Virus genome (UHGV): UHGV-1962423
Direction: 5' to 3' (one strand)
Length of the DNA: 64,000 nucleotides
Source: a virus
How positions within the stretch are numbered: position 1 is the stretch's first letter; each line of letters opens with the position of its first letter. Below, one piece after another: positions 1-64,000 of this stretch. The notes beneath the pieces were generated by a model, which worked only from the letters and a program-made list of their open reading frames with translations, was not told the DNA's origin and ran no database searches. The position numbers and the translations under genes were made by a program.

Positions 1-2
1 CC

Positions 3-293
3 GACCGAGTAGACGTAATACATTTTGAAGAGTGTGAAACCGAGTATCAGGTTAAACGCACTGATTTACGTTTAGTTATTCCTAAGCTAAACGAACCTGA
101 GTGGAACGGCGAGCTGATGGTACCGCTTGCCGAACCAATTAAAACGGGGACAGGCGAGATTAATTATCTCCATTTAGAAGCCGCCGGACGCAAAGTAACC
201 GTTTGGCATCTTGCTGACGGTTACAAAACCAGTCAGCTTACACGTAAAGCATTTATTCGGAAATTAAGAAAGTCGACGGGAGTTGTGAAATGA
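3..293 (+). CDS. hypothetical protein, 5'-truncated at window edge
   Basis: Frame open from window start to TGA at 291-293, which overlaps the ATG of the next gene (ATGA coupling). Confidence 0.5.
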   Translation, partial: DRVDVIHFEECETEYQVKRTDLRLVIPKLNEPEWNGELMVPLAEPIKTGTGEINYLHLEAAGRKVTVWHLADGYKTSQLTRKAFIRKLRKSTGVVK

Positions 294-826
294 CAGTTAC
301 TGTATCTTTGATTGCGGCAGCGGGACTTAATAATGAAATAGGGAAAGACAATAAACTCCCTTGGCATATTCCCGATGACTTGAAGAACTTCAAAGCACTT
401 ACGTCAGGTAAGGTTATTGTGATGGGACGTAAGACGTGGGAGTCTTTGGGATGTAAACCTTTACCAAACCGACATCATTTTGTGCTAACAAGAAAGCCTG
501 ATGATTTGCCCACAATGAAAGGGGTAATTTATTCTAAAGGTAAAATGGAAGCGTTTATTGAATTTCTCAAAATAACGATCAAGGAAAAAGATTTTCCCAA
601 GGAAATTTTTATCATCGGGGGCGCAGAAATTTACCGCCAGGCGTTGCCATATGCGGATAAGATCTATCTGTCGCGCGTAGAAGCTAAAGTTGACGGTGCG
701 GATGCGTTCTTTCCTGAAATCGATCGCGATGAGTTTAAATTGGTTTATAACTTAACGCACTGCTCGAAACCAGAAAGTGGTATTCCGCGTTGGCATTATC
801 AGATTTGGAAAAGAGATGGGCACTGA
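290..826 (+). CDS. frd: dihydrofolate reductase
   Basis: 178 aa; N-terminal IAAAGLNNEIGKDNKLPW, GKVIVMGRKTWESLG and IIGGAEIYRQALPYADKIYLSRVEA match classic DHFR motifs; GGAG-type RBS before ATG 290. Confidence 0.9.
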   Translation: MTVTVSLIAAAGLNNEIGKDNKLPWHIPDDLKNFKALTSGKVIVMGRKTWESLGCKPLPNRHHFVLTRKPDDLPTMKGVIYSKGKMEAFIEFLKITIKEKDFPKEIFIIGGAEIYRQALPYADKIYLSRVEAKVDGADAFFPEIDRDEFKLVYNLTHCSKPESGIPRWHYQIWKRDGH

Positions 827-1112
827 GTTTGTAACCTTAGAAAAACTCTTTTTAGGCAGCGTCGCGAAAGGGAAGATAGCCAGTTTCACTTGGAACCGCA
901 CTCCCGTAAAATACGCGTTTCTACGTCGTTTACACTACGAGAAAAGCATCAAGCTGGTCTTGGTCGTGTTGTTCGAAAACAAGCGTGGATTGTTGATTAA
1001 TAATCATCGTTTTGCGGCGGAGATCTGGGCGACCACATCTGGCGGCGAGGAAGCATCTGTTGGCTTTGCTAACGATGAGGTTATCTTTGAGGGTATACCT
1101 TATCTGTTATAG
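816..1112 (+). CDS. hypothetical small protein
   Basis: ORF 777..1112 in track begins with GTG; first ATG at 816 overlaps end of DHFR gene; followed by hairpin plus T-run. Start uncertain. Confidence 0.35.
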   Translation: MGTEFVTLEKLFLGSVAKGKIASFTWNRTPVKYAFLRRLHYEKSIKLVLVVLFENKRGLLINNHRFAAEIWATTSGGEEASVGFANDEVIFEGIPYLL

Positions 1113-1125
1113 CACAGATAAACGT

Positions 1126-1160
1126 AAAAGGGGACTTCGGTTCCCTTTTATTTTTTTTTC
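1126..1160 (+). terminator. rho-independent terminator-like hairpin plus T-run
   Basis: aaaggggac-ttcg-gttcccttt followed by tatttttttttc. Confidence 0.55.
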
Positions 1161-1201
1161 ATTTCGCGCCTGTGATATGACTATAACGAAGGAACAAGCC
1201 A

Positions 1202-2710
1202 ATGCAACAGTATTTTGAAATTCCGTCGTTAGACGCGACCATTCGCAAACCGATAATCGATGGCGTTATACAACGTGTACTTAATGAATCAGGTATTGAT
1301 AAAGCAGCGGTTGTTTTCCTTGATGAATTCAATAGCGCTCATCAACCCGATTCCACGTTAGGCGACGGTACAGAAGTTGAGTACAGCTCGCCTGAAAAGG
1401 TGTATGTTGAAGTAGAAGAAGAACGCGATGAGTGGGCCAGAATCAATCGTCAGGTTGGTCAGCAAGCCGAACCGTACTTCTTTGAAAACTCCGTCGATCA
1501 GGTGCGTGCCTGGCCCGTTAGAACGATGTATAACGTAACGGTGACGTTACGACGTACCAGTGCTTCTCGCGATGAGTTATTGCGCTGGACAAACCGTTTA
1601 GACTCGTTAGTGGACATGGGTCGCTATTCGACAATGACCGAGTCAGAAGCGTTTTATTATATTCCGAAGCCAGCACTGAAATTGTTGAATGCCTGTTATG
1701 TCGCCGCAGGGACTCGTGTACCGACGTTTGACGATTTTAAAGCCTATCTCAAGGCGTACTTTACACCCGACGTGTTTCGCGCTGCTAACGTTGCCGGTGG
1801 ACAGGAATCTATTGCGGTTCGCTATGCACCTACTCGCTTAGAGACTGTATACGACGTTCAGACACCTGCCTGGGATAAAGACGAGAACCACTGGGAAGCT
1901 ACATTCGTCGTGCGTTTCTCTTATCAACGTCCTGAAGAGATTGTGGTTTCGTATCCGTATATCATCAACCAGACACCGCTTCCTGATGAATATTGGCCAG
2001 AGATAGATCCACCGTGGGTGTCTAACGAAGAACTGGTGTATCGTCATCCGCAACAAAAGAATCTCGATTCAACGTGGTGGATTAACGAAACCCGTCAGTA
2101 TATTCGTTTACCGTATCTACTGTCACCGACAGAACAGTTCCACCGTACACATTCCCCGTTAAAAGATAAACTCTTACACGTTTTCGGAACAGACGTTGTA
2201 TTTGATGAAGACAACATGAGCTCACCGAAAGTGTTATCTGTGGAGGATTTACCGTACGAGTGGAATCCAGATTTGTTGCCGTATATCGAACACTGTCGAG
2301 CAATAGACCCTACCGGGCAGACAGGTGTCTTCCGTGTGGAGCTGTTCGAAGAAGGACAAATCATCGAACCGCGTTTCTATCATTGGGAAGACAATACCTT
2401 CTTTTTGAAAGGACGTGATTTAAAAGTTAACAAGAGTTACTACCTAACCGAATCGGTGATGTTCGACTGGCGAGGGATGAACCTGTGGCCACTCCAGCTC
2501 TATCCTAAAGCTGCGAAGGTGTTGATAGAATGGTTATTTCCGAAATGGGATGTACCGGACTGGTGGTGGGATAAACCCGTATTACCGCCTAGTGTTGTCG
2601 ACGACATTAATAAACTGATTCCTAACGTAGAAGCCCGCGTCTTGCTGACGGTGCTGAACTCGACTGTGATTACCATGCGAGGGACAGAGAATGCTCAAAG
2701 CGAAGCGTGA
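1202..2710 (+). CDS. hypothetical protein (502 aa)
   Basis: Long ORF, AAGGAA RBS before ATG 1202; first of a tightly coupled five-gene block. Confidence 0.8.
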   Translation: MQQYFEIPSLDATIRKPIIDGVIQRVLNESGIDKAAVVFLDEFNSAHQPDSTLGDGTEVEYSSPEKVYVEVEEERDEWARINRQVGQQAEPYFFENSVDQVRAWPVRTMYNVTVTLRRTSASRDELLRWTNRLDSLVDMGRYSTMTESEAFYYIPKPALKLLNACYVAAGTRVPTFDDFKAYLKAYFTPDVFRAANVAGGQESIAVRYAPTRLETVYDVQTPAWDKDENHWEATFVVRFSYQRPEEIVVSYPYIINQTPLPDEYWPEIDPPWVSNEELVYRHPQQKNLDSTWWINETRQYIRLPYLLSPTEQFHRTHSPLKDKLLHVFGTDVVFDEDNMSSPKVLSVEDLPYEWNPDLLPYIEHCRAIDPTGQTGVFRVELFEEGQIIEPRFYHWEDNTFFLKGRDLKVNKSYYLTESVMFDWRGMNLWPLQLYPKAAKVLIEWLFPKWDVPDWWWDKPVLPPSVVDDINKLIPNVEARVLLTVLNSTVITMRGTENAQSEA

Positions 2711-4061
2711 TAAGCCGTCAACATTTGAACCCGTAGACCGGCCTATCCCCGAATTAAATAAACCACAGGACGGTGTAAAAGAAACCACCAATATCGTTAC
2801 GCAACCCACACGTACAACCGTTACTGATTTAGACCGTATTCCAAAGCAATACCTAATGAAGTATCTGGAGGGGTCAGCGTGGACGGTGGACTTCTTTAAC
2901 TTCCTGAAAGGAAGAAACGACGCCAAGAAGTTTTTCGATTCGAAAGTGCTTACACCTGACCAACAGGTGGAGAAAATCATCGGGTTGGAGCTGCGTGTAA
3001 CGTCACCTCTCGACCGAAGCCAAGACACCACGAACAAAACGTTCAGCATGTCAGGCGCTGCAACAATTGCAAACTCGATTATCCCTAACGAAGGTTGCTT
3101 TTTCATCGCCCCTATCGGTGACGGTCGTTTCGCGTTGTTTAACGTTACCAACGTTGTGCGTATGTCGAATAACAAAGTCGCGACGTACAACATTGAATAC
3201 ACGTTACTTTTCGAAGTTGACCCAGAAACCGCAGAAACGATTCGTCGTTGTACCGTACGTGAATACTACTACGTTGCAGAGCGTGCCTGGACAGGTGGTG
3301 ATACACTTCTCACACCGAAAGAGTACCGTGCGTTCCTGGAAGTCGTTGACGCGATTGAAGACATTGAACAGACATATGTGAAACGTTTCTACGACGGTGA
3401 AACGGCCACGTTGTTGTTCCCACACGATCGTCACAGCGACGGTTTGCGTAGCCGTGCTTACTACGACGTGTTCTTAGCGCTGTTTGTGCGTGCGGTGGGG
3501 TTACGTACCGTAGGTAAGGATATTCAGATTTATCCGCATCCACCGATGAACGTGGAAGACATTGAAACGGTGTGGACAGCGCTGCTGCAACAGTCGCCAA
3601 CGTTCTTAGCAGATTACAAACGTGACAGCACGGTGTGGCAAACGAAAACTTTCCGTACGATGCAACATCGTAACTCGGTAACGTGGTCGTTGATCTCTGA
3701 TACCCGGTTCTTTACGGAAGAGTTAAAGCCAGGTTACGGGATGGCGCAACGTTTCCCCGGTCAGTGGCCAGAATGGAAACCATTTGAACCGGTTGAAGTT
3801 GAAAACTATCGTGGGAACGAAGGGGAGTCTATTCCGGCCTTCCTACCACTGTCCTTTAAACCGTATTTGCTGAGCGAGACGTTCTACGACGGTTCTTACA
3901 GTTCGTTGTTGGAATACGGCTTGTACTTGTATCTGCATAAACGTCCGCTACCGTCGGTAATTGCGTTAAAACTGTTTGAGGAAGTTTATAAGCTCCCGAA
4001 AGACGCACAGTTCTATTACATTCCGATGGTGTATCTGCTTTTAAGATATTCGAGGGATTAA
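2691..4061 (+). CDS. hypothetical protein (456 aa)
   Basis: Long ORF; start overlaps end of upstream gene by 20 nt; GAGGGA RBS. Confidence 0.8.
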   Translation: MLKAKRDKPSTFEPVDRPIPELNKPQDGVKETTNIVTQPTRTTVTDLDRIPKQYLMKYLEGSAWTVDFFNFLKGRNDAKKFFDSKVLTPDQQVEKIIGLELRVTSPLDRSQDTTNKTFSMSGAATIANSIIPNEGCFFIAPIGDGRFALFNVTNVVRMSNNKVATYNIEYTLLFEVDPETAETIRRCTVREYYYVAERAWTGGDTLLTPKEYRAFLEVVDAIEDIEQTYVKRFYDGETATLLFPHDRHSDGLRSRAYYDVFLALFVRAVGLRTVGKDIQIYPHPPMNVEDIETVWTALLQQSPTFLADYKRDSTVWQTKTFRTMQHRNSVTWSLISDTRFFTEELKPGYGMAQRFPGQWPEWKPFEPVEVENYRGNEGESIPAFLPLSFKPYLLSETFYDGSYSSLLEYGLYLYLHKRPLPSVIALKLFEEVYKLPKDAQFYYIPMVYLLLRYSRD

Positions 4062-4062
4062 T

Positions 4063-4602
4063 GTGTCAGTGAAACGTAGTGCGGCATTTATGCTGTTCCA
4101 TAAGTGGGTAGCATGGCGGGTTCCTGAATGGACAACCATTACCCAGTATATGTCGCAAGAACACGGATTGTTCTTGCCGAATGACGAAAAGAAAGCACGA
4201 GCGATTTTGTTGAATAAGAAAACGGTGTATATGCGGCCATTTGAAGTGGCGGTGTATGCAGAGACCGGTGCTGCGTTAGATGTTCACGATCCGAATGATG
4301 GTATTATCGTTTACGGGTATATCATGGAACACCTAGCAGATTGGTTACATTACATGCAAGAGCCTCATCTGACGACGCGTAAAGTGCCGATAGAAGGACT
4401 CCGCCAGTTCAACGCCTTAGCATGTAAACTTTTTCCCGTTGCTAACCGATACGGTTATTTTAAGAAACCGGAAGTGACGATGGCGACGTCGGTACAAGCG
4501 TTATTTGGAGAGGTGCGTTTAGAAACGCAGCAACACCGTTTTAACGATACGATAATGCGTCGCATAGAAGCGATTTATCGTAAAAGGGGAGGTATACTGT
4601 AA
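4063..4602 (+). CDS. hypothetical protein (179 aa), GTG start
   Basis: GTG at 4063 directly after upstream TAA; GAGGG RBS upstream. Confidence 0.65.
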   Translation: MSVKRSAAFMLFHKWVAWRVPEWTTITQYMSQEHGLFLPNDEKKARAILLNKKTVYMRPFEVAVYAETGAALDVHDPNDGIIVYGYIMEHLADWLHYMQEPHLTTRKVPIEGLRQFNALACKLFPVANRYGYFKKPEVTMATSVQALFGEVRLETQQHRFNDTIMRRIEAIYRKRGGIL

Positions 4603-5921
4603 TGTCGTTTGGTCGGTTACAGAACATAGCAAACGTGCACATTGCACAAGCGGCGGGATTACCGGCCATCGAATACGTGCCTATCATTACGGTACGTGGC
4701 ACAGTTATCAGCGTATTCAAAACGTTGTCGATAATCCATGCCAGTAACTTCGCACAGGACTTAACGACTATCACCCATCTTACCGTGATGATACCGTTAA
4801 GCCAACAGCGTGTGTTAACGTCTTCCGCAGACGGGGATTTGTCCGTGAAAATTCTAATGCGGACAATGAACAAGAAAACCGTTGCGAAACTCGACTATCG
4901 GGGTATCGTCGTGAACAACCACGATCCCGATATGGAATCGCCCACGATGTTCTTAGGTGAGTCTGACCAGAAAGCGTTAGCGGTCGTCACCCTGGAGTTG
5001 ATGGACGAGTCGATGTGGTTCTTACGTTGCCGTCAAGTCGGTGGGATTTATCACGAGACAGATGGTCTTAGTGTTGTTCGTGCACTGCTGGCAGATACGT
5101 TACCTACTGGTGATGCGCCAGAAGGCCAGTTGGTGGGTGTGGAGTACGAGGAAGAGGAGCAACAGCCCTATCGGGATATTTTGATTCCTGACTCGGAAAG
5201 TTTCCTGTCCGTGTTCGATTACCTTCAGAATCGTTACGGGGTTTATAGTCAAGGTCTGGGGGTGTTCCTCTACAAACACCGTTGGTATATTTTCCAACCT
5301 TGGGACTCTAAGAAGTTTTCATCAGCGAAGAATAAGCTGGTGATTATAAACCTACCGAAAGAGAAAGCAGCGTATCTGAATAAGACCTGCCACATTGACG
5401 GTGACGTGATTTACCTGATATGTGGTGGTGATGTCCACACCTTCGAAGATAAAGACTCCTTAGCACTAAACCAAGGTACCGGTTATCGTGTGGGGTCTAT
5501 CCGTGCGTTGGATGGCCGTGCGTCTTCTTTCTCGTCAGGCGATGTTTCTGCTACAACGTCAGATTCGTTCGTGTCAGCGGCTGATCCGACGCAATATCCA
5601 GGTGGGGTAGTTAACGCACCAATAGACCCGAACCAACACTTCTCGGATACGGATAAACCGCAACGGTCTAAGTTGGCGGCGGCGAAAGGGACGCTAACAG
5701 CAACAACCTGGAACGCATCAACGTACGGCTTACTCCGTCCTGGGATGGCAGTAAAATACATTTATGCGAATAACTATGGTGTATACACGCGTTACGGAAC
5801 ATTAGTTGCAGAAGTTTTCCAAGGTGCAATTGATGGTGGTTCAGCGGCTTCACCACGGTTTAATACCATTAGTCAGTTGACGTTGTGGCTGACTAATGAA
5901 AATTTTACATCCACAACGTAA
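4602..5921 (+). CDS. hypothetical protein (439 aa)
   Basis: TAATG overlap with upstream gene; AAAAGGGGAGG RBS. Confidence 0.8.
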   Translation: MSFGRLQNIANVHIAQAAGLPAIEYVPIITVRGTVISVFKTLSIIHASNFAQDLTTITHLTVMIPLSQQRVLTSSADGDLSVKILMRTMNKKTVAKLDYRGIVVNNHDPDMESPTMFLGESDQKALAVVTLELMDESMWFLRCRQVGGIYHETDGLSVVRALLADTLPTGDAPEGQLVGVEYEEEEQQPYRDILIPDSESFLSVFDYLQNRYGVYSQGLGVFLYKHRWYIFQPWDSKKFSSAKNKLVIINLPKEKAAYLNKTCHIDGDVIYLICGGDVHTFEDKDSLALNQGTGYRVGSIRALDGRASSFSSGDVSATTSDSFVSAADPTQYPGGVVNAPIDPNQHFSDTDKPQRSKLAAAKGTLTATTWNASTYGLLRPGMAVKYIYANNYGVYTRYGTLVAEVFQGAIDGGSAASPRFNTISQLTLWLTNENFTSTT

Positions 5922-5953
5922 GTTATGTCGACAGCAACCTAAAGGATTTGTTA

Positions 5954-6754
5954 ATGAGCAATTTACTTACTTTCCGCATGTCTGGTCAAACGTTAATGCA
6001 GATTGACGAGTACGAAAAAGAACATTTCGCTAAACCGTCCAAACTGTTAGAACGTTGCTTAAAGGTTATTCCAGGCGGCGAGCACTGTCAGCTAGATTTC
6101 GTCATGGCGTCTTCTGCTGACAAAACGGTCTCTGTTATCTACACGGTTGACGGAGTACAGGGCCATCGCTTATTACCGATTGAAGAAAAAGGTTCTTTGG
6201 GTAATTTGTTGTTCTTGCACGCAATCACGACTGCGGTAGTGACGGGAGCACTGGGAGCGCAGTACGGTTTCGCCTATTGTTATTTCTACGCACAGAAGTT
6301 GGCGAATGCGGTAGTTCCAGGAGAACCAGAAACGTATCCGAAGTATATCGAACGTTTGCTTCCGACGCATTTTGCTGAGTCTGACGACTATGAGTTCAAT
6401 GCTTTCCGTTTCACGATGATTGGCGAAGCACGCGATCCTGAAAACACCATTGCGTTACGTGCTGTTGTTCGTTACGCAGTAATTTCGTCTGACAGCGGAA
6501 TGGCAAGCAACTTCAACGAAGTGTTCCCGGTTATGCAACTAGGTCCGTATATCACGTTTAACGCGTATGTACCGTTTACTTGTCAGTTAATCGGCCCGCA
6601 GGATAATGATTCTATCCTCCCGATTACTGAAGAGAAAGGTCTACATATTCGTGATGCCGTAGAAGTCATCAACGATAAACGTTTTACGATCTCATCGAAA
6701 AGCGGCATCGCCGATGAAGAACTTGCGGTTGTGAACAAAATGCAAGTGATGTAA
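5954..6754 (+). CDS. hypothetical protein (266 aa)
   Basis: Track ORF starts at TTG 5948; ATG at 5954 preceded by AAAGGA is the more plausible start. Confidence 0.75.
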   Translation: MSNLLTFRMSGQTLMQIDEYEKEHFAKPSKLLERCLKVIPGGEHCQLDFVMASSADKTVSVIYTVDGVQGHRLLPIEEKGSLGNLLFLHAITTAVVTGALGAQYGFAYCYFYAQKLANAVVPGEPETYPKYIERLLPTHFAESDDYEFNAFRFTMIGEARDPENTIALRAVVRYAVISSDSGMASNFNEVFPVMQLGPYITFNAYVPFTCQLIGPQDNDSILPITEEKGLHIRDAVEVINDKRFTISSKSGIADEELAVVNKMQVM

Positions 6755-6760
6755 AATTAT

Positions 6761-6796
6761 CCCGTTACCCACAAAGGTAACGGGATGTCCTTTTAT
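6761..6796 (+). terminator. rho-independent terminator
   Basis: cccgttacc-cacaaa-ggtaacggg followed by T-rich tract. Confidence 0.65.
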
Positions 6797-6917
6797 TTAC
6801 TCGTAAACGCGTCTTAGACGCTGTTTTACACCTTAAGACGATTAATGGTGTTTAAAAAATAAAAGGTCGTCAGAATGCGATACAGCGCGTTTTAGAGGGT
6901 GTTTTAATTAAAATATT

Positions 6918-6958
6918 TTCAGATATATATTACTTAGGTGAGAGAATTACGTAATACT
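6918..6958 (+). promoter_or_regulatory. conserved promoter-like box TTCAGATATATATTACTTAGGTGAGA plus palindromic hairpin
   Basis: One of five near-identical AT-rich boxes in the window; hairpin core attacgtaat at 6946-6955; about 45 nt upstream of ATG 6991. Confidence 0.6.
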
Positions 6959-6990
6959 CATTTATCGTATACCTAATTAGGAGCTATATC

Positions 6991-7134
6991 ATGATTTCTG
7001 TAAAACACAAAAAAGCTATCTTCGCTGTTGTTATCGCTGTTGTTCTGGGTTGCCTGTACCTGGATATCGACAAAGGCTACGACACTTGCATCGACAACGG
7101 TAATTCCGTTGCGCAGTGCACTGGTCGTGGTTAA
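6991..7134 (+). CDS. small hydrophobic protein, possible lipoprotein (47 aa)
   Basis: Not in ORF track (short). TAGGAG RBS; MISVKHKKAIFAVVIAVVLGCLYLD... has a signal/TM segment with LGC lipobox-like motif; codons look highly expressed; strong terminator follows. Confidence 0.6.
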   Translation: MISVKHKKAIFAVVIAVVLGCLYLDIDKGYDTCIDNGNSVAQCTGRG

Positions 7135-7138
7135 TGTA

Positions 7139-7170
7139 TAAGGCACCTTCGGGTGCCCTTAATTTTTTTA
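7139..7170 (+). terminator. rho-independent terminator
   Basis: aggcacc-ttcg-ggtgcct followed by aattttttta. Confidence 0.7.
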
Positions 7171-7188
7171 TTAATTGGAGCATAAACG

Positions 7189-8004
7189 ATGATTACTATT
7201 AAAGATTATTTTCCGCGTGGGTTGAGCAATGAAAACTTCGTTCCAACTGAAGACATTGCCATCGTTGCAGAGTCCAGCGATAAGTCTTTTAAACTCTACT
7301 TGAGTACGGCAGCAGGAAAATCCACTCTTATCCTTCGTGAACCTGAAGTGATAAGCATCTGCTCGTTTGGGGGTGGTGTAGAAGGAACGATTAACTGGTT
7401 GAAATCCAGAATGCATCGTTTGCTTATCGTGAATACCGATCCTGTGATTCGTTTACAGCAATTGAAATCGTTGAATGAAATTATCGTCGGATTATTGGAA
7501 CATGAAACGTTTGGTAATGCTGAGATTGCGGAAGCGATTAAATCTGTAGAACTAATCGAGTGGAGCGATATCGAATACGAACGTGCTGGGTTATTCGCAA
7601 TGTACGGTGATGATAATCCCGTTGCGTTTGCACAAACGTTGGATAATGTTACCGTAACAGCGCGCGTATTGTTTGGTTTACAACGTGTTGAGTTTGAACT
7701 GAAACACGTCTACGTGAGCAATAAACCGGAGATGGTGGAGACATTGATTCGTGCTTTCGCATACCCGTTAGACGGTGAATGGGAACAGCAGATTAATGAA
7801 GCGTTAGAAGCCATGCATTTCCTGGCTGAAACGTTAAGGAAGGATGAGAAATTGAAAGGTCGTGTTTATCCAGAACACGATTTTGTTTGTGAAGAATGTG
7901 GAGCACAGTATCAAATCCGTGTTCCTTTAACCGGCCTAACATTCCCGCAAGCCAACGTGCAATGTAAGGAATGTGGTCATGTTCAATACGTAGCGATTAA
8001 ATAA
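7189..8004 (+). CDS. hypothetical protein with C-terminal zinc ribbon (271 aa)
   Basis: GGAG RBS; C-terminal CEECG...(21 aa)...CKECG pair of CxxC motifs. Confidence 0.75.
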   Translation: MITIKDYFPRGLSNENFVPTEDIAIVAESSDKSFKLYLSTAAGKSTLILREPEVISICSFGGGVEGTINWLKSRMHRLLIVNTDPVIRLQQLKSLNEIIVGLLEHETFGNAEIAEAIKSVELIEWSDIEYERAGLFAMYGDDNPVAFAQTLDNVTVTARVLFGLQRVEFELKHVYVSNKPEMVETLIRAFAYPLDGEWEQQINEALEAMHFLAETLRKDEKLKGRVYPEHDFVCEECGAQYQIRVPLTGLTFPQANVQCKECGHVQYVAIK

Positions 8005-8010
8005 AAGCAA

Positions 8011-8055
8011 CCCCTAATCCCGAAAAGGATTAGGGGTACACTTTATTTATTTTCG
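8011..8055 (+). terminator. rho-independent terminator
   Basis: cccctaatcc-cgaaaa-ggattagggg followed by T-rich tract. Confidence 0.7.
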
Positions 8056-8076
8056 CTCTTAAAAGGAAATTGTGTC

Positions 8077-8232
8077 ATGAGAAATGTTAATGCAATGCTT
8101 AACCAGGCATTTGTTAACCAACAGCGTTTTCAGGAACGCTTAGCACAACTTAAAACACAACACAGACCACCACAACAAAGAGTGGTTAAGAGCAAGTTCG
8201 GCGAAATGGTTTTCGAAAGAAAATCTTTCTAA
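8077..8232 (+). CDS. small protein, tandem paralog 1 (51 aa)
   Basis: Not in track. MRNVNAMLNQAFVNQQRFQERLAQ...FGEMVFERKSF; AAGGAAA RBS; own terminator downstream. Confidence 0.5.
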   Translation: MRNVNAMLNQAFVNQQRFQERLAQLKTQHRPPQQRVVKSKFGEMVFERKSF

Positions 8233-8240
8233 TAACCGTT

Positions 8241-8265
8241 AGGGGTGTGACAGCACCCCTTTTTA
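8241..8265 (+). terminator. rho-independent terminator
   Basis: aggggtg-tgacag-cacccct followed by ttttt. Confidence 0.65.
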
Positions 8266-8382
8266 CGCTTTAACTTTTCCAAAGAGAAGTTAAAGCAGTA
8301 AGGACTGTTGGCGCAGTCCTTACTTGTCATCGCTATTACAGAAACGTGATAGCACAATTCTAATTTTTAGAGGCGATCAGAA

Positions 8383-8550
8383 ATGTTCGACAGTATTACA
8401 CAAATTTTTAACACTACCGTAAACAATCACGCTCAGCAAGCGAAGTTTAATGAACGATTAAGGGAAGTTCAACAATTAGGATTAAATAAAAGATTAAAAT
8501 CTTCCAATAATCCTCGAGTACAGATCTTCACCGAAAGGAGAAGTAACTGA
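8383..8550 (+). CDS. small protein, tandem paralog 2 (55 aa)
   Basis: Not in track. MFDSITQIFNTTVNNHAQQAKFNERLREVQQLGLNKRLKSSNNPRVQIFTERRSN; shares NKRLK...QIFTERRS tail with paralog 3. Confidence 0.55.
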   Translation: MFDSITQIFNTTVNNHAQQAKFNERLREVQQLGLNKRLKSSNNPRVQIFTERRSN

Positions 8551-8556
8551 TAAAAA

Positions 8557-8590
8557 CAAGGTGAGCTGTTGGAGCAGCTCACCTTTTACA
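8557..8590 (+). terminator. rho-independent terminator
   Basis: aaggtgagctg-ttgga-cagctcacctt followed by tta. Confidence 0.65.
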
Positions 8591-8646
8591 ACGCCATTAC
8601 GTTTCCGTAATGGATTTCTTTAATCACCCTACAAAGAGGGCTTACC

Positions 8647-8820
8647 ATGAACAATGGTTACTACTTTACTGACAAAATGCTTGCAGAACAATATGCAGCA
8701 AAAACCAATTTACAGCAACGTATCTACGAGTATAGTCAACTCGGTGCGAATAAACGATTAAAACCATCAACCAACCGTTTCACACAGATAATCACTGAAA
8801 AAAGGAGTGAACGCTACTAA
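8647..8820 (+). CDS. small protein, tandem paralog 3 (57 aa)
   Basis: Not in track. MNNGYYFTDKMLAEQYAAKTNLQQRIYEYSQLGANKRLKPSTNRFTQIITEKRSERY; AGAGGG RBS; hairpin gggggtg...caccccc downstream. Confidence 0.55.
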   Translation: MNNGYYFTDKMLAEQYAAKTNLQQRIYEYSQLGANKRLKPSTNRFTQIITEKRSERY

Positions 8821-8955
8821 CTAATAAAAGGGGGTGTGCTACCACCCCCTACTTAGTTCAGCAGTTGTCTTTCGTTCATAAATATTAGATGTCTTGTTTT
8901 TTTTTGCTTTTCGGGACGCATAAGGGGTCGTAGGGGGAGCCGAAGCTCCCCAGAC

Positions 8956-10518
8956 TCAAAAGAGTTCGTCACCCATACCGCCTGTAAAGACGTTAATCGA
9001 CGATGCAGTCACTGTTTCTTCTTTATCGCAATCCCATGGCAGAATGCCAACTTCACGGAAAGGTATTACTGTATAATGGTAAGCTTCTTTAGTATCGATA
9101 ATTGTACGGTGTTTACCACGTTGTACTTCTAAGTAACTATGCCCATTGACAACACGTTTGTTAAAATACATCTCACCGTCAGCTTCGTTATCCAAGCTGG
9201 AGCAGTTATCGTAAAGACCGCGACCTGGTAAGTTCTTACAGAAACTTGCTGGGTCTAACGCTTTTAATTTTTTGCCTTCTGGTGAGATTTGGTGTGGCGC
9301 TAACAAGAAACCACGGTTACGTACTACCTGGATGTTTCGAGCGATACGATAAATTTCTTTAATGTCGCTACCGGCAATCCCGTTACCGTGACCTGCTTTA
9401 CTGATAGTCCCGAAATAGTCTCCGCGAATCCCAGCTACATGATAACCTCGACGCTTTAAGTCCAGTATTAAGTCGTTTAAGTAATGTATTTTAAAATCTG
9501 AGTTTGTGTGTTTCTGAAAGATGTACTCCCAACCGTTAGCCCGCATTTTACTACAGAGGTAGTCCGACATTTTTGTGTTGTGTAAAGCTTTCTCTTCGTC
9601 GGTAGCGTTTTCAGAAGCAACCATAACCGGTGCTTCACCTTCAAAATGACCGTAGAGCGCTTGGTACGCATACGCCAAATTAACGTCCAGTTCGTTCTCT
9701 AAACTTAAATCGAGAATAACCGGCTGTAAATCCCCTTTAACGTTTTCCATTACCTTTTCAGGCGTATTGAATACCGGAATACTGATAGACAACAACAGAC
9801 TAAAAAGCGATTTACAGTTAAAGGGCAGTGCAGGCATTAGCCAAAGTTCTTCAGTAATCCCTTTGTTACAACCCAACATCTGGTTAATGGCTTTCCATCC
9901 GGTACGTAAACCATTACCCGCTGCTTTCTTACTGATTGAGTCGAACACATGTACGAACGGTGCACGGTTATCCGTAATAAGTTCACCTACGAGTGAGGGA
10001 ATCTTATTATGAGAGCGTTCACTGAACGTAGAGAGACTATCTCTGAGGTCGTTGAGCGCTGTTTGTAAATCAACGCGCGTTTCGGTTCCGTTCAGTGCGC
10101 CTAACGTACGACCTAATTTTTGTTTCAGTTGTACGCCTTGAATAGCTTGACGTAATTGGAAGTAGTATTGTGCTACTTGACGGTTAAGATGCTCGATGCG
10201 TGCTTCTGGTTCTTCTGGAATATCATCTTCCAGGAATTTGGTAATCGTATCGTATAGAGGACGTATTTGCGTAGTGGCCAGTTTCAAACGTTTCATGACG
10301 TTTGTGTGGTCGTAAGGCATACCGCCGTCTATGATGGATGTGATGATATCCTTGATTTCGACGAGGGCGGCACGTTCGTCACCTTCCTCTACGTAATCAG
10401 GAAGCTTAGCCTCTAACAGCACTTTTCTTATGACCTCGTGATCCTTCTCAGGGTCGGTCAGCAGACTTTCAGTGTATAGTGTGGCTAATGCGGTTATCAA
10501 CATCATTTTGTTATTCAT
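8956..10518 (-). CDS. hypothetical protein (520 aa)
   Basis: Long minus-strand ORF, one of only two reverse genes; AAGGATG RBS on minus strand; start lies 13 bp from the divergent + gene start. Confidence 0.75.
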   Translation of the reverse strand: MNNKMMLITALATLYTESLLTDPEKDHEVIRKVLLEAKLPDYVEEGDERAALVEIKDIITSIIDGGMPYDHTNVMKRLKLATTQIRPLYDTITKFLEDDIPEEPEARIEHLNRQVAQYYFQLRQAIQGVQLKQKLGRTLGALNGTETRVDLQTALNDLRDSLSTFSERSHNKIPSLVGELITDNRAPFVHVFDSISKKAAGNGLRTGWKAINQMLGCNKGITEELWLMPALPFNCKSLFSLLLSISIPVFNTPEKVMENVKGDLQPVILDLSLENELDVNLAYAYQALYGHFEGEAPVMVASENATDEEKALHNTKMSDYLCSKMRANGWEYIFQKHTNSDFKIHYLNDLILDLKRRGYHVAGIRGDYFGTISKAGHGNGIAGSDIKEIYRIARNIQVVRNRGFLLAPHQISPEGKKLKALDPASFCKNLPGRGLYDNCSSLDNEADGEMYFNKRVVNGHSYLEVQRGKHRTIIDTKEAYHYTVIPFREVGILPWDCDKEETVTASSINVFTGGMGDELF

Positions 10519-10531
10519 GGAGCATCCTTAA

Positions 10532-11056
10532 ATGCAAATTCGTTTTAGTCCACCGTGGGAAGTTCAGCCTAACATAGATAAAGGCGCTGCCGTTAAAAGT
10601 GTAGAATTGCTCCAGGCAGGGTTCTTTAACTGGTTATATGACTGTCCGAATGGTTTCAGTTCTATCATCTTACCTGAAGTAAGTCGTTCTGCTATTTATA
10701 AAGCGTTAATGGCTCCGCCTGTACTTCCAGGTAAATATTATGATCAGGTGTTACGTCTGGTCGAATCAGGCGAAAAGGTTTCCCTTGACGATTTATATGG
10801 GGAAACAATTCCTTGTCGCTTACGCTGGGTCTTTACCCAACGTGGTGATACGATTGTGGCGTCATTTGCAGAAGCGAAGTCCGGTTCGGGTTTTTCTTCG
10901 GGTGAAGACCACGCTGCGAAAAAGATGTTCTGCGCAGAACTTTTTAAATATATGCGTACCAAGACTCGCGTCGTGGATGACTGCTTCAGTACCTCAACGC
11001 AGTTTGCCGCTAACGAAGTGCTGACGCAATTATACGCATGTCATTTATCTCATTAA
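10532..11056 (+). CDS. hypothetical protein (174 aa)
   Basis: ATG 10532 with GGAG 9 nt upstream; immediately precedes the highly expressed 761-aa gene. Confidence 0.7.
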   Translation: MQIRFSPPWEVQPNIDKGAAVKSVELLQAGFFNWLYDCPNGFSSIILPEVSRSAIYKALMAPPVLPGKYYDQVLRLVESGEKVSLDDLYGETIPCRLRWVFTQRGDTIVASFAEAKSGSGFSSGEDHAAKKMFCAELFKYMRTKTRVVDDCFSTSTQFAANEVLTQLYACHLSH

Positions 11057-11068
11057 GGTATTAAACAA

Positions 11069-13354
11069 ATGAAAGATACCCGAATCTCTAATTTAGAGAA
11101 ACTCGTAGAAGCCGGTACTAGTCTGGCCCAAAACGTCATCGGCAACAACACCGCCAGCGAAATGTGGAAGACGATTGTTGCAGGCGAGTCCGTACGTAGC
11201 AACGCAAAAGTATTTGGCGCTCTGCGTGACGAAGCATCACAGCACTATGCCAACGCTTTTGGCGGCAAGAAAATGTCTCATGCTGCGACCGTCGCTTCCG
11301 CAATGATTCTGGGCGTAGCTAACCACGGTAAAGACCTGCAAGAACGTGTTGCCCAGGAATACGCTAAGCCGGAATTCCACACCAAGTATAACCTGGATAT
11401 TGGTATCCCTGGTGCGCAAGGTGGTGATTGGGGTCGTGAGCGTATGGTTGTTGCTCAGGAATACTACAGCAACAAAGACTACGACAAAAACTTGGGCCTG
11501 ACCTGGACCCTGAACGTACGTGCTCTGGAAACTCAGTCCAAGTTTGCTGAAACACTGTTCCCGACCATTACCGTTGACACCAACGATGTTGGTATTACCG
11601 TACGTACTAAAGTGACTACCGTTTCTCGCGGTATCATGAACGCGCTGCTGAGCAAAGACGTCGTTGAAGATCATCGTCGTCCGCTGCACAACGCACTGAC
11701 TGACCACACCGTTCTCCAGGACGAAGCGATCAACATCGTTCCTTACGTAATGGAAACCGGTGAAAACCAGGAATACTTCGTAAGCGAAGATCTGGTTCCG
11801 AACGAAAAAGTTCGCCTGGGTCGTGTACCTCCGTATCCGACTAACTACCTGAGCTTTGCAAACGACACGCTGAACCTGTTCCAGCTGTCTGCGCATCCGG
11901 GTATCGTTCAGGAAGGTTACGATGAAACTGATGAAATCGCACCGGGTTGTGCTCTGGGCAGCCTGCTGATTTCTGTACGTAAACCGGCCGAAGAAGCGAA
12001 AGCGGGTAAATTCATCAAACTGCACGTTCGTGACATGCAGTTCGCAACCTTCCAGCGTCCTGCTGAAGGTGACGGCCGTGAACTGGTTCTGCAATTCCGT
12101 CGTACCGCGTTCTCTCTGAATGCGAAAACCACTGACTGGAAAGGCGACGCTATTCCGGCACTGCAAGCACTGGGCCAGAACTCCTACACCCTGCGCTACG
12201 TTATCACCATCACCATGTCCCTGTTCACCAGCGGCCAGTTCGGTGGTAAAGTAGACATTTCCGGCCACAAACTGGAAATCGAAGGTCTGTACGATGCAAC
12301 TGGTAACAAAGTTGATACCAAGTCTGGTACCGGCAAAGTTATCCTGGATGGCCTGAAACTCGAACTGATGGGCTGGCGCTTCGATGGTACTCGTACCAAC
12401 GAAAACCGTCGTACCCAGGGTCTGCTGCTTGACCCAATTTGGGAACAGGAAAACTACAAACTGCAATACGGTTCTCCGATTCTGACCAAGTCTCCGGTTG
12501 GTGTTGAATACGACGACACTGAACGTCTGGATGACCTGATCTCTGCGGTGAACATCCGTAACGAACAGCTGGCTATTACTCAGACGCTGTCTTACACTGA
12601 AGCAGTACGTAACGCAGCCGCTGCGATGATCACTCCGTGGGACAAACCGGCTATCCGTGGTCTGGGCCGTCACTGGGTTGCTCCGTGGTTCAAAGAGTCT
12701 GACTACAAAGTCGATGAAGTTGTTCAGTCTCTGGATACCAAAGAAGCGCTGATCAACGCTCGTCAGGGTCTGTTGCAGCGTATCGGTAGCCAGGTAACTC
12801 AGGCTATCCAGGATTCTCGTTTCATTCCTGCACTGCGCCTGCTGACCGCTGATCCGGACATTCTTCCGAAAGTTATTATCGCAACTGACGAACCGACTGC
12901 ATCCATGCTGCTGCTGGTTCAGGGCGACCAACGTCTGCTGGGCGACCGTTATGAATACGAAGTCGTTACCACCAACGATGACCGCTGGCGTATCTACAAC
13001 GCAGCTGACGATTCCTGGACTCGTCGTCTGCAATGGTTCCTGAAAGTTCCGACTGCGGACGATGGTTCCTACTGCGTACTGAACTGGGGTAACCACTTCT
13101 GGTCTCCGATCATGGTTACCAACATCAACATTCAGCGTAACGGTTCTACTTCTAAAGAACTGGCTGTACAGCCGCGTAACGCGCATATCTGCCACTGCCC
13201 GATCACTGGTCTGATTTGGGTTAAAGGCATCACCAAACTGGTTGAAGAAAAACTGGCTTACAACGTTTCTGTAGAACAGAACGGCCAGAAACAAACCGAA
13301 GGTGGTGTAGCAGGTAACCTTGCTGTCGAAGGCAAAGCTACCGCTGGTAAATAA
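11069..13354 (+). CDS. highly expressed major virion structural protein, possibly major capsid protein (761 aa)
   Basis: Strongest codon bias in the window (CTG, CGT, GGT, AAC, GAA), strong terminator downstream. Capsid assignment is inference from size and expression signature only. Confidence 0.85.
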   Translation: MKDTRISNLEKLVEAGTSLAQNVIGNNTASEMWKTIVAGESVRSNAKVFGALRDEASQHYANAFGGKKMSHAATVASAMILGVANHGKDLQERVAQEYAKPEFHTKYNLDIGIPGAQGGDWGRERMVVAQEYYSNKDYDKNLGLTWTLNVRALETQSKFAETLFPTITVDTNDVGITVRTKVTTVSRGIMNALLSKDVVEDHRRPLHNALTDHTVLQDEAINIVPYVMETGENQEYFVSEDLVPNEKVRLGRVPPYPTNYLSFANDTLNLFQLSAHPGIVQEGYDETDEIAPGCALGSLLISVRKPAEEAKAGKFIKLHVRDMQFATFQRPAEGDGRELVLQFRRTAFSLNAKTTDWKGDAIPALQALGQNSYTLRYVITITMSLFTSGQFGGKVDISGHKLEIEGLYDATGNKVDTKSGTGKVILDGLKLELMGWRFDGTRTNENRRTQGLLLDPIWEQENYKLQYGSPILTKSPVGVEYDDTERLDDLISAVNIRNEQLAITQTLSYTEAVRNAAAAMITPWDKPAIRGLGRHWVAPWFKESDYKVDEVVQSLDTKEALINARQGLLQRIGSQVTQAIQDSRFIPALRLLTADPDILPKVIIATDEPTASMLLLVQGDQRLLGDRYEYEVVTTNDDRWRIYNAADDSWTRRLQWFLKVPTADDGSYCVLNWGNHFWSPIMVTNINIQRNGSTSKELAVQPRNAHICHCPITGLIWVKGITKLVEEKLAYNVSVEQNGQKQTEGGVAGNLAVEGKATAGK

Positions 13355-13368
13355 TATCGAATAAAAAG

Positions 13369-13410
13369 TGTCTAAGCCCCAAAAGGGCTTAGACCTTTTA
13401 TTTTTTTCTT
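13369..13410 (+). terminator. strong rho-independent terminator
   Basis: tctaagccc-caaaa-gggcttaga followed by ttttatttttttc. Confidence 0.8.
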
Positions 13411-13535
13411 TCTATTATTTTTCGGATAGATATTATTAAAGAGAGACTGTCAGTTGGTTTAAAGGAGAGTTTATGGAAAAATTACAGTTAAAACTAAAGA
13501 TATGTACCATTATTAAAACTTAATCTGGCCCTTAC

Positions 13536-14546
13536 ATGAACCGTCTTGATATTGATGTGGTACCCAGTGTTACTGACCGCTCGTTGTATCAAAAGTCAGG
13601 ACTACAAAAACTCATCACTTTTGAGAATAATACTGGTGTGCCAATTTACGTCACTGAAACCAGTGGCGGTAGCTTTATTTTAACTCCGTCCAAAAGCACG
13701 GCTGATGAGCATGGGGTTGTTGTTTATGTAACGTATCAATCGTTCGGAAATCTGGCTAACCTGAACGGGTTTGCAGAAGTCTTACCAGAAAAACAATTCA
13801 CTAAATTTTGTGCAGATTTAAAGGAGAAAGGAGAGGTCACACTCCGATACGTCGTCGACGATATCGGTGCTTTATTACGTGGGGACTTGGTTGTATTGAA
13901 GCAGTTAGGATTTGCATTTTCAATTACACCAGTTCGATTAGAAAGTACACCACCGAGTGTAAGGCCAGGAGGTGAGAGAACTGAATTTACATTGGGTGTT
14001 ATTGTTGTGCAGCGTTACGACGATCCCGAATTATATCGTTGGATTAGATTCTACGGAACGCGCATGGAAGTACAACCGATTCTATCGCGGTATTACGAAC
14101 CGGGTGTGTACATGGTAATAGGAGGAGGAGACAAAGTAGAAGGGAGCAGGATGATTCACTTTGAGTTCGATGACTTATTGTCACCGTTCCGTGTTTTTAA
14201 AGATAAAGAAACAGCCACTGCGTTTCGATGGCAAGAAACGTTACCGGATATTCACGAGATAAAGGAAAAGCTGGAAAGTCAATACAGAGAAAAATTAGAA
14301 AGTTTGGATTCGGCAAAAGACAAACTGGAATTAGAACACAAAAAACAACTACAGAATTTGGCTTTAGAAAAGGAGCGTTTGACTCTAGCGTATAAACAAC
14401 AAGAACTAGAAGCAAAGTCTCGGGCAGAGGCACGAAAAGAATTCTACGAGACTCGTTCTTACATTCGTAAAGATGGGTCAGACCTATTTAAATCAGTCCC
14501 TGCGTATCTGGCGGCGGGTGTCGCATTTATAGGGATGCTAAAGTAA
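13536..14546 (+). CDS. hypothetical protein with C-terminal coiled-coil and hydrophobic tail (336 aa)
   Basis: Heptad-like KLESQYREKLESLDSAKDKLELEHKKQLQNLALEKERL region; preceded by a 16-codon uORF with strong SD. Confidence 0.75.
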   Translation: MNRLDIDVVPSVTDRSLYQKSGLQKLITFENNTGVPIYVTETSGGSFILTPSKSTADEHGVVVYVTYQSFGNLANLNGFAEVLPEKQFTKFCADLKEKGEVTLRYVVDDIGALLRGDLVVLKQLGFAFSITPVRLESTPPSVRPGGERTEFTLGVIVVQRYDDPELYRWIRFYGTRMEVQPILSRYYEPGVYMVIGGGDKVEGSRMIHFEFDDLLSPFRVFKDKETATAFRWQETLPDIHEIKEKLESQYREKLESLDSAKDKLELEHKKQLQNLALEKERLTLAYKQQELEAKSRAEARKEFYETRSYIRKDGSDLFKSVPAYLAAGVAFIGMLK

Positions 14547-14556
14547 GGAGCGTGGC

Positions 14557-16332
14557 GTGTTTAAAGATGCAATCAGAAAGCTTAAAGAGGATGGCAAAAT
14601 AGTACCCTTTAACCGAGCGATTGCGGAAGGTGTCGGTTATACCCAGGCCAAAGATGGTATACACGAACGTGTTCAGATTATCTTGAAACGTGAGCTGGAT
14701 TATCATCCTGTTGATAATCCGCGTGTTCCTGAAGGGCTGGCTGTATTAGGTGTACGGTTAATGTCGCCGTTTGAAACGTTCATCTATAAGCTGTCTCGTT
14801 CTGAGAGCAGCAGAATGGATAGACGCCGTGGTGTGATGTCCATTGCGAACACCGATGCGTATATGGTCATGTCAACATTCCGTATTCCAGGAGATTCTCG
14901 ACCGATCTCAAGACCGATTAACTTACCCTTTATCCGTCGTGGTGGTTTAATGAACTATTACGGTACGACGTATCACGTTGCGCCGGTTATTCACCAGCCA
15001 GGTATCTGTCGCGAACACGGTGGGGTATTTGTTAACTTTGACTTTAAACGTAAAGCCTCGTTGAAATTCTGTAAGCAACCTGTCCGTGTGTTAGTCAACG
15101 GTAAAAAAGAGGAGCTATTCTTACCAGGAACCAAAAACCTGTTCAAAGCGAAGAACGCAACACATCCCGATACTGACGAGAAACCGTTAATGTATTGGTT
15201 GTTCGGACGTTACGGATTTAAAGAAGCGATTAAACGCTATACTGGTGTTGACGTAGAAATTTATCCATCGTTTAAGATCCCAGAACTCGATCTCAACGAG
15301 AAAGTTGTAATCAGTTCCGGTGAATCGAAATATAACCGTTCGATAATGTACGCGGTTGTCGTACCCGCAGAAGCATTGCCGAACGTGGATAAAGTCGGTT
15401 GGGATCAAAACGAGCATTTATTGCTGGCTGCAATTGCTGCGTTCTTCAAAGCTGCTCACTACTATTGCAGTAAACAATCTATTAAGAACGGTAACGTCAC
15501 ACCGCTGCCGCCGCTGTTTACCGCAATTAACGAGTTAGCGATGGAAGACGATATTGCTAATCTGAACTCTGCTCCGATTTGGCGTGAGATTCTGGGAAGA
15601 AGTATCGTAGGACTGAAACCTTCCGATATTGAGTTAGCGCACAGTATGGCGAAACACTATACTGAATGTGATCGCTATGTTAACTCAACGTTCCGTGCAG
15701 AACTGAAGATGACCGATCCCGACATTCCAGACGATATGGATATGTTTGATTTCTTCTGGTATGCAACGAAACTGATGGTACGTACCCGTTTGACCAAACA
15801 GGGCGACATTCCGTCGATGTACGGAAAACGTTTAACCGTAACTGACTACTTACTGTTAGGTGACCGTGGGTTTACACCAACGGTAGCGGCTATTCGTTTC
15901 CAGCTGGGACAAACGGAGAACCGTTCGCCGGAATCCTGCGCGAATATGATTCGTAGCGCACTCAATAAAGAAATTGTCACGAGTCTGGTACTGCGTAATA
16001 TCACCGGTAATGGCGGTGTAAGTTATTTTAACGCATCAACAGAATCCATGGTGTTAGGAGTATCCACACACGCGATCAGTCAAACTGAAACGGAATCTAA
16101 ACGCAACAGCAAGGGCGGTAAAACGGTTAACCTTAACGACCGTACGAAACACGCTTCTGCATCGCATCTGGAGTGTGGTAACGTTTATTATATTCCGAAA
16201 TCATCCCCGTTCAAATGGGGTGTCCTTAACCCGTATATGAAAACTAACCGTCAGTTAGTGATGGTTCGTAATCCAAAACTTGACGAGTTAATTCAAGCAA
16301 CTGAAGAAGACATTGCGAAGATTGGCCGTTAA
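14557..16332 (+). CDS. hypothetical protein (591 aa), GTG start
   Basis: GTG at 14557 with AAGGAG 6 nt upstream. Confidence 0.8.
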   Translation: MFKDAIRKLKEDGKIVPFNRAIAEGVGYTQAKDGIHERVQIILKRELDYHPVDNPRVPEGLAVLGVRLMSPFETFIYKLSRSESSRMDRRRGVMSIANTDAYMVMSTFRIPGDSRPISRPINLPFIRRGGLMNYYGTTYHVAPVIHQPGICREHGGVFVNFDFKRKASLKFCKQPVRVLVNGKKEELFLPGTKNLFKAKNATHPDTDEKPLMYWLFGRYGFKEAIKRYTGVDVEIYPSFKIPELDLNEKVVISSGESKYNRSIMYAVVVPAEALPNVDKVGWDQNEHLLLAAIAAFFKAAHYYCSKQSIKNGNVTPLPPLFTAINELAMEDDIANLNSAPIWREILGRSIVGLKPSDIELAHSMAKHYTECDRYVNSTFRAELKMTDPDIPDDMDMFDFFWYATKLMVRTRLTKQGDIPSMYGKRLTVTDYLLLGDRGFTPTVAAIRFQLGQTENRSPESCANMIRSALNKEIVTSLVLRNITGNGGVSYFNASTESMVLGVSTHAISQTETESKRNSKGGKTVNLNDRTKHASASHLECGNVYYIPKSSPFKWGVLNPYMKTNRQLVMVRNPKLDELIQATEEDIAKIGR

Positions 16333-16371
16333 CCACGAAAGACGTATTAAGACCTATTAGGAGAATTAAGA

Positions 16372-17982
16372 ATGGCAAGCTACAGCGAAACTCGTGAATT
16401 TATCTTGAAAGTTGTAATGGCTAAACAGGATCAGCTGTTGAACTATCTCGTCGATGCGATGAATGCGAAAGGGATAAAAGAAGATCCGTTTGTTAATGCA
16501 GCGTGCATTGTAGGTAACTGGTATCTGCAAAACCGTCGTCCTAACGACCAGACTAACGTTGCGGTTATCGAAACCTTTAAGGCAACGCTGTATAGCCGTC
16601 TGTTAGGTTTAGGCCTGACGCCGTTGCAGCCGGACATTCATAGCGCGTTAGAGAAAGCGTTTGTGCTGGCGAATCAACTTGCAGAAGAAGCTCGTCGTGC
16701 CGGGCAGGGTGGATTCGGTGTACGTACTGAACCAGTTAACTTCGGTATTCAGAATTCACAGAATGCGCAACCAACCGCACCGATTCAGGGTTCTTCTGTA
16801 CCAATGGCCAGCTATACTCCGGCAGGTGTAACAGTGCAACCTGTACAACCCGCTCCGGTATTCGGCGGTACTCCGCAACCTCAACCTCAGCCGCAATCGC
16901 AGCCTGCTATTATTCAGCCGGCTGTTCCGCAGGAAGTGATGAACAAAAGCAAGCCTGTGGATATGAATAAGGAAACGATGGATGATATCATTCAACGTGC
17001 TAACCGTCCTCACCATGACATTTTGCGGGTAGAAATTGTGGAAGACTATTTAGATCACGAGCTGAAAGAAAAGATTCAGCAAAACGTTGTTTCGCCGAAA
17101 GAAGCTAACACACGCGTCAAGAATTCTGTGTATGCAGAACATCGTGACTGGGGTGATAAGGTTAGTGAACTGGTTGAAGATAACGACAAACAATATTGCT
17201 CGTATGACGATGCGGGTATCATGGTGAAAGTCGAAAGCGAATATCGTCTGTATCCGATGGCACAGACTGAAACTTCTGCGGTGTATCTCCAGGAGTTTTA
17301 TAGTTCGGTTCGCCAGATTATCGACGATCTCGATACCGTACGTGATATTGACGATATTGAAAAGCTGATGGAGCGTGTTTCTAATGACGTCTTCAGACTG
17401 CGTGACCTTGCACAACGTTTGTTAATGTACTTCCTCACCAAATCTGATGAGAATGAAACGTATCGTAGCGAATGTTCAATGTTTACTCGTCGTTTCGTTG
17501 CAACATTAACCGTGCTGGTTCACAACGCTATCTCCGTGGCATCTGCTTACGGTAAAGACGTTCCGGGTACGAAATTCGTACAATTGGAATGCTGCCTGGA
17601 TGACATGACCTACTTTAAAGAGACAGTGTATGGTCGTACCATCGGTGAAAACGGCGTGAGCAAGTCTGCGGATTATTTCCGTGAAATGTTCCTGCTAATC
17701 GCACGTTCTCTGCGTAAGCTGCACATTCGTCTGACCTGCGATAATAAAGCCATTGAACTGTCTCAGGTAACGTACACGATTTCTCTGCAAGCAGATTATC
17801 AATCCGCTAACGATCGTCATATCGTGGAAATCTCTTCGTTTGGTAATAGCTTCGAACCGATTGTTTCAATCTACGAAGTCATTAACCAGAAAGCACCAGA
17901 AGCGTTCATTAAACTTAAGACCCCGTCTCACGTTTATTCGCTACTGAGCACAGGTGACGTTACTGCACCGGTTCGTTATTAA
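16372..17982 (+). CDS. hypothetical protein with Pro/Gln-rich linker (536 aa)
   Basis: TTAGGAG RBS; low-complexity QPVQPAPVFGGTPQPQPQPQSQPAIIQPAVPQ segment at about 16800-16930. Confidence 0.8.
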   Translation: MASYSETREFILKVVMAKQDQLLNYLVDAMNAKGIKEDPFVNAACIVGNWYLQNRRPNDQTNVAVIETFKATLYSRLLGLGLTPLQPDIHSALEKAFVLANQLAEEARRAGQGGFGVRTEPVNFGIQNSQNAQPTAPIQGSSVPMASYTPAGVTVQPVQPAPVFGGTPQPQPQPQSQPAIIQPAVPQEVMNKSKPVDMNKETMDDIIQRANRPHHDILRVEIVEDYLDHELKEKIQQNVVSPKEANTRVKNSVYAEHRDWGDKVSELVEDNDKQYCSYDDAGIMVKVESEYRLYPMAQTETSAVYLQEFYSSVRQIIDDLDTVRDIDDIEKLMERVSNDVFRLRDLAQRLLMYFLTKSDENETYRSECSMFTRRFVATLTVLVHNAISVASAYGKDVPGTKFVQLECCLDDMTYFKETVYGRTIGENGVSKSADYFREMFLLIARSLRKLHIRLTCDNKAIELSQVTYTISLQADYQSANDRHIVEISSFGNSFEPIVSIYEVINQKAPEAFIKLKTPSHVYSLLSTGDVTAPVRY

Positions 17983-18026
17983 GTTTGGATTGGGGGTGGA
18001 AACATCCCCATTTTTAAGGAGTGCGT

Positions 18027-18275
18027 ATGGCCGCTTATGTTGATTACAGTAAAGCCAAGATAGAGCTAAACGTAATTGATACCGTAGAGCGTTTAAAGCA
18101 ACAACTTTCTTTGGAGTTATATCAACTTCGCGTCCGTATTCACGAGCGTGAACAACTTATTGAGAAACATCCATTATTTATCGACGAGAAGCAGGTAAAA
18201 CTTATCACTGCGGAGTTAGAAGTTATGGCCGCAGAGAAACTGTTACTCGAAGAACGCATCGCTGCTATTGGTTAA
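18027..18275 (+). CDS. small coiled-coil protein (82 aa)
   Basis: Track start GTG 18021; ATG 18027 has AAGGAG 5 nt upstream. Confidence 0.65.
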   Translation: MAAYVDYSKAKIELNVIDTVERLKQQLSLELYQLRVRIHEREQLIEKHPLFIDEKQVKLITAELEVMAAEKLLLEERIAAIG

Positions 18276-18285
18276 TCATCACACA

Positions 18286-18320
18286 AGGAGAGCCGAAGCT
18301 CTCCTCCTTTATTTTTATTC
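18286..18320 (+). terminator. rho-independent terminator
   Basis: aggagagc-cgaa-gctctcct followed by cctttatttttatt. Confidence 0.7.
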
Positions 18321-18363
18321 CCCAATTTATTATAGCCGCCCACTATAGTGAGGGAATGAGGAA

Positions 18364-18669
18364 ATGATTAAATATGTTGTTATTAATGTAAACTACGAAC
18401 GTAGTCCACGTTTTCGCTTCGAATTACCTGAAACCAATGCAACCATGGAGTTTAATCGCTACTTTTTAGAGCATTCAAACACCAAAGTCAATCGCGGTAG
18501 ATACTAGCTTATCTACTATAATGCACGTAATGAGTTACTGAAAGCCGTCAAGAAATCAGGTCAGCAAGAATTGTTAGCGAAACTGATGGCGTTTGATAAC
18601 GATCCTTTAGCAATAGGAATTATGTTAGACCTTGTTATCAATAAAGACGAAATAGCGTGGTCCGAATAA
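18364..18669 (+). CDS. small ORF interrupted by in-frame TAG at 18505-18507
   Basis: ATG 18364 then 47 codons, TAG, then 53 further sense codons in the same frame to TAA 18667-18669; both halves look protein-like. Could be two genes, an amber allele, or readthrough. Confidence 0.35.
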
Positions 18670-18723
18670 AAAAGCTACTCCGACCCCAGAAGGGTCGGAG
18701 TAGGCTCGAATTATTTTTTTTTT
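18664..18723. terminator. bidirectional terminator between convergent genes
   Basis: ctactccgaccc-caga-agggtcggagtag flanked by A-run upstream and T-run downstream. Confidence 0.7.
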
Positions 18724-18728
18724 GCTAT

Positions 18729-21446
18729 TTAGAGAGTTTCATCGCTGTTGTCATCTGCACCGGTATCCGTCTCGTCCGTGCCTTCAGTTGAAACGTCTTC
18801 TTCCGTTGCCGTATCGGTTTCCGTCGTTTCATCGTCAGTCATGTCCAAGTCTTCATCACCGCCCAGATCGTCACCACCTAAGTCCTCATCGCCTCCTAAG
18901 CCGCCGTCATCTTCAGTGCCGCCGCCAAAGTCGCTGCTACCGCCGAAGTTATTGGCGTCTTCAGGATTCAGATCAGCCGCTTTTGCTAACGTTTCAACTT
19001 TCCCTGTTACACGTTTTGCCAACTGAATCAGTGTCTTAGATGCAGACGCAATTTCGTCAGAGATCATCTTAACGTTTTCACCGCGTTTCTCTTCATCGTA
19101 AATCAGGTCGAACATATCGTTCTCAATACCCTGACTACGTAACCAGTGGCGCGCGTAGAAGGTCTTAACCATCGTCTTGAGGTCATCAGGTGACATTTCA
19201 ATACCTTCGTTCTGAAGCATATTAGCAATGTCATCCGTGACCACCAGATCTGCAAGTTTCTCGATAAATTCATAGCGTTTATCGAAGAGATCAGCTTGAG
19301 ATGCTGTTGCAGAAGTATCAGGTGGTGGCAAGGTGACCTTCATACCGTTGATAAACTTCGCCATATACTCTGACGTTTGTTTTGTCATCTCTTCGCTAGA
19401 TACATTCGGATTCTGCTCACGGATATACTCAACGATAATACGGATGAGTTCTGCTTGCAGTTTCGGTGAAGCTTGCAGACTGTTTGTAACGTAGCGCGTA
19501 AGCGGGGTTGAGAGGATTTCCTGTTTCTTCACAATCTGTTGAGTAACCAACAGCGATTTAGAATAAATCTGAGAAGCAAACTCCAGGTTCTCCGGGGTAA
19601 GTACAAGGTCAGGATCAACACACGCGATGTGACATGTACGGCGTAACAGGTTCTCGTCAATTTGTTGATCAGGAACTTTATACTCCGGCGTGGTATCAGA
19701 CACAGACACTTTGTGGCTGGCGTAGTAATCGTTACCCGTTACGTTAAAGGCAATCCCCGCGTTAGCTCCCATTGCCCAAGCATCGTTAATATCCCCCCAC
19801 ATCGGTAAACGACGGTTGTAGGAGTTAAGGATATCTGATTTGGCTTGGTCGACAGTTTTTTGACCGTTTGCATCGTCCGGTGACAGCTCAATGTCGTACT
19901 GCATGTGACGTGCCGAGTTTAGTACAGATGAGTTCATTGTCGCAAACAGCAGTGCCATCCTGACGGTGGAGATGATAAAAGAGCGTTCAGTGATAGAAAC
20001 CCCGATACCATCTTCGTTAAAATCCGTTGCAAAATAGCATAGGTTATTAACCGGAATGTAAACCACTTGAGTATGACGTTTTGCGAGATGACGCGCTAAC
20101 AGAATACGGCCGAATGTTTCGGTAATATTCATGCTGATTTCTGCGCCACCTAGTGCCTGACTTAATGCGCGAGCAAATTCGTTTTCAGCGATTTCACCGC
20201 AACGTGTACTTAAACGGTTGGCGATTTCCGGGGTAATGCGAGAAGTGTTCCCTAAGCCCAGATTAGAACGGTTAATGATGCTGTCCGTCATCCCGTCGTT
20301 ATTCAGGTAGTTCATAAAGTTCGCATCGCCGTACAGCGAGGAGCGAGCATTGATGAAGTTACCCATGTCATCTACGATGGTCAGATAACCAATAGGGTTA
20401 CGAACGTCATCGCCAATTACCAGTGGCAGCGTTGACTCTGCGGGCAGTAAACGTTCGATGTATTCGATTTTGTTATTCTCATCCATTGAGATAATAGGAA
20501 TATCACCGTACGTTTGTGTTTTCGGTGTTGACTTATACGCCTCGTTTAAATCACCCAAGTTAATGAACCCTTTTTCAGCAGCGTCACGCTGACGGTCATC
20601 GAAAGATTGGTTAGGGTCGAACGGACTGCCACCGTTTGGTGTAGACGGCTTTTCATATGCGGCTTGCTCTAATTGCCCGTACAAACCCGTACGTGCGTTC
20701 TCATGCGCGATACGACGATACAAATCCGGCAGCATGGTAATGCGCGGGTTATCGGTAATCGTGATTTCCATCTGGAATTTATCCGAGAACATCGAATCGT
20801 GCTTACCGAAATCGATTTTCAACGTCTGAGGACCAGTAACGGCTCCGTGTAAACGGTTGAGAATTGATTCCACACCAACTCGCTGCCCTTCTTTCGGCGC
20901 ATTAATAGGCCCGAGAATACCAAGCTGTTGTTCGAAGAACGCCGTTTGGGAACGACGAATAGATTCAGTAGCGACCTTTGTATTCAGACCGAATAATTGG
21001 TCGAAGCCGGTATCCGAGATTATCATCACTGGACTTGCGCCTTTGGTTTTTAACGCATCGTAAATCCACTGATATAATTTCTTAGGTAGCTGACGAATGT
21101 TATCGTGATAATCACGGGTCGGTGTCAGTAGCGCGTTACGCAGATCAATGGGGATGTCCGCGAAGTTGTCGTAAATCAACGTCGTGTTGATTAAGTCTTT
21201 TGTTGATAACAGGCTCGAAGTTGCAATAGTAACGATTGTTTCGAGTTCAGGTAACGCATCAAAGATACGTTCCGCATTTTTGATAGTACGAATACGTGAA
21301 CTCGCAATTGCCGTGAGTTCTTGACGTGTTGGCGTAGAACCACCCTCGCTACGCGTACCGCGTTGTTGCTGAGGTGCTGGGCCCGTAGTTTTACGAAGAA
21401 TTGCAGCTACGGCGGGGTCGCCCGTTAATTTACTAATATCGTCCAT
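18729..21446 (-). CDS. large hypothetical protein with Gly/Asp-rich acidic C-terminal tail, possibly virion-associated (905 aa)
   Basis: Long minus-strand ORF; GGAG RBS on minus strand; C-terminal ~75 residues are GGDEDLGGDDLGGDEDL...TDETDT low complexity. Portal or structural role is speculation. Confidence 0.8.
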   Translation of the reverse strand: MDDISKLTGDPAVAAILRKTTGPAPQQQRGTRSEGGSTPTRQELTAIASSRIRTIKNAERIFDALPELETIVTIATSSLLSTKDLINTTLIYDNFADIPIDLRNALLTPTRDYHDNIRQLPKKLYQWIYDALKTKGASPVMIISDTGFDQLFGLNTKVATESIRRSQTAFFEQQLGILGPINAPKEGQRVGVESILNRLHGAVTGPQTLKIDFGKHDSMFSDKFQMEITITDNPRITMLPDLYRRIAHENARTGLYGQLEQAAYEKPSTPNGGSPFDPNQSFDDRQRDAAEKGFINLGDLNEAYKSTPKTQTYGDIPIISMDENNKIEYIERLLPAESTLPLVIGDDVRNPIGYLTIVDDMGNFINARSSLYGDANFMNYLNNDGMTDSIINRSNLGLGNTSRITPEIANRLSTRCGEIAENEFARALSQALGGAEISMNITETFGRILLARHLAKRHTQVVYIPVNNLCYFATDFNEDGIGVSITERSFIISTVRMALLFATMNSSVLNSARHMQYDIELSPDDANGQKTVDQAKSDILNSYNRRLPMWGDINDAWAMGANAGIAFNVTGNDYYASHKVSVSDTTPEYKVPDQQIDENLLRRTCHIACVDPDLVLTPENLEFASQIYSKSLLVTQQIVKKQEILSTPLTRYVTNSLQASPKLQAELIRIIVEYIREQNPNVSSEEMTKQTSEYMAKFINGMKVTLPPPDTSATASQADLFDKRYEFIEKLADLVVTDDIANMLQNEGIEMSPDDLKTMVKTFYARHWLRSQGIENDMFDLIYDEEKRGENVKMISDEIASASKTLIQLAKRVTGKVETLAKAADLNPEDANNFGGSSDFGGGTEDDGGLGGDEDLGGDDLGGDEDLDMTDDETTETDTATEEDVSTEGTDETDTGADDNSDETL

Positions 21447-21457
21447 TGGGGTCTCCG

Positions 21458-23641
21458 ATGCAGAGATTTAACATATTTCGTGAACAGAACATCGCGTTGG
21501 CGAAATCACTGATTATTAAATCAGAATCAATCGCACAACAGATGAATCTGGCAATAACCGAGAACGGCGGTTTCGTTTCCGATAACCGAAGTACGTGGCG
21601 ATACTACCTGCATTTAGCAGGACAACGTCACGAATGGGATAAGCCCATTTACATAACGTCGCTCGACACGCAAGAGCAGATAGAATTAACGACAGCCAAC
21701 CTGTCCCGTCATAAAAAGACCTCAAACGTATTTCGTTCGAACGGTGAGTACATTGAGGAGCTGATCAGAACGTATCCTGACTACGCGATTTATATCCGAG
21801 GTGTGTTTAATCCGGTGGATATAAACTACGCCATCCGTGTGGCTGATTGTTCTATTCTCTATTACGACAGTTCATTAGTGGAGTCGCAAGAGACGTCACT
21901 GATGTCGAGATTGGAAGACAGAATAAGGGCAGCTCACGTTCGCTATATGTCAGAAGGGTGGAAAGTTCACAACGATGCGTTCGTGTTAGCATTCTACTGT
22001 ATTCTGTATCCGCAGCTACCCGGCATTATCGGCTATATCCGTTCTTCTTTACAGCATACCACGGAAACACACTCGTTTTACGTGACAGAGTTCTTAGCAT
22101 CACACCAAGAACTTCACGAGTTTATGCCGTATCTGACCCAGAAACAGAAATTCATTCTTTATCGGAACATTCGTTACTGGGAACGTAACTCGGGGAAAGA
22201 GGAGATTTTCGACTGGCAGATTGATGCATTGCTGACAGGTTGGGGGATGCCTGCGGTTGGGTATAATGTTGCACAACAGATACACGAACCGAAGGATGAT
22301 GATGACTCCACGTTAACACCGTTACCGATCGGTTATCAGCAATCGCTTAACTATACGGAAAAGGATTCTGGTCGAGACCTTGACATTGTAACGACGACAG
22401 ACATTATCCAGAAGGAAGTCGCGTTAGCGTACAATAACCCGGCGTACGAACCGGAGTATCAGGAAGACTTAGATACCCGTTTAAGTTTAACGCAATACCC
22501 TAACCTGAAAACCAAACTCATTGAAGTTACAGCAGTCGACCCAGAAGCGATTGAGCGCTTCGAGTATCTGCATAACCTCTTTAACGAATGGGTACATCTC
22601 GTCGCGAAAGGGAAATACAACATTTACCACGAGATTCTTAACCCAACAAACGGGGATACCTTAAAGCTTAGCTCAAAAGAGTTATTGGCGCTGTTCTTAT
22701 ACGCGGCGTATAAAGGGTATTCTGACGTTGCGTTAGAAGAGATTCCTGCGTTCAACGTATTCGGGGTGTTAATCAAACGTTGGGTTTCGTTCGACGAAAT
22801 GGAACAACATTTAATCCCGAGCTGGGAAAACCGTTTCGAAGCGTTGATTAACTATTATACCGATACACACACAGAAGTCGTCGGAACGATTCTTAGTGCT
22901 GATGAACTCTACGACACGGTTAATGAAATCATTACCCAGAAACGTCGTCGTTGGCGTTATAGTCAAAACCGTCGGAAGATTCCTGACCGTGCTGCGGGCT
23001 TGATGCTGTTTAACTACCATTACCGTGATTATCGCTGCGATTTAAAACTGAACTACCGTAACTACGATGAGTTCTTTAAAACGTTCGGGTTAGATTATAC
23101 ATTGGTTTCGGCGGAGACGTGGCAAGACATTGCTATTGATGCGTTTAACACCGCGACTAACCTGGAAACCCGTGCAACGATTTCACAGTCTGAGATTCAG
23201 CGTGCAATGGTACGATTGATGACGAAGTTGTCATCCTACACCGTACATTTTGCTGCGCGAATGGGGTCAGATTCTTACGACGTTATGGACCCGCTCTGTC
23301 CCATCTTAGGGGATATCCCTATGAGTGGGGAGGGGACAATTACAATTATTGAACCCCTCTTAGGCGTACAGCAAGTTACGCGTCACCAGTATATATCCAC
23401 CGACACTGTGTTACCGGCAGCGCCTGTTATTAAAGAACTGTCGATGCCGCAGCACATCAAACTCAGGATGAACATTTACATGGGCATCCGAGTGAAAGTA
23501 ACACAGCAGGTTGTGGTGGATATTAACGAGCCGACTACCGGGGTTGTTAAAGTGAAATCTTCGCTTGACGATTGGACGTTAAACGAACAGGTGAAAATTA
23601 ACGATCTTGACGGCTTCACGCTTGACCAGCTACCTAAGTGA
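21458..23641 (+). CDS. hypothetical protein (727 aa)
   Basis: Track start TTG 21446; first ATG at 21458, 12 bp from the divergent minus-strand start. No Walker A motif seen. Confidence 0.75.
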   Translation: MQRFNIFREQNIALAKSLIIKSESIAQQMNLAITENGGFVSDNRSTWRYYLHLAGQRHEWDKPIYITSLDTQEQIELTTANLSRHKKTSNVFRSNGEYIEELIRTYPDYAIYIRGVFNPVDINYAIRVADCSILYYDSSLVESQETSLMSRLEDRIRAAHVRYMSEGWKVHNDAFVLAFYCILYPQLPGIIGYIRSSLQHTTETHSFYVTEFLASHQELHEFMPYLTQKQKFILYRNIRYWERNSGKEEIFDWQIDALLTGWGMPAVGYNVAQQIHEPKDDDDSTLTPLPIGYQQSLNYTEKDSGRDLDIVTTTDIIQKEVALAYNNPAYEPEYQEDLDTRLSLTQYPNLKTKLIEVTAVDPEAIERFEYLHNLFNEWVHLVAKGKYNIYHEILNPTNGDTLKLSSKELLALFLYAAYKGYSDVALEEIPAFNVFGVLIKRWVSFDEMEQHLIPSWENRFEALINYYTDTHTEVVGTILSADELYDTVNEIITQKRRRWRYSQNRRKIPDRAAGLMLFNYHYRDYRCDLKLNYRNYDEFFKTFGLDYTLVSAETWQDIAIDAFNTATNLETRATISQSEIQRAMVRLMTKLSSYTVHFAARMGSDSYDVMDPLCPILGDIPMSGEGTITIIEPLLGVQQVTRHQYISTDTVLPAAPVIKELSMPQHIKLRMNIYMGIRVKVTQQVVVDINEPTTGVVKVKSSLDDWTLNEQVKINDLDGFTLDQLPK

Positions 23642-23648
23642 GAAAACC

Positions 23649-24176
23649 ATGGCATATCGCGTCGACTTAACGAAAACTCCGAAACAAATTCTGGTAGATC
23701 GTATTAACTACGTTTTCGGGGTATCCTATACCACTGACAACATCGATTTTAACGATAAAGGTGTGCAACCACTGACGAAAGACGAAGCCCGTCGTTATGG
23801 ACTGGAATCGAAAGTGGCCGCTGACTTTAAAAACGGTGTTGCGGGGAACCAGGAATTCATCTTAACCCGTGTTGACCTGGCAGCGTTCTTAGCTGACGAA
23901 CCGGTTACGGTACCGAAAGGCGAAGTAACCAGCAGCCAAGAACTGGCAGACTATATCGTTGCTCAGACCGGTATTGATTTGACCAAAGACGACATTATGA
24001 TCGAGCCTATCAGTGAGGAACTCGATTCTTATGATGTTCGCTTAGTCCCGAATCACTTATCTTTTAAAGGAACGATTCCGGTCGTATTTACTGACCCCAC
24101 ACCACGTACGTTGGCGTCTCTCGTGACGAAACTTGCGCTGGACGGGTTCCGCCCTGGAGAATTAATCAATGTCTAA
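23649..24176 (+). CDS. hypothetical protein (175 aa)
   Basis: ATG 23649 follows upstream TGA; track ORF extends upstream into the previous gene. Confidence 0.65.
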   Translation: MAYRVDLTKTPKQILVDRINYVFGVSYTTDNIDFNDKGVQPLTKDEARRYGLESKVAADFKNGVAGNQEFILTRVDLAAFLADEPVTVPKGEVTSSQELADYIVAQTGIDLTKDDIMIEPISEELDSYDVRLVPNHLSFKGTIPVVFTDPTPRTLASLVTKLALDGFRPGELINV

Positions 24177-25056
24177 TGTCAAAGTTTACGACGGTAAACT
24201 CTCGACGGTAACACTTAATGCGATGCGTCTGGCTACCGCATTAATTACCGGTGCCGATGTGCAATACCCACAGAAGTCCACACTGAATGAGTTTTATAAG
24301 CTCATGCAAACCCCAGTGCCGGACGGTAAAGCACGTCCCCATTTGCAGTACATGGCGATTGGTAACCGTGGCCACATGGTCGACACATCAGATGTTGTTG
24401 CTGATGTTGTTCCTGTAGCTAAAGAACCTATCGCGTCCGGGATGTTTTCACGCGTTCCGTTTGTCCTGCGTACTAAAGACAACGATTTGTCTGATGAACA
24501 GCGTAAGAACTACGCTTTCCGTACTCTGGAAACCATCAACAAACGTGAGTATTGGGCGTACTATTTAAAACGCATTGACATGCGTGCAGTAAAAACTACC
24601 GACTACGACATTAAGCGTGAGAACGGTGTTGAAACTGTAGAAGACTTTGTTTATACGGACACTGAACTGAACCCAGTACCGAAAGTGTTGCCGGATTACG
24701 ATTACGATGATGACGGTACTGTTGCAATTCCAGATGGCCGTTATGTGGAATCAGGTGCAGACCTGGTTATCCCGTGGACGGACTTTGATGTTCAGGAGTA
24801 CATGAACGTGACCAGCATTATGCGCGGCAGCCCTCGTAGTTCGATTATCTCTGAACTGGCACTGTGCTCCGGTTTAGACCAGGTAACGTCTGGTGACTCT
24901 GCGACTGGTTCGAAGTTCAGTTACACTGAAGCTATTGGTGTACAAGCCCTGTATTACATTTCGATGTTTACTAACCTGGCGCAGACGAACGATAAATTGT
25001 CACTGACAATCCGTATCGGTCAACCTGCGCCGTTCTTCTTAGGGACAGCGAATTAA
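24169..25056 (+). CDS. hypothetical protein (295 aa)
   Basis: Start overlaps upstream stop (coupling). Confidence 0.75.
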   Translation: MSNVKVYDGKLSTVTLNAMRLATALITGADVQYPQKSTLNEFYKLMQTPVPDGKARPHLQYMAIGNRGHMVDTSDVVADVVPVAKEPIASGMFSRVPFVLRTKDNDLSDEQRKNYAFRTLETINKREYWAYYLKRIDMRAVKTTDYDIKRENGVETVEDFVYTDTELNPVPKVLPDYDYDDDGTVAIPDGRYVESGADLVIPWTDFDVQEYMNVTSIMRGSPRSSIISELALCSGLDQVTSGDSATGSKFSYTEAIGVQALYYISMFTNLAQTNDKLSLTIRIGQPAPFFLGTAN

Positions 25057-25700
25057 TGTTGATTCCTGAGCCGAGACTTCCCGATAAGATGGTCAGGATC
25101 GCGGCGATAGACCCCGGTACGAGCCATCTCGGGATGGCGGTGTTGGATTGGGAATATGGCAGCGACCAAGCCGAAGTGGTGTGGGCTGATACTATGCATG
25201 TATTAGACCCAACACATCCAAGTGCGTTTGCAGAATGTGTTGGTAAACGCGACGATCGCTTAGTAAAACTCGAAGCGTGCTACCGTGAGTTTCTTCGGAT
25301 TGCGCGTCCGACGTTCGTTGCAACAGAAACGCCGTTCATGCGGCGGGCAAAACTCTCCGCGTATGAATCTGGCGTAGAGTTACAGCTGATGCTGAGACGG
25401 GCGTTATGGGACGTGTTTCCAGAGAAGGTGCTACACGGGTTCAATCCGATTATTGTAAAATCATTCGTCGGTGTGGAAGCGAAAGGAACGGACAAAACAG
25501 ATATGTTTCGTGCCGTAACGAAGTTGTATCGCGACCACGCGTTGATTGACATTACGACTTTGGACGAGCACAGTATCGATGCCGTGGCGGTGGGGAATAT
25601 CTTTGTCAGGGTAAACCTGTTAAACTTGAATAGTCTCCTACCGCCAAAACAAAAGTCTATTAAGACAGCAAAACGGCGGAGAAGACGTCGGAGGAAATAG
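25056..25700 (+). CDS. ruvC: RuvC-like Holliday junction resolvase
   Basis: MVRIAAIDPGTSHLGMAV matches the RuvC N-terminal catalytic Asp motif; basic C-terminal KRRRRRRRK tail; TAATG coupling. Ends with TAG. Confidence 0.65.
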   Translation: MLIPEPRLPDKMVRIAAIDPGTSHLGMAVLDWEYGSDQAEVVWADTMHVLDPTHPSAFAECVGKRDDRLVKLEACYREFLRIARPTFVATETPFMRRAKLSAYESGVELQLMLRRALWDVFPEKVLHGFNPIIVKSFVGVEAKGTDKTDMFRAVTKLYRDHALIDITTLDEHSIDAVAVGNIFVRVNLLNLNSLLPPKQKSIKTAKRRRRRRRK

Positions 25701-25702
25701 CG

Positions 25703-26281
25703 ATGTCGCAACCAACACAAGACGTGTCGGCCGCAATTCTTGACATTCTTATCCAAGCGGGGAACAGAAAGTTAAGTAAAGAGCAGTCCGAAGAACTGTC
25801 TAAGATTCTCAAAGACAACTTCGGTGACGAAATCTCTGTAGACGTAACACGGTCGGGTACAAAGATTCTGTCGGAGTTACGTCCAACGCTTCTTGAGAAC
25901 CTCGGAAAGATGGCGGAAAACTTTCAGCAGCAAGCCACAAACGCTGTAGAGAGTTTAGGTGACGAAGTAAGCAAAGAAACGATGTTGACACTGTGGCCGA
26001 AACTTGCTGGCGCACAGAAGTTCATTATTGTTCTGCTTGCATTCGCCACTGTTGTCGTGACAGGCTTCTTAGCGTACGACACTCATCAGAACTTTCCAAA
26101 AGACAGCATGGAAGTGTTGTTTGTATCCTTACTTCCGCTGTTCGGATTGGTAGTGTTCTCAACGTGGCCAATTAAAACATTGGCTTACAAGTCGTTGGAG
26201 ATTGCTACCAAAGTCGTCGAGAAGAAACTTGAGAAATCAGGTCAGGTCATCGCGAAGCCAGAAACAAAGACAACGAAATAA
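25703..26281 (+). CDS. membrane protein with two predicted TM helices (192 aa)
   Basis: Hydrophobic stretches KFIIVLLAFATVVVTGFLAY and VLFVSLLPLFGLVVFSTW. Confidence 0.7.
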   Translation: MSQPTQDVSAAILDILIQAGNRKLSKEQSEELSKILKDNFGDEISVDVTRSGTKILSELRPTLLENLGKMAENFQQQATNAVESLGDEVSKETMLTLWPKLAGAQKFIIVLLAFATVVVTGFLAYDTHQNFPKDSMEVLFVSLLPLFGLVVFSTWPIKTLAYKSLEIATKVVEKKLEKSGQVIAKPETKTTK

Positions 26282-26284
26282 AAC

Positions 26285-26325
26285 CAACCTCTACCTTCGG
26301 GTAGAGGTTTTCTTCTTTTTATTTT
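26285..26325 (+). terminator. rho-independent terminator
   Basis: cctctacc-ttcg-ggtagagg followed by ttttcttctttttatttt. Confidence 0.75.
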
Positions 26326-26369
26326 ACAATTTTTGATCATACTGTGAGACTTCTAGCGAGGAGATTTAG

Positions 26370-27056
26370 ATGAAGGAATTGCAATTAAGAAAGCGTACTA
26401 CTCTTATCCCCCTTAAGGAACTAAAACAGTGTCCCGTTTTCTACTCACCGAAAGATCACCTAGATTTATCTAAAGAGAAAAAGATTATTATTTCTGCCTT
26501 CCGAGAAGTAATCAATCTTCGTTATTTCGCGGCACCAATGGATTGTGCTATCGAACATGCTATGTTGGATGGAAGAACGTCGCTTACAGTTTACGATTTG
26601 TTAGAAGAAAAGAATATCGGTATTGAAACTGGTATACTGAGAGTAAACAAAAATGAGTTATTAGAAAGTCAAAAACAACTAATGACAGGTGTTCAATTAC
26701 TCTTAGAGCAATATGGCTTCTATTCGGAAAAACCAACTTCTGCGGTATCTACACAACCCATCATCTGTGACCATGGGTTTGAGGTAGAATGGAAAACAAT
26801 TCGAGGGCAAGATTTTATTTTAATACATTGGTTCGTTCCCTATCTTTGGAAAGAGCGTACCACAGTTTATGCTTTACTTGAATTCGCTGTCTACTGGAGC
26901 ATTTATAAAAAAGAACGTGCTACTGCAATGAAAACGGTAATGACCACACCGTTAAATCAACTTTTTACCTCTGGGTTAGAAACAGATTTTAACGAACTAT
27001 GTACAACTATTTTCAAGATGGAGTATGGCTATGCACCAGTTGGATATAACCGCTGA
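26370..27056 (+). CDS. hypothetical protein (228 aa)
   Basis: GAGGAG RBS before ATG 26370. Confidence 0.75.
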   Translation: MKELQLRKRTTLIPLKELKQCPVFYSPKDHLDLSKEKKIIISAFREVINLRYFAAPMDCAIEHAMLDGRTSLTVYDLLEEKNIGIETGILRVNKNELLESQKQLMTGVQLLLEQYGFYSEKPTSAVSTQPIICDHGFEVEWKTIRGQDFILIHWFVPYLWKERTTVYALLEFAVYWSIYKKERATAMKTVMTTPLNQLFTSGLETDFNELCTTIFKMEYGYAPVGYNR

Positions 27057-27507
27057 TAAAATCTCCGCTAAATTTCCACAATTACGTGAATACATCAACG
27101 ACTTAAATTCAATTCGGGAAACACCGGTTAGAATTACGTTAGCAGTTGAAGATGATATTACTCACGGTATTGCGATCTGGGAGCCGGGGAATCTTATTTA
27201 TCTGGTGGTGGCGGAAGGTTCTCGACGTTTCGGTGTTGGTTCGTTTTTATTGCAATATGTTCAATTGAATTCCGATCGTCAAATGGTGACGTGCCGTGTC
27301 CACCCTTCGAACATTGACGGCCTGTGTTTCTTTTCGAAAAAGGGCTACCAGATTGACCGTTGGTATATCGCCAGCGACTCTCGTCGGTATTTTCGTATGA
27401 CGAACGGTAACGTTGTTTCGTCATACGCCCCGCCGGAAGAAGGATATTTGGTGGATTTTATCGAAAACACGCCCATCTTTCTCTCTGTTGCGGATAAAAT
27501 TTATTAA
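27025..27507 (+). CDS. GNAT-family acetyltransferase-like protein (160 aa)
   Basis: VVAEGSRRFGVGSFLL resembles the GNAT acetyl-CoA binding motif; start overlaps upstream gene. Confidence 0.45.
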   Translation: MAMHQLDITADKISAKFPQLREYINDLNSIRETPVRITLAVEDDITHGIAIWEPGNLIYLVVAEGSRRFGVGSFLLQYVQLNSDRQMVTCRVHPSNIDGLCFFSKKGYQIDRWYIASDSRRYFRMTNGNVVSSYAPPEEGYLVDFIENTPIFLSVADKIY

Positions 27508-27523
27508 CCGTTGAGAGTCTAAA

Positions 27524-28000
27524 ATGATACGTGTCGAATATGAGACGCGGTGCTTAGAAGACAATCGAGCAAAAGCATTACGTTGTGTTGAAATCGTCCC
27601 CGCACACGAACTGGATATTCAAGCTGGTAAGGTTCGGGGCGTTCCGGTTAAGATCGTACAACACAGCCATTGTTCGCAATATAAAGAGAAAGCTGTCCCA
27701 GTAGTACGTTCCAGTAAACGAGAAGACTTTTCAGAACTCCGTAAGTGTTTTCAACGACACTACCGCCGGAGTAAATGGAAGGTGTTGGTATTAATGTTAG
27801 TCGACGATTTCATTAAAGACCTGGTTTGGGAAGAAGTGCTTAAAGAGCGTGGTTTTCAACCCAAACCGTTCTCGTATCACTGGGAACGTTTCAAAAAGAA
27901 ATACCACGAGTCATTGCGTTGGTCTCCGAACACACGGAATATGATGCCACGTTTGGAATCAATGCCTTGGCTTCGTGTTTATCTCGATGAGGTAAACTGA
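27524..28000 (+). CDS. hypothetical basic protein (158 aa)
   Basis: ORF with ATGA coupling to the next gene. Confidence 0.65.
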   Translation: MIRVEYETRCLEDNRAKALRCVEIVPAHELDIQAGKVRGVPVKIVQHSHCSQYKEKAVPVVRSSKREDFSELRKCFQRHYRRSKWKVLVLMLVDDFIKDLVWEEVLKERGFQPKPFSYHWERFKKKYHESLRWSPNTRNMMPRLESMPWLRVYLDEVN

Positions 28001-28389
28001 TGAAACGTTTTATTACCCCCTTTCTAATGTTACTTTCGTTTTCTGTATTAGCGGATTTTAAACCTTGTGATATCAGTCGTTACGAACCCGCTGTTCCTGG
28101 TGATAAACCAGTCGTGTTTAAAGCAGGTGACCAACCCGTAACTGCGGTTCAAAACGAAGAGTTTGCAGTGGTGAACTACGGCAAAACGGAGTTATGCCCT
28201 GCGGGTGGATTTTATCTGGTGAACATCAAACGTCGGACTTACCAGTTTGTTGATCCGGGTAGCTGCTCTGCAACGGTTAAGGTAACGTTAGAAACCGTAC
28301 CTTACACGAATAAAAACATTAATATACAACGTTTAACCTTTTATGCGGGTGATGAAATCACAGCACGTTATCCGTTATACGGGTATTAG
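28000..28389 (+). CDS. secreted protein with N-terminal signal peptide (129 aa)
   Basis: MKRFITPFLMLLSFSVLA followed by DFKPCD. Ends with TAG. Confidence 0.7.
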   Translation: MKRFITPFLMLLSFSVLADFKPCDISRYEPAVPGDKPVVFKAGDQPVTAVQNEEFAVVNYGKTELCPAGGFYLVNIKRRTYQFVDPGSCSATVKVTLETVPYTNKNINIQRLTFYAGDEITARYPLYGY

Positions 28390-28412
28390 TGATTACCCCC
28401 CACGGAGTTCGT

Positions 28413-29051
28413 ATGTCTTTTGTAATTGATTTCGACGTTGGCCACAGACAGAACTTACTTAATCTCGTTAGTTATTGTAACAGCGACAGTGTACGGAAAA
28501 AGCTTTCGGCTGAAAAGGTGGATGTTACGCTCGTCGGTGCCCCAACACCGGAAGGGCGTTATAAGGTAAAGTTAACGAATCGTAATGATATTAACGATGC
28601 GGTAATGATTACCTACACAAAACTTCAACTGAACGACTTCCTTGAGATTCCTGCCAAGTATCTTGATTGGTTTGATTTCGAAAACGGACAACCTAAGAAC
28701 TACGATACGTGGGCAGCTTCCGCTAAAGTCGCCGTAGAGAAAATGTGCCAAGACCGAGGTATGGTGTTATCGCGAGCATGGGATACCGGTTCGCAATGCC
28801 ATATCGACTACGATGAATCAATCGAACGGTACGTGGTCATTTACGAGTGCGACTCTTTTATTTATAGTGCGAGAAACCGATTCATCTTACCTCTACACTT
28901 AGGGCAGGTGATTAAAGACACGACATTAGACGGTCTTGATTACAATAACGAACTGAACAAGAAACCTTTGGCGGATTTGGACGGCGAGTTAGAAGTGTGG
29001 ATGGGTCAGGCGCTGGTTGAGACAGTAGTCTTAAGCGGCCTGGAAGTGTAA
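28413..29051 (+). CDS. hypothetical protein (212 aa)
   Basis: Track start GTG 28389; ATG 28413 has GGAG 6 nt upstream. Confidence 0.7.
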   Translation: MSFVIDFDVGHRQNLLNLVSYCNSDSVRKKLSAEKVDVTLVGAPTPEGRYKVKLTNRNDINDAVMITYTKLQLNDFLEIPAKYLDWFDFENGQPKNYDTWAASAKVAVEKMCQDRGMVLSRAWDTGSQCHIDYDESIERYVVIYECDSFIYSARNRFILPLHLGQVIKDTTLDGLDYNNELNKKPLADLDGELEVWMGQALVETVVLSGLEV

Positions 29052-29063
29052 TAGTAACGGTGG

Positions 29064-29110
29064 GTAGAGAGAGCTTTCGGGCTCTCTCTACTTTTCTTTT
29101 TTTCATTATC
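29064..29110 (+). terminator. rho-independent terminator
   Basis: gtagagagagc-tttcg-ggctctctctac followed by ttttctttttttc. Confidence 0.8.
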
Positions 29111-29132
29111 GACGGTCTTTATGGAGGTGACT

Positions 29133-29687
29133 ATGAAAGAATATAGAATTGCGATCATCGGGTCTCGAGAAACGCCAGAAGACGTTATGCAGGAAATGTT
29201 AGAAACGTTACGGGAAGGGTTTCGAATCTTACGAAAGAAAGGCTATACGATTACCACCCGTTCTGGCGGGTGTTATAAAGGACCAGACCAACTTCAGTTT
29301 ATGTTAGCACGCACAGAGGACGTTAAGAGCGTTTGTTACCTGCCGGATGAAAAGAAAATGTGGTTAGGGAAAATACACCCTAAGGTAGAGTTCCGTTATA
29401 TCGCACAAGACGTTCAGTACCGCGCAATCGTTGCTTCACTTCACCCAAACCCAGATAAGCTCTCGCCGATTGCCTGGGCGTTACACGGGCGTAATCTGAA
29501 TATCATCGCAGGGGATTGTTTAGACGAGCCGGTAGACACAGTATATTACTTTAGCGACCACGACAAACACGGGAACGCAAAAGGTGGCACCGCAATGGGT
29601 GTGAAATACGCGAAGTCAATCGACGTTCCTTGTTATTATCATACCACCGATCGGGATAAGTGGTTGGAAAGCCTTCGTTTATTATGA
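29133..29687 (+). CDS. DprA/SLOG-like Rossmann-fold protein (184 aa)
   Basis: IAIIGSRETPEDV...TTRSGGCYKGPDQ resembles the GSR...SGG..G.D pattern of DprA/LOG-like folds. ATG 29133 has GGAGG 5 nt upstream. Confidence 0.35.
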   Translation: MKEYRIAIIGSRETPEDVMQEMLETLREGFRILRKKGYTITTRSGGCYKGPDQLQFMLARTEDVKSVCYLPDEKKMWLGKIHPKVEFRYIAQDVQYRAIVASLHPNPDKLSPIAWALHGRNLNIIAGDCLDEPVDTVYYFSDHDKHGNAKGGTAMGVKYAKSIDVPCYYHTTDRDKWLESLRLL

Positions 29688-29858
29688 ACTTGACTTTAAC
29701 CGCTTTACAAAGGAAACCTCGATAAGCGTCGTAGTTGAGTTCAGCGATTCACCGTGCGATGGGGTATATCCCCAATCTGATGGGAACAGAAGTTACTGCG
29801 TATCCGTTAGCAGGGTGAACTGGGTAAAAGTAAGATCAAAGCAAACGAGTAAATTATC

Positions 29859-30992
29859 ATGTCAACGTTAGATAGCGACTTAGAAGTGCTTTGTGACGAT
29901 TACGACCGACTCGTAGCGTTAGAATCCATTGGAGTAAAAGACAATTATCCGGCTATCGTTGCTATCCGTAAACGTTGGCTTTTGGATGATGTGGTTGTTG
30001 CGTCAGAGTCTGCGGCCATGATGCACCGTGCGCAGTTTTTGTCAGATACGGAACCTGATAAAGGGATTGGCAAAGCGGCGGCGCGACTCACCGGACGTGC
30101 GGTTCGTGGCGTAAGTCGGGTTGCAGGGCGTGCTGCTAGTGCAGGCGCAAAAGCATCAGCGAGTTTCGCAGGTAAACATTCCAAACAACTTGCTTTACGT
30201 TTTGTGGACTTTGCTGAAGCTGCGGGTAAAGAAGTCATTAAGGAATTAAAAGAAGCGACGTCTAAAGCAACGACCTTAGAACGCAAACTGCAAAGGTTAA
30301 ATGCACGTCTAAGTTTAATCGATGACAAAGACACCTTAAAACCGGTTGACTGCGACACGGGAAGCTGGACGACTAAAGTTTGTTTAGAAGACAAACCTAA
30401 CGTAAAAGCGTGTATTGAGTTCAGTAAGAACCTGAGCGCATTGGATGCGATGGTCAACGAGTACACCGTTAAAACGCGCACCATTATCGGTAAGAGCAAG
30501 AAAGTTACCGAGAGTGGTTTGGAGAAAGTAGGCCGGTCAACGAACTGGGCGATTAAACGTAGCGCAGGGTTGTTCGGTATTATTGATCCGTTTAAAACGG
30601 TGAAAGCGTATCCGTGGCCAGGTAACGTGGTGGTCGTTGAACACAACGGCGGTAAGATTGAGTGGGCGATTGCTCGTGATGGCGATTTTGGCCACACAAT
30701 CAAATCGCTGAACTTACACGAAATCGGTTCGGCGCTCGAAGCCGTTGAAAACATTATCCGTGCTTTACGTCATCGTGGTACGAAGCGACGTAGCGTTGGT
30801 TATACCGGTATTTACGATGAAATTCAGCGAATGAAAAAAGAACTGAAATCGTTAGACGGTCGTGAGTTACGCGATGCTACCGTTCGGTATAAAAACGCAC
30901 TGCGTTTAGAAGATGCGTTTACTACCTCGTTAGTGCGTGTTGCGGAGGGCTTACTGGAATGGTGCAGGTTATCGCTGATTGAGGTTAAATAA
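29859..30992 (+). CDS. hypothetical protein (377 aa)
   Basis: Long ORF with Ala/Arg-rich segment; ATGA coupling to next gene. Confidence 0.75.
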   Translation: MSTLDSDLEVLCDDYDRLVALESIGVKDNYPAIVAIRKRWLLDDVVVASESAAMMHRAQFLSDTEPDKGIGKAAARLTGRAVRGVSRVAGRAASAGAKASASFAGKHSKQLALRFVDFAEAAGKEVIKELKEATSKATTLERKLQRLNARLSLIDDKDTLKPVDCDTGSWTTKVCLEDKPNVKACIEFSKNLSALDAMVNEYTVKTRTIIGKSKKVTESGLEKVGRSTNWAIKRSAGLFGIIDPFKTVKAYPWPGNVVVVEHNGGKIEWAIARDGDFGHTIKSLNLHEIGSALEAVENIIRALRHRGTKRRSVGYTGIYDEIQRMKKELKSLDGRELRDATVRYKNALRLEDAFTTSLVRVAEGLLEWCRLSLIEVK

Positions 30993-31459
30993 TGCGTATC
31001 ACTATTATTCTCAAACCCGACAGTAAATACGGAAGGTTATACGGCGACCAGGTACTCAAACTGCACAACATGTTGTTCGCAGAAGAGAAACTGCGTATTA
31101 GTCAGTTAACCGGTCGTGACACGTTCAACCCAATTGAACACCTAGAAGAGATTTGGCCTCAAGATTATCTCTGTGCGTGTGCGGTGGATGACAACGAACA
31201 GCTTCTGGGATTTATGACGTTCTCATTGGGTTCTTGCTCAAAAGACACGTTTGTTTACATCGGGAATTACTATGTGATTCCTGAAGCACGTTCTCAAGGG
31301 GTAGGGCGTGCGCTTATGGACAAAGTCCGTGAATACGGAAAGTCCAAAGGTTGTGGTTGGATGAGTCTGGATGTGTTAGACAACAACGTTAAAGCTATCT
31401 CCTTGTATGAGAAAATGGGATTCCGTACCGAATGCAGGGAAATGATAAAGGAAATCTAA
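30992..31459 (+). CDS. GNAT-family N-acetyltransferase (155 aa)
   Basis: VIPEARSQGVGRALMDKVREY...ISLYEKMGF matches the GNAT Q/RxxGxG core. Confidence 0.6.
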   Translation: MRITIILKPDSKYGRLYGDQVLKLHNMLFAEEKLRISQLTGRDTFNPIEHLEEIWPQDYLCACAVDDNEQLLGFMTFSLGSCSKDTFVYIGNYYVIPEARSQGVGRALMDKVREYGKSKGCGWMSLDVLDNNVKAISLYEKMGFRTECREMIKEI

Positions 31460-31460
31460 A

Positions 31461-32093
31461 ATGGCTGTAAGATTCGTACCGTTTCACGACGGGTCTAGAT
31501 ATACTTTTGGTGTAGAGCGTTACGCTGTGGGTTTTCGTCCTGGTTGGAGAGTGGTACGAATCGATAAAACGTGTTGGTGTTTACCGACCAGCATTTTTGA
31601 TTACTTTACACCTGAAGCTTTAACGCGGTTTGTTTCTCTGGGTTCACCCACGCAACGTGCTGCGTGGGAAAAGAAAATTCGTTGCCGTTATTTGGGTAAA
31701 ACACGAAACGCGACGGTACGTGGTGTTTATCACGTAGGGAGTCGTTGGTTACACGTTGAATCAACACATCCCCGTTGTGCAGTTACACCCTTTAACGGTG
31801 AATATCACGGTCAGGTGTATACCGGAATACATTTTGCGTTCCCGGATAACCCTGACCTTAATTATTTTCTGGCTACCCCGAAAGACGTTACATTAGCCAC
31901 GTTCTATAAATACCTTTTGTTCTATCCTGCGTACGTCGTTGCAGAATACGAACACAAAGCATTTCCTCTGCCTTACGGTAGAGACAGGAGATTAGCAGGA
32001 TGTTCTATCGAGAACTTCAGCAATACACCGACGCTCTCCGAAAAGCGACCATCGATGCTCACAACAACCTCAGAGATGTCGTTAGCGTTATAG
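31461..32093 (+). CDS. hypothetical protein (210 aa)
   Basis: ORF immediately after upstream stop; 3' end overlaps next gene by 94 nt. Confidence 0.65.
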   Translation: MAVRFVPFHDGSRYTFGVERYAVGFRPGWRVVRIDKTCWCLPTSIFDYFTPEALTRFVSLGSPTQRAAWEKKIRCRYLGKTRNATVRGVYHVGSRWLHVESTHPRCAVTPFNGEYHGQVYTGIHFAFPDNPDLNYFLATPKDVTLATFYKYLLFYPAYVVAEYEHKAFPLPYGRDRRLAGCSIENFSNTPTLSEKRPSMLTTTSEMSLAL

Positions 32094-32371
32094 AACAGTG
32101 TTCGGATGTATTGTATGCGGAAACGATTGAAACGCCAACCCACGACGGTGTGAAATCGCTCCAGCTACACGTTTGTAGTAAACACGGCAGTCTGTCGTTA
32201 AACTTCCGTGTAGGTTTAGATTATTACATGGTTCGCAAGAGCTATTTAAGTTGTGACGGTGACCTCTATCCGGTTGTCTGGAACAACGACTATTCTAAGT
32301 TTGTTTATCCACTTGAAGAACACCGACGCACGGTTTATGAATTTGTGAAAGCTGTTCTCGAGGGGTTCTAA
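32000..32371 (+). CDS. hypothetical protein (123 aa)
   Basis: ATG 32000 with AGGAG RBS. Confidence 0.65.
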   Translation: MFYRELQQYTDALRKATIDAHNNLRDVVSVIEQCSDVLYAETIETPTHDGVKSLQLHVCSKHGSLSLNFRVGLDYYMVRKSYLSCDGDLYPVVWNNDYSKFVYPLEEHRRTVYEFVKAVLEGF

Positions 32372-32384
32372 AGAGGGTATTGTG

Positions 32385-32990
32385 ATGTCAGAGATGATTC
32401 TCGACTCATTACTGCTGATTACGGTGGCGTATATCAACAAAACCGGTAAGCTACCAAAGCGTGGGGTGACGATTGAGCGGGAGGGATTTAAGCACCGCTA
32501 CCCGTTAACGAAAGTTCTCGATTTGGCAGCGCGGTTAGCGAAGATGCGTAGACCGACGTCAGACGCAGCACCGAAGTACGTATTAGTGGTACTTCAACGT
32601 GCGATTTCTGAAGTTCGTCGTGCGCGTCGTCGTGCCTCGTTTCGCTTTTATCCAAACTCTACGCAACAGGTTGTGGGGGTCTATAACGAAATGGTTGTTG
32701 ATTTACGTGCCGAACACTGTAACGTTACGGGACTTGCGTATAACCGCCTCAAACGCATTCTGGACAACTCAGACGCGTTTACCACACCGCAAGAAGGTCA
32801 AGCGGCTTTAGCGCTTCTACGTGGCGCTGAGCTCGTTATTGTGGACACCGCAGTACAGGCCGCAAGAATGCAGCACTATCTTGCTAAGCAAGGGTTAGTT
32901 TTACTGTGTGTAGCGTCTGCACAGGCTGCTAATCTTACCGGACCGGAAAAGTCAGAAGTGTGGAGTGGTCCGATTGTTGACCATCAATAA
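32385..32990 (+). CDS. hypothetical protein (201 aa)
   Basis: Track start GTG 32382; ATG 32385 with AAGAGGG upstream. Confidence 0.7.
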   Translation: MSEMILDSLLLITVAYINKTGKLPKRGVTIEREGFKHRYPLTKVLDLAARLAKMRRPTSDAAPKYVLVVLQRAISEVRRARRRASFRFYPNSTQQVVGVYNEMVVDLRAEHCNVTGLAYNRLKRILDNSDAFTTPQEGQAALALLRGAELVIVDTAVQAARMQHYLAKQGLVLLCVASAQAANLTGPEKSEVWSGPIVDHQ

Positions 32991-32996
32991 AACCTT

Positions 32997-33030
32997 ACCC
33001 CTACCTAACGGTAGGGGCGGGTTTCTTTTT
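32997..33030 (+). terminator. rho-independent terminator
   Basis: cccctacc-taac-ggtagggg followed by cgggtttctttttt. Confidence 0.75.
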
Positions 33031-33128
33031 TATCCTAAAATTTATTACAACCAATAGCTATTATGTGAACGCCGGTATGGAATAAAGAAGTATCGGTTTA
33101 AATTTTTGTGCGTAAAGGTAAAACAATA

Positions 33129-33752
33129 ATGCTTAAGACAGTGTCTATTGATGGCCCTGACTTTTCTGGGAAATCGACGTTGTGCAAAATAGTAAAAGGT
33201 ATGCTGGAATCTGCGGGGTTAAAGGTCTGCATCCGTAATCACCCTACGACGGAGACCGAAGCGGGTATCCGCGCGCGCAGTTTAGTCGTTCAGTCCGCAG
33301 CAAAAGCAAAAATTGCCGAAGCGATGTGCGACGATTTCCTCCACACGCTAGACCATGTTGTTGACGATTACGATGTTGTTATTTTCGACAGGTTCTGTCC
33401 CTCTACAGTCGTTTACCAGGGCGTCGACGGTAAAGACGAAGTTTTCCGACGTAAGCTAACGCGTCATTTCCACGCACCAGATTTGTACGTTTGGACAGAT
33501 GTGGATTACGACGGCGCAGTAGCACGCTTTAAGAAACGGGTAGAAGAACAAGGTAAGAATTGGGACGATGAGGTTCTTACCGTTAAGTATTTAAAAGACA
33601 ACCAAAGCTGGGAAGCGTTACGTGATCACTACCGTTTCGCCCACCACATTCTCACTGAAGGCGGTTGTCTGCACCATTTATTACTCGTGAAGCAAGACGA
33701 CGATTACCGTTTAAAAGCGGCTGAAATCGTTGCTTGTATTTTAGAGAATTAA
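33129..33752 (+). CDS. tmk: thymidylate kinase
   Basis: P-loop IDGPDFSGKSTL and DRFCPSTVVYQG (the DRY..S..AYQ motif of dTMP kinases). Track start GTG 33108; ATG 33129 chosen. Confidence 0.75.
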   Translation: MLKTVSIDGPDFSGKSTLCKIVKGMLESAGLKVCIRNHPTTETEAGIRARSLVVQSAAKAKIAEAMCDDFLHTLDHVVDDYDVVIFDRFCPSTVVYQGVDGKDEVFRRKLTRHFHAPDLYVWTDVDYDGAVARFKKRVEEQGKNWDDEVLTVKYLKDNQSWEALRDHYRFAHHILTEGGCLHHLLLVKQDDDYRLKAAEIVACILEN

Positions 33753-33758
33753 TCACAT

Positions 33759-33795
33759 ACCCCTACCTTCGGGTAGGGGGTTATTTAATTTTTTC
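33759..33795 (+). terminator. rho-independent terminator
   Basis: cccctacc-ttcg-ggtagggg followed by T-rich tract. Confidence 0.75.
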
Positions 33796-33835
33796 TCAGA
33801 TATATATTACCTTAGTGAGATTACACAGTAATCTC
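33795..33835 (+). promoter_or_regulatory. conserved promoter-like box CTCAGATATATATTACCTTAGTGAGA plus hairpin
   Basis: Same box as at 6918, 53683 and 58071; hairpin gagattac-acag-gtaatctc; about 50 nt upstream of ATG 33870. Confidence 0.6.
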
Positions 33836-33869
33836 TTACGACTTGTTCTACAGATTAGGATTAATTATC

Positions 33870-34229
33870 ATGGCTTACAATCACAACTCTATTGTTTTAG
33901 CAAAACGTAAATTCGGTCTTCATCTTTCTTACGTGATTCGTCATTTGACAGCGAAAGACATTACACAGCGTGAACTTGCCCAGCTTGCGAAAGTTTCACA
34001 ACCGGTTATTTCATCTATTAAGAACGAACGCAGCGAATGCCTGAGTCTCCCAATAATGATGAAGGTTGCTGATGCGATTCGTCTGAAATATCAGATTACG
34101 TTTAATTCTGTTAAAGGGAGTTGCTCAGTAACGGTTCACGTAGAGTCTGCGTTGGACTACGTTGCAAATACGTCCCTTAAACGTACAGCGAAGAATATTC
34201 GTTTTGTTACTAACGGCGCAACACACTAA
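33870..34229 (+). CDS. helix-turn-helix transcriptional regulator (119 aa)
   Basis: ITQRELAQLAKVSQPVISSIKN matches an XRE/Cro-type HTH; track start is TTG 33843, ATG 33870 preferred. Confidence 0.55.
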   Translation: MAYNHNSIVLAKRKFGLHLSYVIRHLTAKDITQRELAQLAKVSQPVISSIKNERSECLSLPIMMKVADAIRLKYQITFNSVKGSCSVTVHVESALDYVANTSLKRTAKNIRFVTNGATH

Positions 34230-34250
34230 CCAACCTAAAGGAGTATTATC

Positions 34251-34937
34251 ATGGCACCGAAAACTAAGAAAACTGAAGTTAAAGAAACTGAAGAAAAACC
34301 GGTTAACTTCTATAATGACGAACAGGTTAAGCAGACTGAGCCTAGCAAGAAGCTTGCGCTTATGCCGCCTACCACAGAAATACACGGGGATAAAATCTTA
34401 AGTTACACTCCGCGCATGAGTTTAGCGATCGATATTTACCATTACCCGGTATTCGACCTGTACACGCTTGTCTGTCGACTCGACGATGAGATACTGGCAG
34501 TCGTTCCAGGTATCCACAAAGAAAAACTGCTTACGGGTTCAGTCATTAGCGAGATTTTCCTGCGCCTGATGTTTAAATCAGACGATAAGAGAATCAGCCA
34601 GATTGCTGGTAAAATGACTGACTTCTTTGTTGAGGCTTCAACGTGGTTAGGCTTTCACCCAACGGCTTATTTCATTTTCGACACCAAAATGTTGTATGCT
34701 GAAATGGGCGACAGCGTTAAGTATCCTATCTTACTTAATGAAGAAGTCGTTCCGTTTTCCCTTTCCAGTCCTAACAAACATCTTCGCTTTCATCCGGCGT
34801 TAGAAAGCCTGATCGAACACCAACGGTTGGAAAAATATTACGCTTATCATCGCATGTTCTTTGAGCTTCTGCGTGATAAATTAAGAGGCAAAGTTCCAGA
34901 TTCTAGTGTATCGTTCACTAGTTCTAAGCTTTGGTAG
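34251..34937 (+). CDS. hypothetical protein with acidic/lysine-rich N-terminus (228 aa)
   Basis: AGGAG RBS; N-terminal KTKKTEVKETEEKP low complexity. Confidence 0.75.
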   Translation: MAPKTKKTEVKETEEKPVNFYNDEQVKQTEPSKKLALMPPTTEIHGDKILSYTPRMSLAIDIYHYPVFDLYTLVCRLDDEILAVVPGIHKEKLLTGSVISEIFLRLMFKSDDKRISQIAGKMTDFFVEASTWLGFHPTAYFIFDTKMLYAEMGDSVKYPILLNEEVVPFSLSSPNKHLRFHPALESLIEHQRLEKYYAYHRMFFELLRDKLRGKVPDSSVSFTSSKLW

Positions 34938-34949
34938 TTTGTAACAAAC

Positions 34950-34978
34950 AGGGAGCTTCGGCTCCCTTTTTCTTTTTA
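34950..34978 (+). terminator. rho-independent terminator
   Basis: gggagc-ttcg-gctccc followed by tttttcttttt. Confidence 0.75.
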
Positions 34979-35023
34979 CAACTTTTTCTTTTGTTGTGAG
35001 GAAAGCCGATAAGGAGTATTAAA

Positions 35024-36010
35024 ATGGTATATCGTAAAACGATAGAAAGAACCTCTTCTGATTTAACAGTAGGACGCTTAGCCCGTAGAGATATTCGCAA
35101 TCCTCAACTTCAGGCATGTTTAATGGGTCCTAACGGTGCGGTGATTCGTGAAGCACTGTGTAATACCGAGCTGAATACGTTCTCTTTACAAAAAGGAAAA
35201 ACAATCCAAGGGTTTATCATCACAAAACACATTTACGGTGATCCAACGTTACACTGCTTGTATATGCACGAAATTGTACCAGGCTGTTTGAACAAACTGA
35301 GTCTTCTATTGGTACTTGACTATACGGGTTTTACGTACCTTAACCGAATTGCCAGAGGCGTGGAAGAAATTGCTGAGCTTAACGATTTAGGGTTTAGACA
35401 TACCCACACAGCATATCGTTTAGGTACACGTACGCTATCGGATGTCACTTTACCGACGAACGTGAAGAACGTCTCCGGCGACTTCTATAAAGACTTAACC
35501 GGAGCACAACGTGAGCAGCTCATGACATTGTTTGGCACTAGTGTCGTTGAAAATATCAATGCTGACCCTGTAACGCGTTCTCGACAAATAATGCCGCAAG
35601 TTGAAACATTGGTGGAGTTAGTGCGGCACGTCAATCACTACACTTACGTTTGGATGGGCGGTAATGACGTTGTGGGTGTGGTGCAAGTTAAATCACGTAA
35701 TCTTAGTGAGTGCGAACTAAAAGCCATTGCGGTAAGTGAATCACACCGGGGCCGTGGGATTGGGCGTGCGTTGCTGTATCGTGCTTTACAGATTGCATCG
35801 ACAACAGCGGCACCATTAGAAATAGGGTGTTACAATAACAATTCAGCATTTAGACACCTGGCTGTAGATTTGTTTAAATTCCGTCCCTACGAGTACGAAT
35901 TTGTTTTAGTGCGCGACGACGATGTCGTCAGTTGGGAGCGTCGGAAAAACCGCGTCGCGTTAGTGTTAGGCGACGAAATGTCAACGTTACAAGGCGGAAT
36001 TAATGCATAA
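35024..36010 (+). CDS. protein with C-terminal GNAT acetyltransferase domain (328 aa)
   Basis: AIAVSESHRGRGIGRALLYRALQIA matches the GNAT RGxGxG motif; AAGGAG RBS. Confidence 0.6.
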   Translation: MVYRKTIERTSSDLTVGRLARRDIRNPQLQACLMGPNGAVIREALCNTELNTFSLQKGKTIQGFIITKHIYGDPTLHCLYMHEIVPGCLNKLSLLLVLDYTGFTYLNRIARGVEEIAELNDLGFRHTHTAYRLGTRTLSDVTLPTNVKNVSGDFYKDLTGAQREQLMTLFGTSVVENINADPVTRSRQIMPQVETLVELVRHVNHYTYVWMGGNDVVGVVQVKSRNLSECELKAIAVSESHRGRGIGRALLYRALQIASTTAAPLEIGCYNNNSAFRHLAVDLFKFRPYEYEFVLVRDDDVVSWERRKNRVALVLGDEMSTLQGGINA

Positions 36011-36818
36011 ACCAATTATAAAGTGGATGGGTGGCAAATCGCGGATCATCGACACCTTACTACAAGTCTTACCTGAACGTACAACATTCGTTGAACCGTT
36101 TGTTGGTGCAGGGTCGGTGTTTTTGAACACACGTTATAAACGTTACATTCTTGCTGACTCTAACCCTGACTTAATACAGTTGCTGAACGTGGCGAAAGAC
36201 CAACCTGAAGAACTTATCTTAAAGTCGAAACCGCTATTCGAAGACGGTAACGATTGTATTAAGTATATGGAGAGACGAGAACTGTTTAATCGCGAAACGG
36301 ATATGGCCCCGTTAGACCGTGCTGCAATGTTTCTGTACTTAATGCGTCATGGTTTTAACGGGATGTGTCGTTACAACGGCGGCGGAGGTTTTAACGTTCC
36401 GTTTGGTCGCTATCCTAACGGTGTGTATTACCCGTTAGAAGAGATTCGTGGTTGGGCTAAACGTTGTCAAGAACCGGAATACTTAGAAATTGTTTGTGAA
36501 GATTTCCGAACAGTTTTAGAGCGTACACCGGAAGACAGCGTGATTTACGCAGACCCACCTTATATACCGCTCTCAGAGACCGCTAAACACGCCCAATACC
36601 ATCGGAAGGAGTTTTCCCAGGCTGACCATCGGGAACTCGCCAGAGCGCTGTTTAAGCAGGTTGAGAAGGGGAATAGCGTTGTGTTGTCCAATGCAGATAC
36701 GTTACTAACGCGTGAGATTTATTACGGGTTCGAATGGCGTTCTGTGGAAGTAGGGCGGTATATGGGTGCATCGGGCGCTGCTCGTAAAACGGTAACGGAA
36801 TTGTTAGGAGTGCTCTAA
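36003..36818 (+). CDS. dam: DNA N6-adenine methyltransferase, Dam family
   Basis: KWMGGKSRII, FVEPFVGAGSVF (AdoMet motif I) and YADPPYIP (catalytic DPPY). Confidence 0.85.
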   Translation: MHKPIIKWMGGKSRIIDTLLQVLPERTTFVEPFVGAGSVFLNTRYKRYILADSNPDLIQLLNVAKDQPEELILKSKPLFEDGNDCIKYMERRELFNRETDMAPLDRAAMFLYLMRHGFNGMCRYNGGGGFNVPFGRYPNGVYYPLEEIRGWAKRCQEPEYLEIVCEDFRTVLERTPEDSVIYADPPYIPLSETAKHAQYHRKEFSQADHRELARALFKQVEKGNSVVLSNADTLLTREIYYGFEWRSVEVGRYMGASGAARKTVTELLGVL

Positions 36819-37591
36819 TGCGTATAGTGGATATCCACGATTATCGTAATGACCATTTAGCGATTGGTGTAGAAGGTAAAATGGTTTCGTTAACCCGTGT
36901 ACGTAAAGGGTTAATGGAAAAGGAAATCATTCGGGAATCTGAAGACCCTACTTTTATCATCCTTTCGAATACTAACCAGTTACAGGGCATCTTTTCAGGG
37001 CGTGCAGACGGTAAGATTTTCTATATGTCCGCGATCGTTGTGTTTGCGAAGAAGAACATCAACTTCGCCCAACTCAAACGTTTGTTAAACGTGAAGATGT
37101 TCGATGTCACGTACCCTGCTAACGACCTAAAACGTCGTAATCAATTAATGACGTTTTTAGGTATGCAACCAACGTCTATCGATTATGACCTTACGATTAC
37201 TGAAAAGCCGGAAGTGCGCACTGACTTACCTGACGTAGACGATGTTGAATCCTTAACGTTAGAAGAGACGTTTACGATTCCTAAGGTTGTTAATGTCAAC
37301 CTGGACACGCACTGTTTAGGGTTGTTAGCCGTAGGTGCAGCAGAAGGGTTGTGTTGTCGTAAAGACGGTAAGGTTGAAGGTATCTTAGTCTATTCGAAAA
37401 TCAACGAAAAGACATTTGCCACCGAAGGCTTTTTCTATAACGATTGCACTTACGGAAACGCTCTACTAACCACGTATTTCCGTATTGCTTATCTGAAAGG
37501 CGCAACTGTACGCCTCACGTTTCCATACACAGCTCCACCGTCTATGGGTGGAGTTGAGGTAGAAGCATTAACCGGTCACTTTATCTTTTAA
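36818..37591 (+). CDS. hypothetical protein (257 aa)
   Basis: ATGA-type overlap with dam stop. Confidence 0.7.
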   Translation: MRIVDIHDYRNDHLAIGVEGKMVSLTRVRKGLMEKEIIRESEDPTFIILSNTNQLQGIFSGRADGKIFYMSAIVVFAKKNINFAQLKRLLNVKMFDVTYPANDLKRRNQLMTFLGMQPTSIDYDLTITEKPEVRTDLPDVDDVESLTLEETFTIPKVVNVNLDTHCLGLLAVGAAEGLCCRKDGKVEGILVYSKINEKTFATEGFFYNDCTYGNALLTTYFRIAYLKGATVRLTFPYTAPPSMGGVEVEALTGHFIF

Positions 37592-37600
37592 GGACGATGA

Positions 37601-37828
37601 ATGGAAATCAAACGTATTGTAACCAAAAACAAACAGATTGTTTACGTCGCAGGTGATAACGAATTCTCGGCGGTAATTAACAGCGAAAATGCGCTCATTA
37701 TCGGTTATCCGGGTAAAGTTATTACGCGCAGTCACCAACGTGCGATTGACAAACTTATCGCGAAAGCGAAAGCGCGCGACGGTGTTGGTTCAGTACAAAC
37801 CCACACAGGGTTAACGCTGACCCTCTAG
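37601..37828 (+). CDS. hypothetical small protein (75 aa)
   Basis: ORF with GGACGATGA context before ATG. Confidence 0.55.
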   Translation: MEIKRIVTKNKQIVYVAGDNEFSAVINSENALIIGYPGKVITRSHQRAIDKLIAKAKARDGVGSVQTHTGLTLTL

Positions 37829-37867
37829 TCAGCAGGTAATATGACCTCTTAACTGGAGACTTTAATA

Positions 37868-38374
37868 ATGAGTGAGACTCTGGATTTTAATCAGCTCGAA
37901 CAACACGATTTTGATCTCGGTGTTCGTGATATCGATGCTGATCATGAAACACGTTGTAAAGAGCTGTTTAACCGTTACGGTCAGCTCATCACCGGTGCCT
38001 CTGATGACACCGAATTCAGTTTAGATGAGTTTGAAAAAGTTTTGTCGTGTTTTATCACCGATTGCCTGGCGAAGAAAGCGTTACTTGTAGAACTGAACTT
38101 AGACTCCGTCGAACCTACCGATGCCCACGCGGTGTTGAAAGAATCCATTATCCCAACTGATGAGATTATGGACACGGTAGCAGGTATTCGTGGTACGTTT
38201 GAAACCGCTGTAGATGAATACACGGAACAGCTTCGTGAGTCAGGACTGACGTTGTGTGCGCCAGCAGGCGAGCAATTACCGTCCGACGCAGAAACTGAAG
38301 AAGCGCGTAGCCGCTTAGCACGTTATGTTATCACGTCTATCTTGGTAGATGATCGCGAAGAGAATCTGCTGTAA
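37868..38374 (+). CDS. strongly acidic protein, candidate DNA mimic (168 aa)
   Basis: Asp/Glu-rich throughout (DFDLGVRDIDADHE, DDTEFSLDEFE, ETEEARS); function is inference. Confidence 0.65.
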   Translation: MSETLDFNQLEQHDFDLGVRDIDADHETRCKELFNRYGQLITGASDDTEFSLDEFEKVLSCFITDCLAKKALLVELNLDSVEPTDAHAVLKESIIPTDEIMDTVAGIRGTFETAVDEYTEQLRESGLTLCAPAGEQLPSDAETEEARSRLARYVITSILVDDREENLL

Positions 38375-38377
38375 GCT

Positions 38378-38416
38378 GCACCCTCTCTCCAGACGGAGAG
38401 AGGGTGTATTTTTTTA
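38378..38416 (+). terminator. rho-independent terminator
   Basis: caccctctctcc-agac-ggagagagggtg followed by tattttttt. Confidence 0.8.
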
Positions 38417-38470
38417 CGCGTATAGCCGTAGTTATGCACAAGTAAACAAAATTAATTGAGGAACAATCTG

Positions 38471-38788
38471 ATGTGGTTAAGTGCTATTCATCGCGATTTA
38501 CCGAAAACGGCAGTGAGTTTTGCTAAGAAAACTCCTGTTCCTAACGTTGGTGTTGCTAAATTTGAACGAGTGGAAGAGGGGCAATTCGTTGTAACGGATC
38601 ATAAAGAAAACGAATTTATGTTGTATCATCCAGAAGTGGATACCTCTGAAATTTGTGAGGGTGTTTTTTTATTGTCCTGGCAAGACCCTGAAACTAAAGA
38701 GTGGAAGTGGTGCACCGCTAAACCATTAAAAGAAATCGAAAACGGTTATGGGATTGGAGAAATTTATGTCGAACCAGAACCACACTAA
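38471..38788 (+). CDS. hypothetical protein (105 aa)
   Basis: Track start TTG 38456; ATG 38471 with GAGGA 8 nt upstream. Confidence 0.6.
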   Translation: MWLSAIHRDLPKTAVSFAKKTPVPNVGVAKFERVEEGQFVVTDHKENEFMLYHPEVDTSEICEGVFLLSWQDPETKEWKWCTAKPLKEIENGYGIGEIYVEPEPH

Positions 38789-38833
38789 TTTCGATATAAC
38801 ATCAGCATTGCGTTGTTAACGGTCTAAAAAATT

Positions 38834-38866
38834 TAAGATATATTTCATCTATGTGAGAATTCTCAC
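38834..38866 (+). promoter_or_regulatory. variant promoter-like box AAGATATATTTCATCTATGTGAGA plus palindrome gtgagaattctcac
   Basis: Degenerate copy of the conserved box; perfect 14-bp palindrome 38853-38866; upstream of ATG 38890. Confidence 0.45.
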
Positions 38867-38889
38867 TTAACTAAATGGAGTAATCTAAA

Positions 38890-39159
38890 ATGGCTAAGAT
38901 TTACATTGTTGAAAAACGTTCAGGTAATGTTCTTTCTTATCACGAAGAAGGCAAACCCGAAAGAGTTAAAACGCTCAAGCTTGAAGGTTTTGATGTGAAA
39001 AGCCTGCGTAAAGGCGTGAAGATTACTTTCAAAGGTTTGATTCGTGCAAGTAACTTACACATCATTAAAACGGACGGAACGATGGTTGCATTAGCACCGG
39101 CTACCGCTGCGAAAACGACAGCCGGTCGGGGTTGCTACGGCAGCAGTCGTAAGATTTAA
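38890..39159 (+). CDS. hypothetical small protein (89 aa)
   Basis: GGAG RBS; terminator downstream. Confidence 0.65.
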   Translation: MAKIYIVEKRSGNVLSYHEEGKPERVKTLKLEGFDVKSLRKGVKITFKGLIRASNLHIIKTDGTMVALAPATAAKTTAGRGCYGSSRKI

Positions 39160-39164
39160 GCAGT

Positions 39165-39205
39165 GCCCCTCTCTCCTAGCGGAGAGAGGGTACTTTTATT
39201 TTTCT
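39165..39205 (+). terminator. rho-independent terminator
   Basis: cccctctctcc-tagc-ggagagaggg followed by tacttttatttttc; stem sequence almost identical to the terminator at 38378. Confidence 0.8.
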
Positions 39206-39217
39206 TCGAGGTGTGTG

Positions 39218-39706
39218 ATGACAACGGTATTAGTAACAAAGGATTACATTTTAGCTGATCGTTTAGTGGAATATAGTGGAACAGTTAAAGAATTGCCCAA
39301 ACTACACAAACACAAAAACAAGTTTGTTTTCTACACGGGGGAACGTGTACTGGACACCGAGTTTTGGAAAATGTCGATGACCGTTACTATAGAAAAATAT
39401 TTAGACGAGGATAAACGCAAGAAAGTTGAGCCGTTGCTTGTGGAACTTTTCGAAAAAGAGCAATTGTTTGATCAAATCGTCATTTTTACGGTCAGAGAAA
39501 CCTATTGGCTAGGATTAGTATCAGATAAGTTTAAAACGTTTGTAATAAATAAAAATGCGGTCTGGACGACGGGATCTGGTGGCGGCTTTGCGCGGGCAGC
39601 TTGGGCAACAGGAATATCAGAAAAGAAAATTATGCCATTGGTAGGATCAATTGATACAGCATCATCACAAACGTACGACTTGTTTTACAGGAAGCATTTA
39701 CGATGA
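39218..39706 (+). CDS. hypothetical protein (162 aa)
   Basis: ATG 39218 (track start is the adjacent GTG 39215). Confidence 0.65.
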   Translation: MTTVLVTKDYILADRLVEYSGTVKELPKLHKHKNKFVFYTGERVLDTEFWKMSMTVTIEKYLDEDKRKKVEPLLVELFEKEQLFDQIVIFTVRETYWLGLVSDKFKTFVINKNAVWTTGSGGGFARAAWATGISEKKIMPLVGSIDTASSQTYDLFYRKHLR

Positions 39707-40224
39707 AAATAAATGCGGTTTTAATTGGCGATGAAATATTCGTTAATACAAAAACACAATATATGTGTTACGAAGGTATTACTGTAATAGACGATTATTA
39801 CGGTAAATACGGTTGGTGGGTTCCGTCTCCTAATTCTTTACGATTAGAAGAGGCATTAACTGCCGAAGAGAACAAACTGGATGACGAATGGACTTATATC
39901 AGCTCCGTAATTGACGTCAGTGGACGAATTAAAGACGTCTTCTGGGCTAAAGATATAGGGTGGCGTGTTACACTACACCAACCAACCCCGGTAAGATTGC
40001 TCTACGACCACGCCGATACTTCAGAGTTAGCGTTTACCATTGAGACGCTCTCGGTACGTAAAGATTTAGATAACGTAGGTAAAGGGAAGTGGTCTATTGA
40101 ACGCGTAGAGGAAATTCTTAGTCACTTTAAAGCCAACAACAAATTTAAACGTTGGTGCACGTTACCTGAATTAGTAGAGGAGTTGAAAAAGCGGGATTGC
40201 AAGCCGCTACCTTTTAATCCGTAA
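39703..40224 (+). CDS. hypothetical protein (173 aa)
   Basis: ATGA coupling with upstream gene. Confidence 0.7.
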   Translation: MKINAVLIGDEIFVNTKTQYMCYEGITVIDDYYGKYGWWVPSPNSLRLEEALTAEENKLDDEWTYISSVIDVSGRIKDVFWAKDIGWRVTLHQPTPVRLLYDHADTSELAFTIETLSVRKDLDNVGKGKWSIERVEEILSHFKANNKFKRWCTLPELVEELKKRDCKPLPFNP

Positions 40225-40268
40225 CTTTTTACGAATGTAGCTATTTTAATGATTAGGAGAATATAGAG

Positions 40269-40664
40269 ATGACAGCAATACTAGGTGTAATGACAAGAAA
40301 AGCCGATGCCATTGAAACGTTTATTGAACAATACAACAACTCACCGTATACGCGTTTTAGATTGCATAAACCGAAGAATAGTACAGAATGGGTTCGTTGG
40401 TTTAGGATTTGGGATAAAACAATAAGTAAAATTGATCCGTTATTTAGAATAACGGTTGAACCTGCTTATTGGATAGTAATGGAAATTTCGCTATTGCGTA
40501 TTATCGAAAAACGTCCTATTGACACAAAGACGATGTTTGGGAATGATACGTATAAAATGTTGACTAACGGTTTTGTAGGTAATGGAGAACACACTTTGTA
40601 TCAGGCGATGCTGGAAATGTGTTTGTTCGATTTAGTTACATACGAATTGGAGATTTCAAAATGA
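40269..40664 (+). CDS. hypothetical protein (131 aa)
   Basis: AGGAG RBS before ATG 40269. Confidence 0.7.
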   Translation: MTAILGVMTRKADAIETFIEQYNNSPYTRFRLHKPKNSTEWVRWFRIWDKTISKIDPLFRITVEPAYWIVMEISLLRIIEKRPIDTKTMFGNDTYKMLTNGFVGNGEHTLYQAMLEMCLFDLVTYELEISK

Positions 40665-41125
40665 ATTGCTTCGAATCTAAAGAAATTGTTGAGTTGTTTA
40701 AACAGCGTGAGAAAACCTCTTTCCGTGACTTGTACGATTCTGATTATCGTCCACTATTTGCGGTATTGTTGAAACTGGATAAAGAACCCGAAATCGCGTT
40801 AGCAGAAGTCCAACACCATCATGTCAGTTTCGTGTTAACTGAAAACAAGGAACGTTGGGTAGATGACATACTGAACCGTATCGCGCTTTTGGAAACGCCA
40901 CATCGCTGGGAAGTGGTTATTCAGAAATCGTTGTTCCCGCGTGAAGACATTTTCAACAACTATCGTCCGAAACAATATTACAACCACGATGGGTCGCCAA
41001 AACGTGCTTTCCTGGCACCCCAGCATTTCGTAACCTACGTAACGTTGCGTTACAAAGACACCGTGGTGCCGTTTGACACCTATTTGGAAATGCGTGAGAT
41101 AATTTTAGGGAAGAATCCGATATGA
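40661..41125 (+). CDS. hypothetical protein (154 aa)
   Basis: Track start GTG 40619; ATG 40661 has GGAG 8 nt upstream and ATGA overlap with upstream stop. Confidence 0.65.
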   Translation: MNCFESKEIVELFKQREKTSFRDLYDSDYRPLFAVLLKLDKEPEIALAEVQHHHVSFVLTENKERWVDDILNRIALLETPHRWEVVIQKSLFPREDIFNNYRPKQYYNHDGSPKRAFLAPQHFVTYVTLRYKDTVVPFDTYLEMREIILGKNPI

Positions 41126-41604
41126 TTCAATTTTGTGTTGACGCAGAAAGATTGGCGTCATTTAAAGAGCGTGCTCAGTTTGCAGTTAAAAACGGTTACA
41201 TTGAGAAAGGTGTTCGTGATACTTGTAAACTAATCAACGACCATCCGCACCTGGCGACAATGTGGAGCTGTGAAGGCCACGGTATGTATTCTAAGTCGCC
41301 TGGAATTCTGCACATTGTTTTTGCAACAGATGCTATTGGAAGCCAGCTTCCAATGCAGATTACGTCTGAACTTGCAAAATGCGATCTGCCCAATTTCTGG
41401 AATCTTAGTTTGCGTCGCCTTTTTTTACCTGACGAATTTTCGGATTTGGTATATCTTGAACCCGATTACGGGTTAAACACAGACGACACTTCCTACTGGG
41501 CTTGGAGAGTCGGATACATGCGCTTGATTAATCGTCCTGCGTTAGTTGAAGCACGACAAGCTCTTTATAAAGCATTTCACACAGTATTAGTTGAGAATAA
41601 ATAA
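41122..41604 (+). CDS. hypothetical protein (160 aa)
   Basis: ATGA coupling. Confidence 0.7.
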   Translation: MIQFCVDAERLASFKERAQFAVKNGYIEKGVRDTCKLINDHPHLATMWSCEGHGMYSKSPGILHIVFATDAIGSQLPMQITSELAKCDLPNFWNLSLRRLFLPDEFSDLVYLEPDYGLNTDDTSYWAWRVGYMRLINRPALVEARQALYKAFHTVLVENK

Positions 41605-42296
41605 TGGCTACCAAGCAAAAGAAACCTCGTAACAAAAAGTATAACCCGAAAGCAGCTGCTAACCGTACAGCACACGCCATTGCTGAAAATGCGCTAAACC
41701 GCATTACTTTCGTCGGTAGCTCTATTCGCCCCATCGGCCCGTATGCAGGACGCGGTTTCCAGTTTACAACGTCGCCGCGTATGCGCATGGCAGCCACCGA
41801 TATGTTAATCGGTGGTTTGTTTGATGAACCGCGTAATTGGAAGCTATGGGTTGCGCATTTGTACGAGATGGATAATGGCGTACAAGCAGAAACCATCGTT
41901 GCAACACTTGACGATTATACGTTGGGTGATTTCTGTCAACATGGTGATAAAATCATTAAGTCGCTACGTGAGACAGAAGAAAATTACTTCGGTTATGCTT
42001 TTGTTGCTGCACCTAACGAACGTTATGATTTCGACCAGGGAGAAGAGCGCTTACTGGAAAACTTCATGCATTCTGGACTGTTAGACAAATCCTTACACTT
42101 ACCTGAAGAAGAACTGGTGGTTACGCGTAAGGATATGGTAACGTTGCTACTAGCCGATCGTGGTCGTTTTGATATTACTGAACCCCATGTACGTAAAGTA
42201 CAGAAACTCGTGGATAAAGTAGACGAAACTGACCTGGACACTAACGAAGTCGCAACACGACTTCAGTCTGTGGTAAACCAGATTGAGGATTACTAA
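41604..42296 (+). CDS. hypothetical protein (230 aa)
   Basis: Start at stop of upstream gene; basic N-terminus KQKKPRNKKYNPK. Confidence 0.7.
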   Translation: MATKQKKPRNKKYNPKAAANRTAHAIAENALNRITFVGSSIRPIGPYAGRGFQFTTSPRMRMAATDMLIGGLFDEPRNWKLWVAHLYEMDNGVQAETIVATLDDYTLGDFCQHGDKIIKSLRETEENYFGYAFVAAPNERYDFDQGEERLLENFMHSGLLDKSLHLPEEELVVTRKDMVTLLLADRGRFDITEPHVRKVQKLVDKVDETDLDTNEVATRLQSVVNQIEDY

Positions 42297-42298
42297 AC

Positions 42299-42829
42299 GT
42301 GATAGCGAGACTTATGAGTTGGTTTAAGCAATGTCGGGCAAAGGCGGTCGAATGGCCGCCTATTACGCACGATGAAAAGGTGGTTGCTTTTCTGAATTAT
42401 AACAAAGACTTGAAGAGATTAGGCGAGTTAATGCGCTTAACGGAATGTCAGGTTTTTGCTAAGATTTCAAGTAGTGCTTTACGTAAACAGGTAATTCCCT
42501 ACCTATCCTTTTCAGGGCAGGTTTATGCAATAACAGCAGAAGAATTTTTATCGATGGTGGGCAATGAAACCCCACGTATACGGTACTCGGTTGCGGGTTC
42601 ATCTGATGCGGTCGGTACAGTTGATTTCGGACGGTTGTATCAGAGCATTAAAAGTGTGGGGCATATACATGTTAAGCGATTATCAGAAACTTCTGTAGTG
42701 ATTTATCATCGCACTGAGCACGATTTGTTAGGGTGTGTTATAAGGCTAACAAATTTACATAGTTTTTACGTTGATTTACTTACAGAGTTTTATCCAGAAT
42801 CATGGTGCTATATAGATGAAAATAAATGA
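42299..42829 (+). CDS. hypothetical protein (176 aa), probable GTG start
   Basis: GTG 42299 with GAGGA 10 nt upstream; alternative ATG at 42314. Confidence 0.6.
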   Translation: MIARLMSWFKQCRAKAVEWPPITHDEKVVAFLNYNKDLKRLGELMRLTECQVFAKISSSALRKQVIPYLSFSGQVYAITAEEFLSMVGNETPRIRYSVAGSSDAVGTVDFGRLYQSIKSVGHIHVKRLSETSVVIYHRTEHDLLGCVIRLTNLHSFYVDLLTEFYPESWCYIDENK

Positions 42830-43028
42830 CGGATATATCATCTCAGCAATTGTTTCAACTGCGTTGATTGTAGCGATGTTGATGTTCTACGTTAAGACGT
42901 TCGACGAATCACGTAGAGAGTCCCTTTATCGTGAATGTATGTCAGGTACTACTGTAGATAACCCACGTTACGCTGAATTAGTAATGGCGTGTACGGAATA
43001 CGCTAAACGAATGGGAGGCGGACGATGA
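42816..43028 (+). CDS. small membrane protein (70 aa)
   Basis: TM segment IISAIVSTALIVAMLMFYV; Cys-containing C-terminal part similar to the next gene. Confidence 0.6.
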   Translation: MKINDGYIISAIVSTALIVAMLMFYVKTFDESRRESLYRECMSGTTVDNPRYAELVMACTEYAKRMGGGR

Positions 43029-43222
43029 AAATTTGGTTGCCGATTGTAGTTTTTATCCTTATCGCAGGGGCACTAGCGAACGCCGAGTACGAGAGTCGTG
43101 TTTTAGAAACGAAACGCATGTTGTATCTGAATTGTATAAAGGATTATACACCAGGCACAGAGCTTCATGCACAGGCTGTAAAAAGCTGTGCATTGATGGC
43201 TGAATCACAGACTCGCTCCTAA
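43025..43222 (+). CDS. small membrane/secreted protein (65 aa)
   Basis: MKIWLPIVVFILIAGALANA signal/TM segment; ATGA coupling; weak similarity to upstream small membrane protein. Confidence 0.6.
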   Translation: MKIWLPIVVFILIAGALANAEYESRVLETKRMLYLNCIKDYTPGTELHAQAVKSCALMAESQTRS

Positions 43223-43596
43223 TGCGTATCTGGACGCTACAACTTGCTAAGTGGCGGTTAGCTAAGCAGAAAGGATTTCACGCAGTGGATATTACTGTGA
43301 AGTCAGGGCGAAAGGAACTCGCCCCCGACTGGGATTTCCTAATGGCGTATAAAGTTTCTGCCCAGGACGCTACCGCTGAACGTGAGTACACGATAAAGTA
43401 TTTGTACAAACTCGAACAACTGTTAGATACTGATGCCGAAGTTTTAGTGTCGTTACTCAGGCACGATGACTTGGTTTTGATGTGTTATTGTCCCGCAGGT
43501 AAGTTTTGTCATCGTTACTTACTGGCGAACAAACTTCAAGAAGTAGGAATGATATTCGGTATCGACGTTGAGTTATGTGGAGAATTAACCGAATGA
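43222..43596 (+). CDS. hypothetical protein with CYCP...C.HR motif (124 aa)
   Basis: LVLMCYCPAGKFCHRYLL cysteine/histidine cluster; family not identified. Confidence 0.65.
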   Translation: MRIWTLQLAKWRLAKQKGFHAVDITVKSGRKELAPDWDFLMAYKVSAQDATAEREYTIKYLYKLEQLLDTDAEVLVSLLRHDDLVLMCYCPAGKFCHRYLLANKLQEVGMIFGIDVELCGELTE

Positions 43597-44030
43597 AAGT
43601 AAAAGCAGCAGTAGAAGTTATTCCCAAAAAAGAAATCGTAGTGTGTTCCGGTTTAGTATTCGAGCTGCCGCGCACTGAATGTTATAATAGCACCAATCCT
43701 GAAACGATAATTAGACGCCTTTCAAGACATTGCCTAAACTACTGTCAAGTTGTTACACCGACAAAGGATGGCGATATAGTCCAAGAACATTTGATTATTA
43801 ATGAACTCGTGGGCGGTGTCCTTAACGGAATGGAGCTTGAAGAAGTGAATGGTTCGTTAAAGCTTTATGCCAACTTTCGTCCATGTGGACCACTGGGCAA
43901 TAAAGTAAATGAATTTATTCAGTCACACGGGTATGTAAAGCTTAAACCACGTTTACACTATATCGATTCTAAAGTAGCTATGATTTCAGCTATCGATATT
44001 GACCTATCAAAACCTTCTGAAAATCACTAA
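43593..44030 (+). CDS. hypothetical protein (145 aa)
   Basis: ATG 43593 with GGAGA RBS and ATGA overlap; track start 43575 is an upstream in-frame ATG. Confidence 0.65.
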   Translation: MKVKAAVEVIPKKEIVVCSGLVFELPRTECYNSTNPETIIRRLSRHCLNYCQVVTPTKDGDIVQEHLIINELVGGVLNGMELEEVNGSLKLYANFRPCGPLGNKVNEFIQSHGYVKLKPRLHYIDSKVAMISAIDIDLSKPSENH

Positions 44031-44060
44031 CCGTCCTTGATTTTCAGCTACAGATTAGTT

Positions 44061-44108
44061 TCCTACCGCCCGATTCTATGGGCGGTAGGTGTTTTATTTT
44101 TTTTTTTG
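44061..44108 (+). terminator. rho-independent terminator
   Basis: cctaccgccc-gattctat-gggcggtagg followed by tgttttatttttttttttt. Confidence 0.8.
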
Positions 44109-44123
44109 ATCTTGGAGGGTTAA

Positions 44124-44687
44124 GTGGCCACATCTTACGTACCTGATTTGAGTCTGACCTCAGCAGAGCTAGTGGTCGCTTTAATCAATCATGATAACGG
44201 GTTACAGCTTACGCTAAACGAAATCCGTATTAGCGGAACCGTAACAAACCCATCACCAACAACTTCGCGTCGTAACACCATCACCGAAATCAGTAAAATC
44301 AGAAAACCGGATGGTGCGTCTGTTGTGGTCTACTACGACAGACTTGACGCCGATGAGGTATTAACGTCTGAACCTATTTTGATTTCGTTAGACGGTACCG
44401 AAGCGAATATCCGTGACGTTCTGAGTGTTGTAAATGAACACTGCGGTACGAACTTACAGCCTGAAGACTTACGCGTTTCTGATATTACTTCAGGTAACGA
44501 TCCTATTGCCGTTAACGTTGCCGACGATTCACCTGCGTGGATGAATGCGTTTATGGTGACGTTATTTGATAAAACTGAGCGTGCGTTAGCGAACGAAGAA
44601 GATGAAATCTTCTGCATCGGTGACGATAGCGTTCTTACCTTTGAGGTTCCAGATGACGACTCAGCTGAAGAAAACCCGACTACATGA
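44124..44687 (+). CDS. small protein paired with downstream tail fibre, module A (187 aa)
   Basis: GTG start with GGAGGG RBS; clear paralog of 50418..50930 (PDLSLTS...V.L.NHD..LQL...NE, shared C-terminal CGIGDDSV.LTF); both sit directly upstream of a receptor-binding gene. Confidence 0.7.
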   Translation: MATSYVPDLSLTSAELVVALINHDNGLQLTLNEIRISGTVTNPSPTTSRRNTITEISKIRKPDGASVVVYYDRLDADEVLTSEPILISLDGTEANIRDVLSVVNEHCGTNLQPEDLRVSDITSGNDPIAVNVADDSPAWMNAFMVTLFDKTERALANEEDEIFCIGDDSVLTFEVPDDDSAEENPTT

Positions 44688-44892
44688 ACTTGATGATTTT
44701 TACCGGTAATGGAGGACAAAGCAAACTTTTATCAAGACTTAGCAAACCAAAATCATGAAAACGCGAAATTGAACATCGCTTTCACGTTAGAAGATGATGT
44801 ATTAAAACCAGGGCAATAGTAACCCGCTTATAAAAAATTGGGGGGTAAACTACTCTCCTGATCTTTTAGCTCCCGATAGAGAATTAAATATC

Positions 44893-47800
44893 ATGGCTAA
44901 AGCGGTAAAGAAAATTCGTTTACACGATTTACGTCCATACACCGGTGATATCGGTGAAGGCGTTTTACTTTTCTCCAAGGATGAGAAAGATTATAAGTTA
45001 CCAGTCCGTGAGGTTATTGCAGATATTGACACCGTACGTAATGCGGTGGCTGATGCACAAACAGCAGCAGCACAATCACAAGAAGCTGCAACTCAGGCTA
45101 CGCAAGCAAAAGTTTTAGCAGAAGCAGCAAAACAACAAACTGACACAGTTGCGGCAACGGTTGCACAACAAGCGCAAACCGTAACCGAAAAAGCAACAGA
45201 AGTCAGTACAAAACATACCGAAGTGTTAGCCGCGAAAACGGCGGTAGACGCTCAGGCTGTGTCCATTAATGAGAAAGCACAAGCGGTAGCGACAAGTGAG
45301 GCAAACGTCACACAAGCAGAAACTACCGTTACGAAGAAAGCAGAAACTGTTGCCACACAAGCCGGGCGGGTCGAACAGTCACTTACGGCAGTTAACGAAG
45401 CTGTTGCGTCGGTAGAGTCGTCGAAAGCTGCCGTAGAAGCTAAAGCAACACAAGTTACTTCAGACAAAGAAACCGCAGAGAATGCGGCAACTCGTTCTGA
45501 GGCAGCCGCTAAGCGTGCGGAAGAAATCGTTGCTCAAGGTACTGTTGATGCAACAACGACCAGTAAAGGTGTCGTTAAACTTAATAATACCTTAACCAGT
45601 GACTCTGTTACTGAAGCGGCTACACCGTCAACGGTTAAGCAGTTAAATGATGAATTGCAGTTAAAAGCAAACCGTCACAACCCAACTTTTACCGGTGTGG
45701 TAAAAGCACCGACTCCTGCTTCGGATTCTAACGACACGAGCGTCTCAACGACTGCATGGGTACGGCAAGCGATTGCTGAATTAGTGGACTCTTCACCCGA
45801 GACGTTAGATACGTTATCAGAAATTGCAGCCGCGTTAGGAAACGATCCTAACTTTGCGACAACGATAACGAACCAACTAGCGGGTAAACAGCCGTTAAGT
45901 CCGTTACTGACAGCGATTGCCGCAGTCACCACCGCTGCAAACAAACTCCCTTACTTTACCGGTAGTAATCAGGTAGGGTTAGCGGATTTCACCTCGACTG
46001 CTCGCGAATTATTAGCGAAAGGGTCGACGGCCGATATCATCAGCTTCCTGGGGTTGAAAACCACCGTTGATAAAGCTGCGGGCGCTATGCAACGTAGTTC
46101 TAACGGTGCCGATATTCCCGATAAAGCCACCTTCGCGAAGAACATCGGGTTGTCAGCAGAGACGTACCTGAAGTTTAATGGGGAGATGCCAGTAGATGCA
46201 GACATCAACACCTTCGGCCCGGTTGAAGCGTTTATGGGCGTTTGGTCTAAAGCCACGTCTACGAACGCAACAGTTGCAAAGAATTTTCCAGAAGAAAACG
46301 CAGTTGGTTGTTTAGAAGTTTTCAAAGCGGGTAACTACAGCGGAAGTCAACGTTTTACTGTACGTAACGGTAACATCTATACACGTCATCTTACTGCTGC
46401 ATGGAATGGGACAAACGGTCCTTGGTCAGAATGGCGTAATGTTGCTGGTTCCGCCAGAACGTTGAACGAACAAAATAATCTGAATGACTTGGGTGGTGAG
46501 GCCGCACTAGGTGTTTGGAGAAACAGTTCGAGTACATTAGCAACAACCGCGCTGAATTATCCTGAAGAAGGCTCTTTTGCCCAGGGCGTATTAGAAGTTC
46601 TCAAAGGTGGCAACTATAGTTACACACAACGCTACACTACCCGCAGAGGCAATGTATACGTTCGTTGTCTACAAGCCACGTGGGACGCTTCAAACCCGCA
46701 ATGGGAAGAATGGCGCTGTGTTGGTCATCAATCTGTCAGCACATATTTCGAAGGCGATCTCGACACGTTAACTTCGCCTAACCGTTATAGCATTACTGAT
46801 AAAGCGACAAACGTTCCTTTAATCGACGGTACTAAAATTATCGGTATCTTGGACGTCAGTCGTCGTTTTGATAACATTAGTGTCGAACAAAAATTCACCT
46901 CGTTTGGTTCTGGGAGCAAAACTACAGGGCGTATTTTCACACGTGTATTCTCCGGTCAATCAAACGGTAAATGGAGTGAGTGGCGAGAGGTTTTCACCTC
47001 GTATTCACTTCCGTTAGTTTTAGGTATCGGTGGGGTTGCAGCTAAGGTTGACCCGTTAGACTGGCAAACCTACGACTTCGTTCCTGGACAGATGTTAACG
47101 ACGCCGTTGAACACCATGAAAAACATTCCTGCAGGAATGGATTGGGGTACTATTGACGGTAACTTAGTTAACATCCTTGTAGGGCCGTCTGACGACACCG
47201 GTACTGGTCGGAGTATGCTGGTTTGGCGTAGCACAGTGTCTGTTGCTAACTATCGCTTCTTTGCGGTACGTATCGCTGGTGAGAAGGGTAGTCGTACGAT
47301 TACGCCGCGTCAGATGCCTGTGTTGAACGCAGCGCACACCTGGTCAGAGAAACAAACGTTCTCTAAAGGTTTAGCGGGTGAATTAACCGGTAATGCTTCT
47401 TCAGCAACGAAACTTCAAACAGCCCGTTTAATCGGCGGCGTAAGTTTCGACGGCACCAAGGACATTGCACTCCCTGGCGTTAACGCACAAGGTACGCAGA
47501 ACACCACTGGGAATGCGGCTACCGCAACCAAATTACAAACGGCTAGAAATATCAACGGTGTGAAATTCGATGGCTCTGGAGACATCAATATCAACACCTT
47601 AGTAGGTCGTGGACGTGTCACTGCTCTGGCTGGATCAAACAAAGGTACACCTGGTATCCAGATGTACGAGGTTTACAATAACGGTTATCCGACCGCGTAT
47701 GGTAATTTACTGCATTTAGGTGGTGCTACTGCCGTAGGTGAAGGTGAACTACTGATCGGTTGGTCTGGTACCAGTGGCGCACACGCACCTGTTTATATCC

Positions 47801-49209
47801 GTAGTCGTCGAGACACTACAGATGCGCCGTGGTCAGAATGGGCGCAAGTTTATACTGCACGAGACAGCATTCCGGGTGTCAACACCACAGGTAATCAGGA
47901 TACGACCGGAAACGCAGCTACCGCTACAAAACTTAAAACCACACGTAAAATAGGCGGGGTTAATTTTGACGGAACGGGTGATATTAACCTACCAGGTGTA
48001 AACCAGCAGGGCAACCAGAACACAACAGGTAACGCTGCGACAGCGACTAAACTCCAGACTGCCCGAAATATTGGTGGTGTGGCTTTCGATGGTACTAAAG
48101 ACATCAGTTTACCTGGGGTAAACCAAACAGGGAATCAGTCAACTACGGGGAACGCTGCTACTGCAACGAAGTTGCAGACAGCAAGAAGTATCAACAACGT
48201 ACCATTCGATGGTTCGAAAGATATTACTCTAACGCCAAGTAATATCGGTGCGGCTGCCTCCTCAATGACTTGGTTAAATACCGGGGATAATGGTGCAGCG
48301 CTTAGTACAGATTCTTTTATTACTTTGTTGCAAAATAACGGGGCTTTTAATTCCAGAACTTGGATAGCCCGATGCTCTTGGGCGTATGCTCAAAATGGCG
48401 TGATTCCAGATAGTGAAACAAAGTGCGGTACTATTCCACTTGCAGGCTCAGTTATTGAAGTTGTAAGTTTTGGGATGACCAACTACACCATTCGTATCAC
48501 AACCCCTACGACGACATCGGTTAGCGGAGCAAAAACCAACTCTGAGTTTATTTATTGCTATAATGGTAAAGATTATTCTCCAGGTTGGCGACGGCAGTAT
48601 AACACTGTTAATAAACCGTCTGCTAGTGACGTTGGCGCTCTACCAACTGGTGGCGGTACTGTCAGTGGCGATTTGACGGTTAATGGTAAACTGGTTACGA
48701 AAAATGCCGATTTTCGAATTGCTTACGGTAGTTACGGTTTCATTTTACGTAACGATGGCAATAGCACCTATTTCTTAGTAACAGCATCTGGTCAAGCTGC
48801 AACGGGTTCCTGGAATAACTTACGACCGATGTATTTTAGCAACTCTACCGGTCAAGTAACCTTCGGGCACAACGTTACTGGTAACGGGAACGGTTCGTTT
48901 AACGACGTACAGATTCGTTCTGACCGTCGTAACAAACGTAATCTGGTGAAACTGGATAATGCATTAGACCGTTTAGAACTCCTTACCGGGTATCTGTACG
49001 AAGTTCAACATCCTGACGATGGATGGAATACTTCGGTAGGCTTAATTGCCCAGGATGCATTAGTTGCGTTACCTGAATTGGTTACTGAAGACGATGACGC
49101 TATTTCTGGTGAAAAACGTTTACGTTTGAACTATAATGGTGTTATTGCGTTGTTGGTAGAGGGCATTAAAGACCTTCGTCGTGAGCTTAAGGAACTCAAG
49201 GGGAAATAA
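44893..49209 (+). CDS. long tail fibre protein with C-terminal intramolecular chaperone domain (1438 aa)
   Basis: N-terminal anchor shared with 50934 gene; Ala/Thr/Gln-rich coiled-coil; tandem TGNAATATKLQTAR.IGGV.FDGTKDI.LPGVN repeats like T4 gp12/gp34/gp37 fibre repeats; C-terminus SDRRNKRNLVKLDNALDRLELLTGYLYEV...GLIAQDALVALPELV matches the self-cleaving chaperone of endosialidase/L-shaped fibre proteins. Confidence 0.85.
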   Translation: MAKAVKKIRLHDLRPYTGDIGEGVLLFSKDEKDYKLPVREVIADIDTVRNAVADAQTAAAQSQEAATQATQAKVLAEAAKQQTDTVAATVAQQAQTVTEKATEVSTKHTEVLAAKTAVDAQAVSINEKAQAVATSEANVTQAETTVTKKAETVATQAGRVEQSLTAVNEAVASVESSKAAVEAKATQVTSDKETAENAATRSEAAAKRAEEIVAQGTVDATTTSKGVVKLNNTLTSDSVTEAATPSTVKQLNDELQLKANRHNPTFTGVVKAPTPASDSNDTSVSTTAWVRQAIAELVDSSPETLDTLSEIAAALGNDPNFATTITNQLAGKQPLSPLLTAIAAVTTAANKLPYFTGSNQVGLADFTSTARELLAKGSTADIISFLGLKTTVDKAAGAMQRSSNGADIPDKATFAKNIGLSAETYLKFNGEMPVDADINTFGPVEAFMGVWSKATSTNATVAKNFPEENAVGCLEVFKAGNYSGSQRFTVRNGNIYTRHLTAAWNGTNGPWSEWRNVAGSARTLNEQNNLNDLGGEAALGVWRNSSSTLATTALNYPEEGSFAQGVLEVLKGGNYSYTQRYTTRRGNVYVRCLQATWDASNPQWEEWRCVGHQSVSTYFEGDLDTLTSPNRYSITDKATNVPLIDGTKIIGILDVSRRFDNISVEQKFTSFGSGSKTTGRIFTRVFSGQSNGKWSEWREVFTSYSLPLVLGIGGVAAKVDPLDWQTYDFVPGQMLTTPLNTMKNIPAGMDWGTIDGNLVNILVGPSDDTGTGRSMLVWRSTVSVANYRFFAVRIAGEKGSRTITPRQMPVLNAAHTWSEKQTFSKGLAGELTGNASSATKLQTARLIGGVSFDGTKDIALPGVNAQGTQNTTGNAATATKLQTARNINGVKFDGSGDININTLVGRGRVTALAGSNKGTPGIQMYEVYNNGYPTAYGNLLHLGGATAVGEGELLIGWSGTSGAHAPVYIRSRRDTTDAPWSEWAQVYTARDSIPGVNTTGNQDTTGNAATATKLKTTRKIGGVNFDGTGDINLPGVNQQGNQNTTGNAATATKLQTARNIGGVAFDGTKDISLPGVNQTGNQSTTGNAATATKLQTARSINNVPFDGSKDITLTPSNIGAAASSMTWLNTGDNGAALSTDSFITLLQNNGAFNSRTWIARCSWAYAQNGVIPDSETKCGTIPLAGSVIEVVSFGMTNYTIRITTPTTTSVSGAKTNSEFIYCYNGKDYSPGWRRQYNTVNKPSASDVGALPTGGGTVSGDLTVNGKLVTKNADFRIAYGSYGFILRNDGNSTYFLVTASGQAATGSWNNLRPMYFSNSTGQVTFGHNVTGNGNGSFNDVQIRSDRRNKRNLVKLDNALDRLELLTGYLYEVQHPDDGWNTSVGLIAQDALVALPELVTEDDDAISGEKRLRLNYNGVIALLVEGIKDLRRELKELKGK
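47385..48240 (+). repeat. tandem in-frame coding repeats of the fibre motif
   Basis: At least five copies of the ~25-50 aa unit; nucleotide copies differ at synonymous positions. Confidence 0.7.
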
Positions 49210-49212
49210 AGG

Positions 49213-49755
49213 ATGGCAGTTGTTGAAGTTCCAGGTTATATCGGTTCTTCTGCAAAGGAAGTTACTGGCGAAGAGATGATGTCTGAAGCGATGACCGAAC
49301 TCGGCGTTGTCGTACCAGGGATGATGTCTGAAATGGCAGGTCTGTCAATGGGTTGCTATGTAACGTTTGAGGAGTGGACTACCGTTGAAGATGGCCTTGA
49401 TGTTCGATGGATCGGTGCGTCTACTTCCGAGTGGACAGACGGCTACGGCAAACCGGTCGTTAAAGGAAAAATATCCGGGGCGAAGATGTTTGGTTTGAAT
49501 GTCGAAGCGGAGCTGATCGGAATGCACTATAAAAAGCATCCGCGATTCCCTTGGTCAGTCGAACTAAAATGTCGCTGCGAAAAAGGTAGCAATTTCAGTT
49601 ATACGTTAGACGGTGTAAGCGGTTCTGTATCGAGTGATGGTACCGGTACAACCGGAATGCAAATTCGTACATTCAAATTTAACAATTTCAGTGCAGCATT
49701 TAAGGAAAAGATAGAGCAAGTTGGTGTCAAGATGCCAACATCACGTAAATATTAA
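49213..49755 (+). CDS. hypothetical protein downstream of tail fibre, paralog 1 (180 aa)
   Basis: MAVVEVPGYIGSSAKEVTGEEMMSE...MGC; paralogous N-terminus to 49812 gene (MAV....G..GSSAK.ETGE..MS.A...LG...P.MMS.M.G.SMGC). Confidence 0.7.
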   Translation: MAVVEVPGYIGSSAKEVTGEEMMSEAMTELGVVVPGMMSEMAGLSMGCYVTFEEWTTVEDGLDVRWIGASTSEWTDGYGKPVVKGKISGAKMFGLNVEAELIGMHYKKHPRFPWSVELKCRCEKGSNFSYTLDGVSGSVSSDGTGTTGMQIRTFKFNNFSAAFKEKIEQVGVKMPTSRKY

Positions 49756-49799
49756 AAGAGTAGCGTAGGGGTGACCTCCCCCCTACGCGAATCTTAACA

Positions 49800-49809
49800 G
49801 GGGGGGGGG
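49800..49809. repeat. G10 homopolymer tract immediately upstream of start codon 49812
   Basis: Ten consecutive G directly read in sequence, 2 nt before the ATG; preceded by hairpin gcgtagggg...cccctacgc at 49763-49788. Confidence 0.9.
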
Positions 49810-49811
49810 TA

Positions 49812-50315
49812 ATGGCGGTTAACTCGGGTTGGGTCGGTTCTTCGGCTAAGAGCGAAACGGGCGAACAGTGGATGAGCGCTGCGGGTGCCAAATTGGGATT
49901 GGGTAAACCTTTTATGATGAGTCAAATGGTGGGACGATCTATGGGCTGTAAAATTTCAACTGCTGCATATAGTGATTCTTTAGGTAAGAAATGGGGTGCT
50001 GTGGGATCAAGTTGGCCATTAACTCAGAAAAATCAGGGAACCATTCAAAACGCGGGTAACTGCGGGGTGGGAACTTTAGTAGGTATAGAGTTACAATTAA
50101 CGACGGTAGTTGCCAACGCAACGCCTACTCTAGCGGTCTATTTACAAGGCGGCAGGGCCTCTAACATCACTGCAAATCTAGGCGGTAACACTTGTGCGCT
50201 GACCTATCAGCAGGTTATTAATGGCCAACATTATTACTGGACCAATAACATTAGTGCCGCGTTCCAAAACGTGATGAAATCGACCGGTACACTAAGAGAT
50301 TTCAAAATTAGTTAA
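49812..50315 (+). CDS. hypothetical protein downstream of tail fibre, paralog 2 (167 aa)
   Basis: Paralog of 49213 gene; start codon directly after the G10 tract. Confidence 0.65.
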   Translation: MAVNSGWVGSSAKSETGEQWMSAAGAKLGLGKPFMMSQMVGRSMGCKISTAAYSDSLGKKWGAVGSSWPLTQKNQGTIQNAGNCGVGTLVGIELQLTTVVANATPTLAVYLQGGRASNITANLGGNTCALTYQQVINGQHYYWTNNISAAFQNVMKSTGTLRDFKIS

Positions 50316-50352
50316 TTATTTTTCAAACGAATGTGTTTGAAAACGTAATCGA

Positions 50353-50362
50353 GGGGGGGGGG
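50353..50362. repeat. second G10 homopolymer tract in intergenic region
   Basis: Ten consecutive G, 55 nt upstream of GTG 50418. Confidence 0.9.
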
Positions 50363-50417
50363 TGAAGTGTTTTTAGCCAACATTTTATGTCTCCCCAACC
50401 GTAGGAGGTAAATATAC

Positions 50418-50930
50418 GTGGAACAATTCACGCCAGATTTGTCGTTAACTTCACTTAACATGGTTATTTCACTGGTTAACCATGACCTCCAACTTGACTT
50501 GCAAGAGAATGAGGTCGAAGTCAGTGACGTAAAGACCAGTGACGAAATGGAACGTGACACCACTGCTGTTGTAAAGATAAAACGTTCTGGTAACAGAACG
50601 TTACAAATCTACTACAACCGTTTAACTGCAGAGCGGTGGTTAAACCGACAACCTGTACTTGTAAAAGTAACAGGCGAAGGGTTTAATGCGCACGATCTAA
50701 TCGAATCCATCAACACCGTTTGTGGTGCTAACTTACAAACCGACGATTTAACCGACCAGTCGTTCACGGTGGGTAAAGACGCGGTAATATTTAGCATCGC
50801 TCCGAGTTCCCTCGGCTACAAAGGTCAGTTCTCCGTGGTGGTTTTCGGTCCAGATGAAACACCGTGTGGTATCGGTGACGATTCTGTCGTGCTAACGTTT
50901 GACAATAAAATCTTAACCTTTGGAGAGTAA
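50418..50930 (+). CDS. small protein paired with downstream receptor-binding protein, module B (170 aa)
   Basis: GTG start with AGGAGG RBS; paralog of 44124..44687. Confidence 0.7.
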   Translation: MEQFTPDLSLTSLNMVISLVNHDLQLDLQENEVEVSDVKTSDEMERDTTAVVKIKRSGNRTLQIYYNRLTAERWLNRQPVLVKVTGEGFNAHDLIESINTVCGANLQTDDLTDQSFTVGKDAVIFSIAPSSLGYKGQFSVVVFGPDETPCGIGDDSVVLTFDNKILTFGE

Positions 50931-50933
50931 TAG

Positions 50934-53066
50934 ATGAGTCAGCCAATTGGAAAGAAGCGTATTCATGAGCTGGAAACATTTGAAGGTGAATTAGCAGGAG
51001 TCGTTCTGCTGATGTCCAAAGACGACAAAGAATATAAACTTGACGCATCTCGTTTACAAAACGATAAGCTGTATCTAGCTTGCGGTACACCTTTTCCTAA
51101 ACTAGTATTCCAAAACGATAAAACACTTTACAATATTAATCCGTACAGTGACTACGACACTTATGAAGTTTCTGCAAATAAAGGTCGGGTATCTAAAGTT
51201 ACTCGTGCCACATTTAGCGTGATGGCTGGGTCTTTATCGGTTGGCGAGAAAATACAACTTACAGTTACGCGCAATGGCGTACCATTTCAATTTGAAGTTA
51301 CCGTATCGGGACCGCGTATCACTACTCCCACTTGGACACTTCCAGTTAATGGCGGTAAATTGAGCGTAACGCCAACCTTTGAAGTAACTGACTATCAAGC
51401 CTATCCATATACCAACACCGGTAATCAACAGACCGCTGCCAGTTGGGAAATTTCCACTAGTGAAGATTTCTCAACTACAGTTTTCCAATCACTGAACGAC
51501 ACCGTCAACAAAACAACCATCAGTATCCCAGAAGGTAAGTTAGAACCAGGTCAAACTTACTACGCACGTGTTCGCTTCCATAACGCAGTAACCGAAAGTG
51601 ATTGGTCCGTTGTTCAATTCTCAGTCGGCGAAGCATTTATTCAGCGTCCTGCACTGATCGAACCCACCGTAGACATGGTGTTAAGCGCATCGAATATTAC
51701 ACTTAAAACTGATGTTTTTAAATGGGTCGGTGACGAACCTGCGGAGACCCACGTATCGACTGACTGGCAGGTTACTTACGGTAGCAACGATTTTGACGAA
51801 ATGAATAATCTCGTTAACCAATTAGAAGATGCGATTAACCTGACGTCGCTTAAATTACCGTCTGATCGGGTTTACGTTAATAACAGTTATCGTGCACGCG
51901 TGCGTTTTCGTGGTGAGAGAAGCGTCAGTGATTGGTCTGAACCTTTAACGTTCCGTGTAAGTCGCGGGAACGTACCAACAAGTGAATTCCAGTCAATTTC
52001 TGCTTCTGGATTTACAGGTAATTCAATCGGTGCTGAGTTGGCATGTACTGACGACGGTTTGCTGTTTGCTGCTACTGGCGTTGCACAGAAAGCGAAATTC
52101 TTACATATCTTTAAGAAAGACTTCCCGTCTTACAACAAAGTTGCCTCTTTAACAGCTGCTACTGAGGTTGACGCAGACAGAGATGGTCGCTGTCCGGTCA
52201 GTATGTCAGCCGACGGTAAGATTATTGTTGTCGGTGTTAGCGCATCTAAAGCTAACGAAGACCACGGCGAAGTTATCGTTTACCGTAACCCAGATAACGC
52301 TGAGTGGAGTACAATCAACGGAATAACTTTAGCGGGATTACCCACAGAAGGGTTCCATGGCCTTGCAGTAAAACTGTCAAAAGACGGCAATCGTTTGATT
52401 GTGGGTAACGGTACGAAAGTGCTGTCTATGTATTCCAATACCGATCAATTTGCTACACGTACGGCTGTGTCGCCGACACTAAGTGCCGAAGACGCCACTT
52501 GTGGTGGTATTGGTAGCATTGCAATGTCTGAAGACGGTAACGGTTTAGTGCTTGGCGAAACTAACGGAACGAAATTCCACGTACTGGCTTGGGAATCGGA
52601 TAGTTGGGTGACTAAGGCATCTATTACACCAAAAGACTTGACTGAGAAAGCAACGATTAAAGTCGCTGCTTCTTCTGACTTGTCTACGATTCTTGTTTCT
52701 GTAGTTGAGACACACAAATACTACGTTTACAAGAAAACCGGTGATAGTTGGTCTCTGTTCCAAACCTTGGATTATACCGAACTGGATTACTCCATTACTT
52801 CTACCCGTTACCCGACGGGAGACATTAATGTTGCGCCTTCCGGAAGCTGGTTAATTTTCGGTATGGTGGGTTCGTTGGGTTCTATTTTCGAATTTCGTAA
52901 TAGTACCTACCAACGACAAAATAGCATTTACGGCAGTAGTCTTAGCGATCCTGAGAATTACCACTTCTATACGTCACAAGCCATCAGTGCACAAAACGAT
53001 TTGTTCGTCGGTGCTGATGTTAAAGAAAGTGCTTCGTACTTCCCACAAATCAAAGTTTACATGTAA
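50934..53066 (+). CDS. second receptor-binding protein (tail fibre/spike) with shared N-terminal anchor (710 aa)
   Basis: N-terminus KKRIHELETFEGELAGVVLLMSKDDKEYKL parallels KKIRLHDLRPYTGDIGEGVLLFSKDEKDYKL of the 1438-aa fibre; central Ig/FN3-like stretches; C-terminal repeated ..DG..IVVG.. units suggestive of a beta-propeller (inference). Confidence 0.6.
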   Translation: MSQPIGKKRIHELETFEGELAGVVLLMSKDDKEYKLDASRLQNDKLYLACGTPFPKLVFQNDKTLYNINPYSDYDTYEVSANKGRVSKVTRATFSVMAGSLSVGEKIQLTVTRNGVPFQFEVTVSGPRITTPTWTLPVNGGKLSVTPTFEVTDYQAYPYTNTGNQQTAASWEISTSEDFSTTVFQSLNDTVNKTTISIPEGKLEPGQTYYARVRFHNAVTESDWSVVQFSVGEAFIQRPALIEPTVDMVLSASNITLKTDVFKWVGDEPAETHVSTDWQVTYGSNDFDEMNNLVNQLEDAINLTSLKLPSDRVYVNNSYRARVRFRGERSVSDWSEPLTFRVSRGNVPTSEFQSISASGFTGNSIGAELACTDDGLLFAATGVAQKAKFLHIFKKDFPSYNKVASLTAATEVDADRDGRCPVSMSADGKIIVVGVSASKANEDHGEVIVYRNPDNAEWSTINGITLAGLPTEGFHGLAVKLSKDGNRLIVGNGTKVLSMYSNTDQFATRTAVSPTLSAEDATCGGIGSIAMSEDGNGLVLGETNGTKFHVLAWESDSWVTKASITPKDLTEKATIKVAASSDLSTILVSVVETHKYYVYKKTGDSWSLFQTLDYTELDYSITSTRYPTGDINVAPSGSWLIFGMVGSLGSIFEFRNSTYQRQNSIYGSSLSDPENYHFYTSQAISAQNDLFVGADVKESASYFPQIKVYM

Positions 53067-53075
53067 GGAAACGCG

Positions 53076-53636
53076 ATGAAATATGCTTATTTAAAAGACG
53101 GTAATGTGATCGACTGGAATGTTACCGAAGACATGATTGCTTTGCGTGGCCACACTGTAGATATTTATACGCCTGTAGTAGAATCTGCTAAACCGGTTGT
53201 TAACCCTGATTGTTATATCGTGTTCGAAACAACACCAAAACTGGTAAAAGGCAAGCTGGTTCAACAGTGGGTGACTGAAGTGCTGCCTAAAGAAACGGTA
53301 GTACGTAACCAGAAGGCACGTTTAGCGGAAATTCGTTATGCGAAAGAAACTGCCGGGATTACGTTTAAAGACCAAACTATTCCTACGACACGTGATGTAC
53401 GTTATCAGTTAATTCAGTCTAAACACGTTGATTCTACGCAACCTATTAACTGGAAGCTAGGCGATACGTGGCTAAGTCTTACTCAGGAAGACATTGATGC
53501 GCTGCTGGTTGCAATCGCAACTTATGTTGAGAAATGCTACGCGGCAGAACGCACAGTCTCCGAGAAAATCACTAAGGTGAAAGCACCTGAAAAACTGGAT
53601 GTAGAAACCTTATTTAACGACGCTTTCGCAGCGTAA
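53076..53636 (+). CDS. hypothetical protein, possible fibre assembly or accessory factor (186 aa)
   Basis: Immediately downstream of the second receptor-binding gene; role inferred from position only. Confidence 0.6.
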   Translation: MKYAYLKDGNVIDWNVTEDMIALRGHTVDIYTPVVESAKPVVNPDCYIVFETTPKLVKGKLVQQWVTEVLPKETVVRNQKARLAEIRYAKETAGITFKDQTIPTTRDVRYQLIQSKHVDSTQPINWKLGDTWLSLTQEDIDALLVAIATYVEKCYAAERTVSEKITKVKAPEKLDVETLFNDAFAA

Positions 53637-53640
53637 CACG

Positions 53641-53683
53641 GTAGCAGGGGCTAAGCCCCTGCTACCTTTTTCTTTATTTTTTC
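53641..53683 (+). terminator. rho-independent terminator
   Basis: gtagcagggg-ctaa-gcccctgctac followed by ctttttctttatttttt. Confidence 0.8.
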
Positions 53684-53728
53684 TCAGATATATATTACCT
53701 AGAGGAGAGTGAAATTTACATTCACTCC
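53683..53728 (+). promoter_or_regulatory. conserved promoter-like box CTCAGATATATATTACCTAGAGGAGAG plus hairpin
   Basis: Box plus hairpin gagtgaa-atttaca-ttcactc; about 30 nt upstream of ATG 53757. Confidence 0.6.
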
Positions 53729-53756
53729 ATTAGTTATAGCCGAAAAGGAGGATTAG

Positions 53757-54608
53757 ATGTATCACCCGTATTATCTCCCGCACATTCTAGCAAATAGAGA
53801 CCCTGGTTATTACTACGAACAAACAAAAGGATCTTTTAATCGGCTCTACATTCGCGAATTTAATACTGATGAAATGACCGATGACCAGTATCTGGAGTAT
53901 CTAAAAGACCTCTACGGTTTTTCAAAATCGAATAAAGGTGGCTTTGGACGTTCCGCAGTTATTAGAGTTGGTGAATATCGTCATTTGGCTAAGCCCGTTA
54001 CGTATCCTATTGTTACACGCGCTTATACATCGGATAGGCAATATATTGCTGAACTAAAATTTCCTTTACGGATAGACGGGCCACAAATTAGCGCTATAGA
54101 AGTAGAAATTCAACCAATTGCTGAAGACTATATTGAAGTCTACTTCAAGAAAGCTAAAGAGGTACTCGAGGAGGGTTTAAGCTACTATGAAGAAGGAACG
54201 ATTTGTCTTCTTTCGTTACTCACGAAGGCTTATGTCACAGCAAATTTCCGTATCTCCGACTCCAGTGACTATAACACATTTACCCCCTCTAAGGCAAAAC
54301 CTGTTTATTGGGACGATCAGTTAGTCGACAGACAACGCTGGCTTACTATCTTAGATAAAGTAAAATTCGAACCCCCTAAACACACTGAAGACAACTTTAT
54401 TCTATCCCACAACTTCGAACCGATCTATATTCCGACGCATTTTGAGCAAGCCTTACGTCATCGATTGAAGTATGTGTTGGAATTACGGTACGGGAAGATA
54501 AATGGGCTAACTTGTTCTGGTGAATTGAGTGAAGAAGAACGCGAGAAGATAAAAATCGTGTTTGATAAGTTGGTTGAAGATTACATTAAGAAGGAAGGAC
54601 AGTTATGA
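53757..54608 (+). CDS. hypothetical protein (283 aa)
   Basis: AAAGGAGG RBS; first gene after promoter box. Confidence 0.8.
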   Translation: MYHPYYLPHILANRDPGYYYEQTKGSFNRLYIREFNTDEMTDDQYLEYLKDLYGFSKSNKGGFGRSAVIRVGEYRHLAKPVTYPIVTRAYTSDRQYIAELKFPLRIDGPQISAIEVEIQPIAEDYIEVYFKKAKEVLEEGLSYYEEGTICLLSLLTKAYVTANFRISDSSDYNTFTPSKAKPVYWDDQLVDRQRWLTILDKVKFEPPKHTEDNFILSHNFEPIYIPTHFEQALRHRLKYVLELRYGKINGLTCSGELSEEEREKIKIVFDKLVEDYIKKEGQL

Positions 54609-55048
54609 AACCAAATACTACTAACGGCATTATGTTACTTTGTGATTCTGAAACGTTAGCAAACCGTATTCGTGGTTTGATGCAAGTACGTTGGCAGCAA
54701 AAGGTTCGCGTGGATTATGCTGCTCCGTTTGTTCACGTTAGTTGGTTGCCAGAAGCTAACGATTTCAAAGAAAATATCACCACGAAAAGAATTAAAAATT
54801 GGTTAATGGCAATCATTAACAAACAGATTACCGTTATCAATTTCCAGTTGTTCGGTAGTAAAGAGGAACATGATACCTTAAAACGCTGTTTAAGGGGATT
54901 GGATCTTGCCTTTTCTGTTCGTGGAAATTGTTACACAGCGTTCTTCATCGGTTCTCTCGAGTTATTTCAGGGAACATTAAACATTCAACTAAAAGAAGAT
55001 TACGGGATTGTAAATAAGATTGATTTCGAATTCCCAGCAATGATTTAA
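54605..55048 (+). CDS. hypothetical protein (147 aa)
   Basis: ATGA coupling. Confidence 0.7.
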   Translation: MKPNTTNGIMLLCDSETLANRIRGLMQVRWQQKVRVDYAAPFVHVSWLPEANDFKENITTKRIKNWLMAIINKQITVINFQLFGSKEEHDTLKRCLRGLDLAFSVRGNCYTAFFIGSLELFQGTLNIQLKEDYGIVNKIDFEFPAMI

Positions 55049-55059
55049 GGAGTAGTAGC

Positions 55060-55887
55060 ATGTTACAGTTCGAACTCACCGAAGAAAGAAAAGTCGTTAA
55101 CGAGTTTAAAATTTCCCCTATCCCTACCGAAAAACAAATTAAAGAAATCGCTGAGTTACAAAATAAGTACAGCTTTTACTATAAAGTTAAATCGGAAACA
55201 TTTAATATTTTCTGGACCGAAGACGAGGTCAATTTCCCTAACAAACTCATTAATGCGGCTCTAGATATTTTAGTACGGCCTGTTGAGACGTCTAAAGATC
55301 CAGAACAAACCACTTGTAGGTTGAAAGTCGAGCGCCCAGCGAAGGATGTTGCTTACTTCACAGACGAGATTCTACTTACCTCCAAACAGGCAGGTAAAAT
55401 TGGATCAATATTATACCTTTTTTACAGCGACAAATTCACTTATCTGGTTGAAAACAACGTACTTAAAGTGAACTATGAATATGCTAGTTATCGTGTTCTT
55501 TTAAATCAACTATTGGAAGACATAGAGGGAGAAAATGTTCTGGTATTTACAGTTGAATATATTAGCAAAGCCGATGCTGGCGAGTTTATCCGCCGCGTGA
55601 AAGATGAACTCGAAGACCGTGAATTTATGATTTATCAAAGCAAATATCTTGAAGGTAACTTGAATCTCTTGATCAGAAACGAATCATGGATTCTTAAAGT
55701 TTTGGAATCCCATGCGCAGAAAATTAAGAGAGGCAGTGATTGTTTTAAACAAATTTTCGAGAAATACGAAACGGAAATTAGACAACGGCTTGCATCCCAC
55801 TGGGCCGTAGATCAGGATGTGGAATACGCCCAGCTATTTGATAAGTTTTATAACGAGATGAGGAGGGTTTGGGATCTTAAACAATAG
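55060..55887 (+). CDS. hypothetical protein (275 aa)
   Basis: AGGAG RBS. Confidence 0.75.
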   Translation: MLQFELTEERKVVNEFKISPIPTEKQIKEIAELQNKYSFYYKVKSETFNIFWTEDEVNFPNKLINAALDILVRPVETSKDPEQTTCRLKVERPAKDVAYFTDEILLTSKQAGKIGSILYLFYSDKFTYLVENNVLKVNYEYASYRVLLNQLLEDIEGENVLVFTVEYISKADAGEFIRRVKDELEDREFMIYQSKYLEGNLNLLIRNESWILKVLESHAQKIKRGSDCFKQIFEKYETEIRQRLASHWAVDQDVEYAQLFDKFYNEMRRVWDLKQ

Positions 55888-55967
55888 GCCGAAGATCATT
55901 TCCGTAAGTATTAAACAGGGGGATTTACGTCCCCTCAACACAGAGCAAACCCCTAAAGGAGCATTAA

Positions 55968-56483
55968 ATGTCAGTAAATATTAACATGAATCTTTATACT
56001 AAACGTGAACGTCAGATTCTGGCGAATCAACCCGGTGTTACGACTATTGACGGTAAACCCATTGACCGTTTAAAAGTTATCGTTGCGCGAAATTGCCATG
56101 AACGCGATTGGGACATTACCTACTTCCGTTGTTGTTCGGTCGCAAACGCGCTTACCCAACTCTCCAACTACCACCCAGGGCCGTTATTAAAAGACTGGGT
56201 TTGGTTAGTACCCAAAACACCTTCGGCGATTGAATACCCCTCAGGGTTGGTTTATATCCGTCCTGTTGCTTATCCAGAACGTCTGAAAGAGTATCTTGAA
56301 GTTATCTGGAACCGTCCTCGTAAAGAGCTGGTGACGATCATTAATTTACTGCAACAGATCGATATCCCCGGAGTTTTGAATTTGAAACTCACGTCTCGCG
56401 ATATTAACCAGGCTTACTGGGAACTAGAGTGGACAGAACCGAAATTCGAAAACACTAACCGTATTTTCTTGCACCGGGGGTAA
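55968..56483 (+). CDS. hypothetical protein (171 aa)
   Basis: AAAGGAG RBS. Confidence 0.75.
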   Translation: MSVNINMNLYTKRERQILANQPGVTTIDGKPIDRLKVIVARNCHERDWDITYFRCCSVANALTQLSNYHPGPLLKDWVWLVPKTPSAIEYPSGLVYIRPVAYPERLKEYLEVIWNRPRKELVTIINLLQQIDIPGVLNLKLTSRDINQAYWELEWTEPKFENTNRIFLHRG

Positions 56484-56485
56484 AA

Positions 56486-56767
56486 ATGTTAAATTGGTTG
56501 TTGGGTTTAATTAACTCACGTCAACAGGAGCTTTATAAAGAAAACACACGATTACGGCAGGAACTTAATAACAATCGTCAGACCAAACGACAATTAATTC
56601 GGATGGTAAAACAACAGGCGCGTTGTATACGGGATATCGATTATCAGTATCACCGTCTGAATACCTTAGACCCAACAACAAAAGCTTTAGGTAGTACGAT
56701 TGGACACGCACGTAAAGTCAGTCACGATGCGTTAGTTCGAATCGATACAATAGAAGAGAAACTGTGA
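56486..56767 (+). CDS. hypothetical basic coiled-coil protein (93 aa)
   Basis: Followed by hairpin ctccctcgg-tttt-ccgagggag. Confidence 0.65.
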   Translation: MLNWLLGLINSRQQELYKENTRLRQELNNNRQTKRQLIRMVKQQARCIRDIDYQYHRLNTLDPTTKALGSTIGHARKVSHDALVRIDTIEEKL

Positions 56768-56810
56768 TTAGCACTCCCTCGGTTTTCCCGAGGGAGATAA
56801 GGTGTTTTGC

Positions 56811-57200
56811 ATGAAGCGTTTATCTTACTTAAAAAGACGTTTGTTACTAAAGGTCCAATTATTCATCAATGGGAAAGTTAAAAACTGGCTATGTGGTGAA
56901 AGGGTACAACGTATCGTCAGTGAGGGCGACTGGTATACGGAAATCGTGGTTTCCCCAAATGGCGAGCTTATAAACGTTACCATTCGTGACGTTTTGGTTA
57001 AGATTGGCAGGGAAGGTGGTTTGCTGTTTGAATCGGAAACTACAAAAGTCGTTGCTAAACAATTGAAAGAAGGTCGGATTATATTCAACGTTGCTGCCCA
57101 AAAATACTACGACAATTTATTCGAATGTCAACGAGCAATAGGCAGAATGACTCGTGAGATGCGAAGAATGCACATCACGGAGATCACTATAGGAGTTTAA
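56811..57200 (+). CDS. hypothetical protein (129 aa)
   Basis: Track start GTG 56802; ATG 56811 with AAGGTG 6 nt upstream. Confidence 0.65.
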   Translation: MKRLSYLKRRLLLKVQLFINGKVKNWLCGERVQRIVSEGDWYTEIVVSPNGELINVTIRDVLVKIGREGGLLFESETTKVVAKQLKEGRIIFNVAAQKYYDNLFECQRAIGRMTREMRRMHITEITIGV

Positions 57201-57202
57201 CG

Positions 57203-57511
57203 ATGGAAAATAAAATCGCAAACACAACGGCACCTGAGAACATCGTCAACTATATTCTCAGTGGCGGGTTATTAGAAGACAACAAAGAAACGTGCGATAA
57301 ACTCGTTTCACAACTACTGCCTATTCGTTCAGAATACTGCGAAATCGTTATCTTAGGTTCTGAGTATTGCGTACGTTCTTACTGTCGTCGTTTCGAAGCC
57401 TTACGCGTTCCACGTACGTTAGGTGGCGTGATACTCTTAGTCTCTAACTTTCACAGTGCACACGTTCGTGTTGCAACCTGGATTGCAAACGGTGGCGATA
57501 ATGGTTTTTAA
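57203..57511 (+). CDS. hypothetical protein (102 aa)
   Basis: GGAG RBS; ORF starts 2 nt after upstream stop. Confidence 0.7.
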   Translation: MENKIANTTAPENIVNYILSGGLLEDNKETCDKLVSQLLPIRSEYCEIVILGSEYCVRSYCRRFEALRVPRTLGGVILLVSNFHSAHVRVATWIANGGDNGF

Positions 57512-57612
57512 TTTATTTAAACGTAAGGAATGTCCTGTCTGCGAAACCTGCGAAAAAAATTATCTCTACGCAAGATGAGCTAATCAAACAGCAAGATAAG
57601 TTGCTCACTGAA

Positions 57613-57789
57613 ATGGGCGAACTCTATTTTAAACTTTGTGCTATTACCGAACTGGTTAGTGAAGGTGTGTTAACGAAAGACGGTGGATTAGAGTTGGTCA
57701 AGAAGGCAACGATTCACTGTCGTCCTGAAGTAGAAAAATATAAACTTGAAGTGAAACGTGAAATGTGGGAGATTATTAATGAAGCGTGA
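57613..57789 (+). CDS. hypothetical small protein (58 aa)
   Basis: Frame open from 57502; first ATG at 57613, weak RBS; start uncertain (TTG 57601 in track). Confidence 0.4.
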   Translation: MGELYFKLCAITELVSEGVLTKDGGLELVKKATIHCRPEVEKYKLEVKREMWEIINEA

Positions 57790-58060
57790 AACAGTTGTAT
57801 TTCGTAGTAATGGTGATGTGGTTTTGTATCGTGGTAAGAAACGTATTCGTACGTTAGAATACCGTGAAGCAAAACGTTTTGTTGAAGAGTGTGCATGGTT
57901 AATGCATTACGAAGGGAACTATCGTGCTATCTTAGAAGCTCCGCGTTTAGAACGTGCGGTTGCACAGATGGCAATAGGTAATCCTAAGAACTGTTACCTG
58001 GCCCGTAAGCCAAAATACTTACAGCGTCTTTCGTTAGGCAGCTTTATTGCTGGATTTTAA
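57779..58060 (+). CDS. hypothetical protein (93 aa)
   Basis: ATG 57779 with GGGAG 8 nt upstream; track start GTG 57758. Confidence 0.6.
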   Translation: MKRETVVFRSNGDVVLYRGKKRIRTLEYREAKRFVEECAWLMHYEGNYRAILEAPRLERAVAQMAIGNPKNCYLARKPKYLQRLSLGSFIAGF

Positions 58061-58070
58061 TAAAAATAAT

Positions 58071-58112
58071 TTCAGATATATATTACCTAGGTGAGAGTTC
58101 AGTTACTCTCAC
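58071..58112 (+). promoter_or_regulatory. conserved promoter-like box TTCAGATATATATTACCTAGGTGAGAG plus hairpin
   Basis: Hairpin gtgagagt-tcagtt-actctcac; about 30 nt upstream of ATG 58143. Confidence 0.6.
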
Positions 58113-58142
58113 TTAACCAAAACCATTTTAGGAGCATATACC

Positions 58143-58637
58143 ATGAACTTCACTAGACTTGACTACACTAACGAATTAGTCGACAAAGAAAAATACAAAT
58201 TCACCGTTGGCTTGGGTTACGGATTACTGGACGTAGAAAAAGACGTCCTGCACAAAGAATTCCGTGAACAGTTCGGTGCTCTGTTCTGCGCAGGTTTCCG
58301 CAGAAACACTATCGATATCGGTTATAGCGCAACAGCGTATACCGACGAAGAAATGTTTAAGCTGGTAACACAGATTATCGGTACGCGTGGAGCCAAACGA
58401 CTCAACTATTCCAACGAACTTGTTTCGAAAGAACATTACAAGTTCACCGTTAGACTACCTGTTCCCCTCACAGAAGAGGATAAGAACATCCTCTATAAAG
58501 CCCTTCAAACCGAATTCGGTAAAACGCTCAAAGTAGGGTTCCGTAATCGTAGTATCGATATCGGAATTAGTGTAGACGTATGCAGTGACGATGACCTTTA
58601 CGAACTAGTTTCGGAAGTTATCGGAAAACATCTTTAA
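58143..58637 (+). CDS. hypothetical protein made of two tandem ~80-aa homologous domains (164 aa)
   Basis: TAGGAG RBS; halves align (LDYTNELVDKEKYKFTVGL...GFRRNTIDIGYS vs LNYSNELVSKEHYKFTVRL...GFRNRSIDIGIS). Confidence 0.8.
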   Translation: MNFTRLDYTNELVDKEKYKFTVGLGYGLLDVEKDVLHKEFREQFGALFCAGFRRNTIDIGYSATAYTDEEMFKLVTQIIGTRGAKRLNYSNELVSKEHYKFTVRLPVPLTEEDKNILYKALQTEFGKTLKVGFRNRSIDIGISVDVCSDDDLYELVSEVIGKHL

Positions 58638-58680
58638 CGTAAATTAACACTTCGACTTGTAAATCTAAAAGGAAAATAAA

Positions 58681-59472
58681 ATGGCTACTTTAACTATTGC
58701 TAATACTCTTACTCCTCGTAAAATGAAACGTCTTACGACTTTTATCTCTCGCTGCACACCTAGCGTCAAATTGGAAACGACCTCTGACAAAATCACGTTT
58801 TGGACTTATAGTGACGTAGAACTTGAAACTGTGAAAGGGTTTGTTAATGGGCTAGTTGAAAATACCGCATCATCACTCGTTATTAGCTTCACTAGCGAAA
58901 ATAGCGAGATGAACGAAGCAACAATTTCGGATGCAATCTATTACGCGACTGGCAATAATTTTGATACCGCCGACAGACTTAATCTTTCTAATAACCTTTG
59001 TAAAATCGACGACAAGACTTACATCCTGTATTTTAATAGTCCGTTCCCACAAATCGGAGGTTTTAAACATTATCTTTCAATGAAACCTATCTTGGGTATA
59101 GAAGTTTTCTCTACGGATCTTGAAGACAATGTACAGCTAAACCGTATTCGTTATCGTGGTAAACGTCCAACCGAAACAGATTCTGAATACGGTGCTTGTG
59201 CTGAATGTATTCTGGTTCATAAAGATCGCTTCGCTTACTACAACCAAGACGATATTGAACGTCTTGTAGAAGCCGTCAATTTATACACTCGCGATTTTGC
59301 ATTCCGATTGGTTTATAACACTTATCCGAATGGTGTAACGGCTTTCTATATCCCTCCCTACCTTTTCGACAAGGTTTATTGTATTCTGTCTAAAGAACTG
59401 GAAAAAATTAAACCGGTTTTCGTGGGCGAAGACGCTATGGCTTATATCAGGAGTGGTGCTAATGTCCTCTAA
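58681..59472 (+). CDS. hypothetical protein (263 aa)
   Basis: AAAGGAAAA RBS. Confidence 0.75.
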   Translation: MATLTIANTLTPRKMKRLTTFISRCTPSVKLETTSDKITFWTYSDVELETVKGFVNGLVENTASSLVISFTSENSEMNEATISDAIYYATGNNFDTADRLNLSNNLCKIDDKTYILYFNSPFPQIGGFKHYLSMKPILGIEVFSTDLEDNVQLNRIRYRGKRPTETDSEYGACAECILVHKDRFAYYNQDDIERLVEAVNLYTRDFAFRLVYNTYPNGVTAFYIPPYLFDKVYCILSKELEKIKPVFVGEDAMAYIRSGANVL

Positions 59473-59893
59473 ACTTAAAGATGAATTGCGTGATTACATT
59501 CGTAAATACCCAGCCAGTATTCCGGTACTGGCTTCACTCTCTCTGTCGGGTATGGACCTTAATACCTTAACGGTAGAAAAATTCCACGAAGTGGTAAAAT
59601 CATCGTACCAAATTGTTACCGATATGTCAGTGCGGAAACGTGCTGACTACCCAGACGGTGATTTCGGTACGGAGATGTTCACAGACTACGCAGTTGCGTA
59701 TCTGATGGGACGTCACTTTATCGATAAACTCAATACGGCTGTAGAAGGAGAAACAGTTTCGGAAATTGTCAATGCTTGGCAACAACGTACTGTGAGTGAT
59801 GCTTACTGTCGTCAAGCCTTAAAGAAAATGTCGGCAGTAGCGCTAACCAATGACCAACGTGCTTTAGAGTTCCTTAAGCACAATTACGAATAA
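59462..59893 (+). CDS. hypothetical protein, paralog of 61177..61608 (143 aa)
   Basis: ATG 59462 with AGGAG 9 nt upstream (track start GTG 59453); LKDELRDYIRKYP vs LKDDIRNYIRNNP in the paralog. Confidence 0.7.
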   Translation: MSSKLKDELRDYIRKYPASIPVLASLSLSGMDLNTLTVEKFHEVVKSSYQIVTDMSVRKRADYPDGDFGTEMFTDYAVAYLMGRHFIDKLNTAVEGETVSEIVNAWQQRTVSDAYCRQALKKMSAVALTNDQRALEFLKHNYE

Positions 59894-59914
59894 TTTACCA
59901 AAAGGAAAAGTACC

Positions 59915-61099
59915 ATGTTTAATATTGAAATTACCCCGCTCGTTAAAACTAAAATCCGTCCGGTTCCCGAAGCACAATTACTCGTACAGCTTTATCATGT
60001 ATTCCTAGATAAAGGTGTGGATTTCCGTGTAGAACAGGTCAACGATGAAAGCATCGTATTCTACTGGACTCACAGCAATGATTACCTTTACACTATCGTG
60101 AAAGAAATCGGTGAGTTACTCAACCCAGTAGCCACGAACGCCTGGGTAGAATCGACCGAGACTGAACAACCGAAAGTCGAAGAACAGCAACAGTCTATAA
60201 ACAAGAGTCACGACCCGTACGTTTGCCGATATGATGTCGAAACGATCGAGAAAATTAAAGAAGTGTTAGAGATCTTCTATCCTGATGACTTATACATCAG
60301 TCGGCAATACGACATGTTAGCTGTCAGTATGAAGGAATTCGATCCTAAGATCATGAAAGATATTCGTAGCATCATTGCTTCGATTGTTTACGACACCGTT
60401 CGACTTATTTCGTTTCAAGGTATCGGAAAAGGTGAAGCGGACGAATTCATGCGTATGGCTGTTCACGAACACAAGGAGAAAATTCGCCAGTCTAATTACG
60501 CTAACGATACTTTAACTGTGCTTGTTGATAATGACCCTGTTGTTATTAACCAGCTGAACATCCGTATGCGTCAGTTAACAAAGAAAATTTTTCTTAAAGA
60601 GGAGCAATCGCTTGAAGAGTCCAAAGTGTCGAAAGTCTTTACTTACACTGGCCCAGATGCCAAAGCGATTGACGATACTTTGACAGCTTTCTATTCTAGC
60701 AAAGTGGAGACTAAACTCGAGGGCGAAGAACTCACTATTAAATGGAAATGGTGGGACATTGCTCTTGAAGAAGAAATTCATAGTCTCATTAAAGAGATTG
60801 TTGACGACCGTCTACGTCTTCTAACAATCACTACTATTGGGAAAGAAGATGCCGATACGTTTATGCGTGGTATCACTCGTTGGTTCCCTGAGAAAGTCCG
60901 TCAGTGGACTTACACAAACGATACACTTACCATTCTGCTCAATTATGAACCCGGTATTATTGGAAAGTTAAAAACTCATCTGCGTGACTTGTGGTCAGTT
61001 CGTTTTCTTAATAATAACGAGCACTTACTCGACGCGTACTTTAGAGAAATATCTTCTGGCGTAGGTTGCAACTGCCCTAACTGTCAAAAACGTCGTTAA
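59915..61099 (+). CDS. hypothetical protein with internal duplication and C-terminal Cys cluster (394 aa)
   Basis: Repeated ADEFMRMAVHEHKEKIRQSNYANDTLTVLV / ADTFMRGITRWFPEKVRQWTYTNDTLTILL units; C-terminal GVGCNCPNCQKRR. Confidence 0.8.
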   Translation: MFNIEITPLVKTKIRPVPEAQLLVQLYHVFLDKGVDFRVEQVNDESIVFYWTHSNDYLYTIVKEIGELLNPVATNAWVESTETEQPKVEEQQQSINKSHDPYVCRYDVETIEKIKEVLEIFYPDDLYISRQYDMLAVSMKEFDPKIMKDIRSIIASIVYDTVRLISFQGIGKGEADEFMRMAVHEHKEKIRQSNYANDTLTVLVDNDPVVINQLNIRMRQLTKKIFLKEEQSLEESKVSKVFTYTGPDAKAIDDTLTAFYSSKVETKLEGEELTIKWKWWDIALEEEIHSLIKEIVDDRLRLLTITTIGKEDADTFMRGITRWFPEKVRQWTYTNDTLTILLNYEPGIIGKLKTHLRDLWSVRFLNNNEHLLDAYFREISSGVGCNCPNCQKRR

Positions 61100-61176
61100 T
61101 TAACGACTTTCTAAATTCATCTAGAGGGGTGGTTTACCACCCCTCTATTATTGTATTTACCTAAAGGAGTATTAAA

Positions 61177-61608
61177 ATGTTTTTCGTATTAAAAGATGAT
61201 ATCCGTAACTACATTCGTAACAACCCTATTGCTCTGGGCGTTTTAGCAGGTTTCTGTCGTCCAAATACTGATTTCGATTTAGTTAAGTTAGAAGAATATC
61301 AGGAAATTGTGAATACTAACTACATGCACATCTGTAGCTGGGGTAAACGTCCTCGCGAAGAGTACCCTGTAGGTGAGTTAGGTGACACTATGCATCGTGA
61401 CCAGAATCTGATGCACGAATTCGTTGAATACACACTGGAAAATCTTAACTATCCGCTTCTGGTCGACACTGTACCAGAAATGGTTGACGAATGGTTAAGT
61501 CGTGTTTACAATGACCCTACTGCCAGCACTCTACTGAGTCAGATGTCGCAAACTTCTCGTGATATCGACACCCGGACCCTGATGTACCTAGCACACAACG
61601 TTCGCTAA
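61177..61608 (+). CDS. hypothetical protein, paralog of 59462..59893 (143 aa)
   Basis: AAAGGAG RBS; same length and N-terminal motif as the paralog. Confidence 0.75.
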   Translation: MFFVLKDDIRNYIRNNPIALGVLAGFCRPNTDFDLVKLEEYQEIVNTNYMHICSWGKRPREEYPVGELGDTMHRDQNLMHEFVEYTLENLNYPLLVDTVPEMVDEWLSRVYNDPTASTLLSQMSQTSRDIDTRTLMYLAHNVR

Positions 61609-61614
61609 CCTTAC

Positions 61615-61680
61615 TCCGCTATAGGCTTCGGTCTATAGCGGAATTAATTTTCTTTCCCTTTTCTTTTTTGTTATTTTGAC
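61615..61680 (+). terminator. rho-independent terminator
   Basis: ccgctatag-gcttcggt-ctatagcgg followed by T-rich tract. Confidence 0.7.
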
Positions 61681-61774
61681 ACCACTTTACTTACACCCTA
61701 CCCGACTATTCCTATGCTGGCTGAGGGATGTAAAACGACCTCTTAAACCTTTTTACTTACTGTGAGTTAACGCG

Positions 61775-62623
61775 ATGTCTCTTACGTCAAAACAGAAACT
61801 GCTAAAACTCATCAACACTGAAAACAATATTAGTCCACCGTTGACTTTCAGTGATGTTGATATCGGAGAACCTACTGGTACTGGGGTTGATACCCAGGTG
61901 GTTCTGACCTCTAAACTCAAAGGCGATGAGTCTACTACTTTAACAGTGACTTACCACCGTCGTAATTTACCTGACTACTTAACCGGTGAGTTGGTTTTCG
62001 GTAACGACAGTGTGGTAACCGCATCAGATTTGCTTAATGCGATCAACGCAAAATACAACCTAAATATTTTACCCTCGGATATCGTTGACGCAAAAGTTGA
62101 AGGTGAAACCCATCAGCTTACCGCTAACGAGAAATCTTACGAGTGGTGCGGTGTAGTAACACTTACGCTGCGTGATCCTATTGACCTGACTGAACTGTTA
62201 CCAGTTACTCAATTAGAGAATCTGGTAGAGTATCCGTCCACTAAGAAAGGTAACGCTGCGGTTTATTCTCACCCGATCGATTTCACCGCAGAAAAAGATT
62301 ACCTTGACCCGATTACTATCAACGACACCGTAGACTTGGTCGAGTTAGCCGCTAAACTGGATGGCGTCGTTGACGAGAAATGGGTAAGTGTGCCTAAGAA
62401 CGCGACTAACAACCTGTACGGTGCGAAGGTTATTTACGATGGCCCAACCGCAGGTTACGAAGGCGCAAATACGAAGTTCACTCGTGTGTTGGTGCTGACG
62501 CTCAGCCCGCTGTGTTCTAACCTGACAGGTAATCTGTTAATCCACTTTAACGGTACCGATCGTCCGAAGTCGAAGATTGAATTAGCACAGACTAATCCGG
62601 TCTTACCGGGATTCTTAGATTAA
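61775..62623 (+). CDS. hypothetical protein (282 aa)
   Basis: Long ORF; paralogous to the following truncated gene. Confidence 0.75.
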   Translation: MSLTSKQKLLKLINTENNISPPLTFSDVDIGEPTGTGVDTQVVLTSKLKGDESTTLTVTYHRRNLPDYLTGELVFGNDSVVTASDLLNAINAKYNLNILPSDIVDAKVEGETHQLTANEKSYEWCGVVTLTLRDPIDLTELLPVTQLENLVEYPSTKKGNAAVYSHPIDFTAEKDYLDPITINDTVDLVELAAKLDGVVDEKWVSVPKNATNNLYGAKVIYDGPTAGYEGANTKFTRVLVLTLSPLCSNLTGNLLIHFNGTDRPKSKIELAQTNPVLPGFLD

Positions 62624-62636
62624 GAGGATTACAGTA

Positions 62637-63161
62637 ATGACCAATCAAGAAACTATCTTCGACCTTATTAAAAAGGCTAACCCAGACGCTGAGTTCGACA
62701 CCACCAAAGTCACACTGGGTGACCCGGTCGTAACCACCGGTACGTACAATACCGAAATCACAGTTGCGTCAATTAAGAATCTCGGTTATACTAACGAACA
62801 AACGTTCCAGTATAACCGGATCGACGCAGGTTTGTATTTCCTGAACGTATTACCGAAACTGTTGGTGGAATCGGCAACAACGACCGCTGACTTACTGCCT
62901 GTCATTAACGAGCAGTACAGCCTAACCCTTACAGAAGACGATGTATGGGTAGAGCAGGTTGGTGAGTTACCGTTAGACGGAAGCGCAATCGAACACGGTA
63001 TTTTCTTCCGTCCTGAGTGTCTGACCTGGGTTGGCGGTTTTACAGTGCGAGTTGCGCGTAAACCGGCTGGCGCTACGCCACCCGAGACATGGAGGAGCCC
63101 CAGACCGCCGAATCCTGGCGCACCATGCCCCAGAAGGCGGCCGAGTGGTGGAAAAAGGTAA
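62637..63161 (+). CDS. paralog of 61775 gene, disrupted at the composition junction near 63070
   Basis: First ~145 codons are phage-like and align to the upstream paralog; the remaining frame runs into high-GC DNA with implausible Pro/Arg-rich translation. Confidence 0.5.
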   Translation: MTNQETIFDLIKKANPDAEFDTTKVTLGDPVVTTGTYNTEITVASIKNLGYTNEQTFQYNRIDAGLYFLNVLPKLLVESATTTADLLPVINEQYSLTLTEDDVWVEQVGELPLDGSAIEHGIFFRPECLTWVGGFTVRVARKPAGATPPETWRSPRPPNPGAPCPRRRPSGGKR

Positions 63162-63229
63162 ACGCAGGTGAAATTGAGAACCCGTTTATTTTCGAGCACA
63201 GCAACGAGCCGGAGGACTACGAGTTTTAA
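63089..63229 (+). CDS. small hypothetical ORF in high-GC segment (46 aa)
   Basis: Not in track. ATG 63089 to TAA 63227-63229; followed by a 10-bp-stem hairpin (63241-63273). Weak evidence. Confidence 0.25.
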   Translation: MEEPQTAESWRTMPQKAAEWWKKVNAGEIENPFIFEHSNEPEDYEF

Positions 63230-63304
63230 TTCCAAAGCGCGGAAGAAGGGGCGGCCGGTACGTCCCTTCTTCCTGTGCATTGCTTATAAAGGAGTGTCAC
63301 AGCT

Positions 63305-64000
63305 ATGGCAAAGACCATCATCACCGCCGCGCTGACCGGCGCGGTCACCCCCGCGGGCTACAAGATCCCCGAGACGCCCCAGCAGATCGCCAACGAGGCT
63401 TACGACGCCTGGAAGCTGGGCGCCGCCGTGGTACACCTGCACATGCGGGCCGACGACGGCCTGGGTGCCATGGACAAGGAGAAATTCCGGGAGACCATCC
63501 GGCTTATCCGCAGCCACCAGGACTGTGATGTCATTATCAACTGCACCTCCTCCGGCGCTTCTGCCGAGCATCCCGCCACGGATGAGGAGCGGATGGCCCA
63601 TCACCGGGAGCTGGAGGGCATCGAGATGGGTTCCTATGATGCCGGTACCTTCAACTGGATGCCCGGCGGCGTGTTCGTCAACTCCCCCCAGTTCCTCGAG
63701 AAGCTGGGCGATCTTTACATGGAGAAGGGCATCAAGCCGGAGCTGGAGATCTTTGACGCTGGCATGCTGGGCGTGGCCAGCTACTTCGTGAAGAAGGGCC
63801 ACCTGTCCACCCCCTGCCACTACCAGTTCTGCCTGGGCGTGCTGGGCGGCATGCCCGCCACGGTGGAGAACCTGCTCTACCTGGTGCAGCACATCCCCGC
63901 CGGTTCCACCTGGTCGGCCTTCGGCGTGGGCAAGGGCCCCCTGCCCATCCTGTTCGCCTCCCTGGCCCTGGGCGGCCACATCCGCGTGGGCATGGAGGAC
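63305..64000 (+). CDS. kce: 3-keto-5-aminohexanoate cleavage enzyme-like protein (BKACE/DUF849), 3'-truncated at window edge
   Basis: Not in track because no stop in window. AAAGGAG RBS then MAKTIITAALTGAVTP..., HLHMRADDG, GGHIRVGMED; GC-rich third codon positions; frame open to the end of the window. Confidence 0.7.
   Translation, partial: MAKTIITAALTGAVTPAGYKIPETPQQIANEAYDAWKLGAAVVHLHMRADDGLGAMDKEKFRETIRLIRSHQDCDVIINCTSSGASAEHPATDEERMAHHRELEGIEMGSYDAGTFNWMPGGVFVNSPQFLEKLGDLYMEKGIKPELEIFDAGMLGVASYFVKKGHLSTPCHYQFCLGVLGGMPATVENLLYLVQHIPAGSTWSAFGVGKGPLPILFASLALGGHIRVGMED

What the first reader, a model, noticed from the sequence alone, without database searches (positions are those of the whole stretch)
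48900..49209. C-terminal self-cleaving chaperone domain on the long fibre
The last ~100 residues (SDRRNKRNLVKLDNALDRLELLTGYLYEV...GLIAQDALVALPELV...LNYNGVIALLVEGIKDLRRELKELKGK) match the intramolecular chaperone domain that trimerises and then auto-excises from endosialidase tailspikes and L-shaped fibres. It implies the mature tip is created by proteolysis.
Basis: partly seen in the sequence, partly recalled or inferred. Interest (0 to 1): 0.4.

Follow-up and report, generated by a model that had tools for sequence, protein, structure and literature searches.

The report
Self-cleaving chaperone domain on phage fibre
The last 96 residues of a 1438-residue tail fibre of an uncultured giant phage are a typical self-excising folding domain, and removing it most likely exposes a docking site for one of two small receptor-binding caps encoded next door; this mechanism is well known and common.

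Summary
ORF 44893-49209 (+, 1438 aa) ends in a Peptidase_S74 intramolecular chaperone domain: Pfam 41.2 bits against a cut-off of 22, E 2e-10. The domain runs from S1343 to K1438 (48919-49206). The Ser-x4-Lys dyad is present as S1343/K1348. Among 168 homologues Ser is kept in 161/164, Asp in 163/164 and Lys in 164/164.

The closest solved relative is the gp37 fibre of Salmonella phage S16 (6F45, E 1.6e-25 with a profile). The profile also reaches the phage GA-1 neck appendage chaperone (3GUD) and the human MYRF self-cleaving domain (7DC3). I predict cleavage at DVQIR|SDRRNK, giving a 141.8 kDa mature fibre and a 10.9 kDa released fragment.

Two Gp38_N adhesin genes follow directly (49213-49755 and 49812-50315), as in T2- and S16-type phages.

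The window comes from an uncultured SPN3US/Goslar-like giant phage. The block of tip strand, chaperone domain and adhesin is about 82% identical in protein to that of Stx-converting phages, while Goslar's homologous fibre uses a separate Tfa chaperone.

Verdict: a new member of a known kind, of low to moderate interest. Cleavage and docking are inferred, not shown.

The parts
44893..49209 (+). Long tail-fibre gene, 1438 aa, 152.7 kDa precursor. It has a 36-aa N-terminal anchor motif, an Ala-rich segment, a Phage_fiber_2 repeat (aa 221-260), four 'WSEW/WEEW' motifs, four AATATKL repeats, Gp34_trimer (aa 1213-1314) and a C-terminal chaperone domain.
   Evidence: Exactly the same protein is found on 7 metagenome contigs.
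48529..48834 (+). Gp34_trimer domain (aa 1213-1314), the last folded trimeric module before the tip.
   Evidence: Pfam PF21446 at E 1.7e-22. PDB matches to phage Mu fibre protein S (5yvq) and T4 gp34 (5nxh, 4uxe) at E about 1e-15.
48877..48918 (+). Tip segment TGNGNGSFNDVQIR (aa 1329-1342). It ends in the beta-strand DVQIR, the predicted docking face for the adhesin. The homology block shared with Stx-phage fibres starts here.
   Evidence: Alignment. DVYIR|SD in fPS phages and DLNVS|SD in S16 are described in PMC7917993. Conservation among homologues: D 117, V 125, I 116, R 115 of 168.
48916..48921 (+). Predicted scissile bond R1342|S1343. S1343 (48919-48921) is the nucleophile of the dyad.
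   Evidence: Ser is kept in 161/164 homologues. It aligns with residue 1 of the released GA-1 chaperone domain 3GUD, with the S16 cleavage site, and with position 587 of MYRF, which is Ala in the crystallised construct.
48934..48936 (+). K1348, the general base of the Ser-Lys dyad.
   Evidence: Lys is kept in 164/164 homologues. It is equivalent to endoNF K916 and MYRF K592.
48919..49206 (+). Intramolecular chaperone (Peptidase_S74) domain, 96 aa, 10.9 kDa, predicted to be released after trimerisation. It contains the invariant G1383-x-x-A-Q and P1394, and a C-terminal amphipathic helix.
49213..49755 (+). Adhesin-like ORF A, 180 aa, starting 3 nt after the fibre stop codon. It has a Gp38_N attachment domain, but the three Trp 'prongs' are replaced by Y9, M22 and M38. 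Its C-terminal domain is a fast-evolving paralogue of ORF B.
   Evidence: Pfam Gp38_N at E 4.4e-11 and phrog_1121. Alignments. Homologues at 91% and 52% identity are always followed by an ORF B-type gene. No full-length homologue in isolated phages.
49812..50315 (+). Adhesin-like ORF B, 167 aa, Gp38_N with W7 and W20 kept. It is a homologue of the Stx-phage 'tail fiber adhesin / receptor recognizing protein Gp38'.
   Evidence: Pfam Gp38_N at E 1.2e-20 and phrog_1121 at E 1e-45. Its N-terminus aligns with S16 gp38 (6f45_D) at E 3.4e-4. The N-terminal 150 nt are 85-89% identical to Stx and CMS-2020a phages.

Best explanation
The 1438-aa fibre is made as a precursor whose last 96 residues (S1343-K1438) are an intramolecular chaperone of the Peptidase_S74 family. 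Three C-terminal domains associate through their terminal helices, set the register of the three chains and drive folding of the upstream trimeric modules. Once the trimer is correctly folded, S1343, activated by K1348, attacks the R1342-S1343 peptide bond. The 10.9 kDa fragment leaves, giving a kinetically stable 141.8 kDa mature chain. The new C-terminal face, three copies of the strand DVQIR, then serves as the docking site for the N-terminal Gp38_N domain of a small monomeric adhesin encoded directly downstream (ORF B and/or ORF A). That adhesin is the actual receptor-binding tip, as in T2-, RB49- and S16-type long tail fibres. What is shown here: domain membership, the dyad, its position in the protein, the gene neighbourhood and the conservation. 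What is inferred: the cleavage itself, the release of the fragment, and which adhesin docks.
For: Pfam Peptidase_S74 is hit above its cut-off. S16 gp37, which is experimentally processed, matches at E 1.8e-12 with the single sequence and 1.6e-25 with a profile. The same profile hits the released GA-1 chaperone domain 3GUD, with its residue 1 aligned to S1343, and the MYRF self-cleaving domain 7DC3. S/D/K are kept in 161, 163 and 164 of 164 homologues, and 155 of the 168 homologues analysed end within 15 residues of the domain. The DVQIR|SDRRNK motif matches the published sites DLNVS|SDRRIKK in S16 and DVYIR|SDGRLK in fPS phages (PMC7917993). The Ser-Lys dyad mechanism, and the requirement for trimerisation before cleavage, are described in PMC8326128. 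Two Gp38_N genes follow the fibre gene, the first only 3 nt after its stop codon. In five other loci the same tip and chaperone domain is followed by a Gp38_N gene: L007 (a classical PF05268 gp38), L008, L009, L011 and Stx phage P13374. The conserved block shared with Stx phages starts 14 residues before the cleavage site and runs into the adhesin, so docking strand, chaperone domain and adhesin travel together.
Against: There is no experimental evidence of cleavage for this protein. The AlphaFold2 monomer model was poor (pLDDT 68.6, pTM 0.44) and Foldseek gave no significant PDB match, so the fold is supported by sequence profiles only. ORF A lacks all three Trp residues said to anchor S16 gp38 to gp37, and ORF B lacks the third. 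Neither ORF has the polyglycine GP38 domain. Which of the two docks, or whether both do, is unknown.
Confidence: 0.78

Rival explanations
1. The chaperone domain is excised, but the processed fibre end is itself the receptor-binding tip, as in T5 pb1 or the endosialidases. The two Gp38_N proteins would then serve another fibre or act only as assembly factors that are absent from virions.
For: The Peptidase_S74 family includes fibres that need no adhesin cap (four families are listed in PMC8326128). ORF A has lost the Trp prongs. A variable domain upstream of Gp34_trimer differs between the window and L007 and could bind receptors laterally.
Against: The tip strand, chaperone domain and adhesin are inherited as one block. 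A Gp38_N gene follows this tip type in every locus examined. Gp38_N is by definition the domain that attaches to gp37. The only other receptor-binding protein in the cluster has its own DUF4376 partner and no chaperone domain.
Confidence: 0.12
2. The domain acts as a folding chaperone but is not excised. It would be a degenerate or inactive protease that stays on the mature fibre.
For: Nothing specific. It remains possible only because cleavage was not measured.
Against: S1343, D1344 and K1348 are all intact and invariant in the family. A retained chaperone domain would sterically block the docking face used by Gp38_N adhesins (PMC7917993).
Confidence: 0.07
3. The resemblance is due to chance or composition and there is no chaperone domain.
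For: None found.
Against: Searches give E-values from 1e-10 to 1e-25, and the catalytic residues are invariant.
Confidence: 0.01

Closest known systems
Distal long tail fibre subunit gp37 of T2/S16/RB49-type Straboviridae with its gp38 adhesin (PDB 6F45; Dunne et al. 2018, as cited in PMC7917993 and PMC9569957)
   Same: A C-terminal chaperone domain of about 100 aa with the SD(R/G)RxK motif. Cleavage follows a short beta-strand (DLNVS in S16, DVQIR here). A Gp38_N adhesin gene lies immediately downstream. The profile E-value to 6f45_A is 1.6e-25. In the sister contig L007 the same fibre is followed by a true PF05268 gp38.
   Different: The host genome is an SPN3US/Goslar-like giant phage, not a T4-like one. 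The fibre is one 1438-aa chain rather than a gp34-37 assembly. The module before the tip is Gp34_trimer (also seen in the Mu S fibre). The adhesins are short (167-180 aa), lack the polyglycine domain, and there are two of them in tandem. The Trp prongs are partly (B) or wholly (A) replaced.
Tail fibre ORF65 plus 'tail fibre adhesin' ORF66 of Stx-converting podophages (P13374, phi191, 75/02 Stx, Ss-VASD)
   Same: About 82% amino-acid identity over the tip strand and chaperone domain. The N-terminus of ORF B is 85% identical in DNA. The gene order, fibre then adhesin, is the same.
   Different: The Stx fibre shaft is made of collagen-like repeats and is 680 aa. There is only one adhesin. The phage is a temperate short-tailed lambdoid.
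C-terminal intramolecular chaperone domains of endosialidase endoNF (3GW6), the phage GA-1 neck appendage (3GUD) and T5 pb1, and the self-cleaving ICA domain of eukaryotic MYRF (7DC3)
   Same: The same Pfam family and the same Ser-x4-Lys dyad. The profile hits 3GUD at E 1.7e-4 and 7DC3 at E 1.1e-8. Cleavage depends on trimerisation (PMC8326128).
   Different: These are distant in sequence. EndoNF and T5 pb1 were not reached by sequence search here. In them the processed end is not a platform for a separate adhesin.
Goslar gp090 fibre with the gp089 Tfa (Caudo_TAP) chaperone, and the P2 gpH / Mu S fibres
   Same: The shaft of the window fibre (aa 248-1118) is 52% identical to Goslar gp090, and aa 388-1345 align with P2 gpH. 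Goslar is a related giant phage.
   Different: Those fibres are folded by a separately encoded Tfa chaperone and have no Peptidase_S74 domain. In the window fibre that solution is replaced by the chaperone-domain-plus-adhesin cassette.

Membership tests
Peptidase_S74 / C-terminal intramolecular chaperone domain (PF13884) | Match to the family profile above the curated gathering score | tested here: met
   41.2 bits (C-terminal 152 aa) and 37.4 bits (whole protein) against a cut-off of 22; aa 1343-1397 cover profile positions 1-57 of 58.
Peptidase_S74 / C-terminal intramolecular chaperone domain (PF13884) | Catalytic Ser-x4-Lys dyad at the N-terminal edge of the domain (endoNF S911/K916) | tested here: met
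   S1343 and K1348 are present. Ser is kept in 161/164 and Lys in 164/164 homologues. They align with the S16 cleavage site, residue 1 of 3GUD and MYRF 587/592.
Peptidase_S74 / C-terminal intramolecular chaperone domain (PF13884) | Located at the extreme C-terminus of a trimeric fibre or spike protein | tested here: met
   The domain ends at the last residue. Upstream are Gp34_trimer and Phage_fiber_2. 155 of the 168 homologues analysed end within 15 residues of the domain.
Peptidase_S74 / C-terminal intramolecular chaperone domain (PF13884) | The three-dimensional fold of solved chaperone domains, including a C-terminal helix that forms a trimeric coiled coil | tested here: inconclusive
   The AlphaFold2 monomer model has pLDDT 68.6. 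It does predict a C-terminal helix at model residues 86-108. Foldseek against the PDB gave no hit with E<0.05. A trimer could not be modelled with these tools.
Peptidase_S74 / C-terminal intramolecular chaperone domain (PF13884) | Autoproteolytic release of the domain after trimerisation | not testable with these tools
   This needs SDS-PAGE or mass spectrometry of wild type against S1343A and K1348A.
T2/S16-type gp37-gp38 fibre tip | gp37-like chaperone domain preceded by a short beta-strand that forms the docking face | tested here: met
   NDVQIR|SDRRNKRN compares with DLNVS|SDRRIKK in S16 and DVYIR|SDGRLKI in fPS phages.
T2/S16-type gp37-gp38 fibre tip | A gene for a protein with the Gp38_N attachment domain directly downstream | tested here: met
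   ORF A at E 4.4e-11 and ORF B at E 1.2e-20, both above the 25-bit cut-off.
T2/S16-type gp37-gp38 fibre tip | Three conserved Trp 'prongs' in the adhesin N-terminus | tested here: not met
   ORF B keeps W7 and W20 but has Met at the third position. ORF A has Y9, M22 and M38. The classical gp38 in L007 keeps all three.
T2/S16-type gp37-gp38 fibre tip | A polyglycine-rich receptor-binding domain (PF05268 GP38) | tested here: not met
   There is no PF05268 hit in ORF A or ORF B. It is present in the gp38 of sister contig L007 at E 1.1e-68.
T2/S16-type gp37-gp38 fibre tip | One adhesin monomer physically bound to the processed trimer | not testable with these tools
   This needs co-purification, structure determination or multimer modelling.

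The most novel reading that the evidence does not exclude
One chaperone-processed fibre tip is served by two tandem, paralogous Gp38_N adhesins. ORF B is conserved. ORF A evolves fast and has replaced the canonical Trp anchoring residues. The two would compete for the same docking face, so a single giant-phage virion would carry a mixture of differently capped fibres and so recognise two receptors. This would be a way to widen host range that has not been described for gp38-type tips. The A-B tandem is kept intact in relatives down to 52% ORF A identity. In L007 a classical gp38 replaces A, and B carries a 1-nt frameshift.
Probability: 0.25. Interest if true: 0.5.

Novelty: new member of a known kind. 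Interest (0 to 1): 0.25.

Why it matters
The chaperone domain itself is one of the most common modules of phage fibres, with 16,392 representative clusters found here, so it is not a discovery. It is useful for annotation. It fixes the mature C-terminus of the fibre at R1342. It tells proteomics to expect a 141.8 kDa chain. It also points to ORF A and ORF B, not the fibre end, as the likely determinants of host range in an uncultured SPN3US/Goslar-like giant phage whose relatives turn up in Shigella assemblies. The locus also shows module exchange clearly. The block of docking strand, chaperone domain and adhesin is shared with Stx-converting podophages, and it replaces the separate Tfa chaperone used by the homologous Goslar fibre.

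Tried and rejected
(1) Megablast of 44000-51000 against isolated phages found only a 150-nt match at the N-terminus of ORF B, so no close cultured relative of the locus exists in that collection.

(2) The word-indexed homologue search with the C-terminal 139 aa returned only 22 close proteins, too shallow to judge conservation. I replaced it with the exhaustive representative search.

(3) An AlphaFold2 model of aa 1329-1438 from an 18-sequence alignment was poor (pLDDT 68.6, pTM 0.44). Foldseek against the PDB returned only insignificant MarR/PadR look-alikes (E>=0.05). I discard these as artefacts of modelling an obligate trimer as a monomer.

(4) phmmer of ORF A against the PDB gave nothing meaningful. 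Its Gp38_N assignment rests on Pfam and PHROGs only.

(5) The hairpin between ORF A and ORF B (49763-49788) is no more stable than shuffled sequence (z -0.63) and has no T-tract on the + strand, so I do not call it a terminator.

(6) I considered chance similarity and a retained, inactive chaperone domain, and rejected both (see rival explanations).

(7) EndoNF (3GW6) and T5 pb1 (4UW7/8) were not retrieved by either PDB sequence search. The link to them rests on shared Pfam membership and the literature only.

Full report
OBSERVATION. The region lies at the 3' end of a 4317-nt ORF, 44893-49209 on the + strand, encoding 1438 aa. The stated start, 48900, is one base out of frame. The domain proper begins at the Ser codon 48919-48921 and ends at 49206, which makes 96 residues. 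No ORF of 50 aa or more lies on the opposite strand under it.

IS IT THE CHAPERONE DOMAIN? Yes.
- Pfam PF13884 (Peptidase_S74, 'Chaperone of endosialidase') matches aa 1343-1397 over profile positions 1-57 of 58. The score is 37.4 bits for the whole protein and 41.2 bits (E 2.1e-10) for the C-terminal 152 aa, against a curated cut-off of 22.
- Many PHROG families of 'long tail fiber protein distal subunit' match the same stretch.
- Against PDB sequences, the best hit of the C-terminal 129 aa is S16 gp37 (6f45_A, E 1.8e-12). The alignment puts ..dvqirSDRRNKRN.. against ..DLNVSSDRRIKKD...
- An exhaustive HMMER search of 1.84 billion representatives found 16,392 clusters at E<=1e-3.
- I analysed 168 homologues: the 150 listed plus the close relatives. 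The residues aligned with S1343, D1344 and K1348 are Ser in 161/164, Asp in 163/164 and Lys in 164/164. G1383, A1386, Q1387 and P1394 are likewise nearly invariant. In 155 of the 168 proteins the domain ends within 15 residues of the C-terminus.
- A profile of 28 diverse homologues (A5) hits four PDB sequences: 6f45_A at E 1.6e-25; a putative tail fibre, 8jov, at 2.2e-12; the human MYRF self-cleaving domain 7dc3 at 1.1e-8; and the released chaperone domain of the phage GA-1 neck appendage, 3gud, at 1.7e-4. Residue 1 of 3gud (SDERHK...) aligns with S1343.
- The S-x4-K spacing equals that of endoNF S911/K916 and MYRF S587/K592. Those residues are experimentally indispensable, and cleavage occurs only in the trimer (PMC8326128).

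WHERE IT CUTS. In S16 the bond cleaved is DLNVS^SDRRIKK. In the Yersinia fPS phages it is inferred to be DVYIR^SDGRLKI (PMC7917993). The window has NDVQIR^SDRRNKRN, so the predicted bond is R1342|S1343. The precursor is 152.7 kDa, the mature chain 141.8 kDa and the released fragment 10.9 kDa. This step is inferred, not shown.

SURROUNDINGS CHANGE THE READING OF 'TIP'. Two paralogous small ORFs follow the fibre gene: ORF A (49213-49755, 180 aa), starting three nucleotides after the fibre stop codon, and ORF B (49812-50315, 167 aa).
- Both carry the Pfam Gp38_N attachment domain (E 4.4e-11 and 1.2e-20) and match phrog_1121 'tail fiber adhesin'.
- The N-terminus of ORF B aligns with S16 gp38 (6f45_D, E 3.4e-4).
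- In T2-, RB49- and S16-type phages, removal of the chaperone domain exposes a flat trimeric face onto which one gp38 monomer docks, and gp38 is the receptor-binding element (PMC7917993; PMC9569957).
- The processed end here is therefore most likely a docking platform rather than the adhesive tip.

GENOMIC AND EVOLUTIONARY CONTEXT.
- The window is from an uncultured giant phage. Exactly the same fibre is on seven metagenome contigs of up to about 201 kb.
- The conserved genes (major head protein, helicase, polymerase, virion proteins) match SPN3US, Stratton and Caitlin at 74-78% nucleotide identity.
- The fibre shaft (aa 248-1118) is 52% identical to Goslar gp090. That gene ends in a Gly-rich domain and is followed by a Caudo_TAP Tfa chaperone, with no Peptidase_S74 domain.
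- The last 112 residues of the window fibre are about 82% identical to the fibres of Stx-converting podophages (P13374, phi191, 75/02 Stx). Those fibres have collagen-like shafts and a downstream gene annotated 'tail fibre adhesin / Gp38'.
- The homology junction lies only 14 residues upstream of the cleavage site, at TGNGNGSFNDVQIR. Docking strand, chaperone domain and adhesin therefore behave as one exchangeable cassette.

RELATED LOCI SUPPORT THE PAIRING.
- A 221-kb contig in a Shigella flexneri assembly (L007) has a 1533-aa orthologous fibre with the same tip and chaperone domain. It is followed by a classical 260-aa gp38 (Gp38_N plus PF05268, E 1.1e-68), and then by an ORF B copy with a 1-nt deletion at codon 3.
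- The A-then-B tandem is intact in a 226-kb metagenome scaffold (L008), in a Shigella sonnei assembly contig (L009), and in a divergent Logan contig (L011) where ORF A is only 52% identical.
- ORF B is highly conserved between these loci and ORF A is variable.
- ORF A replaces the three Trp 'prongs' of S16 gp38 by Tyr or Met. ORF B keeps two of them.
- No isolated phage has a full-length ORF A homologue. ORF B is full length in 31 records.

WHAT FAILED. An AlphaFold2 monomer model of aa 1329-1438 was of low confidence (pLDDT 68.6), and Foldseek gave no significant PDB match. The fold criterion is therefore inconclusive, and membership rests on sequence and profile evidence. EndoNF and T5 pb1 themselves were not reached by sequence search.

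VERDICT. The refinement is that this is a gp37/gp38-type tip, so the chaperone-processed end is a platform for an adhesin. The domain is a new member of a very large, well-understood family. The moderately unusual aspects are its presence in an SPN3US/Goslar-like giant phage in place of a Tfa-type chaperone, its near identity to a cassette of Stx phages, and the conserved tandem of two adhesin paralogues.

Noticed in passing
window 49213-49755 and 49812-50315; L008 6001-7102; L009 2794-3894; L011 280-1365: Two paralogous Gp38_N adhesin genes (31% identical to each other) sit in tandem after one chaperone-bearing fibre. The tandem is conserved in at least three other contigs. ORF B is nearly invariant, while ORF A diverges to 52% identity and has Tyr/Met in place of the canonical Trp anchors.
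   Followed up: partly
L007 6471-7772 (Shigella flexneri assembly GCA_033681785.1, 221-kb contig): In a sister giant phage, the position of ORF A is taken by a classical polyglycine gp38 (PF05268). The ORF B copy behind it has a 1-nt deletion at codon 3, which looks like decay of a displaced adhesin.
   Followed up: partly
window 48877-50315 compared with L002 (Stx phage P13374 ORF65-ORF66): The docking strand, chaperone domain and adhesin N-terminus are about 82% identical in protein and 85% in DNA to Stx-converting podophages. The junction is 14 residues before the cleavage site, which indicates cassette exchange between a giant myophage and temperate podophages.
   Followed up: yes
window 49800-49809 and 49763-49788: A G10 homopolymer lies 2 nt upstream of the ORF B start codon, preceded by a GC-rich inverted repeat. 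The tract is identical in contig L005. The hairpin is no more stable than shuffled sequence (z -0.63). It could be a ribosome-binding or slippage-prone tract.
   Followed up: partly
window 44062-44089 and 53640-53666: Two strong terminator-like hairpins (11-12 bp stems followed by T-runs) bracket the whole receptor-binding gene cluster 44124-53636, which suggests one transcription unit.
   Followed up: no
window 44124-44687 and 50418-50930; 44893-45000 and 50934-51041: Each of the two receptor-binding proteins is preceded by a DUF7941 paralogue (33% identical, E 1e-31). The two also share a 36-residue N-terminal motif (44% identical), which is probably a common baseplate or adaptor attachment.
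   Followed up: partly
window 50934-53066 and 53076-53636: The second receptor-binding protein (710 aa, with Ig-like and beta-propeller-like hits) has no chaperone domain. It is followed by a DUF4376 protein, a likely separate assembly chaperone. In L008 and L009 this slot holds a SASA/DUF6645 protein instead.
   Followed up: no
window fibre aa about 1100-1210 (about 48190-48520) compared with L007 fibre aa about 1130-1330: A domain just upstream of Gp34_trimer is unrelated between the window fibre and its L007 orthologue, although the flanks are conserved. It may be a second, lateral specificity determinant.
   Followed up: no
whole window; L005; L007; L009: The window is an uncultured SPN3US/Stratton/Goslar-like giant phage with 74-78% nucleotide identity in core genes. 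Close relatives appear as contigs of more than 200 kb inside Shigella flexneri and Shigella sonnei assemblies, which hints at the host.
   Followed up: partly

What the first reader, a model, noticed from the sequence alone, without database searches (positions are those of the whole stretch)
49213..50315. Duplicated small genes directly downstream of the long fibre
The 180-aa and 167-aa products share a distinctive N-terminus (MAV...G..GSSAK.ETGE..MS.A...LG...P.MMS.M.G.SMGC) and then diverge. Their position between the two receptor-binding modules, each preceded by a G10 tract or hairpin, suggests fibre-associated accessory proteins that duplicated and diverged, possibly tip adhesins or assembly factors.
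Basis: partly seen in the sequence, partly recalled or inferred. Interest (0 to 1): 0.45.

Follow-up and report, generated by a model that had tools for sequence, protein, structure and literature searches.

The report
Two tandem gp38-type fibre-tip adhesins
The two small genes after the long tail fibre of this SPN3US-like jumbo phage are related gp38-type receptor-binding "tip adhesins", and since the first is absent or replaced by a different adhesin in close relatives, the phage probably puts either of two tips on one fibre.

Summary
ORF A (49213-49755, 180 aa) and ORF B (49812-50315, 167 aa) are homologous: 59% identical over the first 46 residues and 18% after that, with the same predicted fold.

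Both belong to the known gp38 adhesin family. They hit Pfam Gp38_N above its cut-off and phrog_1121 "tail fiber adhesin". They match the full-length profile that includes RB43 gp38, and B matches S16 gp38 structurally.

The upstream 1438-aa fibre ends in an S16-gp37-like tip and a self-cleaving chaperone domain. This is the arrangement in which a separately encoded gp38 caps the fibre.

The pair is not a recent in-place duplication. B is constant in about 15 related jumbo-phage contigs. The slot before it holds A, a variant of A with a different C-domain, a glycine-rich T2-type gp38, or nothing. The closest relative lacks exactly the 599 bp of cassette A.

Both genes are under purifying selection. 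Only one compatible fibre was found.

Most likely, A and B compete for the same fibre tip, one monomer per trimer. This would give virions with mixed tips and two receptor specificities, but it is inferred and not shown.

The family is known. The dual-adhesin slot in a phiKZ-like jumbo phage appears undescribed. Interest is moderate.

The parts
44893..49209 (+). Long tail fibre (1438 aa). The two adhesins presumably dock onto its tip.
   Evidence: Pfam hits are Phage_fiber_2, Gp34_trimer and Peptidase_S74. The C-terminal 160 aa match S16 gp37 (6F45_A), E = 2.5e-14, including the motif ...NDVQIRS|DRRNKRN. It is the only tip+chaperone match in the window.
48838..49209 (+). Fibre tip motif (GNGNGSFNDVQIRS) followed by the intramolecular chaperone domain, with inferred autocleavage between S and D.
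   Evidence: The alignment to S16 gp37 is. The motif GNG[SN]FNDV[QY]IRS-D[RKA]R.K is shared by all related fibres and by Stx-phage fibres, although the preceding domains differ. Cleavage is inferred from the family and was not tested.
49213..49755 (+). Adhesin A (180 aa): a short gp38-type tip adhesin occupying the variable slot 1.
   Evidence: Family hits: Gp38_N 43 bits against a cut-off of 25; phrog_1121 E = 4.8e-20 over residues 1-168. The AlphaFold2 model has pLDDT 83. The best BFVD matches are gp38-like proteins of T4-like Proteus phages. dN/dS is 0.12-0.23. The gene is absent from the closest relative, L013.
49213..49350 (+). N-terminal attachment domain of A (three short helices).
   Evidence: Residues 1-42 match Gp38_N. 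The model has helices at 10-18, 23-29 and 38-41. Y9, M22 and M37 sit at the positions of the three S16 tryptophans (PMC6851490).
49763..49788 (+). GC-rich hairpin between A and B (GCGTAGGGG...CCCCTACGC).
   Evidence: The fold is (stem of 9 pairs; z-score only -1.0). A comparable hairpin with a C-run of 9-10 is present in L005-L008. Its function is unknown.
49800..49809 (+). G10 tract at the ribosome-binding-site position of B, 2 nt before the ATG.
   Evidence: The same position is G6 in L005 and L006, and AGGAGGGG in L008.
49812..50315 (+). Adhesin B (167 aa): a short gp38-type tip adhesin, the constant slot 2.
50313..50420 (+). Conserved structured intergenic leader containing the second G10 tract (50353-50362), upstream of the second receptor-binding module.
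   Evidence: The fold has z = -4.24. It is conserved in 9 loci, with one compensatory pair change, a G-run of 9-12 and a T-run of 4-7. There is no Rfam match.
44124..44687 (+). DUF7941 virion protein heading receptor-binding module 1.
   Evidence: Pfam DUF7941 and phrog_2935. It is the homologue of the SPN3US protein with locus tag ACQ60_gp144.
50418..53066 (+). Receptor-binding module 2: a second DUF7941 protein (50418-50930) and a 710-aa fibre (50934-53066). The fibre has no chaperone domain and no gp38 docking tip.
   Evidence: The fibre N-terminus is 44% identical to that of the long fibre over 36 aa. The two DUF7941 copies are 33% identical (E = 1e-31).

Best explanation
A and B are two paralogous gp38-type tail-fibre tip adhesins, that is, receptor-recognising proteins, of the short RB43-like form.

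Each has two parts:
- an N-terminal three-helix attachment domain of about 45 residues;
- a beta-sandwich of about 120 residues that should carry the receptor-binding loops.

The proposed steps are as follows.
1. The 1438-aa long fibre trimerises with the help of its own C-terminal chaperone domain.
2. That domain cuts itself off at ...VQIRS|DRRNK, exposing a threefold-symmetric base.
3. One adhesin monomer caps the base by inserting one hydrophobic residue from the top of each helix into the three equivalent pockets, as in the phage S16 gp37-gp38 complex.

Only one such fibre is encoded, and one monomer fills all three pockets. A and B should therefore be alternative caps. A burst would then produce fibres, and probably single virions, carrying a mixture of A tips and B tips, giving two receptor specificities.

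B is the constant adhesin of this phage lineage. The position in front of it is a swappable cassette slot. Exchange uses the conserved 5' ends of the adhesin genes and the boundary between the N- and C-domains as recombination points.

Shown here: family membership, fold, tandem conservation, slot variability, purifying selection and a single compatible fibre. Inferred: autocleavage, docking, mutually exclusive occupancy, presence of both proteins in virions, and dual receptor use.
For: Family membership:
- Pfam Gp38_N is above its cut-off for both proteins (A 43 bits, B 73.6 bits, cut-off 25).
- phrog_1121 'tail fiber adhesin' matches almost full length.
- RB43 gp38 aligns full length to the family profile containing A and B (hhalign probability 100%, E = 8.5e-40). 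Host-range mutations of RB43 and RB42 map to residue Q100 of that C-domain (PMC3157838).
- The best viral structure matches for A are gp38-like proteins.

Fibre:
- Its C-terminus matches the S16 gp37 tip plus chaperone domain.
- Literature states that chaperone-bearing gp37 fibres lack their own receptor-binding domain and rely on gp38.
- One gp38 monomer binds one gp37 trimer through three apex residues (PMC6851490).
- A and B have hydrophobic residues at exactly these three positions, each just before a predicted helix.

One fibre, two adhesins:
- There is a single tip+chaperone match in the window.
- There is also a single match in a complete relative of 222 kb.

Both genes are functional:
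- dN/dS is 0.04-0.23.
- The tandem pair is conserved in L005, L006 and L008.

Slot variability:
- The slot holds A, a variant of A with a different C-domain, a T2-type gp38, or nothing.
- A 599-bp indel is bounded by the repeat ATGGC[A/G]GTT.
- N- and C-domain identities are discordant: 77%/96% against L005 and 90%/42% against L008.
Against: - There is no direct evidence that either protein is in the virion or binds the fibre. No complex could be modelled with the tools available.
- The N-domains of A and B are only 59% identical, so they might not use the same site with equal affinity.
- A hairpin and a separate ribosome-binding site before B leave the expression ratio unknown.
- The receptors are unknown.
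Confidence: 0.72

Rival explanations
1. Only the constant protein B is the virion adhesin. A, or whatever occupies slot 1, is a non-structural helper that assists folding or loading of the tip and is then released, as T4 gp38 and Mu/P2 tail-fibre assembly proteins are.
For: - Many database records call gp38 homologues 'distal long tail fiber assembly catalyst'.
- A lacks the three tryptophan plug residues.
- A is translationally coupled to the fibre gene with a 3-nt gap.
- Some relatives do without any slot-1 gene.
Against: - The fibre has its own intramolecular chaperone.
- A has the same domain layout and fold order as B and as RB43 gp38, a proven host-range determinant.
- In relatives the same slot holds T2-type gp38 with glycine-rich motifs (Pfam GP38). 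That class is an established virion adhesin.
- The 'assembly catalyst' label is carried over from the unrelated T4 gp38 (PMC6851490).
Confidence: 0.12
2. A and B sit together on the same fibre tip as a composite or stacked tip, for example one docking on the fibre and the other on its partner. Each fibre would then always present both binding surfaces.
For: - The N-domains of slot-1 and slot-2 proteins form two distinct sequence variants that recur across relatives: 'VPG.IGSSAK..AM..LGV.VPG.MS' against 'SGWVGSSAK..AAG.KLGLG.PFMMS'. This could reflect different docking sites.
- B is always present, whatever is in slot 1.
Against: - In the S16 structure one monomer occupies all three symmetric pockets.
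- Relatives with B alone (L009-L011, L013) show that B needs no partner.
- In the Ounavirinae phage LPML1 the two tandem adhesins have nearly identical N-domains. This fits competition for one site.
Confidence: 0.1
3. One of the two is a redundant leftover of recombination that is on its way to being lost, so the pair has no functional meaning.
For: The A cassette is missing from the closest relative, and the slot is empty in several others.
Against: - dN/dS is 0.12 for A between the window and L005, at dS = 0.44. It is at most 0.20 for B.
- Reading frames are intact in all loci.
- The tandem arrangement recurs with at least four different slot-1 genes in about 10 independent contigs.
Confidence: 0.04

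Closest known systems
RB43/RB42 gp38 (short gp38 adhesin of Pseudotevenvirus; Trojet et al. 2011, PMC3157838)
   Same: - About 170 aa.
- The first 50 or so residues are the T6/T2-type attachment domain.
- A C-terminal domain of about 120 aa without glycine-rich motifs.
- It aligns full length to the A/B family profile.
- It is encoded directly after a gp37-like fibre gene.
   Different: - RB43 has one such gene, in a T4-like phage. Here there are two in tandem, in a phiKZ-like jumbo phage.
- C-domain sequence identity is low: only the N-terminal 40-46 residues align by BLASTP.
- RB43 has W/W/W at the plug positions. B has W/W/M and A has Y/M/M.
Salmonella phage S16 gp37-gp38 tip complex (PDB 6F45; Dunne et al. 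2018)
   Same: - The fibre tip plus chaperone domain is homologous.
- The attachment domain of B is homologous by sequence and structure.
- This complex is the source of the 3:1 capping model.
   Different: - S16 gp38 is 249 aa, with a central beta-helix and a polyglycine sandwich bearing hypervariable loops.
- A and B have a compact beta-sandwich instead.
- A gave no significant structural match to 6F45_D.
'Tail fibre adhesin' of Oslovirus Stx2 phages (P13374 ORF66, phi191, Ss-VASD, 75/02 Stx) and of ~108-kb Shigella/E. coli records deposited as plasmids
   Same: - 61-63% identical to B over the full length.
- 85-92% DNA identity over the first 145-165 bp.
- It follows a fibre with the same GNGSFNDVQIRS|DKRNKRN tip and chaperone domain.
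   Different: - It is a single adhesin gene, in a short-tailed temperate phage or a ~108-kb plasmid-like record.
- The fibre shaft is collagen-like or otherwise unrelated.
T2/T6-type gp38 (Pfam GP38, PF05268; glycine-rich motifs and hypervariable segments)
   Same: - It has the same N-terminal attachment domain.
- It occupies slot 1 in sister jumbo-phage genomes (L012, L014-L016, L046, L047).
   Different: Neither A nor B has the glycine-rich specificity domain. Pfam GP38 was not hit.
Phages that carry two receptor-binding proteins at once (T5-like DT57C LtfA/LtfB, PMC4728585; K1-5/SP6 dual tailspikes, from my own knowledge)
   Same: The idea is the same: host range is widened by carrying two receptor-binding proteins encoded side by side.
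   Different: In those phages the two proteins sit at separate attachment sites, on branched fibres or adaptors. Here two monomeric caps would compete for one fibre tip.
PeSL promoter/stem-loop motifs that mediate module shuffling in T4-like phages (Comeau et al. 2014, PMC4122927)
   Same: Short conserved intergenic elements with a hairpin flank the exchangeable cassettes in the receptor-binding locus.
   Different: - The sequences differ: here they are G/C homopolymer runs and GC hairpins.
- The A indel is bounded by the first 9 nt of the coding sequence, not by the hairpin.
- No promoter function was tested.

Membership tests
gp38 tail-fibre adhesin family (Pfam Gp38_N, PF21721) | The N-terminal attachment domain of about 40 aa matches the family model above the curated cut-off. 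| tested here: met
   A scores 43 bits and B 73.6 bits, against a cut-off of 25, over profile positions 1-40 of 40.
gp38 tail-fibre adhesin family (Pfam Gp38_N, PF21721) | Three conserved tryptophans at the apex of the three attachment-domain helices plug the gp37 pockets (S16; PMC6851490). | tested here: inconclusive
   B has W7/W20/M35. A has Y9/M22/M37. Both sets are hydrophobic and lie just before the predicted helices. In the family alignment, W occupies 36, 34 and 23 of 46 sequences at the three positions. The third position is therefore often not W, and A is atypical at all three.
gp38 tail-fibre adhesin family (Pfam Gp38_N, PF21721) | The gene lies directly downstream of a gp37-like fibre gene that ends in a docking tip plus a self-cleaving chaperone domain. 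| tested here: met
   The fibre stop codon is 3 nt before the start of A. The fibre has Peptidase_S74 and matches the S16 gp37 tip at E = 2.5e-14.
gp38 tail-fibre adhesin family (Pfam Gp38_N, PF21721) | The protein is part of the virion at the fibre tip and determines host range. | not testable with these tools
   This needs virion proteomics, adsorption assays or genetics.
Short RB43-type gp38 (phrog_1121) | Full-length homology of about 160-180 aa, including the C-terminal domain that lacks glycine-rich motifs. | tested here: met
   phrog_1121 matches A at E = 4.8e-20 (residues 1-168) and B at E = 1e-45 (residues 1-161). RB43 gp38 against the A/B profile gives E = 8.5e-40 over 166 columns.
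T2/T6/S16-type gp38 (Pfam GP38, PF05268; polyglycine sandwich) | A C-terminal specificity domain of glycine-rich motifs separated by hypervariable segments. | tested here: not met
   Neither A nor B hits PF05268. Their models are beta-sandwiches. The slot-1 genes of L012 and L047 do have this domain.
Tail-fibre assembly chaperones (T4 gp38, Mu U / P2 G type) | Sequence or profile similarity to a chaperone family. | tested here: not met
   No such family was found in Pfam, PHROGs or NCBIfam for A or B.

The most novel reading that the evidence does not exclude
This phiKZ-like jumbo-phage lineage runs a 'one fibre, two caps' system. A constant adhesin (B) and a swappable adhesin in a dedicated slot share one docking site on the long fibre, so each burst yields virions with mixed tips and two receptor specificities. 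New specificities would be acquired by cassette exchange at the conserved gene starts and at the N/C-domain boundary. The length-variable G-tracts at the cassette borders (6-12 G among relatives) might in addition tune the ratio of the two adhesins, or the expression of whole modules, within a population.
Probability: 0.35. Interest if true: 0.65.

Novelty: new variant of a known kind. Interest (0 to 1): 0.45.

Why it matters
Gp38-type adhesins are among the best-understood and most engineerable determinants of phage host range. Almost all work on them concerns T-even phages with a single gp38.

- **Spread of the module.** The fibre-tip, chaperone and adhesin module has moved into a nucleus-forming type of jumbo phage. 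The same B-type adhesin module is also found in Stx phages and ~108-kb plasmid-like records, and a tandem gp38-type pair in a FelixO1-like phage.
- **A natural dual-adhesin design.** Nature repeatedly places two adhesin genes behind one fibre. If both are loaded, this would be a natural way of widening host range. It could be copied when engineering therapeutic phages, and host-range prediction would have to allow for it.
- **Annotation.** The B-type genes are labelled 'hypothetical protein' in the RefSeq records of the related genomes. Those genomes are themselves deposited as plasmids.

Tried and rejected
- **Recent local duplication: rejected.**
  - The C-domains are 18% identical.
  - A and B are not sister groups in a neighbour-joining tree of the family. 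The tree is weak at this divergence.
  - Relatives show cassette presence, absence and replacement.
- **Close DNA relatives among deposited phages: none found.**
  - Megablast found nothing beyond about 150 bp of the 5' end of B, which matches Stx phages.
  - Relatives came instead from the protein-cluster look-ups, IMG/VR, and records deposited as plasmids.
- **NCBIfam: no model** for either protein.
- **Rfam: no family** in 49100-50500.
- **Sigma-70 promoter scan: not above chance** in the locus. Terminator-like sites were somewhat enriched, but the A-B hairpin scores only on the minus strand.
- **G10 tracts as borders of a B cassette: considered and not supported.**
  - The tract before B is G6 or AGGAGGGG in relatives, and it sits at the ribosome-binding site.
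  - The tract after B belongs to a conserved leader of the next module.
- **Literature: no paper on tandem gp38 adhesins found**. The library is incomplete, so this is not proof of absence.

Full report
**1. The observation**

ORF A (49213-49755, 180 aa) and ORF B (49812-50315, 167 aa) lie on the + strand directly after a 1438-aa ORF (44893-49209).
- BLASTP of A against B gives 30% identity over about 175 residues, E = 3e-14.
- In a family alignment, the first 46 residues are 59% identical and the remainder 18%.
- The similarity is not confined to the N-terminus. The BLAST alignment reaches the C-terminal 'NN(F/I)SAAF' segment.
- The two AlphaFold2 models (A pLDDT 83, B pLDDT 85) have the same order of three short helices, a beta-sandwich, one helix and a final strand.

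- A starts 3 nt after the fibre's stop codon, with no tract or hairpin before it.
- A GC hairpin (49763-49788) and a G10 run (49800-49809) precede B.
- The second G10 (50353-50362) follows B.
- These are the only G>=8 runs in the 64 kb (0.48 expected).

**2. What the proteins are**

Both proteins match the gp38 adhesin family.
- Both hit Pfam Gp38_N ('Phage tail fibre adhesin Gp38 N-terminal domain') above the curated cut-off: A 43 bits, B 73.6 bits, cut-off 25.
- Both match phrog_1121 'tail fiber adhesin' over nearly their full length: A E = 4.8e-20, B E = 1e-45.

RB43 gp38 is the experimentally characterised anchor.
- It is a 174-aa protein that aligns full length to the profile containing A and B (hhalign probability 100%, E = 8.5e-40).
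- Trojet et al. (PMC3157838) showed that it has a T6-like attachment domain of about 50 aa plus an unrelated C-terminal specificity domain of about 120 aa.
- They also showed that host-range mutants of RB42 and RB43 all change residue Q100 in that domain.

A and B are therefore members of the short, RB43-type branch of the gp38 adhesin family. They are not the glycine-rich T2/S16 type, because Pfam GP38 was not hit.

**3. The partner fibre**

- The 1438-aa protein has Phage_fiber_2, the T4 gp34 trimerisation domain and a C-terminal Peptidase_S74 intramolecular chaperone.
- Its last 160 residues align to the S16 gp37 fragment of 6F45 (E = 2.5e-14). The alignment includes '...NDVQIRS-DRRNKRN' against S16 '...RDLNVSS-DRRIKKD'.
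- Published work describes this arrangement. Gp37 fibres that carry the chaperone domain cleave it off and have no receptor-binding domain of their own, and gp38 caps them.
- In S16, one gp38 monomer sits on one gp37 trimer. Three conserved tryptophans at the tops of the three attachment-domain helices fill three symmetry-related pockets (PMC6851490).
- The equivalent residues are W7/W20/M35 in B and Y9/M22/M37 in A. Each lies immediately before a predicted helix.
- Across 46 family members, W occupies these columns in 36, 34 and 23 sequences. B is therefore typical. A keeps hydrophobic residues but none of the tryptophans.

**4. Genomic context**

- The window comes from a phiKZ-like jumbo phage related to SPN3US and phiEaH2. 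The major capsid protein is 78-80% identical, and PHROG hits include a 'polymerase' family (phrog_2943) and virion structural proteins.
- No close DNA relative exists in the phage collection.
- In SPN3US, Asesino and EC001 the homologous locus has a DUF7941 protein, a small fibre protein and a ~1000-aa tail protein, with no annotated gp38-like gene.
- Here two modules are present. Each starts with a DUF7941 protein (33% identical to each other) followed by a fibre. The two fibres share an N-terminal segment of about 36 aa (44% identical).
- Only the first fibre has the docking tip and chaperone domain.

**5. Relatives show a constant adhesin and a variable slot**

Protein look-ups and collection scans recovered about 15 contigs of the same phage lineage.
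- Several are 220-226 kb long.
- Two are complete circular records deposited as plasmids of E. coli 98232 and Enterobacter ludwigii.
- All have a B-type gene (167-170 aa) immediately before the second DUF7941 gene.

The position between the fibre and B holds different things in different contigs.

| Slot-1 content | Loci |
|---|---|
| A (180 aa) | window, L005, L006, L007 |
| Variant of A (175 aa), C-domain only 42% identical to A | L008 |
| T2-type gp38 with glycine-rich motifs (212-263 aa) | L012, L014, L015, L016, L046, L047 |
| Nothing | L009-L011, L013 |

Evidence for cassette exchange:
- L013 is the closest relative, at 91% DNA identity over the fibre's 3' end. It lacks exactly the 599 bp from 49213 to 49811.
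- That indel is bounded by ATGGC[A/G]GTT, the first nine bases of both adhesin genes.
- Domain identities are discordant. A is 77% (N) and 96% (C) identical to the L005 copy, but 90% (N) and 42% (C) identical to the L008 copy.
- This shows exchange at the domain boundary, as described for gp38 in T-even phages (PMC3157838).

Evidence that both genes are functional, and that there is only one partner fibre:
- dN/dS is 0.12-0.23 for A and 0.04-0.20 for B.
- A complete relative has a single tip+chaperone match, as does the window.

**6. Distribution elsewhere**

- B is 61-63% identical to the single 'tail fibre adhesin' of Oslovirus Stx2 phages. Related genes sit in ~108-kb Shigella and E. coli records deposited as plasmids.
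- All of these fibres share the tip motif GNG[SN]FNDV[QY]IRS-D..K, although the preceding domains differ. The preceding domain is T4 gp34-like in the window, S16 gp37-like in L005 and L012, and collagen-like in P13374.
- In the 50,697-record phage collection, the N-domain of B matches 929 records at 940 places. At most 11 records therefore carry a second copy.
- One of these is the Ounavirinae record LPML1. There a fibre gene is followed by a 255-aa T2-type adhesin and a 160-aa short-type adhesin with nearly identical N-domains.
- The tandem layout is thus rare but recurrent. I found no paper that describes it, though the library is incomplete.

**7. Mechanism and rivals**

The best-supported reading is that A and B are alternative caps for the same processed fibre tip, giving mixed tips and two receptor specificities (confidence about 0.7).
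- Family membership and the genomic pattern are shown.
- Cleavage, docking, mutual exclusion and virion incorporation are inferred from S16, T2 and RB43.

The rivals are weaker.
- **A as a non-structural helper.** The fibre has its own chaperone, and the same slot holds classical adhesins in sister genomes.
- **A composite tip with both proteins bound.** Relatives manage with B alone, and one monomer fills all three pockets in S16.
- **A decaying leftover.** Purifying selection and the recurrence of the layout argue against this.

**8. The G-tracts and hairpins**

- On the + strand only three runs of G>=6 exist in the 64 kb, and all are intergenic in this locus.

| Position | Length | Location |
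|---|---|---|
| 44840-44845 | G6 | 47 nt before the fibre ATG |
| 49800-49809 | G10 | ribosome-binding site of B |
| 50353-50362 | G10 | 55 nt before the second module |

- Their lengths differ among relatives. The tract before B is G6 or AGGAGGGG. The tract after B is G9-G12. The tract before the fibre is G9-G10.
- The tract after B lies in a conserved leader of about 100 nt that folds unusually well (z = -4.24). One helix shows a compensatory change, and there is no Rfam match.
- These elements belong to the module borders rather than to the adhesin genes.
- Whether they act as expression signals, recombination points comparable to the PeSL motifs of T4-like phages (PMC4122927), or hypermutable switches was not tested.

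**9. Verdict**

The proteins are new members of a known family. The organisation is a variant that seems not to have been described: two adhesin genes for one fibre, with a constant and a swappable position, in a phiKZ-like jumbo phage. Interest is moderate at 0.45.

Noticed in passing
window 44840-44845, 49800-49809, 50353-50362; L005 3509-3518 and 9137-9148; L009 2815-2823 and 8539-8549; L012 2417-2426 and 8548-8558: The only three runs of G>=6 on the + strand of the 64-kb window are all intergenic in the receptor-binding locus. The corresponding tracts vary between 6 and 12 G among close relatives. Possible explanations are hypermutable homopolymers, expression signals or recombination borders. 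Assembly error cannot be excluded.
   Followed up: partly
window 50313-50420: A conserved intergenic leader of about 100 nt lies between adhesin B and the second DUF7941 gene. It folds with z = -4.24. It has a first hairpin with a compensatory A-U to G-C change among relatives, and a second hairpin that pairs the G-tract with a downstream CUCCCC. It has no Rfam match.
   Followed up: partly
L046 (NZ_CP173450.1, E. coli 98232, 221.9 kb circular) and L047 (NZ_CP134650.1, Enterobacter ludwigii, 222.4 kb circular); also L006 and L011 from Shigella and Salmonella isolate assemblies: Complete genomes of this jumbo-phage lineage are deposited as 'plasmids' of clinical or animal isolates, and fragments occur in isolate assemblies. 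This suggests a carrier state or pseudolysogeny, or else phage contamination of cultures. In the RefSeq records the B-type adhesin is labelled 'hypothetical protein'.
   Followed up: partly
window 50418-53636 compared with L005 9204-11840, L009 8607-9742 and L008 1381-2760: The second receptor-binding module is also swapped among relatives. In the window it is a 710-aa fibre with Ig-like and beta-propeller-like hits plus a DUF4376 protein. In L005 and L006 it is a 706-aa SASA/DUF6645 protein, in L009-L013 a 206-aa protein, and in L008 a 273-aa protein plus DUF4376.
   Followed up: no
L049 (OK283618.1 'Listeria phage LPML1') 101-5483: An 87-kb Ounavirinae (FelixO1-like) record has a fibre gene followed by a 255-aa glycine-rich gp38 and a 160-aa short gp38 in tandem, both annotated as hypothetical. 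The Listeria host label looks doubtful for this subfamily.
   Followed up: partly
window 44893-49209: The long fibre is a mosaic. It contains a segment matching phage Mu tail fibre protein S/S' (8JU3, E = 2e-30), then the T4 gp34 trimerisation domain, then the S16 gp37-type tip and chaperone domain. Compared with SPN3US, it replaces the small fibre protein and the ~1000-aa tail protein. Some relatives (L009, L012, L046, L047) keep that tail protein as well.
   Followed up: partly
window 49213-49350 compared with L005 8001-8140: At the three 'plug' positions of the attachment domain, adhesin A has Y/M/M in the window and L008 but M/W/M in L005. Slot-1 T2-type adhesins have W/W/W and B has W/W/M. 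The docking residues of slot-1 proteins vary more than those of B.
   Followed up: partly

Follow-up and report, generated by a model that had tools for sequence, protein, structure and literature searches.

Length-variable G tracts in the receptor-binding locus of an uncultured SPN3US-related jumbo phage

Two uninterrupted runs of ten G residues (G10) lie in the tail-fibre locus of the virus genome UHGV-1962423, in the 64,000-nt stretch of DNA analysed here (the window, to which all positions refer). The locus raises the question of what such runs do beside duplicated fibre-associated genes, for which the original prediction had offered phase-variable expression by slipped-strand mispairing, a recombination hotspot for cassette exchange, a structured RNA element or a sequencing artefact.

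Both G10 tracts are present where they were first described. One (site 2) spans 49800-49809 and ends 2 nt from the ATG at 49812; the other (site 3) spans 50353-50362, between the stop of the 49812 gene (50315) and the GTG that opens the following gene (50418). A shorter G6 (site 1) lies upstream at 44840-44845, 2 nt from the position originally given (44838-44843). These three are the only G runs of at least 6 in the 64-kb window, in keeping with the earlier impression that long G runs are unusual there, and all fall within the fibre/adhesin locus. C runs of at least 6 number four in the 64 kb, one of which (49778-49783) is inside the hairpin that precedes the first G10. G runs of at least 10 are expected 0.03 times per 64 kb from independent bases and 0.01 times from a first-order Markov model, compared to the 2 observed, and two G10 runs arose in 0 of 200 simulations. 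In a closed 222-kb relative, G/C runs of at least 6 are depleted approximately 12-fold (4 observed, ~51 expected), with a G9 and a C9 remaining. The tracts are real and far from chance. Homopolymers gain or lose residues by slipped-strand mispairing during replication, and both window G10 tracts exceed the uninterrupted length needed for slippage (at least about 7 nt). The homologous locus of the cultured relatives SPN3US and Asesino is free of long G runs; thus, the feature is specific to the lineage of the window.

The source phage and its fibre locus

The ENA metagenome contig OBXH01000029.1 (200,848 bp) contains a stretch identical to the window. The major head protein that it encodes (761 aa) shares 78-80% identity with its counterparts in Erwinia phage phiEaH2 and Salmonella phage SPN3US, and the collection searched holds no phage record that matches at the DNA level. 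By this combination of head-protein kinship and no DNA-level match, the source is assigned to an uncultured SPN3US-related jumbo phage of Enterobacteriaceae with a genome of ~200-225 kb. Gut metagenomes contain relatives of 220-226 kb, as do assemblies of Salmonella, Shigella and Enterobacter isolates; one such relative, NZ_CP134650.1 (Enterobacter ludwigii 51A:C; L189-L194), is closed and filed as a circular plasmid. The presence of this ~222-226 kb lineage (proteins P0002, P0014, P0022, P0026 and P0031) in assemblies of isolates, in one case as a closed circular 'plasmid', is suggestive of pseudolysogeny or a carrier state in cultures. A scan across metagenomes with an 18-nt pattern lacked specificity: of the 120 loci returned, 119 are chance matches and the last is the window's own source contig.

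The fibre locus is enclosed by two strong intrinsic terminators, the upstream one at 44062-44089 (a 12/11-bp stem, then T11 at 44097-44107) and the closing one at 53640-53666, and all of its genes are on the + strand. Module A opens with a small virion protein of the DUF7941 family (44124-44687; Pfam PF25613, 71.5 bits; PHROG 2935). A 205-nt spacer that contains the G6 separates this gene from that of the long fibre; the G6 follows CTTATAAAAAATT in the leader of the fibre gene and forms the 5' arm of a weak hairpin with CTCC (44840-44858). Within the spacer, a conserved 36-codon ORF (MEDKANFYQDLANQNHENAKLNIAFTLEDDVLKPGQ; 44710-44819) lies between the DUF7941 gene and the G6; in some relatives (L196 and L167) it is annotated as a gene of 36 to 43 aa. 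The long tail fibre (1438 aa; 44893-49209) has Phage_fiber_2 and Gp34_trimer domains and a gp37-like C-terminus with a Peptidase_S74 chaperone domain.

Two gp38-type adhesins follow, A (180 aa; 49213-49755; PHROG 1121) and B (167 aa; 49812-50315; PHROG 1121, E = 1e-45). Both have a Gp38_N domain (PF21721; 43 bits for A and 73.6 bits for B, cut-off 25), and their overall identity is 30%; the duplicated fibre-associated genes noted earlier on either side of the first G10 are, thus, paralogous gp38-type adhesins. The N-terminus of adhesin B matches the fibre-attachment region of PDB 6F45_D at residues 1-61 or 1-62 (E = 3e-4). Neither adhesin A nor adhesin B has a detected C-terminal polyglycine-rich GP38 domain (PF05268); some relatives have, in place of adhesin A, a 260-aa protein that carries it. 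Between the two adhesin genes, a hairpin at 49763-49788 (GCGTAGGGG-TGACCT-CCCCTACGC, with an arm also written CCCC(CC)TACGC) lacks a T run, as had been pointed out, and is followed by site 2, the only purine-rich element upstream of adhesin B. An AT-rich hairpin (TTCAAAC-GAATGT-GTTTGAA; 50322-50341) lies 3' of adhesin B.

Site 3 belongs to the leader of module B and stands 55 nt before it. Its G run forms the 5' arm of a predicted 17-bp hairpin (50354-50396), in which it pairs with CUCCCC (50391-50396), with an inner stem of GUGAAGUGUU/AACAUUUUAU. In the absence of the G run, CUCC is predicted to pair with the Shine-Dalgarno (SD) sequence GGAGG of the next gene (50404-50408) and so to sequester it. 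This gene encodes the second DUF7941 small virion protein (50418-50930; PF25613, 51.4 bits), which is 33% identical to that of module A. A 710-aa receptor-binding or tail protein with a weak Ig_Rha78A_N match (50934-53066) and a tail-fibre associated DUF4376 protein (53076-53636; Pfam PF14301, 47.7 bits) complete the locus; in relatives, a SASA/DUF6645 protein occupies the position of the 710-aa protein.

An early-promoter-like sequence, GATATATATTACCT (context TTTCTCAGATATATATTACCTAG), is found just after terminators at 33799-33812, 53687-53700 (beyond the closing terminator of the fibre locus) and 58075-58088, and with one mismatch at 6922-6935, giving four matches where 0.02 are expected. 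It is the only DNA-level stretch common to the window and the Erwinia/Salmonella jumbo phages, and it resembles the AT-rich early-promoter type described for jumbo phages that encode RNA polymerases.

Variation in tract length among relatives

Comparison of homologous loci in related phages, called for in the original prediction, finds the tracts conserved in position and variable in length: homologous positions in contigs of IMG/VR, ENA, NCBI and Logan have G tracts of 5 to 12 residues, and homologous tracts of 8 to 12 residues are found in ~50 related contigs. L196 and L197 differ from the window by no substitution in 13,504 nt, and the sole difference is a G9 in place of the G10 at site 3. 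In L195 and L198, from run ERR526064 and with 99.75% identity to the window, site 2 has 9 residues and site 3 has 10. One study contributes six contigs, each from a separate run (L203-L208), that show no substitution over 4.6-13 kb and differ only at site 3, which is G10 or G11; an in-gene G10 about 1 kb from site 3 is G10 in all six. This constancy of an in-gene tract while site 3 varies argues against random homopolymer noise. Among 13 contigs with identical flanks, site 3 has 8 residues in one, 9 in four, 10 in five and 11 in three, and the range across relatives is 8-12. The interrupted or short tracts GGGGTGGGGG and GGAGGGGG are invariant (in 6/6 and 2/2 contigs, respectively). Tracts of the site 3 type, thus, show both length polymorphism among otherwise identical genomes and loss of that polymorphism on interruption.

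The other two sites also vary. Homologues of site 2 are G7 or G6A in the P0004 group and G5 in L035. Those of site 1 are G10 in L002, L004 and L173, GGGCGGGGGG in L167, GGGGGAGG/CCTCCCCC in L003 and GAGGGG/CTTCCTC in L169 and L179; these variants retain a hairpin of a G arm and a C arm with different sequences. Instability extends to other bases: the T run of the upstream terminator, T11 in the window (44097-44107), is T9 in the near-identical L195; therefore, instability is a general property of long homopolymers in these genomes and not special to G.

The hairpin that precedes site 2 also differs among relatives. Its interior is inverted, reading GGGG-TGACCT-CCCCCC in the window and G10-AGGTCA-CCCCCC in L195 (6452-6473) and L198 (1-21); the hairpin before site 2 in the P0004 group is G4-AGGTCA-C9 to C11. 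The inverted interior could stem from the assembly or from an inversion by template switching at a quasi-palindrome.

Long tracts in relatives are inside or adjoin receptor-binding genes, where length has a readable consequence. The SASA/DUF6645 receptor-binding gene carries an in-ORF tract that is G10 in 11 contigs (708 aa, intact) and G7 in two (707 aa, intact), and the gene is split where the tract is G9 (two contigs; 45 + 663 aa) or G11 (one contig; 61 + 663 aa). Lengths are in frame in 13 of the 16, and this preponderance of open frames suggests that selection acts on the tracts. The adhesin B orthologue often begins with ATG and a G run, which is in frame at G5 (13 contigs), G8 and G11; with G4 (two contigs) it reads ATG GGG TAG. 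In NZ_CP134650.1, a C9 on the + strand (the G9 tract of a minus-strand gene) splits a Cys/Gly/Ser-rich gene into ORFs of 69 and 170 aa. This gene is the last of a tandem set of minus-strand Cys/Gly/Ser-rich genes with CSGSCSGGC-type repeats, 130-131 aa in length (L194 12849-14341, NZ_CP134650.1 212849-214341), a set that is absent from the gene table of the record.

Contigs start or stop at the tracts in several cases, including L183 (position 1, G12), L198 (position 1, G9), L188 (position 6) and L170 (end, G9). Relatives' contigs so often begin or end exactly at a G tract that short-read assemblies tend to break there. The exact tract length in any one assembly is therefore uncertain, and differences between assemblies could in part be homopolymer miscalls; a disagreement by one G between assemblies of one strain is also a hint of switching within a clonal population. 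The variation itself is observed, and slippage is ascribed as its cause because this is the established behaviour of homopolymers. The comparison of relatives shows hypermutability, and the tracts are very probably slippage-prone, length-unstable elements of the contingency type that are tied to receptor-binding modules. As to the phase-variation option, length instability between identical relatives that differ only there and ORF switching by the in-gene tracts of relatives both hold; a frame switch does not hold for the window's own tracts, which are non-coding.

Predicted effects of the leader tracts and competing explanations

The G10 tracts of the window are both intergenic. The frame of adhesin B has no in-frame start upstream of 49812 and is closed by TAG at 49761-49763. 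The non-coding position means that a frameshift ON/OFF switch does not apply and that any effect would be graded. An N-terminal extension of adhesin B through the tract was considered and set aside, as the window has no in-frame start and the TAG at 49761 intervenes; an in-frame upstream ATG for adhesin B occurs only in relatives of the P0004 group, where a 175-aa gene is called.

At site 2, the G run plus UA is calculated to form a duplex with the anti-SD of -11.7 kcal/mol, a value surpassed by just one of 60 genes (median -6.4); no other SD was found in the sequence upstream of adhesin B. The usual SD spacing is 5-9 nt. Since the tract ends 2 nt from the AUG, only longer tracts would place a G5 core at this distance. 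Folding predicts that with 8 residues or fewer the upstream hairpin forms and the tract is about half free, while with 9 or more the C run pairs with the tract; the two states are separated by an energy gap of less than 1 kcal/mol. At site 3, the SD of the DUF7941 gene is predicted to be unpaired in 12% of cases without the tract and in 57% with at least 6 G residues. The predicted accessibility is flat from 6 to 12 residues; thus, the observed variation between 8 and 12 may have no effect at this site.

As to the suggestion of structured RNA, hairpins with a G-run arm are predicted and conserved in sequence, and the site 3 hairpin has 88% of cells paired compared to 55-60% in slid controls. 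A covariation test of this hairpin found no double-sided compensatory change, so that the structure is without covariation support. The stem of the AT-rich hairpin differs on both arms in relatives (CAAGCG..GTGCTTG, CAAGTC..GTGCTTG and CAACTG..CGGTTG). Rfam gives no relevant match at E <= 1 in 43900-54000. On the + strand, neither the hairpin at 49763-49788 nor that at 50354-50396 is followed by a T run, and the genuine terminators of the phage look different; the weak hairpin of site 1 is the only tract hairpin that is followed by TCTTTT. A G-quadruplex is not feasible, as a lone G10 cannot supply four separated G runs. A 14-codon upstream ORF that starts just past site 3 and ends on the next SD is not conserved, with a TAG at codon 3 in L172 and L179 and a different frame in L199.

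From these elements a mechanism is proposed in which the G10 tracts and the shorter G6 would be hypermutable simple-sequence contingency tracts in leaders at the junctions of receptor-binding modules. Slipped-strand mispairing at replication would add or remove G residues. In relatives, the length of an in-ORF tract would decide which frame is open, as their sequences indicate. In the window, the site 2 tract would serve as the ribosome-binding element of adhesin B, its length setting both the distance of anti-SD pairing from the AUG and capture by the upstream C run, and the site 3 tract would pair with the CUCCCC that otherwise occludes the SD of module B. Progeny would consequently vary in the dosage of module B and in the balance between the two alternative gp38-type adhesins. 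The regulatory steps derive from folding and duplex calculations; as the tracts are non-coding, control would be translational and graded rather than ON/OFF. The full model, in which contingency tracts tune the expression of receptor-binding proteins, is judged slightly better than an even proposition. Its most specific form is doubtful: the leader tracts may act as a heritable, reversible rheostat (of adhesin B at site 2 and of module B at site 3) that sets the ratio of adhesins competing for one fibre tip, such that a burst carries mixed receptor specificities, with the G-run elements serving also as portable junctions for cassette exchange.

The most searching challenge to a tuning role is that the tracts are neutral, slippage having expanded an SD-like G5 and the G-rich arms of hairpins, in intergenic DNA under little constraint, to lengths that drift at ~8-12 residues with no effect on expression; the clustering would then reflect merely the long, recombining intergenic spacers of the fibre locus. 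Shorter or interrupted versions at the same positions (G5, G6, GGGGTGGGGG, GGGCGGGGGG and GGGGGAGG) look like seeds or decay products of such a process, site 3 shows every length from 8 to 11 with no periodicity, predicted SD accessibility does not respond to length in the range of 6 to 12, and T runs vary too. Drift is harder to reconcile with the strong avoidance of G/C runs of at least 6 elsewhere, when many diverged lineages have tracts of ~10 G at these same junctions, and with the tracts in the receptor-binding ORFs of relatives, of which 13 of 16 are at in-frame lengths. Neutrality is, on balance, unlikely, if worth taking seriously. An artefact of sequencing or assembly, e.g., two-colour-chemistry poly-G or a chimeric join, would account for contigs that break at tracts and for assemblies of the same strain that disagree by one G. 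This is scarcely credible, and as an explanation for the existence of the tracts the artefact option is rejected: homologous tracts occupy the same positions in ~50 contigs, from independent studies and assemblers and including one closed record; the flanks are collinear and the tracts internal to a 200-kb contig; and the equally long in-gene G10 is invariant in the six contigs where site 3 varies.

Two further readings give the tracts a role other than tuning. AATC-G(n) elements may mainly provide microhomology at module boundaries for adhesin and fibre cassette swaps between co-infecting phages. The boundaries of homology are suggestive, as L002 shares exactly 49804-50356 of the window, from one G run to the other; with L004, L035 and NZ_CP134650.1, homology starts at 50353-50355, at the first G of site 3; with L171, it starts at 49800; and adhesin B sits between the two G10 tracts with modules on either side that are mosaic among relatives. 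The recombination hotspot proposed earlier is, thus, upheld as a correlation, in that the homology blocks of several relatives begin or end at tracts, and not as a cause. Gene cassettes must end in intergenic DNA, so that overlap with an intergenic element is partly expected; ten G residues are short for homologous recombination; and no relative among those compared has adhesin B precisely deleted between the tracts, an excision between the two G10 repeats that was looked for in the relatives examined. A linker role as the main function is improbable, although it is compatible with the contingency explanation rather than exclusive of it. The tracts might instead be transcription signals, in which an A/T-rich segment and a G run mark a start or processing site of the phage's own RNA polymerase and transcripts open with a protective 5' hairpin. 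An A/T-rich motif (TATAAAAAATT, GTAATCGA or GAATCTTAACA) does precede each tract, and each tract begins a predicted hairpin. The late promoters of phiKZ consist merely of a TATG motif that overlaps a G start (PMC7598289), and a phage promoter this minimal could pass unnoticed in the sequence. The flanking motif is nevertheless not TATG and differs among the three sites, no sigma-70-like promoter is found on the + strand at the tracts (which also disposes of the tract as a sigma-70 promoter spacer), and the locus, being within strong terminators, could be a single operon. Transcription signals are, thus, a very improbable explanation.

Parallels in other phages and bacteria

The closest known system is the polyG phase variation of Fletchervirus, followed by the contingency loci of T2/T4. 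Campylobacter phages of the genus Fletchervirus are described as carrying hypermutable polyG tracts in receptor-binding genes (Sorensen et al. 2021, Cell Rep 35:109214, as cited in PMC12633550). Going by that account, the two systems share G tracts of ~7-11 residues concentrated in the receptor-binding genes of a virulent myovirus, and a length that switches frame, as seen here in the relatives of the window (SASA/DUF6645 gene and adhesin start). By contrast to Fletchervirus as so described, the present phage is an SPN3US-related jumbo phage of ~225 kb from a clade with Enterobacteriaceae hosts. Its window tracts are in leaders (at the SD position or as a 5' hairpin arm) and cannot act by frameshift, tracts within ORFs being found only in its relatives.

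In T2/T4 and other phages, homopolymers of at least 6 vary by polymerase slippage in populations, some of them intergenic, and bet-hedging is proposed (Gomez, Barrick & Waters 2025, bioRxiv 10.1101/2025.10.21.683753; PMC12633550). In the tail-fibre proteins of BASEL coliphages such repeats are under-represented, at about 0.77x (PMC12633550). Unlike in those coliphages, the long G tracts here are all in the receptor-binding locus, and G/C runs are avoided in the rest of the genome. Control by non-coding homopolymers is known from bacteria, as in the poly-G of the 5' untranslated region of Moraxella catarrhalis uspA1 and the promoter-spacer tracts of Neisseria porA and opc. The window tracts are like these in that a G or C tract outside an ORF may grade expression by its length. 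In the bacterial examples, which belong to cellular genomes, the tract affects transcript level or the spacing of the promoter, whereas the target proposed here would be translation initiation or leader folding.

The PeSL (promoter-early stem-loop) cassettes of T4-type phages, reportedly described by Arbiol et al. in 2010, offer a possible parallel in architecture, as short conserved regulatory hairpins flank variable ORFs and coincide with points of module exchange. In the window, adhesin B is flanked by stem-loops, at which homology breakpoints also fall. Unlike PeSL, no promoter is detected beside the tracts, and the G-run/C-run hairpins are in a late structural locus instead of early hyperplastic regions. 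The fibre itself resembles the T2/S16 type (PDB 6F45), with a C-terminal S74 chaperone domain followed by small Gp38_N proteins, and differs from it in having two tandem adhesin paralogues with unrelated C-terminal parts, neither with a Pfam GP38 domain.

Experimental demonstrations of bet-hedging by hypermutable G tracts in phages come mainly from Campylobacter phages, and a 2025 preprint proposes a wider occurrence. The lineage described here would add to these a widespread uncultured phage of ~225 kb (Salmonella, Shigella, Enterobacter and the human gut), adhesins of the gp38 type, and tracts in non-coding leaders, where control would be graded rather than ON/OFF. Were the rheostat to prove true, it would represent non-coding contingency control of host range in a jumbo phage of the nucleus-forming type. 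Host-range prediction and annotation of such phages hinge on tract lengths that assemblies report inconsistently.

Similar tracts occur 3' of the fibre locus in relatives. There, a hairpin (CCCCTCTCAGGAAnTCCTGAGA) is followed by G10 in L169 (12425-12434), G9 in L170 (12425-12433) and G6 in L180 (12750-12755), and members of the P0017 group (L179, L181 and L183) have a C7, C9 or C11 run after TAACTA, near alignment column 13160. At the place that corresponds to these downstream variable tracts, the window has a different hairpin (56768-56797).
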